DNA of 32,436 bases from a virus (lineage: Duplodnaviria > Caudoviricetes), in the IMG/VR virus record IMGVR_UViG_3300006867_000035, positions 1-32,436 of that record; one strand, given 5' to 3'. Of the stretch, positions 1 to 32,436 are shown one piece after another (position 1 is the first letter of the stretch; each line of letters starts with the position of its first letter). A program made the translations under genes and the position numbers. The notes under the pieces were generated by a model. The model did no database searches, was not told where the DNA came from, and saw only the letters and a program-made list of their open reading frames with translations.

Positions 1-69
1 CCATCTTCTGACGGTACAAATTGGTTTTTATGGAACGAAGACACCCTATCTTGGGATGAGTATAGCTAA
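1..69 (+). CDS. 3' end of a tail-region protein (partial)
   Basis: Frame 1 reads PSSDGTNWFLWNEDTLSWDEYS*, resembling the 'P.DG..Y.WNE.T.SW' C-terminus common in phage tail-region proteins; truncated by the window edge. Confidence 0.6.
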   Translation, partial: PSSDGTNWFLWNEDTLSWDEYS

Positions 70-86
70 GGCTAATGGTGAGCTAG

Positions 87-752
87 ATGGCGAATCAGTC
101 GCAACCGCCAAGCCCAACTGGATCTTTATGGACCGATTGGGCTATACGGCTCAACACATACCTGAACCGCGTCAGGACTCTTTTACAGCACAAGTCTGGA
201 GATGAGTCGGCGGAGACAGAAGGTGTCTTGCTGTATGACCCAGAGTTAGATCATGTTGTCGTCTCAAGCAATGGTGCGTTTGAGCCTTTAGCCTGGGGAC
301 ATAACAGCTATGGTTCTTTTTACAGCACTGCCACTCATTCAGCAGGATCGACAAATACCGCAACAGCTATCACATGGGAAAACACTGCGCTCAGTAACGA
401 TGTAGCAATAGACGGTGTTGTGACAAGTCGCATCAACTTCACCTACGCTGGGACGTATCAGATCGACTTCTCATGCGAGTTGCAGTCTGGTAACTCAAGC
501 AGTAAGACGGTGTACATCTGGCCTCGCGTCAACGGGACTGATGTTACATTCTCAACAATTGTCCACACAGTCGCAAACGCTGGTGAGTCCAAAACAGTCA
601 GCAGATCTGGTATATTTGAGCTTAGTGCAGGCGATTACATTGAAGCATATTACGCGGTAACAGATACAAATCTCACTATTGATGGTTCAGCCGCAACAGC
701 ATTCTCCCCTGCTTCACCATCCGCAACTATCATGATTACGGAGTTGAGATAA
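87..752 (+). CDS. Tail-associated structural protein with C-terminal C1q/TNF-like beta-sandwich
   Basis: 221 aa; 'YGSFYST...ITW...SRINFTYAGTYQIDFS...LSAGDYIE' pattern; abuts the nozzle gene. Confidence 0.55.
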   Translation: MANQSQPPSPTGSLWTDWAIRLNTYLNRVRTLLQHKSGDESAETEGVLLYDPELDHVVVSSNGAFEPLAWGHNSYGSFYSTATHSAGSTNTATAITWENTALSNDVAIDGVVTSRINFTYAGTYQIDFSCELQSGNSSSKTVYIWPRVNGTDVTFSTIVHTVANAGESKTVSRSGIFELSAGDYIEAYYAVTDTNLTIDGSAATAFSPASPSATIMITELR

Positions 753-2651
753 ATGCCATTAGTACCACTCGAAATACAACCAGGTGTTTATCGCAACGGC
801 ACTGAGTATCAGGCAAAGGGCAGGTGGTATGACACTAACCTTGTCCGCTGGAGAGAAGGTAAGTTAGAGCCGATTGGTGGGTGGACTAAATACTCAGACA
901 CTCAACTTACTGGTATATGCCGAGGCATCCTCACATGGCGAGCTAACGATGCAACTCGTTGGTTAGCACTCGGCACAGAGACTAATCTGTACTCTGCACA
1001 AGGCGGAACGCTGTACGACATCACTCCAGCTAACTTCACTGACGGGAAGGCGAGTTCAGTCCCTGGTTACGGTTATGGCGCAGGAGCGTATGGTGATGCG
1101 AACTACGGTGACGCTCGCTCAACATCACTCCTTATTGAATTAACAACATGGTCAATGGATAACTGGGGCGAGTATTTGGTTGCTTGTTCTAGCACTGATG
1201 GACGAGTCGTTGAGTATCAATTAGGCGTGACCGGCGGCAGTAATTTGGTCACAAACGGGACTTTTGATGCCGACTCTGATTGGACAAAGGGTACAGGATG
1301 GGCAATTGCTTCTGGTGTTGCGTCATGGACTGGAACCACTGCGGCTAACTTAGAGCAAACGATTACTGGTTTGACAGACACCAAGACCTATGAAGTCTTG
1401 ATCACTCTGATCGATCCAGACAACGATGCGGATGCGACTACGATCCCTAGCGCAAAGATCAAGGTGACCGGCTCTACATCAACCACAGAGCTAATGGACA
1501 AGACGCTGACTGTCGGAGCCAACGTGTTCCGGTTCGTTACTGACGATACATCTGTGGATATTGATATCTACCCATCGTCTGACTCTGAGCCTAACTTTGA
1601 CGTTGACGCTGTGAGCATCTTATTGGTTCCTGCGGCAGAGGTCATTGCTAACGCGCCAGTGAATAATGTAGGCGTGATCGTGACAAACGAGCGTTATCTC
1701 GTGTGCCTGGGTGCTGGCGGTAACAAGCGCAAGGTCCAATGGTCTACGCAGGAAGACAACACAGTCTGGACACCTGCGGCTACGAATACTGCTGGTGACC
1801 TAGAGTTAGAAACCTCTGGACGTATCCGGTGCGCTCGCAAGGTAGGCAACGACATTCTAATCTGGACAGACACAGACGTACACTTGATGCGTTACGTTGG
1901 ACCTCCATTCGTTTATGGCATTGAGCGTGTCGCGACTGGTGCTGGTATTGTTGGCCCTAACGCTGTCGCTGTGGCAGGTAACACTGCGATCTGGCTGAGC
2001 GAATCAGGGTTCTGGACCTACGATGGTTCTGTAAGGCCGCTTCAGTGTGACGCATTGTTAGAGGTCACAGATAGTATGAATCGCCAACAGCAGGCTAAGA
2101 CCTTTGGCGGCCACAACTCTGAGTTTGGTGAGTTCTGGTTCTTCTATCCATCAACCGACACGCCAGAAGATACCGGCGAGAACGACAAGTACATCGCGTA
2201 CAACTATCGTCTAAGCCACTGGATGATCGGGTCACTCAGCAGAACTGCATGGGAGGACCAAGGGACATACAACAATCCATTCGGTGTTGGTGCTGATAGA
2301 TACATCTACGAGCATGAGAACGGTTGGACTAATGATGGCACGACTCGTGTCGGTACAGTCTACGCTCAGTCTGGACCAGTAGAGATCGGGCAAGGTGATC
2401 GCTTTGCAGTGGTCAACAGGATCATCGCAGACGAGTACGCACAGTTACCTTCGGTGAAGGCGACTATCACCGCACAAAAGACACCACAGGACACTGGATC
2501 ATCCTATGAATACACATTCGATCAGGTTGATGGCTATGTGGACACCAGGATCAATGCTCGACAGCTACAGGTTAAACTAGAGGCTGTTGAGGACGATGGA
2601 TTTAAGTTTGGCACACTCCGCATGGACGTAAGACAAGGTAGTCGCCGGTAG
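753..2651 (+). CDS. Tail nozzle / DNA stabilisation protein (P22 gp10 / tail tubular B-like)
   Basis: 632 aa beta-propeller-like protein (MPLVPLEIQPGVYRNGT, WSMDNWGEYLVAC, VQWSTQED..W) upstream of ejection genes. Confidence 0.75.
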   Translation: MPLVPLEIQPGVYRNGTEYQAKGRWYDTNLVRWREGKLEPIGGWTKYSDTQLTGICRGILTWRANDATRWLALGTETNLYSAQGGTLYDITPANFTDGKASSVPGYGYGAGAYGDANYGDARSTSLLIELTTWSMDNWGEYLVACSSTDGRVVEYQLGVTGGSNLVTNGTFDADSDWTKGTGWAIASGVASWTGTTAANLEQTITGLTDTKTYEVLITLIDPDNDADATTIPSAKIKVTGSTSTTELMDKTLTVGANVFRFVTDDTSVDIDIYPSSDSEPNFDVDAVSILLVPAAEVIANAPVNNVGVIVTNERYLVCLGAGGNKRKVQWSTQEDNTVWTPAATNTAGDLELETSGRIRCARKVGNDILIWTDTDVHLMRYVGPPFVYGIERVATGAGIVGPNAVAVAGNTAIWLSESGFWTYDGSVRPLQCDALLEVTDSMNRQQQAKTFGGHNSEFGEFWFFYPSTDTPEDTGENDKYIAYNYRLSHWMIGSLSRTAWEDQGTYNNPFGVGADRYIYEHENGWTNDGTTRVGTVYAQSGPVEIGQGDRFAVVNRIIADEYAQLPSVKATITAQKTPQDTGSSYEYTFDQVDGYVDTRINARQLQVKLEAVEDDGFKFGTLRMDVRQGSRR

Positions 2652-3019
2652 TGAGTGTAGAGGCCGAGCTAGATCGGTGCAGGCCGTGGATTGAGGCGGC
2701 ACTAGAGTACGCAGGCGGGACGCACATCTATGAGGATATCGTCCAGTCTGTGATGGAAGGCAAGATGCAATTGTGGGCAGGAGAAAAGGGATGCGCTGTT
2801 ACAGAAATCATCCAATACCCACGCAAAAAGGTCATCCATGTGTTTCTAGCGGGTGGAGATATGAGTCAAATCATTGATTTTGAGGCATCTGCGCTAGAAT
2901 TTGGTAGAATGAACGGGTGTACAACAATGACGCTTGCAGGGCGCAAGGGTTGGACAAAAGTTTTAGGCAACCACGGTTGGAAAGAATCGTTCGTTGTCAT
3001 GAGCAAGGAGACTTCTTAA
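2651..3019 (+). CDS. GNAT-like virion assembly protein (P22 gp14 / T7 gp13 position)
   Basis: GTG start, 122 aa; 'IHVFLAGG...GCTTMTLAGRKGW.KVL...GW' pattern; position between nozzle and ejection genes. Confidence 0.6.
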   Translation: MSVEAELDRCRPWIEAALEYAGGTHIYEDIVQSVMEGKMQLWAGEKGCAVTEIIQYPRKKVIHVFLAGGDMSQIIDFEASALEFGRMNGCTTMTLAGRKGWTKVLGNHGWKESFVVMSKETS

Positions 3020-3787
3020 ATGAGCGGCGGTAAAGGCGGAAGCCAGTCAGCACAGGTTCAAATTCCACAGTGGGCGGAAGACGCGGCAAGACAAAACATC
3101 GCTCGCGCTCAGGCCGTTCAGAACATGCCGTATGCGCCGATTATGGGGCCGACTATGGCAGGGTTCACATCTGGACAAAAAGCCGGTATGGAGTCTCAGG
3201 CGGCACTTGCACAGCGCATGGGCATCATCCCACAAAGCTACGATGTTGCATCTGGTTACATGCCAGGTGAGATCGATGTGGGCAATGGTCTGACAGCATA
3301 CGCAAGCTATCCTGGAGCCAAAGAGCGAGTCCTTGCCGCCTTTGAAGAGAATCCAGCACTGCAACGCTCGTATGAATCTCTGTACGCAAACGCTCCAACG
3401 TACCAAGAAATCAGAACTGCTGACTTAATGAGTCAATTACCAAGCAACACACTTGATGCATTGATGGCCTCTCAAGGCGGCGATGGCGATAACACACCTT
3501 CAGGCGGTGGGTTCACCGTGGGAGATATACAAGGTTTCGCGCAAAATGATCTAGGCGCTTTGGCGTTCTTACCAGGAAGTATTCTCGCGCAAAAAATAGC
3601 TCAAGATTACGTCAATAAGCAAGCAAAAGACCCAACTAGCGACTATTACAATATTAACCAAGGCATTGATGGTAATACTTACACTACAAGCACAGGCGAA
3701 GAGCGTGATATTTCAGGCTTGAGCGCAGAAGCAAGATCAGGTTTATCGAAAACATCTTTCGATAGCGCTTATGGGTTTGGAGATTAG
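3020..3787 (+). CDS. Putative internal virion / ejection protein
   Basis: 255 aa; 'MSGGKGGSQSAQVQIPQW' N-terminus typical of podoviral pilot proteins. Confidence 0.55.
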   Translation: MSGGKGGSQSAQVQIPQWAEDAARQNIARAQAVQNMPYAPIMGPTMAGFTSGQKAGMESQAALAQRMGIIPQSYDVASGYMPGEIDVGNGLTAYASYPGAKERVLAAFEENPALQRSYESLYANAPTYQEIRTADLMSQLPSNTLDALMASQGGDGDNTPSGGGFTVGDIQGFAQNDLGALAFLPGSILAQKIAQDYVNKQAKDPTSDYYNINQGIDGNTYTTSTGEERDISGLSAEARSGLSKTSFDSAYGFGD

Positions 3788-3789
3788 TA

Positions 3790-4902
3790 ATGGCAGTTTT
3801 AATCGGATCACAACCAGGTGCTACTTTCGCATTACCTCAGCGTGATACATTGAATTACGGCGCTCCTGCTCCAGTAGCTATCGGCCCTACACCAACAGAT
3901 ATTGCTATGAGCAGTGGGGTTACGCAGGGTACTACTATTGATACCCCTTATATTCCTACAGCAAATGACATTGGGTTGTACTTAAATGCGCGTCCAGATA
4001 TCACTGATCAAGAAATCAGAGATGCTTTAGCGCAATATAACATCAGCCCTGAATTGGTTGCACAGGCGTCACAAGATGCTCAATCAAGAATCGCATCTGC
4101 ATCTGCACCTGTAGAGGACACGGCAGTGAGTGACCAATACTCTGCCGGAGGAAGACCTGCTCCTACAGCGGCTACAGAGCCAAAAAGCCTGTTCGATACT
4201 TCACTAGACTACATGAAGCGTAGCGCTGAAGGCACTGAGACGTTAGCTAGTTACACTCCAGAGACAGTTACAGCAGGAACACTACCTGGTGTAGATATCT
4301 CTCAATACATGGACCCATACACTCAACAGGTCATTGATACATCACTAGCAGATCTTGAGCGTCAGCGTTTAATCCAACAGCAAGGTATCGGCGCACAGGC
4401 GCAGGCGGCAGGTGCGTTCGGCGGATCTCGCATGGGCATCCAAGAGGCAATGACCAATGAGGCGTTTGCTCGTCAAGCAGGTACATTGGCGGCAGGACTA
4501 CGTTCAGCAGGATTTACTCAGGCGCAAAACCTCGCGCAAACAGATTTGGCTCGTCAGCTACAGGCTGATCAGTTAAATCAAGCGGCAGGACTTTCTGGCG
4601 CTCAGTTCCAACTCGGTGCTTACAACCAACTTGGTGGCATGGGTCTAACTGGGTACAACCTAGCAAACCAACAGATGAACCAGTTCATGGCGAACGAGGC
4701 TATGAAGCAAGGCTTGCAAACTAACCTGTACGGTCAGCAAGTAGGTCAGGCTACAGGATTCTTTGGACAGCCAGTACAAAGCCTACCGTATGTATCAGCG
4801 GCACTCGGAGCATCTCCAATGCCACAGACAACAACACAAAGCCGTTCGCCAGGTGCGTTTGATTACCTTACGTTAGGCGCGTACATGTTCCCATACAGGT
4901 AA
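3790..4902 (+). CDS. Putative DNA ejection (pilot) protein
   Basis: 370 aa Q/A/G-rich; 'YMDPYTQQVID...AQAAGAFGGSR' motif. Confidence 0.65.
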   Translation: MAVLIGSQPGATFALPQRDTLNYGAPAPVAIGPTPTDIAMSSGVTQGTTIDTPYIPTANDIGLYLNARPDITDQEIRDALAQYNISPELVAQASQDAQSRIASASAPVEDTAVSDQYSAGGRPAPTAATEPKSLFDTSLDYMKRSAEGTETLASYTPETVTAGTLPGVDISQYMDPYTQQVIDTSLADLERQRLIQQQGIGAQAQAAGAFGGSRMGIQEAMTNEAFARQAGTLAAGLRSAGFTQAQNLAQTDLARQLQADQLNQAAGLSGAQFQLGAYNQLGGMGLTGYNLANQQMNQFMANEAMKQGLQTNLYGQQVGQATGFFGQPVQSLPYVSAALGASPMPQTTTQSRSPGAFDYLTLGAYMFPYR

Positions 4903-4914
4903 GCGGAGAAGACA

Positions 4915-6360
4915 ATGTTAAGACCACGCGGAATGGGGATCATGGATTTCATCGCTAAGACAGGCGCTGATCTCATCACTCCTCCACAGGCAAGTCCAAT
5001 AGTTCAAAATCAAAGTTATTTGAGCAGATCAATGGGCCGCCCACAGGTTGATATTTCAGCAACATTGCCAACAAAGATGAACACAGCATACCCATCTGGG
5101 ATGGTTGCTATGCAGGAAACAACCCCACAAGTTCAGGCAATGATGCGCGGACAAGCTCCAGAGCGCACTGCGACAGTAACACCTCCACAGGTAACAGCGG
5201 CTCGCCCACAGATGCTTGAGCCTAACCGCATGATAGGTGAGCGTGGACCTGTTGGATCTGGCGTAATGCAACCAGGTATGGATCGCGAGAAGATGATCGC
5301 GGCGGCTAAGGTTGCAGAGGTTGAAGCCAAGAACCCAGAACTCAAAGCAGATCCATCATTCCAAGATCGAGTCAAAGGATTTTTTGGCGACAGAGAGAAG
5401 ATGCTCGGACTCGCACTGGCGTTCAACTCGATGCGGTTAAATCCAGACACTGGACTTGCTACGATCATTGGCTCTGAACTGAAGGACATCCGGGACACTC
5501 GCAGGATACAGGCGACAGCAAATCGTACAGCAGATGCTTTAGAGAAGTTCGATCCTAAGCTCGCGCAAGCAGTTAGAGAAGGAATGGACCCTAAAACTGC
5601 TATCGAGATGTATCAATCTCAGAGAAAAGGTGTTGTTGTCGGCAAGAAGATCGTCAACCCATACACATCACAAGTCATTTATGACGGCACTGGTGAAGAT
5701 GGAGAGCTTCCGGCGGCATATAGAACATTACAGTTGCGCGCTGAAGCGGCAGGACTAAAACCTGGAACCGAACCGTTCAATCAATTTATGATCAATGGCG
5801 GTCAACGCTCAGGATTGAGTATTAAGACAAATCCTGACGGCACATTTGAGATCACTGAAGGCGGTGCGACTGCAAGTAAGTTGACTGAAGGTCAGACAAA
5901 CGCTTTGACATTCGGCGGACGTATGCAGTCATCTGGACAAATCTTGAATCAGGTTGAGTCGCAAGGGACAGACCTTTATCAAAGTTTAGTGCAAAATATT
6001 CCAATTGCAGGTAACTATTTATTGAGTCCTGAATATCAGTCGTACTCACAGGCAAAACGCGATTTCATTAACGCTGTGTTGCGTAAGGAGTCAGGTGCGG
6101 CAATTGCGGCCAGTGAGTTTGATAACGCTGACAAACAATACTTCCCACAACCTGGGGACAGCGATCAAGTAATATCACAAAAACGTGCTAATCGTGAATT
6201 GGCAACTAAATTGATGATGGCTGGCGTTCCTATCAAGGGATTAACAGAAGATCCAAAAGTGATCTTGCAAAATGTAGCTCAAGGTATTCAAAAGCCTGCT
6301 GGGGTATCTCAGCAAATCTGGGATGCAATGACTAATGAAGAAAGGCTTGCATTTAAGTAA
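4915..6360 (+). CDS. Putative DNA ejection protein
   Basis: 481 aa; 'KLTEGQ...RM...FINAVLRKESGAAI...E...YFPQPGD' domain seen in podoviral internal proteins; SD GGAG upstream. Confidence 0.6.
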   Translation: MLRPRGMGIMDFIAKTGADLITPPQASPIVQNQSYLSRSMGRPQVDISATLPTKMNTAYPSGMVAMQETTPQVQAMMRGQAPERTATVTPPQVTAARPQMLEPNRMIGERGPVGSGVMQPGMDREKMIAAAKVAEVEAKNPELKADPSFQDRVKGFFGDREKMLGLALAFNSMRLNPDTGLATIIGSELKDIRDTRRIQATANRTADALEKFDPKLAQAVREGMDPKTAIEMYQSQRKGVVVGKKIVNPYTSQVIYDGTGEDGELPAAYRTLQLRAEAAGLKPGTEPFNQFMINGGQRSGLSIKTNPDGTFEITEGGATASKLTEGQTNALTFGGRMQSSGQILNQVESQGTDLYQSLVQNIPIAGNYLLSPEYQSYSQAKRDFINAVLRKESGAAIAASEFDNADKQYFPQPGDSDQVISQKRANRELATKLMMAGVPIKGLTEDPKVILQNVAQGIQKPAGVSQQIWDAMTNEERLAFK

Positions 6361-6369
6361 GGAGCGGAA

Positions 6370-8646
6370 ATGACCCCGACACCACAACAACAGGCCGCTA
6401 TTGATGCCGCAACAGCAAGGCTTGGCGGATCGGTAACAACTCCAGGTGGGCAAACATTCACTCCTGAACAAATGCGTATCATGGAGCAAGTGCAGGAAAG
6501 GGTTAAGGCCAAGTCATATGATGTGGTTAAGACTCTTCCTGATGGCTCTCAAGTTTTGCAGTTCAGTGATGGAACAATGCAAGTTCTCAACCAAGAGGCA
6601 GGACTTGCATCGAAAGACCCAGATATCGTCAACGCGGCAATGCGCGGCGAAAGCCCAGTAGAGGCATCAAGGCAGAAACGCGCAGGAGAGATCCTTGCAC
6701 AGCCTGGAGCGATGCGAGGCGCTAAAGGTGCAACTTTACTCAAGGGTCTTCCTTTTGCTGGATCGTACATGGATGAGTTCATTGGTCAGACACCTCGTGA
6801 AGAGGCGCAGATCAGAGGTCTACAATCGGCATTTGAAACACAGCGTCCAGGTGAGGCATTAGCAGGACAGGTTGCTGGCGGAGTTGCTGGTGGCTCGGTA
6901 TTGGGCTTAGGTTCAACATTCGTTGGCGGGGCGCAGTTAATTGATAAAATCTCTCGCCTACCGAGAGCAGGAAAGTATCTATCGTATCTTGGTCTTGGTG
7001 GCGCACTCGGCGGCAGTGAGGCCGCTATCTATGCGACTGGCGAAGACAAAGATCCAACAAAGGCTGGAATGATTGGCGGTGCTATTGGTGGTGCAGTTGC
7101 AACAGGTGTCCCCGCAATTGGCTCAACATTAGCCAAAGGGTACGCAAACCTCAAAACATTCTTAGGACGTAAAGACCTAACGAACATTGCATCGACTCTT
7201 GGTGTATCAAACGAAACTGCAAAAGTTATTCAGTCTGTTGTACAGCAGGGTGATGCTGATCTCGCTGATATGTTGGCGGCGATTGATCGCGCAGGCGAGC
7301 AGGGTATGATCGCTGATGCAGATATCGCTACTCAGGTGTTGCTTGATGCGGCGGCGGCTACAGAAGGTGGAGCGGCGGCCATTGTTCGTTCTGCTGTAGA
7401 AGGCAGAGCCAAGCAAGCAGGTCAGCAGTTAGAGACGACTCTTGGTGAAACCATTTCTCCGCGCCCAACTACTGCGGCAGGTGAAGCGGCTGATGTACAA
7501 GATATCGCCTCAGAGATTGCGGCTCAGACAAGACCACAAAGACAAGCGGCATACAACAAGGCATACAACACTCCAGTACGTTATGACACAGACGCAGGTA
7601 GAGCGATTGAGTCTCTGATCGGACGCATTCCATCTGGAACTTTGCGTAAGGCGATCAGTGAAGCAAACGACACAATGCAAGTAGAGGGTGTTGGCACTAA
7701 ACAGATTATGGCTGATATCGCTGATGATGGATCAGTAACATTTATCGAAATGCCAAACATGGTACAGCTAGACTATATCAAGCGCTCTCTCGGAAAGATC
7801 GGCCAAGAAGTAGACAACCTCGGAAGACCAACATCTGAGGCAGGCCGCGCTCAGTCTCTATATCGTGAGTTAAGCACAGCGCTTGGCATAGCGGTTCCAG
7901 CATACAAGGAAGCCGTGAAACTTGGCGGAGATAAGATAGGCCGAGATCAGGCGCTACAGATTGGCGAGAGCGCATTAAAAACAAATGTGACTCCTCGTCA
8001 GGTTGCTCGTGATCTTGCAGGTCTTGATGAGGGCCAAAAGTTATACGCTCGTGTTGGACTGCGTGACGCGATTGAGCGCACTATCGATAACGTAAAGGCA
8101 ACCATTGCATCTCCTGATGTTGATGTGAAAGCACTGCAAAACATTTTGCGTGATCTTTCATCTAAGGCAAATCAGTCTAAGGTGAAGTACATAATCGGTA
8201 ATGAGAACGCGGCTAAGTTGTTCAGAGAGTTAGAAAAAGCCAATGCGGCGCTCTCTCTACGGGCGGCTGTTGCAGTGAACTCAAAGACAGCGATTAGGCA
8301 GTCAATGAAAGAAAGCATTGAGGCTTTAACAGAGCCTGGTGCTTTACAAACTGCAATGCAGGGTGAGCCAATCACAGCAATTCAGCAAGTAGTTAAGGCA
8401 ACCACTGGCGCTGGCACTGAGTACACAGAAGCTCAGAAGAGCCAGATCATGCGTGAGATTGCTCGTGCAATGACCCAGGCTCGTGGCGAGGCGGCAAAAG
8501 ATCAGTTGAAAGTGATTTATAATGCTGTGAAAGAGAATCGTGCGACAGCCGAAGAAATGCAGAGGGCGGCAGATTTCTTAGTGAATAGTGTTACATTACC
8601 ATCTGCAATGTTTGGAACAGCGGCGGCGACTAGGGATCAACAATGA
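6370..8646 (+). CDS. Large DNA ejection protein (P22 gp16-like role)
   Basis: 758 aa, helical and Ala-rich with Gly-rich hydrophobic segments; SD AAGGAG; last gene of the ejection cluster. Confidence 0.6.
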   Translation: MTPTPQQQAAIDAATARLGGSVTTPGGQTFTPEQMRIMEQVQERVKAKSYDVVKTLPDGSQVLQFSDGTMQVLNQEAGLASKDPDIVNAAMRGESPVEASRQKRAGEILAQPGAMRGAKGATLLKGLPFAGSYMDEFIGQTPREEAQIRGLQSAFETQRPGEALAGQVAGGVAGGSVLGLGSTFVGGAQLIDKISRLPRAGKYLSYLGLGGALGGSEAAIYATGEDKDPTKAGMIGGAIGGAVATGVPAIGSTLAKGYANLKTFLGRKDLTNIASTLGVSNETAKVIQSVVQQGDADLADMLAAIDRAGEQGMIADADIATQVLLDAAAATEGGAAAIVRSAVEGRAKQAGQQLETTLGETISPRPTTAAGEAADVQDIASEIAAQTRPQRQAAYNKAYNTPVRYDTDAGRAIESLIGRIPSGTLRKAISEANDTMQVEGVGTKQIMADIADDGSVTFIEMPNMVQLDYIKRSLGKIGQEVDNLGRPTSEAGRAQSLYRELSTALGIAVPAYKEAVKLGGDKIGRDQALQIGESALKTNVTPRQVARDLAGLDEGQKLYARVGLRDAIERTIDNVKATIASPDVDVKALQNILRDLSSKANQSKVKYIIGNENAAKLFRELEKANAALSLRAAVAVNSKTAIRQSMKESIEALTEPGALQTAMQGEPITAIQQVVKATTGAGTEYTEAQKSQIMREIARAMTQARGEAAKDQLKVIYNAVKENRATAEEMQRAADFLVNSVTLPSAMFGTAAATRDQQ

Positions 8647-10751
8647 TAGACAAACCACAACCAATGGATGAAGGTCAGATCGAAAGCATTGCTCGTGATG
8701 CTGTATCTGACGCTATCGACTTCATTGAGTCTGAGATCGCTCAGGATCGTATTAAGGCGCAACGCTACTTTGAAGGCGAGGTAGACCTCGGTGAAGAGGA
8801 AGGCCGGAGCAAGATTGTAGCGACTAAGGTGCGTGACACCATTCGCCAGATCAAGCCATCCCTGATGCGTGTGTTCCTATCAAATGAGAGCTATGTCCAG
8901 TTCACTCCATCTAAGCCACAGGACGTTGAGGCGGCTGACGTAGCCACTCGGTACGTCCACTCTCAGTTCACTGAGAAGAATGGCTATCGAGTTATCAACG
9001 ATGTGTTCCACGATGCACTGTTGAAAAAGGCAGGTGTTGTAAAGGTCTACTGGGACGAGGCACAGAAGTCAGATACACACGAGTACACTAACCTGACAGA
9101 AGAAGAGTTCATGCTTCTGGCCCAGGATGATGACGTTGATGTCACTCAGCACTCAGTTACTTACGAGGTGCAGATGGACGAGCAAGGAGTGGAGATACAG
9201 ATTCCATTCCATGACGCAAAGATTGTACGCACAACAACAGAAGGCTCGTTGCGCGTTGAGTCAGTACCTCCAGAAGAGTTCTTTGTAGACCGTAACTCTA
9301 AGTCGATTGACGACTTCTATGTGATCGGCCACAGAACAGAGATGCGAGCCGGTGACTTGGTTGCGATGGGTTATGACCCTGACATCGTGTTCAGCCTATC
9401 TGGTATCTCTGATCACGACACAATGGCTGAGGCGGAAGACTTTGAACGCCGTGGCTACGATCAAGAGCAAGATGAAGATATCCGCGATCCATCAATGCGT
9501 AAGGTTGCTGTCACAGAAGCCTATATGCGTATCGATGTGGATGGCACTGGCGTGGCACAGTTGCACAAGATCACGATGGGCGGTGGGCAGTATCAACTAC
9601 TCGACTATGAGCCTTGGGATCAAATCCCATTCGCAGTATTTGAGTGTGACCCAGAGCCACATGCGTTCTTTGGGCGCTCAGTTGCTGATCTGATCATTGA
9701 AGACCAGGATGCGGCAACGGCTATCTTGCGTGGTGTTCTTGATAACATTGCAATGGTCAACAATCCTCGCCTAGCGATGGTTGAGGGTCAGGTAAACATT
9801 GATGATCTACTGAACAACGAGATCGGTGGCATTGTTCGCCTACGCGATCCAAACGCAGTACAGCAACTCAACATCCCATTTGCGGCAGGCCAAGTGCTTG
9901 GAGCGATGCAGTATTACGATCAGGTAGTCGAGTCAAAGACTGGTGTCTCAAAGGCATCTGTTGGCCTAGATCCTGATGCGCTGAACAATCAGACAGCGAC
10001 AGCGGCTCGTCTCACAGCGAGTGCGGCGGCAGGACAGATTGAGGTCATTGCTCGCAACTTAGCAGAGGGCGGTATGTCACGCATGTTCAAGCTCATGCTG
10101 AAGCTACTTGCCGAGAACTCTCCAGAAGAACAAATGATGCGTATGACCGGCGGTATGTTTAGACCGATTGATCCGCGCTCATGGAACACAGAGATGTCGA
10201 TTTCTGTGAATGTAGGCTTGGGTACTGGTAAGGAAGATGAGCGTCTCATGGCGCTTCAGCAGACCTTACAGACACAGTTGCAGTTCTATCAGACAGGCGG
10301 TCCAAACAACGGCATCGTCAGTATGACAAACATCCGCAATACTTTGGCCGATATCCTGGCGATCACAGGTATCCGCAACTCTGATCGCTACTACCAGACA
10401 ATGACTCCTGAGATCGAAGCTCAGTTGATCATGATGCAACAGCAGGCAATGGCTCAGGCGGCACAAGGTCAGCAAGACCAACAGGCGCAAGCACTGGTGC
10501 AGGCCGAGACAATCCGAGCGCAGGCTAAGGCTCAGTCAGATCTGGCTAAGATCCAGTTGGATGCTCAGAAGGCTCTGGCACAGGATGACCGCGAGCGCGA
10601 TAAGATGGATCAAGACCTACTTATCAAGGCCGCTGAGATCATCGGCAAGTACGGCACTGCGGTAGACGTAGAGAACATCAAGAGCATGCAAAAACAGCAA
10701 CGATTCGCTGATGTGTCTCCGGCTCAAGCAGTCGCTCAAAGTAGGTACTAA
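8643..10751 (+). CDS. Portal protein
   Basis: 702 aa; 'GRSKIVATKVRD', 'DALLKKAGVVKVYW', 'VPPEEF', 'PEPHAFFGRSVAD' and Q-rich C-terminal barrel typical of P22-like portals; precedes scaffold and capsid. Confidence 0.9.
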   Translation: MIDKPQPMDEGQIESIARDAVSDAIDFIESEIAQDRIKAQRYFEGEVDLGEEEGRSKIVATKVRDTIRQIKPSLMRVFLSNESYVQFTPSKPQDVEAADVATRYVHSQFTEKNGYRVINDVFHDALLKKAGVVKVYWDEAQKSDTHEYTNLTEEEFMLLAQDDDVDVTQHSVTYEVQMDEQGVEIQIPFHDAKIVRTTTEGSLRVESVPPEEFFVDRNSKSIDDFYVIGHRTEMRAGDLVAMGYDPDIVFSLSGISDHDTMAEAEDFERRGYDQEQDEDIRDPSMRKVAVTEAYMRIDVDGTGVAQLHKITMGGGQYQLLDYEPWDQIPFAVFECDPEPHAFFGRSVADLIIEDQDAATAILRGVLDNIAMVNNPRLAMVEGQVNIDDLLNNEIGGIVRLRDPNAVQQLNIPFAAGQVLGAMQYYDQVVESKTGVSKASVGLDPDALNNQTATAARLTASAAAGQIEVIARNLAEGGMSRMFKLMLKLLAENSPEEQMMRMTGGMFRPIDPRSWNTEMSISVNVGLGTGKEDERLMALQQTLQTQLQFYQTGGPNNGIVSMTNIRNTLADILAITGIRNSDRYYQTMTPEIEAQLIMMQQQAMAQAAQGQQDQQAQALVQAETIRAQAKAQSDLAKIQLDAQKALAQDDRERDKMDQDLLIKAAEIIGKYGTAVDVENIKSMQKQQRFADVSPAQAVAQSRY

Positions 10752-10984
10752 TGTCGAACATTAAAGATAGGGCTGGAAAGATACGCGATCTCATGCGTGA
10801 CGAGACATTCAGGGATGTCATGCAAGGGGTCAGAACTGAGCAAGTTGGTGTATTTTTATCCAGTAATGCTACAATCGAAGATATTGAGGAAGCGCATCAA
10901 ATCGTTGTTGCACTTGATAAAATTGAGGCGTACATGCGTACCGTACTAAATGACGAGGCCGTGTACGACAAGAAAAACACTTAG
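10751..10984 (+). CDS. Small conserved protein between portal and scaffold
   Basis: 77 aa helical ORF, coupled to the portal stop (TAATG). Confidence 0.7.
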   Translation: MSNIKDRAGKIRDLMRDETFRDVMQGVRTEQVGVFLSSNATIEDIEEAHQIVVALDKIEAYMRTVLNDEAVYDKKNT

Positions 10985-11001
10985 ACTGGAGACACTGGAC
11001 C

Positions 11002-12018
11002 GTGGAAACGACAGAATCTAGTAATGGGCCAATGACTGTTGAGTCGGCGGCGGAACTTCTCGTACAGCGGGAAGAAGAGCAACCAGAAGCGACTGAAGAG
11101 GTAGCTGAGGCTGAGGAAGGACAACCCGTAGCGGATTCTTTCGATGAGGCCGATGACTCGGATGACGGTGAGGTTGAGGATGTCGATGCCGATGAAGTCA
11201 ACGAGGTTGATGATGACGCAGAAGACGAGGATGAGTACGAAGACAACGAGGAAGACGTTGAGGAAACGGACCCTGCGCTAGAAGCACATACCGTAAAGGT
11301 AGACGGGCAAGAATTGCAGGTAACTCTCGAAGAACTCAAGCGTGGTTACTCAGGTCAGCAGTACGTCCAAAAGGGCATGCAACAGGTTGCTGAGGCGCGT
11401 AAAGCGGCGGAGGCACAGTACAGCGCCCTAATGCAAGAAAGACAAAATCTTGCACAGTTGGTAGAACAGGTACAACACGGTGGTATTGCGCCTCCTGTAG
11501 AGCCAAATGAGGAAATGTTTAAGGATGACCCCATCGGCTACTTTGAAGCCAAGATGGAGTTTGACGCGCAAGCTAAGAAGTGGAACGCGGTACAGCAAGA
11601 GCTAGCCGCCAAAGCAGAACAGCAAACTTACGCTGAGCAACAAGCCAAACAGGCTATGGCTCAACAAGAGGCGCAGATCCTTATGGAGAAGATACCTGAG
11701 TTGCGTGACGCTGGTAAGGCAACGCAGTTCAAGAAAGATATCGTACAGGTAGCGACAGAGGTATATGGATACCCAGAGGAGCTACTAGGTAACATCACAA
11801 GTCACCGAGACTTATTAGTGTTACGAGACGCGATGATGTATCGGAAACTCATGGGCAACGAGGACAAGGTGAAGGGTAAGGTCAAAAAGGCCAGTCCAGT
11901 CATCAAGCCAGGTACTAAGAAAGTTACTACCAACAATGACGTAGCTCGTAAGAAGCGAGCCAAACTGAGAAAGTCAGGTAGCGTTGAAGACGCACTGGCA
12001 CTGATGTTGAATAACTAA
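11002..12018 (+). CDS. Capsid scaffolding protein
   Basis: 338 aa; acidic N-terminus, 'TVKVDGQELQVTLEELKRGYS', coiled coil, basic C-terminal 'LRKSGSVEDA'. Confidence 0.88.
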   Translation: METTESSNGPMTVESAAELLVQREEEQPEATEEVAEAEEGQPVADSFDEADDSDDGEVEDVDADEVNEVDDDAEDEDEYEDNEEDVEETDPALEAHTVKVDGQELQVTLEELKRGYSGQQYVQKGMQQVAEARKAAEAQYSALMQERQNLAQLVEQVQHGGIAPPVEPNEEMFKDDPIGYFEAKMEFDAQAKKWNAVQQELAAKAEQQTYAEQQAKQAMAQQEAQILMEKIPELRDAGKATQFKKDIVQVATEVYGYPEELLGNITSHRDLLVLRDAMMYRKLMGNEDKVKGKVKKASPVIKPGTKKVTTNNDVARKKRAKLRKSGSVEDALALMLNN

Positions 12019-12033
12019 CTTGAGGTAATAGAC

Positions 12034-13008
12034 ATGGCACAGCCAACCAACACTTTTGACAGCTATGATGCTGTCGGTATCCGCGAGTCGCTAGAGGACC
12101 TGATATACGATGTAAGCCCCGAAGACACGCCGTTTTATAGTGCTTGCGCGAAAGTAAAGGCAACTAACACTTTGCACGAGTGGCAAACAGACGCATTACG
12201 CGCATCAGCGGCAAACGCTCACGTTGAAGGTGACGACACCACTGCTGAAGCTCGTACAGCGACTTCACGTTTGGGTAACTACACTCAAATCTTCAAGAAC
12301 GCAGTATCTGTACCTGATACAGACAACGGTCTTGATAAGGCTGGCCGCGCTAAAGAAATGGCGTACCAGACACTGAAGATCGCTAAAGAGCAAAAGCTCG
12401 ACATCGAGAAGGCATTGTTCGACAACAACGCTCGTGTAGCAGGTAACTCTACTACTGCGCGTGAATTGGCGGGCGCTCCTGCTTGGATGATCACTAACAC
12501 TGACTTTGTTACTGGCGGCGCGACTGATGGTGCAGATCCTACTGGTGACGGTACTGACGCTCGTACAGATGCAGTTGGCTCGTTAACAGCGTTCAGCCAA
12601 GCCAAGTTTGACGGTGTTATGCAGTCAATCTGGGAGCAAGGCGGAAACCCTGATGTTGTTTACTTGTCAGCGTTCCAGATGAACAAGGCACTCGGATTCA
12701 CTGGTATGAACAACCAGCGTTCAACTATCGGTGCTTCTGTTGGTGGTACTAACGCTGTGATCAACGCAGTTGACGTATACGTTACTCCTTGGGGGACTGT
12801 AGAATTTATCCCTACTCGTGAGAACCGTTCACGCGATGTGTTCATCATGCAAAACGACATGTGGTCTGTTGGCGTTCTACGTCCAACTAAGAACACTGCG
12901 TTGAGCAAGACAGGTGACTCAGAGCGCCGCCAGGTGGTTACTGAACTGACTCTTATTTGTAAAAATGAGAAGGCCTCAGGCATCATCGCTGACAACACAA
13001 CTTCTTAA
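12034..13008 (+). CDS. Major capsid protein (DUF5309 / SU10-like)
   Basis: 324 aa; 'GIRESLEDLIYDVSPEDTPF', 'HEWQTD', 'NYTQIF', 'LSKTGDSE'; SD GAGGT; followed by a terminator. Confidence 0.92.
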   Translation: MAQPTNTFDSYDAVGIRESLEDLIYDVSPEDTPFYSACAKVKATNTLHEWQTDALRASAANAHVEGDDTTAEARTATSRLGNYTQIFKNAVSVPDTDNGLDKAGRAKEMAYQTLKIAKEQKLDIEKALFDNNARVAGNSTTARELAGAPAWMITNTDFVTGGATDGADPTGDGTDARTDAVGSLTAFSQAKFDGVMQSIWEQGGNPDVVYLSAFQMNKALGFTGMNNQRSTIGASVGGTNAVINAVDVYVTPWGTVEFIPTRENRSRDVFIMQNDMWSVGVLRPTKNTALSKTGDSERRQVVTELTLICKNEKASGIIADNTTS

Positions 13009-13020
13009 TGAAGTGACCAA

Positions 13021-13048
13021 GGAAGGGGCTACGGCCCCTTTCTGCTTT
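13021..13048 (+). terminator. Intrinsic terminator after capsid gene
   Basis: AAGGGGC-TACG-GCCCCTT hairpin followed by TCTGCTTT. Confidence 0.75.
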
Positions 13049-13060
13049 GGGGGATAGGAA

Positions 13061-13246
13061 ATGGCTAAATACAAAGTAGTTGTTGGAACACTGTTCATGG
13101 CAGGTCAGAAGTACCGCCGAGGCGACATCGTAGAGTGCGCCAACCCACAAGATTTCGGAACCCGACTAGAAGTAGTCGCGGAGCCAAAGGTAGAAGAGAA
13201 GCCAAAACCTGCTCGTAAGCCACGAGCTAAGAAGGCGGCAGAATGA
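13061..13246 (+). CDS. Small protein with Lys/Pro-rich tail
   Basis: 61 aa; purine-rich SD; typical of capsid-adjacent small genes. Confidence 0.7.
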   Translation: MAKYKVVVGTLFMAGQKYRRGDIVECANPQDFGTRLEVVAEPKVEEKPKPARKPRAKKAAE

Positions 13247-13533
13247 AGTTAGGTGAGAAGGTTCTGTATGACCACACTGAAGATAAGGTAGTGGTCCAGA
13301 AGACTCATGACGTAAACCCTGAGATGCATCGCGCACAGATGTTGCGTGAGGCTGGTGCAGGCCAAAAGGGCGAGCATCGGCTCGTTGGAACAATTCCACT
13401 GAACCTTATTGCAGAATGGTGCAAAGAGGCCGGAGTAAGGTGGAATGACATACAAGCTCGGCAGGAAGTTGTGAAGCGCAAGATCCTGTCAGGGGACTTT
13501 GACAAGTTCAGAGTGTGGAAGGGAACGTATTGA
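13243..13533 (+). CDS. Hypothetical protein
   Basis: 96 aa; ATGA overlap with previous gene; 'RLVGTIP...EW...G' pattern. Confidence 0.7.
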   Translation: MKLGEKVLYDHTEDKVVVQKTHDVNPEMHRAQMLREAGAGQKGEHRLVGTIPLNLIAEWCKEAGVRWNDIQARQEVVKRKILSGDFDKFRVWKGTY

Positions 13534-13534
13534 G

Positions 13535-13729
13535 GTGGACAGACGTACTGCGGCTTCTGCTCATAAGCGGATCGATGATCTGGAGAAACAACTCGTGAAA
13601 CATGAGGCAGTGTCTACAGAGCGTTGGACAGAAACAATTTTACGAATCAAAAGGATTGAGGCGATCATGATCGGGACAGCGGGTGCTACCATCATGCTCC
13701 TGATCACCCTGTTAACCAAAACGGGATAG
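13535..13729 (+). CDS. Small coiled-coil protein with C-terminal TM helix (XhlA/holin-like)
   Basis: Likely GTG start at 13535: MDRRTAASAHKRIDDLE...IMIGTAGATIMLLITLL. Confidence 0.6.
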   Translation: MDRRTAASAHKRIDDLEKQLVKHEAVSTERWTETILRIKRIEAIMIGTAGATIMLLITLLTKTG

Positions 13730-13735
13730 AGAGCC

Positions 13736-14185
13736 ATGATATTTGAGGCAATAGCCGCCATAAAAATTGCGAACGAAGCTGTGTCCGCAATAAAAGAGTT
13801 TGCAGGCCACGTTTCTTCTGTAGGAGAAATGGGTAAGGATTTAACAAAATTGGCTGATGCCAAGGACGATATCGAGAAAGCGGCCAAGGATGGCGATATG
13901 GAAGCGTTCTGGGCGTTAGAAGATATCAAGCGGCATGAGGCTGAGGTGAAGCAACAGTTCATCTACGCGGGCCGGGCTGGCCTTTGGGATGATTACTGTA
14001 AGTTCATAGCCAACCGCAAGCAATTGCGTGAGAACGAGCGTAAACGTGCGGAAGCTAAGAAATTGGCTCGAAAGAAAGCCATACAGAATGGATTTTTGTA
14101 TGTGGCTGTTGGCATTGCTGTTCTCGGTATTGTGGGTGGGGCCGTGGCCTTACTACTGTGGCTTATTAGCCTTAAAGGTACTTAG
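13736..14185 (+). CDS. Membrane-anchored hypothetical protein
   Basis: 149 aa; coiled coil plus C-terminal hydrophobic segment FLYVAVGIAVLGIVGGAVALLLWLI. Confidence 0.7.
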   Translation: MIFEAIAAIKIANEAVSAIKEFAGHVSSVGEMGKDLTKLADAKDDIEKAAKDGDMEAFWALEDIKRHEAEVKQQFIYAGRAGLWDDYCKFIANRKQLRENERKRAEAKKLARKKAIQNGFLYVAVGIAVLGIVGGAVALLLWLISLKGT

Positions 14186-14187
14186 AG

Positions 14188-14463
14188 ATGGCTATTGAGT
14201 ATCGAGGCGAACGATTCGCCGGTTACAACAAACCTAAGAGGACACCAAATCATCCTCGTAAGTCGCATGCTGTTCTGGCAAAAGAAGGCGACACAATCAA
14301 GCTTATTCGTTTCGGTCAGCAAGGAGTCAGCGGTGCGGGCAAGAAGCCGAAGACCGAGAAGGAGAAGGCGCGGCGTAGATCATACTATGCTCGCCATAAC
14401 GCGCAGGGAAAACCCACAAGCAAGCTCTCTGCAAAATACTGGTCACACAAGGTTAAATGGTGA
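14188..14463 (+). CDS. Basic conserved phage protein
   Basis: 91 aa; 'GYNKPKRTPNHP.KSHAVLAKEG...KLIRFGQQG...ARH...SAKYWS.KVKW'. Confidence 0.75.
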   Translation: MAIEYRGERFAGYNKPKRTPNHPRKSHAVLAKEGDTIKLIRFGQQGVSGAGKKPKTEKEKARRRSYYARHNAQGKPTSKLSAKYWSHKVKW

Positions 14464-14468
14464 AGAAC

Positions 14469-14606
14469 ATGGCAATGTACGGCAAAAAGACAGCAAAGAA
14501 GGGCATGAAGAAGATGGCTAAGAAGGAGTTCACTCCATGTAGCCGGTGTCCTAACCCAGCATCATGCAAGCGGGCAGGAATGTGCCTGGCTAAGGCGATT
14601 GGCTAA
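14469..14606 (+). CDS. Small basic Cys-motif protein (45 aa, below ORF-track cutoff)
   Basis: MAMYGKKTAKKGMKKMAKKEFTPCSRCPNPASCKRAGMCLAKAIG*; fills the gap; TAATG-coupled to the next gene. Confidence 0.7.
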   Translation: MAMYGKKTAKKGMKKMAKKEFTPCSRCPNPASCKRAGMCLAKAIG

Positions 14607-14770
14607 TGGCTAAGTCAGGACTGTACGCAAACATTCATGCAAAGCGGAAGCGCATTGCAGAAGGCTCGAAAGAGAAGATGCGGAAGCCTGGTTCTAAGGG
14701 TGCGCCTACAGACGCGGCATTCGCTAAGGCCAAGAAGACGGCTAAGAAAAAGCCAAAGAAAAGGACATAA
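14606..14770 (+). CDS. Small basic protein (54 aa, below ORF-track cutoff)
   Basis: MAKSGLYANIHAKRKRIAEGSKEKMRKPGSKGAPTDAAFAKAKKTAKKKPKKRT*; recognisable aquatic-phage family pattern. Confidence 0.8.
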   Translation: MAKSGLYANIHAKRKRIAEGSKEKMRKPGSKGAPTDAAFAKAKKTAKKKPKKRT

Positions 14771-14775
14771 CGGGC

Positions 14776-15099
14776 ATGACAAAAGAGATGTTGGAGAAAT
14801 ATGATGCGAACGGCAACGGCGTTCTCGATCCGGATGAGCTTGCTCTTATTGAACTTGAGGATCGCCGCCGTAAGATGGAGGATGAAGACGCTCAGCGCGA
14901 TTCGATCCGCAAGATGGCGTGGTTCGCGCTGTTTGGCTTACTGCTGTATCCCTTTGGTATTTTTCTATGTGATGTTTTCGGACTTGCTACAGCGGCGGGT
15001 TTGATCGCTGACATTGCTCCGACTTACTTTGCATCGATAGCGGTCTTGGTATCTGCGTTCTTTGGGGCAAGCGCAATAACCAAGAAGAAGGCCGAGTAA
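14776..15099 (+). CDS. Two-TM membrane protein with EF-hand-like loop
   Basis: 107 aa; DANGNGVLDPDE loop followed by two hydrophobic helices. Confidence 0.75.
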   Translation: MTKEMLEKYDANGNGVLDPDELALIELEDRRRKMEDEDAQRDSIRKMAWFALFGLLLYPFGIFLCDVFGLATAAGLIADIAPTYFASIAVLVSAFFGASAITKKKAE

Positions 15100-15100
15100 C

Positions 15101-15286
15101 GTGAAGACCTGTCTGTATAGCTACACAAGAGGGCTGTACGAGACTGAGTGCGGAGGCAAGACTGTCACCAGGCCAACCACTAAATGCGACAGGTGTGGAA
15201 GAAAACCAGAGGAGGTGGCTTATGCCGCTGATCAACGGGTACAGCCAGAAGTCGATAAGCAAGAACATCAAAACGCTGATCGGTGA
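15101..15286 (+). CDS. Possible small Zn-binding protein
   Basis: GTG start, 61 aa with C...C...CxxC; overlaps the next gene by 65 nt. Confidence 0.45.
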   Translation: MKTCLYSYTRGLYETECGGKTVTRPTTKCDRCGRKPEEVAYAADQRVQPEVDKQEHQNADR

Positions 15287-15368
15287 AGGTAAGAGCCAAA
15301 AGCAAGCTGTAGCTATCGCTCAGTCAGTTGCGAAGAAGGCTAAGTCAAGGAGGCGTAGTCGTGCTTAA
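15222..15368 (+). CDS. Small basic protein (48 aa, below ORF-track cutoff)
   Basis: SD GGAGGT at 15211; MPLINGYSQKSISKNIKTLIGEGKSQKQAVAIAQSVAKKAKSRRRSRA* with the widespread 'QKQAVAIA' motif. Confidence 0.8.
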   Translation: MPLINGYSQKSISKNIKTLIGEGKSQKQAVAIAQSVAKKAKSRRRSRA

Positions 15369-15738
15369 TTTATTACTCGGTCCAGCGATGGAGCTAGGCA
15401 AAGAGTTCATCAAGGGCAAGGCTGACGAGAAGAAGGCCATCCAAGAGCGCAAGATCCAAGCGATCCAGAATGACGCTGACTGGGAAGCCAAGATGGCTGA
15501 CGCTACAAAGGACTCCTGGAAGGATGAATTTTTCTCCATCATTTTAGCAATGCCACTAATCGCTGTTGCGTACAGCGTAGCGATGGACAGCCCACAAGTA
15601 ATTGAGCGTCTCGACATGGCGTTCGATACTCTGAACACTCTCCCGGAATGGTATCAATACCTACTCTTCATCGCTGTGACGAGTTCATTTGGCGTGAAGG
15701 GTGCTGACAAGTTAATGAAAATGCGAGGAAAGAAATGA
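15361..15738 (+). CDS. Putative holin
   Basis: GTG at 15361 after AGGAGG; 'SWKDE' + TM, 'LPEWYQYLL...SFG' + TM; immediately upstream of the endolysin. Confidence 0.7.
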   Translation: MLNLLLGPAMELGKEFIKGKADEKKAIQERKIQAIQNDADWEAKMADATKDSWKDEFFSIILAMPLIAVAYSVAMDSPQVIERLDMAFDTLNTLPEWYQYLLFIAVTSSFGVKGADKLMKMRGKK

Positions 15739-16253
15739 TCGAGAACTACCAGCAGTGCCTAGAGATGTTACTGCACCATGAAGGTGGATTCGTAAACCAT
15801 CCTGCTGATCCAGGCGGGATGACCAATCTCGGAGTGACCAAGAAGGTCTACGAGGAGTACCTGGGCCGCGAGGTCACAGAGGACGAGATGAGAGCATTGA
15901 CGCCAGAGGATGTCGCGCCACTGTACAAGCGTAACTATTGGGACAGGGTGAAGGGTGATGATCTGCCGTCTGGTCTTGATTGGGCTGTTTTTGATTGGGC
16001 TGTTAATAGTGGGACTGGCAGGAGTGCAAAAGCTCTCCAAACGTGTATCGGAGCTACAGCCGATGGAGCGATTGGTCCTAACACACTGAAGACACTTGCT
16101 GAGTGCGATCCTAAAGAGATCGTGATGCAGATGTTTGAGGCGCGTCAGGCGTTCTACGAAAGCCTGTCTACGTTCGACACGTTCGGCAAAGGATGGAGTC
16201 GCAGAAATCAAGAGACACTCGATCAAGCGATCACAATGATAGACAACAATTAG
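15735..16253 (+). CDS. Endolysin, glycoside hydrolase family 108 with peptidoglycan-binding domain
   Basis: 172 aa; 'HEGGFVNHPADPGGMTNLGVT', 'FDWAVNSG', 'DGAIGPNT', 'FGKGWSRR'. Confidence 0.93.
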   Translation: MIENYQQCLEMLLHHEGGFVNHPADPGGMTNLGVTKKVYEEYLGREVTEDEMRALTPEDVAPLYKRNYWDRVKGDDLPSGLDWAVFDWAVNSGTGRSAKALQTCIGATADGAIGPNTLKTLAECDPKEIVMQMFEARQAFYESLSTFDTFGKGWSRRNQETLDQAITMIDNN

Positions 16254-16284
16254 TGTTGCACTAGTTAACAAAATATGTTTCAAT
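16245..16284 (+). promoter_or_regulatory. Sigma70-type promoter with two AACA-N5-TGTT palindromes
   Basis: TTGCAC (16256)-17 nt-TTCAAT with extended TG; palindromes at 16245-16257 and 16267-16279. Confidence 0.6.
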
Positions 16285-16314
16285 GCTCCTGTTGTTTACC
16301 AATAGGAGCTTGAA

Positions 16315-16947
16315 ATGAAAAATCAAACAACACTCATGGCCCGCATCTGGGCTGACCTTTCTGCGATCAATGTCAACGAGCATGTTCAGAAGAAGGTCAA
16401 TCTATCCTACCTCTCATGGACTTGGGCGTGGTCAACTCTGATGTCCAAGTATCCAGAGTCATACTACGTCTTTGAGGATCACGCAGAGAATGACGGCTCT
16501 GTGATGGTTGAGTGCGTCCTGACTATTCACGAGGGTGAAGAGGTTGCCACTCGCACGATGTGGTTGCCTGTCATGGATCACAAGAACAAGGCGATCATCA
16601 ATCCAAACTCACGCGATATCTCAGACACTCGCATGCGCTGTCTTGTGAAGTGCTTGGCTATGTTTGGTCTTGGGTTCTACATCTACGCAGGTGAGGACAT
16701 CCCACAGGCCGAGGCAGAGGCTCTCACACAACCTATCGACAAGGACCAGGCTCAACGTCTTAATGAGATGTTGGACTATTCCGGCACTGACGTTGCTAAG
16801 TTTCTAGCGCACTACAAGATCAGTTCTGTGTCAGAACTTCCAAAGTCGCATTACGAGCAGGCGTATAACGCGCTAGCGCAAAAGATCGCAAATATGGAAG
16901 CCCAGACTGCACAGGCTGACGAGGAGTTGTCAGATGTCGATCTGTAA
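16315..16947 (+). CDS. sak: Sak-type single-strand annealing protein (DUF1071, Rad52-like)
   Basis: 'NVNEHVQKK.NLSYLSW.WAW', 'MWLPVMDHKN', 'MRCLVKCLAMFGLG.YIYAGED'. Confidence 0.85.
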   Translation: MKNQTTLMARIWADLSAINVNEHVQKKVNLSYLSWTWAWSTLMSKYPESYYVFEDHAENDGSVMVECVLTIHEGEEVATRTMWLPVMDHKNKAIINPNSRDISDTRMRCLVKCLAMFGLGFYIYAGEDIPQAEAEALTQPIDKDQAQRLNEMLDYSGTDVAKFLAHYKISSVSELPKSHYEQAYNALAQKIANMEAQTAQADEELSDVDL

Positions 16948-17113
16948 GTGGTGTGGTGAAAAGGCTGTCGTCATCGACAGCTTTGGCATCCAGTGCGCCG
17001 CGTGTTGGCTCAAAGGAGTAGGAAATGGGAAAAGGAAGCAAACCGCGTCCGATACCAGACAAGGAAAAATTCCAGCAAAACTGGGACAACATCTTCAAGA
17101 GGGACAAAAGTGA
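16934..17113 (+). CDS. Small Zn-finger protein (59 aa, below ORF-track cutoff)
   Basis: SD GAGGAG at 16921; MSICKWCGEKAVVIDSFGIQCAACWLKG...; its TGA overlaps the exonuclease ATG. Confidence 0.55.
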   Translation: MSICKWCGEKAVVIDSFGIQCAACWLKGVGNGKRKQTASDTRQGKIPAKLGQHLQEGQK

Positions 17114-17177
17114 TGAGAGTGCTGAATCACGAGCAAGGCACACAGGAGTGGCTGACAAGCCGCCTAGGCTGTCCTAG
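17025..17177 (+). CDS. Small conserved phage protein (50 aa, below ORF-track cutoff)
   Basis: SD AAGGAG; MGKGSKPRPIPDKEKFQQNWDNIFKR..., matching the 'GKGS.PRP...NWD.IF' pattern. Confidence 0.65.
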   Translation: MGKGSKPRPIPDKEKFQQNWDNIFKRDKSDESAESRARHTGVADKPPRLS

Positions 17178-17715
17178 TGGGTCAGGGTTCGATAAGTTAA
17201 TTACGTCTACTGGCAAGTCTTCTACGCAGTCTGAGGGCTATATTAACCAGTTGATCGCTGAGTTGATTACAGGAAAGCCGACAGAGTTCAAGGTAACTGA
17301 GGCTATGGAGCGCGGCACTGAGCTAGAGCCAATGGCTCGTGACTTCTACGAGTTAGCCAGTGGTCACCAGGTTCAGGAGGTTGGTTTCTGCCTTCATGAT
17401 GTGCTGAGATGCGGAGTGTCACCGGACGGCCTAGTTAGAGAGGATGGTGGCCTAGAGATCAAGTGTCCTGCTCCGCATAATCATGTGGCTTATCTGAGAG
17501 AGGGTAAGTTGCCTACCAAATACAAACAGCAGGTGATGGGTTGTTTGTGGGTGACAGGTAGAGACTGGTGGGACTTTGTGTCCTATCACGAGTCGATGCC
17601 TGCGCTGATTGTCCGAGTCCATCGTGATGAGGACTACATCAATGCATTGGCGACTGAGGTTGCTAAGGCAGTTGATACCATCGAAATTGAAGTTAATCGA
17701 TTAAAGGAAATGTAA
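17113..17715 (+). CDS. YqaJ / lambda-exonuclease family nuclease
   Basis: Start reassigned to ATG 17113; 'QGTQEWL..RLG', 'MERGTELEP.AR', 'SPDGLV', 'LEIKCP', 'QVMG'. Confidence 0.92.
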   Translation: MRVLNHEQGTQEWLTSRLGCPSGSGFDKLITSTGKSSTQSEGYINQLIAELITGKPTEFKVTEAMERGTELEPMARDFYELASGHQVQEVGFCLHDVLRCGVSPDGLVREDGGLEIKCPAPHNHVAYLREGKLPTKYKQQVMGCLWVTGRDWWDFVSYHESMPALIVRVHRDEDYINALATEVAKAVDTIEIEVNRLKEM

Positions 17716-18011
17716 TGGAACAAAAATACGATAATTCCAACCGTGGCGCTCTGTGGAGCAACAAAGACAAGAAGCGTCCAGAGAAGCGTGATCCTGATTT
17801 TCAGGGGTATGTGAATGCGTGTTGCCCACACTGCAAGCAGGACAACGAGTTTCAGTTAAGTGCCTGGAAGAACGAGCGCACAAGTGAGCGTCAGCCGGTG
17901 TTGAGCTTGTCAGTGCGTGAGGGGATTAAGGATCAAGCGCCACAGCAGGCAAGTCAGCCGACATCGGCTCCAACGCCTGTTGCGGATGTGAATGACGAGA
18001 TACCGTTTTAG
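17715..18011 (+). CDS. Putative single-stranded DNA-binding protein
   Basis: 98 aa; 'YDNSNRGALW.N...PDF.G...LSAW' and acidic 'NDEIPF' C-terminus. Confidence 0.75.
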   Translation: MEQKYDNSNRGALWSNKDKKRPEKRDPDFQGYVNACCPHCKQDNEFQLSAWKNERTSERQPVLSLSVREGIKDQAPQQASQPTSAPTPVADVNDEIPF

Positions 18012-18014
18012 GCC

Positions 18015-18076
18015 GAAAAAAGACCCGCGCGGAGCGGGTCAAAAGTCATAGAGGGAATGCATCAAATGTCCGATGC
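18015..18076 (-). ncRNA. Candidate ~60-nt antisense small RNA
   Basis: Minus-strand extended -10 TGcTATTCT (18083-18091), 5' hairpin GCATC/GATGC, then terminator GACCCGC/GCGGGTC + T6. Confidence 0.55.
18016..18040 (-). terminator. Minus-strand intrinsic terminator
   Basis: 7-bp GC stem 18022-18040; the A6 run at 18016-18021 is a U-tract on the minus strand. Confidence 0.7.
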
Positions 18077-18103
18077 CATTACAGAATAGCACAAGGGGAG
18101 CCA

Positions 18104-18319
18104 ATGAAACGAATACACGCAGGACGATGCATTGAAAAAGCTCAGAGGCTGTTTGGGGTTTCTAACCTCAAATTGGCTTCTGACATGAATGTTTTTCATC
18201 AGCAGATCACACGCTGGAGGAAGTCTCCAGACATGAAGATCAGCAAGCTACAAGACTTTGCTGAGTATTTCAGCATGGATTTTTATGAGTTCTTAAAACT
18301 AGGAGAGGACGATGAGTAA
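18104..18319 (+). CDS. Cro/C1-type HTH regulator
   Basis: 71 aa; 'SNLKLASDMNVFHQQITRWRK..DMKISKL..FAEYF'; SD GGGGAG. Confidence 0.75.
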   Translation: MKRIHAGRCIEKAQRLFGVSNLKLASDMNVFHQQITRWRKSPDMKISKLQDFAEYFSMDFYEFLKLGEDDE

Positions 18320-18590
18320 AGCACGATGGTCAAACGCAGAGTTGCTCACGCTGGGTGACCTGTATCGAGAAGGCAAGAGCTACAACGAGATCGCTGTAAA
18401 GCTCAAAAGAACCAAGCGGGCAGTGGCCTACGCTGTCAATGCTTACCGTGATGTGATCAACATTGATTATCGTCAGAAGGGTTCTGGGCGCAAGGCAGAG
18501 ACTTTGTACGCGCCGACTCGCGTTGATGAATCGGAGATTGTGACTGTGACGCTAACAGAGCCTAAGAAGCCCTGGTGGAAGATCTGGTGA
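18312..18590 (+). CDS. HTH (Myb/GcrA-like) protein
   Basis: 'RWSNAELLTL..LY.EGKSYNEIA.KL.RT..AV'; C-terminal KKPWWKIW. Confidence 0.65.
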   Translation: MSKARWSNAELLTLGDLYREGKSYNEIAVKLKRTKRAVAYAVNAYRDVINIDYRQKGSGRKAETLYAPTRVDESEIVTVTLTEPKKPWWKIW

Positions 18591-19039
18591 GTGATTCACT
18601 CAAGCAAACAGTAACCTCGGAGCAGGCCGCACTACAGTCGTACCGCGACATCAAACAGATGATGAAGGACCACGGCTACTGTGTGGTCACGATCAGGGCT
18701 GGTGGCCGATCATTAGAACAGAACGCGCTCTACCATGTGTGGACGCAGGAGATCGCTGATAAGGTCAACAAGCATAACGGCTCTGACTTCAGTAAGGGTG
18801 AGATACACACTAAACTGAAGGCGATGTTCTTGGGCTATACCGAGCCTAAGCAGATCGGCAGTACAACAATACCGCCACAGTTGAAAAGCACCACTAAGCT
18901 AACGAAGGGCGAGATGTTTTTCTTCATGGAACAGGTGGAACACTGGGCTATCGATTCAGGGATCGCCTTATCGCACCCAGAAGACAACGAGTATTACCGG
19001 ACCAAACGCAAGCATGAAACCGGCGAACAGACGGTGTAA
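18587..19039 (+). CDS. ninB: NinB-like recombination protein
   Basis: Likely GTG 18587; 'RSLEQNALYHVW..EIA', 'STTKLTKGEM..FMEQVE.WA...GI.L'. Confidence 0.75.
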   Translation: MSDSLKQTVTSEQAALQSYRDIKQMMKDHGYCVVTIRAGGRSLEQNALYHVWTQEIADKVNKHNGSDFSKGEIHTKLKAMFLGYTEPKQIGSTTIPPQLKSTTKLTKGEMFFFMEQVEHWAIDSGIALSHPEDNEYYRTKRKHETGEQTV

Positions 19040-19616
19040 GCAATGCCGGAAGAAGGTTCCTGCTGACTCAGCCTTTGTGAGCCAGTTGCGAGCCTTCTGC
19101 TCTTTTGAGTGCCTATCACAGTTCACCAAATCTGAATGCGGTGCAAAGGCGATCACAAAGAACCGCATGGCAGAAACCCGCGAACGCAAGAAGAAACTCC
19201 TTACTCGGTCCGACTACCTCAAGCTAGCCCAAGCGGCCTTCAACGCATACATCCGATTCCGAGATCGAGACGATGCATGTATCTCCTGTGGCAATTTTAT
19301 CTTGGCAGATCAACCAGGCGGAGGATGGGACTGTGGTCACTACCGCTCCACTGGATCAGCACAGCATCTGAGAGTTGGAGGTCTGAGAGCTTGCCTGAAC
19401 GCGCACAAGCAATGTGTGAAGTGCAACCGATACCTCAGCGGCAACGTGGCAGAGTATCGCAGGGGACTGATCAGGAAGATCGGCCAAGAACTGGTAGACA
19501 TGATCGAGGCTGATCAAGAGACAAGGAATTACAGTTCTACTGACCTACAGCGCATCACCGAGATCTACCGCAAGCGCAAAAGAATCCATGAAAAGATCAT
19601 GAAGAAAAATCAATGA
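19014..19616 (+). CDS. ninG: NinG / Rap junction endonuclease
   Basis: 'CKQC', 'FCSFEC', 'AQAAFNAYIRFRD...CISCG', 'DCGHYRS.G', 'NAHKQC..CN..LSGN...YR..LI.KIG'. Confidence 0.92.
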   Translation: MKPANRRCKQCRKKVPADSAFVSQLRAFCSFECLSQFTKSECGAKAITKNRMAETRERKKKLLTRSDYLKLAQAAFNAYIRFRDRDDACISCGNFILADQPGGGWDCGHYRSTGSAQHLRVGGLRACLNAHKQCVKCNRYLSGNVAEYRRGLIRKIGQELVDMIEADQETRNYSSTDLQRITEIYRKRKRIHEKIMKKNQ

Positions 19617-19640
19617 CAATTAACTTCTTTATTGTCCGAT

Positions 19641-19733
19641 AAAAAAAGTAACAAAAAGTGTTGACATCATAAACACTATATGAGACTATAACTGTGTCGA
19701 ATGAAATGTAATTTAAATTTAAGGAGTTCCGAC
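19641..19733 (+). promoter_or_regulatory. Repeated early promoter/RBS cassette, copy 1
   Basis: AAGTAACAAAAAGTG-TTGACA(19661)-17-GACTAT, then TGTCG...AAATT.AAGGAG...CGAC-ATG. Confidence 0.75.
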
Positions 19734-20243
19734 ATGATCACAAACAAATGCCCAAACAATGTCAGCGTTAAGTTCCACAATCAGGTTGTGGAAATTGTCA
19801 CTGAGATGGCTAACGCTCTGATGAATGAGTGGGGTCACGATTTTCCATTGCTTATCAAAACCATTCATAACCGTGGCCGTTCTACGGGCGGTGGTTCTAA
19901 TAATCATGTGTGCATCTCTGATGCTTATGCTGTCCAGCCACGCAAGCGAGTCTACGAACTTGAAGAGTATGCGAGCATTGCCAATAAGCCAGTGATCGGA
20001 ACGATCAAGGGTGATCAGGAGACTGTACTCAAGGCGTTGTGCGCTCACGAGGTTGCTCACTGGTGGCATCATTCGCTACTGCAAAAGCAGTACGGGGAAA
20101 AAGGTTGGGGCAAGTACAAGACTGGCTTTGACGCTCCGCATGGTAAGCGGTGGCAGATGATCTACGCTGATCTGCGTACCATGTTTGTCAATCCAGAGAC
20201 TAGGGGTACAAACCCCTGGTGGCCGGATGAGGATGCGGCATGA
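19734..20243 (+). CDS. SprT-like zinc metallopeptidase domain protein
   Basis: Start ATG 19734 after AAGGAG; HExxH motif 'AHEVAH' and downstream 'PHGKRWQ'. Confidence 0.7.
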   Translation: MITNKCPNNVSVKFHNQVVEIVTEMANALMNEWGHDFPLLIKTIHNRGRSTGGGSNNHVCISDAYAVQPRKRVYELEEYASIANKPVIGTIKGDQETVLKALCAHEVAHWWHHSLLQKQYGEKGWGKYKTGFDAPHGKRWQMIYADLRTMFVNPETRGTNPWWPDEDAA

Positions 20244-20246
20244 TCA

Positions 20247-20269
20247 GAAGGGGCTACGGCCCCTTTTTT
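20247..20269 (+). terminator. Intrinsic terminator
   Basis: AAGGGGC-TACG-GCCCC-TTTTTT; 20 nt identical to the terminator at 13022. Confidence 0.85.
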
Positions 20270-20290
20270 AATGCCTAATAAAAATAATTG

Positions 20291-20380
20291 ATAAAAAGTA
20301 ACAAAAAGTGTTGCAATCTATCCACAGATTGGTATCCTATCTGTGTCGGGTAATTAAATTGAAATTGAGGAGAACACGAC
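20291..20380 (+). promoter_or_regulatory. Repeated early promoter/RBS cassette, copy 2
   Basis: AAGTAACAAAAAGTG-TTGCAA(20311)-16-TATCCT with extended TG; TGTCGGG..AATT.AA...AAATTGAGGAGAA..CGAC-ATG. Confidence 0.75.
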
Positions 20381-20557
20381 ATGACAAACACAAACTTCAA
20401 AGCTGGAAACACTGTCAACTGGTTAGTATTTGGTCAGGTTGCTTTACGCGGGTTGATTGTTAACCGCATCACTTTAGATCAAAAGTCTGCATGGGTAACT
20501 CTCCCAGATTCAGATGAAGAAATGATCGTAAAACTTGAAAACTTGGAGGCGGCGTAA
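20381..20557 (+). CDS. Small hypothetical protein, possibly SH3-like (58 aa, below ORF-track cutoff)
   Basis: SD GAGGAG; MTNTNFKAGNTVNWLVFGQVALRGLIVNRITLDQKSAWVTLPDSDEEMIVKLENLEAA*. Confidence 0.8.
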   Translation: MTNTNFKAGNTVNWLVFGQVALRGLIVNRITLDQKSAWVTLPDSDEEMIVKLENLEAA

Positions 20558-20578
20558 GCCGTCTCTCTGGAGATCATC

Positions 20579-20809
20579 ATGATTACAGATCAAGACATCC
20601 TCAACTCAATCAATAACGCAATTATGTCTAAGTTCTGCAAGGAGGCTAAGGTTGGCCGCATTGTCATGAACTCCTGGATTGCGCGTAATCAAGAACTCGC
20701 TGAGTATTTTGCCCAGGTTCGCTCTGACGTTATCAAGCAGGTTGCGAATGACCCAGAGTTTCTCAACGATCTTAAAAAGTCACTTGGTATTGCGGAGGCG
20801 CAGTCATGA
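20579..20809 (+). CDS. Hypothetical protein
   Basis: 76 aa; SD GGAG. Confidence 0.7.
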   Translation: MITDQDILNSINNAIMSKFCKEAKVGRIVMNSWIARNQELAEYFAQVRSDVIKQVANDPEFLNDLKKSLGIAEAQS

Positions 20810-21018
20810 ACACAATCAAAATCACATCTGAAACTGCTGACACACTCGCTGACTTCATGAGCGAGTATCAACCACACCTGAAGGACAAGCTCGTTGCTGA
20901 GGGTTTCGAGCCTGAAGAGGTGTCTGAGATCCTGAGCGCGTACCTGTCGATACAGGGCAACCTGATCGGCATGCTTGGCGAGAAGTCAGGCACATCGTTC
21001 TCAGTCGAGATACGGTAA
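20806..21018 (+). CDS. Hypothetical protein
   Basis: 70 aa; SD GGAGG; ATGA overlap. Confidence 0.7.
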   Translation: MNTIKITSETADTLADFMSEYQPHLKDKLVAEGFEPEEVSEILSAYLSIQGNLIGMLGEKSGTSFSVEIR

Positions 21019-21392
21019 TGTCCTACGATCCTTATAAGGCACTTGAGGCGTACATCGAAAGGGGGTATTTCGATGACGCTTTGAGGATGGTCAACGAGAT
21101 CGATGATGAGATTCTGAAAAGATTACGCTTCCTCGGTATATCTGAGGTAGAACGCTACACGCTGATGTCGAGGCGTACAGCGGCTGAGAAGCTACGCAAC
21201 ATCATCAAAACAAAGATCGAGGAGAGCAAAGTCAGGAAGCGCCGCGAGCAGGAGCAAAGAGAGCGAAAGCGCTCAGAGCGCATTGCTAAAAAACGATTGA
21301 CTGCATCTGCTGAGACTGAGTACCACATCGATCCAGAAATCCTGGCAATGGCCGAGGCAAACGAATACAACCAAGAGGAAATGTATCAATGA
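21018..21392 (+). CDS. Hypothetical coiled-coil protein
   Basis: 124 aa; TAATG coupling. Confidence 0.7.
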   Translation: MSYDPYKALEAYIERGYFDDALRMVNEIDDEILKRLRFLGISEVERYTLMSRRTAAEKLRNIIKTKIEESKVRKRREQEQRERKRSERIAKKRLTASAETEYHIDPEILAMAEANEYNQEEMYQ

Positions 21393-21619
21393 GTCAATAT
21401 AGTCAAATCCTAACTCACTTGAAAAAGCATGGGTCAATCGATCCAATGAAGGCACTGCACCGCTACGGCTGTTACCGTTTAGCGGCTCGCATTCAAGAGA
21501 TGCGACAGCGTGGTCAGCACATTGAAACCGTGATGATCAAGTTTGGTGAAGGCAGGCAACACGCTGAATATCGGTGGCGTGGTGAAAAAAGTTTGACAGA
21601 TAAATCAAACGGGGAGTAA
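21389..21619 (+). CDS. Winged helix-turn-helix protein
   Basis: 'SQ..QIL.HLK.HGSI.P..AL..YGCYRLAARI.E.R..G..I.T'. Confidence 0.8.
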   Translation: MSQYSQILTHLKKHGSIDPMKALHRYGCYRLAARIQEMRQRGQHIETVMIKFGEGRQHAEYRWRGEKSLTDKSNGE

Positions 21620-21622
21620 AGT
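21593..21622 (+). promoter_or_regulatory. Sigma70-type promoter into the non-coding region
   Basis: A-tract, TTGACA (21593-21598), 18 nt, TAAAGT (21617-21622); predicted +1 near 21629. Confidence 0.65.
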
Positions 21623-21710
21623 TTAAAACAGTGCCGGACGGGGTTTGCGAAGCCCCTAGCGAACCGGACTGAGACAAAGGTAAAGTACCCGTGACCGCAC
21701 TCCGGCACTG
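21620..21710 (-). ncRNA. Candidate ~85-90-nt counter-transcribed antisense RNA
   Basis: Starts just downstream of the minus-strand promoter; closed by a perfect 10-bp stem and followed by TTTTAAACTTT. Confidence 0.55.
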
Positions 21711-22020
21711 GTTCAAATTGTGACTAAAGCGTTCTTTTTAGTCAACATCTTTCCTAAAATCAGTCCGATTTTCTACCGTCAAAACAGTCGCATGGTGCTG
21801 TAGCACATTGAAGCCAGATATGACTCCAACCTTTGAGGGCGGGGACAAACAGCGTTAGAGGTGATGTGCCGACTGGCATGAATAGCGTACGCAAGTCGGG
21901 GATACGGTTGAGCTACCGCCAGAGATACCCACTGGGAAAGCACTGCTGATTACTGTGAGTCATTGGACGAGAAAGAAAGCATTAGAGTCTGGGGATATCA
22001 CCCTACGCCCTCTAAATGAC
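21629..22020 (+). ncRNA. Long structured non-coding RNA / leader (possible origin region)
   Basis: No credible ORF in ~420 nt of an otherwise packed genome; multiple stems: 21629-38/21701-10, 21640-56, 21721-28/21737-44, 21756-72, 21820-26/21957-63, 21869-74/21894-99, 21982-87/22010-15. Confidence 0.55.
21717..21745 (-). promoter_or_regulatory. Antisense sigma70-type promoter
   Basis: Minus strand TTGACT (21745-21740)-17 nt-CACAAT (21722-21717); overlaid by inverted repeat TGACTAAA/TTTAGTCA. Confidence 0.6.
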
Positions 22021-22037
22021 AACTACGGGCTGAAGAA

Positions 22038-22580
22038 ATGTTGATACAACTAAGTCGAGAAGACGTACACAAATGCACGATGCTTGGGATGGACACGGTC
22101 AAAGTGTGTGAAATGCAGGGATTTCCCCCCAGGCTTGAGAACAAAGGTCAATCTCGTGAAGAAGCAAATATTTTCGGCTTCAAGGCTGAATTTGCTGTCG
22201 CTAGGCTTTTCGATTTAGAGCCAACAGGACTCAGCATTACATCCGACTACGGCGTTGATCTTTGGATTCAAGATTTCCCGATTGACGTTAAGTTTACAAA
22301 CAAAATCGATGGCCCTTTGATTTTTGACAGCATGGATAAGTTCAAGTCTCAGATCGCTATATTGGTGAGCAGAACTGCTGATGATACAGTCATGAATATT
22401 TGTGGATGGATTGGCAAACCGATGTTTGAAAAACATCATAGAGTCCATAACTTTGGTTGGGGTGATAGGTTAGTGATTGATCAAGATCATTCTGCATTCT
22501 TGCCAATAGAAAGATTGTGGTGGCACATACAAACAAGAAAATTTGAGCCAAAGAAAAAGGAAATAAAAAATGAATCTTAG
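22038..22580 (+). CDS. Hypothetical protein, possible PD-(D/E)xK nuclease fold
   Basis: 180 aa; 'G.KAEFAVA...D.GVDL.....IDVK' pattern. Confidence 0.55.
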   Translation: MLIQLSREDVHKCTMLGMDTVKVCEMQGFPPRLENKGQSREEANIFGFKAEFAVARLFDLEPTGLSITSDYGVDLWIQDFPIDVKFTNKIDGPLIFDSMDKFKSQIAILVSRTADDTVMNICGWIGKPMFEKHHRVHNFGWGDRLVIDQDHSAFLPIERLWWHIQTRKFEPKKKEIKNES

Positions 22581-24093
22581 ACCACACCAGGAGCTAGCCA
22601 TTCAGATGCTCAGAGCAAGTCTGGCGTCAGGAAAGAAAAGACCACTACTCGCGGCTCCATGTTCATTCGGCAAGACAATCACAGCGGCGGCTATGCTCAA
22701 GTCAGCACTCGAAAAGGGTAAGCGTGGAATCTTCATCTGCGATCGCATCAAGCTCGTTCAGCAGAGCCTGGAGGCATTTGATCAGCATGGTTTACCTTTC
22801 GGTGTCATGCAAGGCAATCACGAGTTGGCAAATCCAAACGCGCCAATCCAGATCGCATCGATACAGACCTTGGCTCGCAGGAAGAACATGGTTGACTTTG
22901 ATTTTGCGATTGTGGACGAGGCTCACACACTGTACGAGTACCAGAAAAAGATGATGGAGGCGTATGACAACGTACCGTTCATCGGTCTGTCGGCCACTCC
23001 ATTCAGCAAGGGACTGGGTAAGTATTACGATGACCTGATCGTCCCAGCGACAGCGGAAGATCTGCTGGCTGAAGGGTATCTGTGTCCTGTTGACTACTAC
23101 GGCGGCAAACAAGTTGCACTAGAGGGAGTCAAGACGAGACAGCTATCAACCGGCGGGACTGACTACGATCCTGATTCTCTGGCAAGGGCCGTTGAAGAAG
23201 ACAAGACGCTCACTGGTGATATCGTGAAGAACTGGATGAAGCATGGCGCAGGCCGACAAACAATCGCGTTCTCTCCATCGATCAAGCACTCCAAGTTCCT
23301 GGTAGAACAGTTTAGAGCGGCAGGCATCAGCGCAGAACACATTGATGGATACATGGATGACGAGATCCGCCAAGAGATCTACGAGGCGCATGACGCAGGA
23401 GAGTTCTTGATCTTGTCATGTTCTCGACTACTGAACGTGGGCTATGACGCGCCCCAGGTTAGCTGTCTGATCGACTGCTTCCCGACTCGATCTTACATCG
23501 CATACGTCCAGAGAGCGGGCAGAATCATGCGTACATCACCCGGTAAGGAGAACGCTGTTTATCTCGATCATGCTGGTAACGTGAAGCGATTCGGTTTTGC
23601 TGAGTCGATCATCCCAGACGATCTAGACAACGGCGAGAAAAGATTCCAAGAGAAACAACAAGTTAAGGAAAAAAAGGAGGCCAAGGTCAAAGACTGCCCA
23701 CAGTGCTACCGACAGATGGTAGGTGTTCGCTGTTCTTGTGGGTACGAGATCCCAATGACAAAGCAGATCCAAACAGATGAGAGTGAGTTGGAGCGGCTGA
23801 CCAAGCAGGCGAACAAGGTCTACACACCACAACGTAAGTCGGAGTTCTACGGTGAACTGCTGTACTACGCCAACACTCGTGGTTACAGCCGTGGATGGGC
23901 GGCACATAAGTATCGGGCCAAGTTTGGTGTATGGCCTAACAAGGTGACACCTGTCGATGTGTACGGCATGTCGGACGAGGTGAGTCGATTCATTAAGAGC
24001 CAGAACATAAGAAGCGCATACGCAAGGATGAAGAATGACAGTAGAAACAATCCTCAACAAATTCAACAAGGTACGCAACTCAGGGCAGGATAA
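22570..24093 (+). CDS. Superfamily 2 DEAH helicase with C-terminal Zn ribbon
   Basis: 'LRPHQ', Walker A 'APCSFGKT', 'VDEAH', 'GLSATP', 'VGYDAP', 'QRAGRIMR', 'CPQC...CSCG'. Confidence 0.93.
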   Translation: MNLRPHQELAIQMLRASLASGKKRPLLAAPCSFGKTITAAAMLKSALEKGKRGIFICDRIKLVQQSLEAFDQHGLPFGVMQGNHELANPNAPIQIASIQTLARRKNMVDFDFAIVDEAHTLYEYQKKMMEAYDNVPFIGLSATPFSKGLGKYYDDLIVPATAEDLLAEGYLCPVDYYGGKQVALEGVKTRQLSTGGTDYDPDSLARAVEEDKTLTGDIVKNWMKHGAGRQTIAFSPSIKHSKFLVEQFRAAGISAEHIDGYMDDEIRQEIYEAHDAGEFLILSCSRLLNVGYDAPQVSCLIDCFPTRSYIAYVQRAGRIMRTSPGKENAVYLDHAGNVKRFGFAESIIPDDLDNGEKRFQEKQQVKEKKEAKVKDCPQCYRQMVGVRCSCGYEIPMTKQIQTDESELERLTKQANKVYTPQRKSEFYGELLYYANTRGYSRGWAAHKYRAKFGVWPNKVTPVDVYGMSDEVSRFIKSQNIRSAYARMKNDSRNNPQQIQQGTQLRAG

Positions 24094-24430
24094 GTGGAGG
24101 GTCCAGTGTCCAGTTCACAATGGCAAAGATTTCAACATGAGCATCAAGGAGTGCCAGGACGGCACAGTGTTGGCGCACTGCTTTGTGTGCGGAGCGGATG
24201 GACCAAAGCTCGTTGAGGCTCTCGGTCTGCCACTGTCCGAGATATTTCCGCCAGACAGTCAGTACATACGCCCGGTGTTCAGCAAGAAGATGCAACAGGA
24301 AGCCCTAGAAGACGAGATCGTTCTGAGCATAGCCGGTGAGACGAGAAAGCTCACATTAGAGGATAAGAGGCGCATACGACTGGCTAAGGCTCGACTTGAA
24401 GGCATCGAGCAAATAAAAAATGCATCATAA
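24035..24430 (+). CDS. Primase-type Zn-binding domain protein (no catalytic domain)
   Basis: 131 aa; 'W...CPVH......SI.E..DG.VL.HCF.CGA....V.ALGL...E.FP'. Confidence 0.8.
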   Translation: MTVETILNKFNKVRNSGQDKWRVQCPVHNGKDFNMSIKECQDGTVLAHCFVCGADGPKLVEALGLPLSEIFPPDSQYIRPVFSKKMQQEALEDEIVLSIAGETRKLTLEDKRRIRLAKARLEGIEQIKNAS

Positions 24431-24510
24431 GTAACAAAAAGTGTTGCATTCTTCTGTGGCTTTGTTATTATTTGGTTGTCGGGAATTGAAATGAAATTAA
24501 GGAGAACGAC
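24429..24510 (+). promoter_or_regulatory. Repeated early promoter/RBS cassette, copy 3
   Basis: AAGTAACAAAAAGTG-TTGCAT(24444)-16-TATTAT with extended TG; TGTCGGGAATTGAAATGAAATTAAGGAGAACGAC-ATG. Confidence 0.78.
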
Positions 24511-24723
24511 ATGAACAACAAAGCAAAAATCAAGAAAGCAGAATATATGGAATACATCAACGAAATTACTCGCAGAATTTGTCATGGCAAGTGTTTTGAG
24601 GTTGTAGCCGATCTTCCTGTTGGTACTGTGATTATGCATTTCCCTAACAAAGCAAAAATGCTTGATTTTTTGGATGGCATGTACGGCATCTACGGTGACA
24701 AGATTACATGGGAGGCCGCGTAA
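24511..24723 (+). CDS. Hypothetical protein
   Basis: 70 aa; SD AAGGAG; ends WEAA* within a hairpin. Confidence 0.8.
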   Translation: MNNKAKIKKAEYMEYINEITRRICHGKCFEVVADLPVGTVIMHFPNKAKMLDFLDGMYGIYGDKITWEAA

Positions 24724-24741
24724 GCGGCCCTAGGGGGAATC

Positions 24742-24849
24742 ATGCCAGAAGCATTCGTTTTAGTTTTCGGCCTCTCTATTGCATTCGTAATAGCAGGGGT
24801 CATTGGTATTGTCGGTGATTACCTAGTTAACAAGTGGGGTGGCGAATGA
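24742..24849 (+). CDS. Small single-TM protein (35 aa, below ORF-track cutoff)
   Basis: SD AGGGGG; MPEAFVLVFGLSIAFVIAGVIGIVGDYLVNKWGGE*; ATGA overlap with the next gene. Confidence 0.7.
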   Translation: MPEAFVLVFGLSIAFVIAGVIGIVGDYLVNKWGGE

Positions 24850-25181
24850 AACATTTTGATGTAAACACTCTTCTCGTTGAAGACAATGAAGAGTATGAGA
24901 TCACACTGCGTGGGATGGACATCAAGCGCATAGTGCAATTGATCAGCGACAACGCACAGTCGCAGGGTGGGTTTATCCATAGGTCAGCCGTTCGTAGTAA
25001 GCATGAGCCATTCCACTCAATCGTGCAGACAGATGGTGACACTGAGGACATGATCCACAACGAGGTCATTCTCAGGGCTTTGCAGGATGCAGAGGAGGAA
25101 GATATTCCTGATGAGTCGTTCACTGGATGGAGCAATCGCCAAATCTATAAGCCAGAAAAACGGTGCGGGGGAGCATTCTGA
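24846..25181 (+). CDS. Hypothetical acidic protein
   Basis: Likely start ATG 24846 (MKHFDV...). Confidence 0.65.
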   Translation: MKHFDVNTLLVEDNEEYEITLRGMDIKRIVQLISDNAQSQGGFIHRSAVRSKHEPFHSIVQTDGDTEDMIHNEVILRALQDAEEEDIPDESFTGWSNRQIYKPEKRCGGAF

Positions 25182-25366
25182 TGAGCCTTGCAAACTATCC
25201 AACATGTCCTCACTGTGGTCTGCGCGTTCTACCAGACCATTTAGAGAAAGGCGATGAGGTCTGCATACACTGTGGACCGACTCGTGATCTAGACACATAT
25301 GGCGAGTTAGAAAAAGAACGCTACAACAATTGGAAGGCCGAGAATGAACAACAAGGCAATGAATGA
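25181..25366 (+). CDS. Zn-ribbon protein
   Basis: ATG 25181 after GGGGGAG; CPHCG...CIHCG. Confidence 0.7.
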   Translation: MSLANYPTCPHCGLRVLPDHLEKGDEVCIHCGPTRDLDTYGELEKERYNNWKAENEQQGNE

Positions 25367-25544
25367 GCCAACAGTGGACGATGTGATGAGCTACTGGAGC
25401 AAGTGCGGCTCGATCAAGGACACCGCACAACACTTCAAAAAGACCTACAAGTCAGTCGAGATCATGGTTGCACGTTACAAGCATAACTATGAGCGTAGCT
25501 TCAACTTTCCGCACATCATCCACGCCAAGAGGTTCGGCGCGTGA
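25359..25544 (+). CDS. Small HTH-like protein
   Basis: 'GSIKDTAQHFKKTYKSVE.MV.RY'; start at 25359 or 25344. Confidence 0.55.
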   Translation: MNEPTVDDVMSYWSKCGSIKDTAQHFKKTYKSVEIMVARYKHNYERSFNFPHIIHAKRFGA

Positions 25545-26116
25545 GTGTCACAAATTTCGTTTGCGAGCCATGCTCTAGAGGTGAAATCGCTAAATTCATC
25601 GAAGCTAACCATTACTCGAAATCGATAAACGGCTGTATCAGTGACTACTGTTTCAGACTGATGGATGAAGAAAAAATGATCGGTGCGGCGTTTTTTGGGC
25701 GAATGGCAATGGCTAATCAATGGAAGCCGTACGCAGACGCTGAACACAAGGTTACAGAGCTTAGAAGGCTCTGCTGTGTAGATGACACGCCAAAAAACAC
25801 AGAGTCATTCTTCATTGGGAAAATGCTCAGGTGGTTAAAGGCCAACACTGAGTTGGAGGTTGTCGTCAGCTATTCCGACTTGGAGTATGGGCATGAAGGT
25901 GTCATATACAAGGCATCCAATTTCAAATTTGCAGGGTTCAAGAAGGGTGCGAAGGTAATCTGGTACCAGGGTAGGAAGTATCATGACAAGACAATCAGGA
26001 CAAAATACAAAGGTGAGTTGAAGCCGTTCGCAAAGAGAATCAAGGACGCTCTTGATTGCGGTGATGCTTATTACGCGACAACAAAAGGCAAGAATGCCTA
26101 TGTGTATAAATTGTGA
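25541..26116 (+). CDS. Mom-family (GNAT-fold) DNA adenine modification protein
   Basis: GTG start; 'FIE.NHYS', 'ELRRLC..DDTPKNTES.FI...LRWLK', 'VVSYSD...GH.G.IYKASNF.F.G'. Confidence 0.78.
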   Translation: MSVTNFVCEPCSRGEIAKFIEANHYSKSINGCISDYCFRLMDEEKMIGAAFFGRMAMANQWKPYADAEHKVTELRRLCCVDDTPKNTESFFIGKMLRWLKANTELEVVVSYSDLEYGHEGVIYKASNFKFAGFKKGAKVIWYQGRKYHDKTIRTKYKGELKPFAKRIKDALDCGDAYYATTKGKNAYVYKL

Positions 26117-26126
26117 GGTTTGGTGC

Positions 26127-26363
26127 GTGAGTACAATTTGGAGAGCAATCCACAGGAAATATGGTTGGGTAGTGCATTTCGCAAACCACAGAGATCTGAA
26201 CGCATTCCTGTTTGATGTTGGCGCGTCCAGTTACGAGGTAGAAAGTCTCGAATACTCAAAGAAGCAAGACATCATCAAGATGTTAAACGACAGTGCCACG
26301 CAAGGGTGGATGAACGGCAGGAATCCAAACAGGAAAATAAAAGATAAGGAGGAAGACACATGA
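26127..26363 (+). CDS. Hypothetical protein
   Basis: Likely GTG 26127 after GAGGT (MSTIWRAIH...). Confidence 0.65.
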   Translation: MSTIWRAIHRKYGWVVHFANHRDLNAFLFDVGASSYEVESLEYSKKQDIIKMLNDSATQGWMNGRNPNRKIKDKEEDT

Positions 26364-26578
26364 ACACCATATGGATGGTAGAAGATCACCTCAAAAAAAA
26401 CACAATCTACCTTGAGAAGAAGCCACACGTTCGCAGATACATGTTGGAGAACAAGCACCATGATCAGATCGAGGTGACAGAGATCCAATGGAACTACAAG
26501 GGCGAGCTAATCAACATAATTAACAGCGCATACTCTCGTGGCGCAGTGGATGGAATCAGGCTAGGTAGTGGTTCATGA
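26360..26578 (+). CDS. Hypothetical protein
   Basis: 72 aa; SD GGAGG; ATGA overlap. Confidence 0.7.
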   Translation: MNTIWMVEDHLKKNTIYLEKKPHVRRYMLENKHHDQIEVTEIQWNYKGELINIINSAYSRGAVDGIRLGSGS

Positions 26579-26579
26579 G

Positions 26580-26608
26580 TGGTCAATCTCTGCCCACTGG
26601 TGTATAAA
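26580..26608 (+). promoter_or_regulatory. Candidate promoter for packaging genes
   Basis: TGGTCA-17 nt-TATAAA in the intergenic space before terS. Confidence 0.4.
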
Positions 26609-26644
26609 GCGCCTATACACACTTTGGACGCTATAGGCACAGAG

Positions 26645-27025
26645 ATGGCAGGTGGAAGACCAACCAAGTACAACGCGACAATCCAGAAGAAGGCAGACGA
26701 GTACATCAAGAATCTGCCAGATGATGAAGTCATCCATACCGTAGAAGGACTAGCCGATCACATCAATGTGGCTCGGTCTACAGTCTACAAATGGCGTGAT
26801 GAGATTGAACAGTTTTCGGACACATTAGAGACAATTCTTAGGAAGCAAGCGAAGACTTTGATCAATCGAGGTCTTACAGGTGAGTTCAACGCACCGATGA
26901 CCAAGATGCTAATGAACGTCAATCACGGCTACAGAGAGCGCACTGAGCTAGACAATCTGTCGAGCGATGGATCAATGTCACCACAGAAGATCGAGCGCGT
27001 GATCATCGAGGCTACTCAATCTTGA
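26645..27025 (+). CDS. terS: Terminase small subunit
   Basis: Start reassigned to ATG 26645: 'MAGGRPTKYN', HTH 'TVEGLA.HINV.RSTVY.W', 'GL.GEFN...K..L.N.HGY'; overlaps terL. Confidence 0.85.
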   Translation: MAGGRPTKYNATIQKKADEYIKNLPDDEVIHTVEGLADHINVARSTVYKWRDEIEQFSDTLETILRKQAKTLINRGLTGEFNAPMTKMLMNVNHGYRERTELDNLSSDGSMSPQKIERVIIEATQS

Positions 27026-28317
27026 GCGGAACACTCCAGTTCAAGACAGCATCAGTATTCAGACCGCTGTTAGAACCTGCCCGATACAAAGGAGCATGGG
27101 GAGGCCGAGGTAGCGGCAAGTCACACTTCTTTGCCGAGCTACTGATCGAGGACGCTATCAGGATACCTGGTATGCGAGCGGCATGTATCCGAGAGGTACA
27201 GAAGTCTCTCAAGCAGTCATCCAAGCGATTGATCGAGGACAAACTCCAGGCGTACAACTTAGGTGAGAAGGCAGGCTTTAAGGTCTACCGAGAGGTCATC
27301 GAGACACCCAATGATGGCGTGATCATCTTCACTGGTATGCAGGACCACACTGCTGACTCTATTAAGTCGCTGGAAGGTTTTGACCGAGCATGGATCGAGG
27401 AGGCTCAGTCATTGAGCCATAGATCGCTTGAGTTACTGACACCAACCATGCGTAAGGAAGGTTCGGAGATCTGGGCATCCTGGAACCCCAACCGGCCAAC
27501 AGATGCGATTGATCAGCTACTGCGCTCGGACAACACTCCAACAGGTGCTGTCGTAGTCAACGCAAACTGGAAGCACAACCCGTGGATCAGTAAGGTACTG
27601 ATACAGGAGAAGGATGACTGTCTACGCATCACTCCTGATCGGTATCCACATGTATGGGAGGGAGAGTATGCAACTGTCTTGGAAGGCGCGTATTACGCTC
27701 GACACCTATCGGAAGCGGCACTTGAGGGTAGAATCGGATTCTTTGGAAAAGATCCTCTTGTCAAACTACATGCCGTGTGGGACATCGGCGGAACCTCCAA
27801 AAAGTCGGATGCGACTGCTATCTGGATTGTTCAGTACATTGGTGAAGAGATTCGGCTCATTGATTACTACGAGGCTGTCGGCCAACCGTTTGAGTCGCAT
27901 GTGAATTGGCTCAGATCGAAAGGCTACGAGGATGCTCTTTGTATCCTGCCGCACGATGGCAGGAAGCACGATATGGTCTACAAGGTCACTCCGGAGGGAT
28001 TCTTAAATGACGCAGGGTTCACTGTTGAGTCTATCCCTAACCAGGGAGCAGGCGCTGTACTGTCCCGTATCGAGGCGGCCAGGCGTATGTTCCCGTCCTG
28101 CCGATTCCACGATGAAAACACCAAGGGCGGCAGAGAAGCTCTCGGTTGGTATCACGAGAAGCGTGACGAGGCTAGAGGGCTTGGACTTGGACCAGAGCAT
28201 GACTGGGCATCACATGGTGCAGATGCATTCGGCCTTGTTGCAATCTACAGACAAGGCATCGGCCAGACAGATACTTGGGATACGCCGATTCGTAGAAATC
28301 TCGCAGGTGTAGCATAA
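27022..28317 (+). CDS. terL: Terminase large subunit (PBSX-like)
   Basis: TTG start; Walker A 'GGRGSGKS', Walker B 'WIEEAQ', 'SWNP', nuclease 'WDIG', 'LPHD', 'HDWASHGADAF'. Confidence 0.95.
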   Translation: MSGTLQFKTASVFRPLLEPARYKGAWGGRGSGKSHFFAELLIEDAIRIPGMRAACIREVQKSLKQSSKRLIEDKLQAYNLGEKAGFKVYREVIETPNDGVIIFTGMQDHTADSIKSLEGFDRAWIEEAQSLSHRSLELLTPTMRKEGSEIWASWNPNRPTDAIDQLLRSDNTPTGAVVVNANWKHNPWISKVLIQEKDDCLRITPDRYPHVWEGEYATVLEGAYYARHLSEAALEGRIGFFGKDPLVKLHAVWDIGGTSKKSDATAIWIVQYIGEEIRLIDYYEAVGQPFESHVNWLRSKGYEDALCILPHDGRKHDMVYKVTPEGFLNDAGFTVESIPNQGAGAVLSRIEAARRMFPSCRFHDENTKGGREALGWYHEKRDEARGLGLGPEHDWASHGADAFGLVAIYRQGIGQTDTWDTPIRRNLAGVA

Positions 28318-28328
28318 CCACTCAATAG

Positions 28329-28337
28329 TGGTAAAAT
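28329..28337 (+). promoter_or_regulatory. Candidate extended -10 promoter
   Basis: TGgTAAAAT in the 51-nt gap after terL; weak -35. Confidence 0.45.
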
Positions 28338-28368
28338 GTCCAAGTGATCACATACTTAGGACGGCCAC

Positions 28369-29658
28369 ATGGCAAAGAACAGCATCCTCGGTTTCGTTGA
28401 AGCTATCGGCAGAAAGTTAGCAGATGAGTATCCGAAACCAGCGCCTCCGGTAAAGCAAGTCGATAAGAAGACTGGCAAAGCATTTATGGCGAAAGGCCAG
28501 AATGAGTTGACCAAAGAGATCATGGGAGCCAGAGCTAAGATCGATAAAGACATCAAGGCTGGCAACTACGATCCATACTTCCCGCTTGAAGAAAGATTCT
28601 ATGCCGATCCGACAAAGTATGAGTTCACCGGCAACACCCTGACAGACACGCTTCCAAAGACACAGAAAACCATCGATGCCAAGATCGCTCAGTTCGATAC
28701 TCCACAAGCAAGAGAATCGTTGATCAGAGCATATGAAAAGTCTGCTGATGATCCATTAGCAAGAGACTGGTATGCAATGGGTCAGATGGAAAAGATGTTC
28801 ATTGAAGAATTAGGCGAGAAGGAAGGCAGAAAGGCTTTCAAGGAATTATTCGCTGATGCAATGGCCGCAACTACAGGTGGTGCAGATCCTGGGTCTAATT
28901 TACTTATGGCTCAATACGGCAACTACCTGCGACAGAAAGGTCTTGATGTGCCTGATGCCGCGTATAAGATGCCAGTCCCAATCGGTGGACGCTTTGTAAC
29001 CGGCAACATGGCGATGTATGACAAGGTACTGAAGCAGGGTAATCCACTCACTACGGCTGGACAACCGAAACGCCATAACTTCTCTGCAAACTTCCAGGGT
29101 GATCGCTCACGGGCAACCATCGATGAACAGATGACTTCAGGAATGACCGGTGGAAAGTTTAATGCTCCGCCACAGGGTGCGTATGGAATCCTAGAAAACA
29201 TCGTTGCAGATGAGGCGGCAAAGCGCGGACTACAATCTGCGAATATGCAAGATGTTGCGTGGGCAGGTTACAAAGGCATCGAAGGCAAGCCGATGATTCA
29301 GTTTGTCAACGAGGCTATTGAAAGAACAGCAAGATTAACTGGACGCACCCCAGATGAGGTTGCACGAGGTATCCCAAGAGGAATGCCATTGTACGATGCA
29401 GGCGGAGGATTGATCGCGGCAGGTACGATCTACAAGATGCTATCTAGTGCGGCATCTGATAACGCATCACCAATTCCTGGTGGAATGAGTATGCCGAGCG
29501 CACAGGCTGTTAGTGAGGGTGTTAGATCATCACAAAAGCAAGGTGGCGCAGAAACAGCAAACGCGATTTTAGGTGAACTTCTCGGCTTCATGGCTCCAAC
29601 ATCTGCTGGCGGCGGTGTAGACACAATGGAAGGTTACCTGCGGAGCAAGACACGTTAA
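28369..29658 (+). CDS. Putative virion-associated protein with helical DNA-glycosylase-like domain
   Basis: 429 aa; 'DWY...AATT...N...A...K.HNF.AN..GD....TID..M...Y..LE......A......A.MQ...W' pattern recalls the helical glycosylase-like domain of phage polyvalent proteins; ORF certain, function tentative. Confidence 0.45.
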   Translation: MAKNSILGFVEAIGRKLADEYPKPAPPVKQVDKKTGKAFMAKGQNELTKEIMGARAKIDKDIKAGNYDPYFPLEERFYADPTKYEFTGNTLTDTLPKTQKTIDAKIAQFDTPQARESLIRAYEKSADDPLARDWYAMGQMEKMFIEELGEKEGRKAFKELFADAMAATTGGADPGSNLLMAQYGNYLRQKGLDVPDAAYKMPVPIGGRFVTGNMAMYDKVLKQGNPLTTAGQPKRHNFSANFQGDRSRATIDEQMTSGMTGGKFNAPPQGAYGILENIVADEAAKRGLQSANMQDVAWAGYKGIEGKPMIQFVNEAIERTARLTGRTPDEVARGIPRGMPLYDAGGGLIAAGTIYKMLSSAASDNASPIPGGMSMPSAQAVSEGVRSSQKQGGAETANAILGELLGFMAPTSAGGGVDTMEGYLRSKTR

Positions 29659-30431
29659 TGGCTAGCACTATCCTCAAAATCATTGATCGCCTGATCAAAG
29701 CAGGATACCCAGAAGATACGGCTAAGAAGATCGCTACTGGCGAGTTGCCTATGGATGAGGCTAGCCGTTTAGCAAGGGCAGGAGAGCAGGCAACAGACAC
29801 AGGCCGTGAGTTGTTCCATTGGACTAACCGTGACTTCAATGAGTTTCAGCCTAGCACTAGTGGTAAGTTTGGGCAGGGCGTTTACTTATCACCGAGGCCA
29901 TATTACGGCGAAAAATATGTAGAGCGCGGCGATCCAAGACGCATGAGTGTTTTTGGCCCGAGCAACATAGCCAAGCGCGAAGACATCAACAATGTTGAGA
30001 AAAGCGTCATTGCGGAGATGAAGGCTCAAGGCGTACCTCCGATGGCGATTGGTGATACGTTCTGGAATATGGTGCAGAGCAAACTCAAAGAAAAAGGTTT
30101 TGACGCGCTAGAGTTCGGTGATGAGGTAGTAGTCTTTGACCCTGCGCGAGTCAAAGATGTTAGGGCCGCATTCGATCCAGACAATATCGGCAAGCCAAAC
30201 ATCTTGGGCGGAGCGGCTCCAGTAGCGGCAGGCGGCCTACTTGCGGCATTAGGCTTACCAGAAGACGCTACAGCGGCAGATATCGCTACAGCAGGCATGA
30301 CCATAGGCGACAAGGAAGAGGCTCGCGCAGAGGTCCAGCAGATGATCTTAGACGCACTCCTTGGATTTATGGCTCCAACACCATTAGGTGATGCTACAAT
30401 GGACGCATACAACCAGCGGAAGAACCAGTAA
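29658..30431 (+). CDS. ADP-ribosyltransferase domain protein (ART-PolyVal-like)
   Basis: 257 aa; 'LPMDEASR.ARA', 'FHWT..DF.EF', 'G.GVYLS....Y...Y', 'GFDA', 'EVVVFDP..VK...AAFDP'. Confidence 0.7.
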   Translation: MASTILKIIDRLIKAGYPEDTAKKIATGELPMDEASRLARAGEQATDTGRELFHWTNRDFNEFQPSTSGKFGQGVYLSPRPYYGEKYVERGDPRRMSVFGPSNIAKREDINNVEKSVIAEMKAQGVPPMAIGDTFWNMVQSKLKEKGFDALEFGDEVVVFDPARVKDVRAAFDPDNIGKPNILGGAAPVAAGGLLAALGLPEDATAADIATAGMTIGDKEEARAEVQQMILDALLGFMAPTPLGDATMDAYNQRKNQ

Positions 30432-31060
30432 TGGCAATATCGACTTACAGCGAGTTGAAGACCTCAATCGCTAACTTCCTGAACCGCTCCGATCTCGACT
30501 CGGTGATCCCTGATTTCATCTCACTGGCAGAGGCTCAGATCAATCGAGACATCCGCCACTGGGAGATGGAAGAGCGAGCATCAGGACAGCAAGATCCAGG
30601 CGATCAGTATATGCAGGTTCCTGCTGACTGGCTCGAAACGATCCGGCTTCACTTAACAGGCTCAGGTACGTCAACACTTGAACTGGCTAGTCTCTCTGCC
30701 ATTGCAGACAAGCGCCAGGATAATGACGACATCACCGGCAAGCCACGATTCTACGCACATGTACGAGGTGAGTTTGAGTTGTATCCGACACCGGATGACA
30801 CCTATGACTTTGAACTTCTGTACTACAAAAAGATTCCTGCACTGTCAGATAGCACCACAACCAACTGGCTGTTGGACTACGCTCCTGACGTATACCTTTA
30901 TGGCAGTTTGATACATTCTGCGCCATACTTGCAGGAAGACGAGAGGTTACAGTTATGGTCACAGTTATATGCGGCGGCTGTAGTCAACCTTAATACTCAA
31001 TCTGAGCGCGTGAAAAACTCAGGAACGGGCATCAGGCTTAACATCAGAGGACTTGGATAA
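30431..31060 (+). CDS. Head-tail adaptor protein
   Basis: 209 aa; 'TYSELKTSIA.FLNRSDL...IPDFI.LAEA', 'LYPTPD..Y', 'TNWLL..APDVYLYGSL'. Confidence 0.8.
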   Translation: MAISTYSELKTSIANFLNRSDLDSVIPDFISLAEAQINRDIRHWEMEERASGQQDPGDQYMQVPADWLETIRLHLTGSGTSTLELASLSAIADKRQDNDDITGKPRFYAHVRGEFELYPTPDDTYDFELLYYKKIPALSDSTTTNWLLDYAPDVYLYGSLIHSAPYLQEDERLQLWSQLYAAAVVNLNTQSERVKNSGTGIRLNIRGLG

Positions 31061-31446
31061 TGTCATTCTCTAACCACTTAGAAACCGAGATTCTGGACCA
31101 TGTGTTTGGTGGCAACGCCTACACCGCTCCTGGAACTCTTTATCTCGCACTGTTCACATCGAACCCAGACGAGGACGCATCAGGTACTGAGGTATCGACT
31201 TCAGGCACTGCGTATGCTCGCCAGACAGTAACATTCACTGTATCGGGTAACACAGCGACAACAGACGCGGCGGTTGAATACTCAACAGCGACAGCGAACT
31301 TTGGCACTGTGACTCATGTTGGTGTGATGGACGCATCAACAGCTGGTAACTTGCTTGCTTATGCGGCGCTGACTAGCTCAAAGACAATTGAGACTGGCGA
31401 TGTGTTCCGCGTACCTGCTGGTGACCTCGACATCACGCTGGACTAA
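31060..31446 (+). CDS. Small tail/structural protein
   Basis: 128 aa; 'SFSN.LE..ILDH', 'LYLAL.T..P', 'YARQ', 'GTVTH.G..DA.T.GNLL'. Confidence 0.7.
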   Translation: MSFSNHLETEILDHVFGGNAYTAPGTLYLALFTSNPDEDASGTEVSTSGTAYARQTVTFTVSGNTATTDAAVEYSTATANFGTVTHVGVMDASTAGNLLAYAALTSSKTIETGDVFRVPAGDLDITLD

Positions 31447-31450
31447 TTAG

Positions 31451-32119
31451 ATGCCTAGTAACCGGATCGGTTATGGCTACGGCACATACAGTGATGCTGA
31501 TTACGGCACTGAAGGTGTAATTCAGACCGGGTCAGCGTCAATATCTGCGTCATGTACCGTTGTTGCGAATGGTGGGATTCGGAAGGATGCATCAGCGTCT
31601 GATTCAGTCGCAACATCCGCGATCACTGCATCTGCTACACGCATTAGGGAGTCTGATGCATTAGTTAGCTCCACAGCGGTCACTACCTCATTGGGTGAGG
31701 AGTTTATCCTCAAAATTATCAGTGAGTACGACTATGGTGATGGTGCTTACGGCTATGCATCGTATGGCCAGGGTCCACTCGATACTGTATCAACTGGATC
31801 TGCATCAAGCACAGGCGCGGCGACTCGTGTCAGGATAGCTTCTGCTACATCGACTGCGAGCGCATCGACTGCATCATCAGGACTCATGGTTTTCGATGGA
31901 GTAGCTCAGGCCGATGCAAGCACTACAACAGCGGCAGATTCAGTAGTTACTGCTGGCGGTAGCGCGACTGTAAGTGCTGTCGCACAACTAACGTGTCCAG
32001 GGGCGGCTACGTTCGCATCATCTGGATTGGTATCTTCCACAAGCTCGATATCGTCACTGGCGAGAGAGAAATGGGAGAAAATTGCTGTAAACCAAGATAC
32101 TTGGGTTAAAATAGCGTAA
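31451..32119 (+). CDS. Ser/Thr/Ala-rich tail structural protein
   Basis: 222 aa; low-complexity beta-repeat-like body with YG.G.Y motifs. Confidence 0.65.
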   Translation: MPSNRIGYGYGTYSDADYGTEGVIQTGSASISASCTVVANGGIRKDASASDSVATSAITASATRIRESDALVSSTAVTTSLGEEFILKIISEYDYGDGAYGYASYGQGPLDTVSTGSASSTGAATRVRIASATSTASASTASSGLMVFDGVAQADASTTTAADSVVTAGGSATVSAVAQLTCPGAATFASSGLVSSTSSISSLAREKWEKIAVNQDTWVKIA

Positions 32120-32149
32120 ACATTACTCATTAGGATGAAGGTGGCTTAA

Positions 32150-32436
32150 ATGGCTGATACTACAACCACTACTTATGGACTGACTAAACCAGAGGTTGGG
32201 GCTAGTACCGACACCTGGGGAACTAAGATCAACAACAACTTGGATTCGTTGGACGATCTTCTGGATGGAACAACTGCGATTTCTCCGAACTTAACCGAAG
32301 GCTCTTGGGAGATTGGCGGAACTGCTGTTACATCAACAGCGGCAGAACTGAACAAGCTAGATGGGTTTGGTGATATCGGGTTCCGCGAGATTCCTGCTGT
32401 CGGAACTAAGACATCTTCTTACACATTGGCAACAGG
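32150..32436 (+). CDS. Tail fibre protein, N-terminal part (runs off window)
   Basis: SD AAGGTGG; [35 protein letters not shown]...[12 protein letters not shown]; no stop before the window end. Confidence 0.8.

Follow-up and report, generated by a model that had tools for sequence, protein, structure and literature searches.

A conserved, probably antisense-gated RNA unit beside the replication genes of aquatic phages, possibly a ColE1-like replication-priming RNA

A non-coding unit that adjoins the replication genes of uncultured aquatic phages appears to specify a long folded RNA together with a short antisense RNA directed against its 5′ end. As judged by comparison of related loci, both promoters, the 5′ stem-loops, a competing complementarity between two segments termed α and β, and a pseudoknotted 3′ fold are conserved, and the antisense switch is very probably real, whichever output it controls. 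Taken as a whole, the analysis indicates that the small antisense RNA is likely to decide whether the longer folded RNA starts phage DNA replication; the reading of the unit as a ColE1-like, antisense-gated replication-priming RNA has about an even chance of being correct.

The window, that is, the whole stretch of 32,436 nucleotides that was analysed, is a 32-kb virus record that is 94% complete (CheckV), and all 52 of its annotated ORFs lie on the + strand. The annotated genes encode portal, capsid, terminase, Sak, exonuclease, SSB, NinB and NinG proteins; no integrase, polymerase or initiator is named among the 52 ORFs, and neither tRNA nor tmRNA genes were found in the window. A preliminary description had drawn attention to a sense/antisense layout at 21593-21780, and all the strings quoted there were verified in the sequence. 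This layout occupies part of the 418-bp gap that separates a winged-helix gene from a 180-aa ORF, and constitutes the 5′ third of a conserved element that continues from about 21593 to about 22030. The winged-helix protein (HTH_39; 21389..21619, +) is a variable neighbour outside the conserved unit, found upstream in 4 of 46 clusters of homologs. The 180-aa ORF (22038..22580, +; weak phrog_18407 match) is an optional insert between the RNA and the helicase, and this slot and its equivalents, in which relatives have other genes or none, form an insertion hotspot for PD-(D/E)XK-like, Mom-like and unknown genes. The insert is followed by a RadD-like SF2 helicase (22570..24093, +), of the same kind as the helicase in the helicase-plus-primase replication units of cultured phages, and by a 131-aa protein that has a primase-type zinc-binding domain and lacks a Toprim domain (24035..24430, +). 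Elsewhere in the window, 25541-26116 is a Mom-family DNA modification gene, and 28369-30431, in the gap from terminase to virion genes, holds two ORFs (429 and 257 aa) without a PHROG match. Cumulative GC skew does not change direction at the element.

Homologs were obtained from loci fetched with the helicase and from pattern scans, two of which returned a divergent subfamily only, and comprise 145 full-length loci, which fall into 46 clusters at 85%. In the helicase-fetched loci, the whole gap is kept at 65-78% identity while the flanking genes have changed. The unit is composed of a 5′ module (promoter, closed structure and counter-promoter), a pyrimidine-rich spacer that contains β, and a 3′ module.

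The 5′ module of the long RNA (21629..21710, +) is closed by a stem formed by CAGTGCCGGA (21629-38) and TCCGGCACTG (21701-10), and includes a hairpin with a variable loop (21640-56, +) and the purine-rich segments α1 (21637-41, +) and α2 (21665-72, +). Among homologs it is a closed structure of 65-86 nt. The perfect 10-bp stem of the preliminary description is supported by pairing and covariation in relatives: of all cells in this stem and the first hairpin, 92% are paired, and 40 cells have changed on both sides, a result equalled in 0 of 500 shuffles. In the window, the fold of the 82-nt sense RNA has a z of -3.4, and the alternative fold of 21637-21780 a z of -3.9.

Two promoters face each other across this module. 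The sense promoter, of the sigma-70 type (21593..21622, +), consists of TTGACA at 21593, an 18-nt spacer and TAAAGT at 21617, with a predicted start near 21629; the counter-promoter (21717..21745, −), recognized by consensus scan and from relatives, consists of TTGACT at 21745, a 17-nt spacer and CACAAT at 21722-17. Both are called in the window, yet taken alone they do not exceed chance (6 sites against 11.5 expected in 10 kb by the consensus scan), and it is because of conservation in relatives that the promoters and folds rise above chance. Promoters were counted in the 38 clusters that have the 5′ module and compared with 500 shuffles; these counts overstate independence, since the clusters are related. 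The counter-promoter is found at a fixed distance from the stem in 29 of the 38 (shuffled mean 1.5, maximum 6 in 500), and the sense promoter is called in 21 (shuffled mean 0.9). Across the 38-cluster set the counter-promoter stretch has a mean identity of 45% and uses ten different -10 hexamers, and two clusters without its -35 possess an extended -10. In a sequence-divergent group, for which the test took in the 22 of 41 loci matched by an anchor pattern, the counter-promoter is present in 11/11 clusters (shuffled mean 0.4) and a minus-strand terminator in 9/11 (shuffled mean 0.2); by eye, the hairpins of these terminators have no T-run on the + side, that is, they are minus-only. The pair of facing promoters proposed at the outset is thereby borne out by conservation. 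Metatranscriptome matches came from four runs and are unstranded contigs from relatives, with a depth of 2-7 and coverage of coding DNA as well. The counter-promoter at 21720-21746 of the window is also an imperfect inverted repeat (TGAC...GTCA), as in many homologs, and might serve as an operator or form an RNA hairpin. Between the counter-promoter and β, short tandem repeats of ~10 bp are expanded in L100, L114 and L126.

The conserved counter-promoter predicts an antisense RNA of ~85-90 nt (21620..21710, −) that is complementary to the whole 5′ module. The self-closed form of ~85 nt that had been suggested for it agrees with its fold (z -2.2). The T-rich tail suggested at the same time is weak, amounting to only four U that overlap the A-rich start region of the sense promoter. 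A separate minus-strand terminator is present in 1 of 35 window-type clusters, and for lack of it the 3′ end of the antisense RNA is uncertain in the group to which the window belongs. In lambda oop and P22 sar RNA, the antisense transcript overlaps the coding region or the ribosome-binding site of its target. The layout examined here is not of the P22 sar type with which it had been compared, because the antisense RNA is predicted to be confined to non-coding DNA and the genes on either side are variable; a lambda oop-type antisense RNA was rejected on the same grounds. The plasmid ctRNA attenuator of the pT181 type depends on an intrinsic terminator that acts conditionally on the sense strand, ahead of the rep gene. 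That comparison also fails, since no conserved + strand intrinsic terminator was found; a terminator-like motif of any sort occurs in 4 of 34 clusters and is absent from the window.

P1 C4 RNA is a closed RNA of ~80 nt located ahead of replication genes and having a complement downstream. P4 CI RNA is described in the same terms, as a closed RNA of ~80 nt ahead of replication genes that is complementary to a downstream site, and is processed from the sense transcript (PMC4825925, as far as its accessible text goes), whereas the units analysed here have a separate conserved minus-strand promoter. If the 82-nt sense piece were excised to act in trans on β as P4 CI and P1 C4 do, the counter-promoter being incidental, then the size, the closed stem, the downstream complement and the location ahead of replication genes would be accounted for; nevertheless, the counter-promoter is kept despite sequence turnover, the divergent clusters have a minus-only terminator, there is no Rfam match and no upstream complement is visible by eye, so that this explanation is very unlikely. 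The conserved counter-promoter, the missing Rfam match and the presence of a downstream complement only also argue against membership of the P4 CI/C4 class, in which the regulator has targets both up- and downstream.

The partner predicted for α is the pyrimidine-rich β (21753..21780, +), which includes TCAGTCCG at 21760-67 and CCGTC at 21776-80 and whose pairing would open the closing stem. In folding calculations, the 5′ module alone keeps its stem (>0.8) in 29 of 34 cases, and when β is added the closing stem is lost in 34/34, with at least 8 α-β pairs in 33/34. The loss of the stem has to be read against the control, in which shuffled spacers also open it in 411 of 680 cases (60%), although in only 3 of 20 for the window. 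The α-β duplex is better than that with shuffled β (≤5/100) in 25 of 34 clusters, and the cognate α has a median rank of 6.5 of 34 for its β; the rank of the cognate β among betas is unremarkable (14.5). In divergent lineages, the alignment contains matched changes on both the α and the β side, that is, compensatory versions. These duplexes and matched changes in relatives support the competing downstream pairing that had been proposed for the sense RNA. The hairpin AAAATC/GATTTT, which had been thought to protect β, is not kept in relatives and has only -2 kcal/mol and a z of -0.4. A search of the 3′ module for a ColE1-like third partner of freed β gave nothing conserved and, in most clusters, nothing better than shuffles.

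The 3′ module (21784..22030, +) is a structured RNA of ~250 nt that contains a pseudoknot (21784-88/21797-801 and 21793-96/21813-16, +) and long-range helices (21850-54/21944-48 and 21837-40/22007-10, +). Four helices have 98.5% of cells paired and double changes at 12 of 18 pairs, and 0 of 500 shuffles scored as high; the structure was derived from the same alignment used to score it, which favours that structure. Unpaired bases are strongly conserved, some being invariant, and G-U pairs are conserved on the transcribed strand, in 25/30 and 28/30 at two positions. Single-sequence folding did not recover the covarying helix of the 3′ module, and a hammerhead core was rejected by eye, because the CUGAUGA-like word in the element varies at G. 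It is conceivable that the 3′ module folds instead as single-stranded DNA, forming a loading site for a primosome or helicase, and that the promoters only open the region. Covariation does not distinguish RNA from single-stranded DNA (PMC5737381), and some homologs have DnaA boxes; RNA is a better match for the conserved G-U pairs and for the way refolding connects the 3′ module with the promoter-proximal one, and a DNA signal is accordingly highly improbable. DnaA boxes number 7 in 24.9 kb of elements and 13 in 201 kb outside (about fourfold denser), a post hoc excess that comes from five clusters, some of them related, with no perfect box in the element of the window. In L058, L064, L070 and L154, matches fall in the interval that separates the counter-promoter from the 3′ module, 113-168 nt ahead of the conserved core; those in L058 and L064 are paired.

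The same slot is occupied by at least two other 3′ RNAs. Among 80 helicase loci, 71 fit one of three 3′ profiles, 7 fit none and 2 have no upstream DNA, the profiles having been built in part from the loci searched. In L001 (190-540), which is otherwise near-identical to the window, the 5′ module of the window and an identical helicase flank a different 3′ RNA. This second type stands behind the same 5′ cassette in L001, L009, L024, L033, L052, L072, L078 and L110; a third type, with only the 3′ end in common, occurs with the same promoter layout in the L020-L063 group (e.g. L025:2490-3000), and two further unclassified types with that layout are seen in L055:2200-2740 and L077:2100-2538. In L179, L343, L351, L358 and L367, the 3′ module follows directly after a stop codon and has neither a 5′ module nor a promoter of its own; L343 and L358 have a helicase of a different, SNF2-like kind downstream of it. 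A long RNA that acts in trans or binds protein, for example as a scaffold for the helicase and the zinc-binding protein, its level being set by the antisense RNA, would agree with the occurrence of the RNA without the 5′ module in five clusters, with the strongly conserved unpaired bases and with the stand-alone orientation in the L148/L186 group. Such a role is unlikely, because the RNA nearly always adjoins replication genes, is not followed by a terminator in most clusters and takes at least three unrelated 3′ folds in the same slot.

The position of the unit relative to genes bears on a more serious alternative. In 35 of the 46 clusters the helicase follows the unit on its own strand, being the first gene in 9, which makes the RNA a leader as well. 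In another 2 of the 46, the unit is inverted, heads Sak/exonuclease/SSB genes and faces away from the helicase, and therefore need not lead the helicase mRNA; a terminator and a promoter downstream of the inverted units are visible by eye and were not called by the scanner. The first gene downstream of the unit is freely exchanged, and 9/46 clusters have no match to this helicase nearby. Three of these nine have downstream a stand-alone protein of 95-116 aa that matches only the C-terminal part of an O-like initiator. The RNA is present in 5/5 loci (2 distinct) fetched with this short protein alone and in 6/13 from a wider search; it is absent from the short-protein loci L400, L401 and L405 and from 4/4 loci with a full-length initiator. 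Members of this C-terminal family, listed at 90-105 aa, are mostly right behind the RNA (L369:2480-2764, L367, L351 and L399), and L400 has a separate winged-helix ORF upstream instead. No element was found near the helicase plus short-primase loci L048-L050 and L076.

RNA-triggered termination can involve a Rho step. The antisense RNA might thus control the downstream replication genes, with the freed β, which is C-rich (490 C against 239 G), causing Rho-dependent termination or leader misfolding. The co-oriented helicase, the location of the RNA 3′ end 5-30 nt ahead of the start codon, and the precedent of P4, in which RNA triggers premature termination of replication genes (PMC4825925, accessible text), fit this explanation. 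It does not explain why a 250-nt pseudoknotted RNA with invariant unpaired bases should follow the switch, and the inverted units, the exchangeable first gene, the lack of a conserved + strand intrinsic terminator and, by eye, of a conserved leader peptide or anti-Shine-Dalgarno helix all speak against it, so that operon control is possible and rather doubtful. Priming and operon control need not be mutually exclusive.

The replication genes that are missing from these phages are consistent with priming by RNA. HTH_36 initiator, Toprim_3 and integrase matches were each found in 0 of 35 element-bearing records, 11 of which are at least 90% complete, which confirms the earlier remark that no integrase or initiator is visible. 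ParA was above the cut-off in 0/35 as well, leaving the postulated non-integrated carrier state unsupported. Ten near-complete genomes carry virion genes of podo- and siphovirus types; no polymerase, full primase or replicative helicase-loader pair is named among the 150 largest of their 254 representative proteins, and a 152-aa protein gave a partial match to an integrase profile. In all 60 records hit, the zinc-binding protein stops 122-203 aa beyond the start of the match, one of these records being truncated at a contig end, and no Toprim match was found in the 60.

An Eru1-type unit consists of a helicase and a Toprim-primase (PMC8044961). According to the accessible part of that source, phages of this type (PS-1, YA3, HS5, Fels-1) likewise have an SF2 helicase of ~500 aa at the O/P position and, after it, a protein with a primase zinc-binding domain; the units described here differ in having no Toprim domain and an antisense-gated RNA upstream. 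Of six cultured relatives with this helicase, five have a full primase of 301-330 aa and one a different primase. The zinc-binding protein resembles three of the six cultured primases weakly (E 1e-4 to 2e-3), and because of this weak likeness its descent from them is only inferred. In HS5 and Vibrio 1.233.A, a Rep-like gene occupies the slot of the RNA and is closely preceded by short direct repeats. In PS-1 and YA3 a full primase coexists with non-coding gaps of 470-610 nt, and replacement of the primase by the RNA is therefore not a clean rule. The gaps of Pseudomonas phage PS-1 (L409:2381-2995) and vB_PaeP_YA3 (L412:2259-2731) share a 5′ stretch, fit none of the element profiles, and have no Rfam match and no initiator gene nearby; the two phages are possible cultured candidates for an RNA in the initiator slot.

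Priming is favoured because the unit occupies the initiator slot of HS5 and Vibrio 1.233.A; because no initiator, polymerase, integrase or Toprim domain was found in its carriers; because its layout and sizes parallel those of ColE1 and MRB plasmids; and because of the inverted units, the loci with O-like C-terminal proteins, the 3′ exchange in L001 and the DnaA boxes. Against it stand the leader position in 35/46 clusters, the lack of a partner for β, the loss of the stem in shuffles, the short-primase and short-initiator loci without the element, and the full primase of the gap-bearing PS-1 and YA3. The preliminary proposal of an RNA-only switch for priming or for expression of the helicase operon is thus upheld in its layout, which is conserved; both outputs are putative, priming being favoured over operon expression. 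That proposal left out the 250-nt pseudoknotted RNA, the most probable object of control by the switch.

The ColE1 RNAs are about 550 and 100 nt long (PMC8683028), compared with ~400 and ~85 nt here. In the available text on ColE1, as in the present units, a short counter-transcript covers the 5′ end of a long non-coding RNA, the stem-loops are mirror images, the RNA refolds during growth (a prediction in the present case) and no initiator protein is used. One feature of the ColE1 type, an antisense gene that overlaps the 5′ end of the long RNA, is indicated here by conserved promoters and folds. The phage units differ in their pseudoknotted, exchangeable 3′ module, in the neighbouring SF2 helicase and zinc-binding protein, and in that priming is only inferred; moreover, no similarity to the ColE1 ori or RNA I was found in Rfam or by BLAST against 72,556 plasmids. 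The MRB replicons of Vibrionaceae (pB1067), whose RNAs are at least 465 and 68 nt (PMC3035462), are also marine, with an ORF-free region of ~500 bp in which an antisense RNA represses a long RNA and related alleles differ in the overlap, as far as that source is accessible. They differ in being plasmids with an RNA I of two stem-loops and a terminator, whereas here a closed multiloop is predicted and the group of the window lacks a separate terminator; neither similarity to the pB1067 ori nor a plasmid location was found (BLAST; PAGEV and other Rfam models).

RNA-based origins are known in extrachromosomal mycobacterial prophages (PMC7157519). Like the present units, they belong to phages, lack a Rep protein and comprise a 400-500-bp non-coding region needed for replication; unlike them, prophages of the RedRock/Alma type are temperate and have parABS beside the RNA, and the accessible text describes no counter-transcript or link to a helicase. 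At T4 oriF and oriG, a promoter transcript primes replication and an SF2 helicase acts on the R-loop, to which putative priming by the present RNA would be similar; no specific sequence is needed for the T4 R-loops, and the part of the source consulted mentions no antisense control (PMC3016281). Within the accessible text of these sources, ColE1 and MRB plasmids provide precedents for antisense-controlled, RNA-primed origins, and some mycobacterial prophages for origins based on RNA.

The unit itself is undescribed as far as the literature search reached: the literature consulted, mostly non-subscription, yielded no account of an RNA origin under antisense control in such phages. Rfam, a match in which would have removed the novelty first claimed, gave no described family, the only hit being a chance snoRNA (E 1.3); the window itself (E up to 5), 14 homolog loci and 5 cultured-phage loci gave none. 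When three variants of the element were compared by BLAST with cultured phages and plasmids, chance matches or nothing were returned. No true homolog was found in the 1/64 parts of bacterial genomes scanned with a loose pattern, and no motif match in four supplementary files of the Fremin 2023 phage RNA catalogue (PMC10690425), whose main files were outside the search.

In the proposed mechanism, the sense promoter would produce a folded RNA of ~400 nt and the facing promoter a blocking antisense RNA of ~85 nt. The nascent RNA is predicted to take first the closed 82-nt form, a mirror image of the antisense RNA, and to refold to the α-β form after ~150 nt have been transcribed; this delay would leave a short window for the antisense RNA to bind. 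Once bound, the antisense RNA would probably sequester α and free β, so that the 3′ module would fall short of its active form. The active RNA, in the least certain step, may be kept on the template near 22030 as an R-loop or primer. It would thus stand in for an origin-binding initiator and for the missing catalytic domain of the primase, and the SF2 helicase and zinc-binding protein would pass the opened DNA on to replication proteins of the host. Three roles are conceivable for the antisense RNA: a limit on copy number, timing of the change to recombination-driven replication, or exclusion of close kin.

For phages without a polymerase, primase or initiator, the start of replication is usually left blank in annotation, and the element offers a clonable candidate of 500 bp with a predicted off switch. 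If the alternative of operon control were right, the unit would represent a new and very conserved antisense control tied to an undescribed large RNA family. A broader interpretation may be ventured, which is put at somewhat less than an even chance: a widespread group of aquatic phages may have replaced the protein initiator and the catalytic domain of the primase of a lambdoid-type module with a portable, antisense-gated RNA origin, in which several unrelated pseudoknotted RNAs can be swapped behind one antisense cassette. This would be an independent reinvention of ColE1 control, borne by phages, serving lytic growth and perhaps incompatibility between kin that co-infect a cell.
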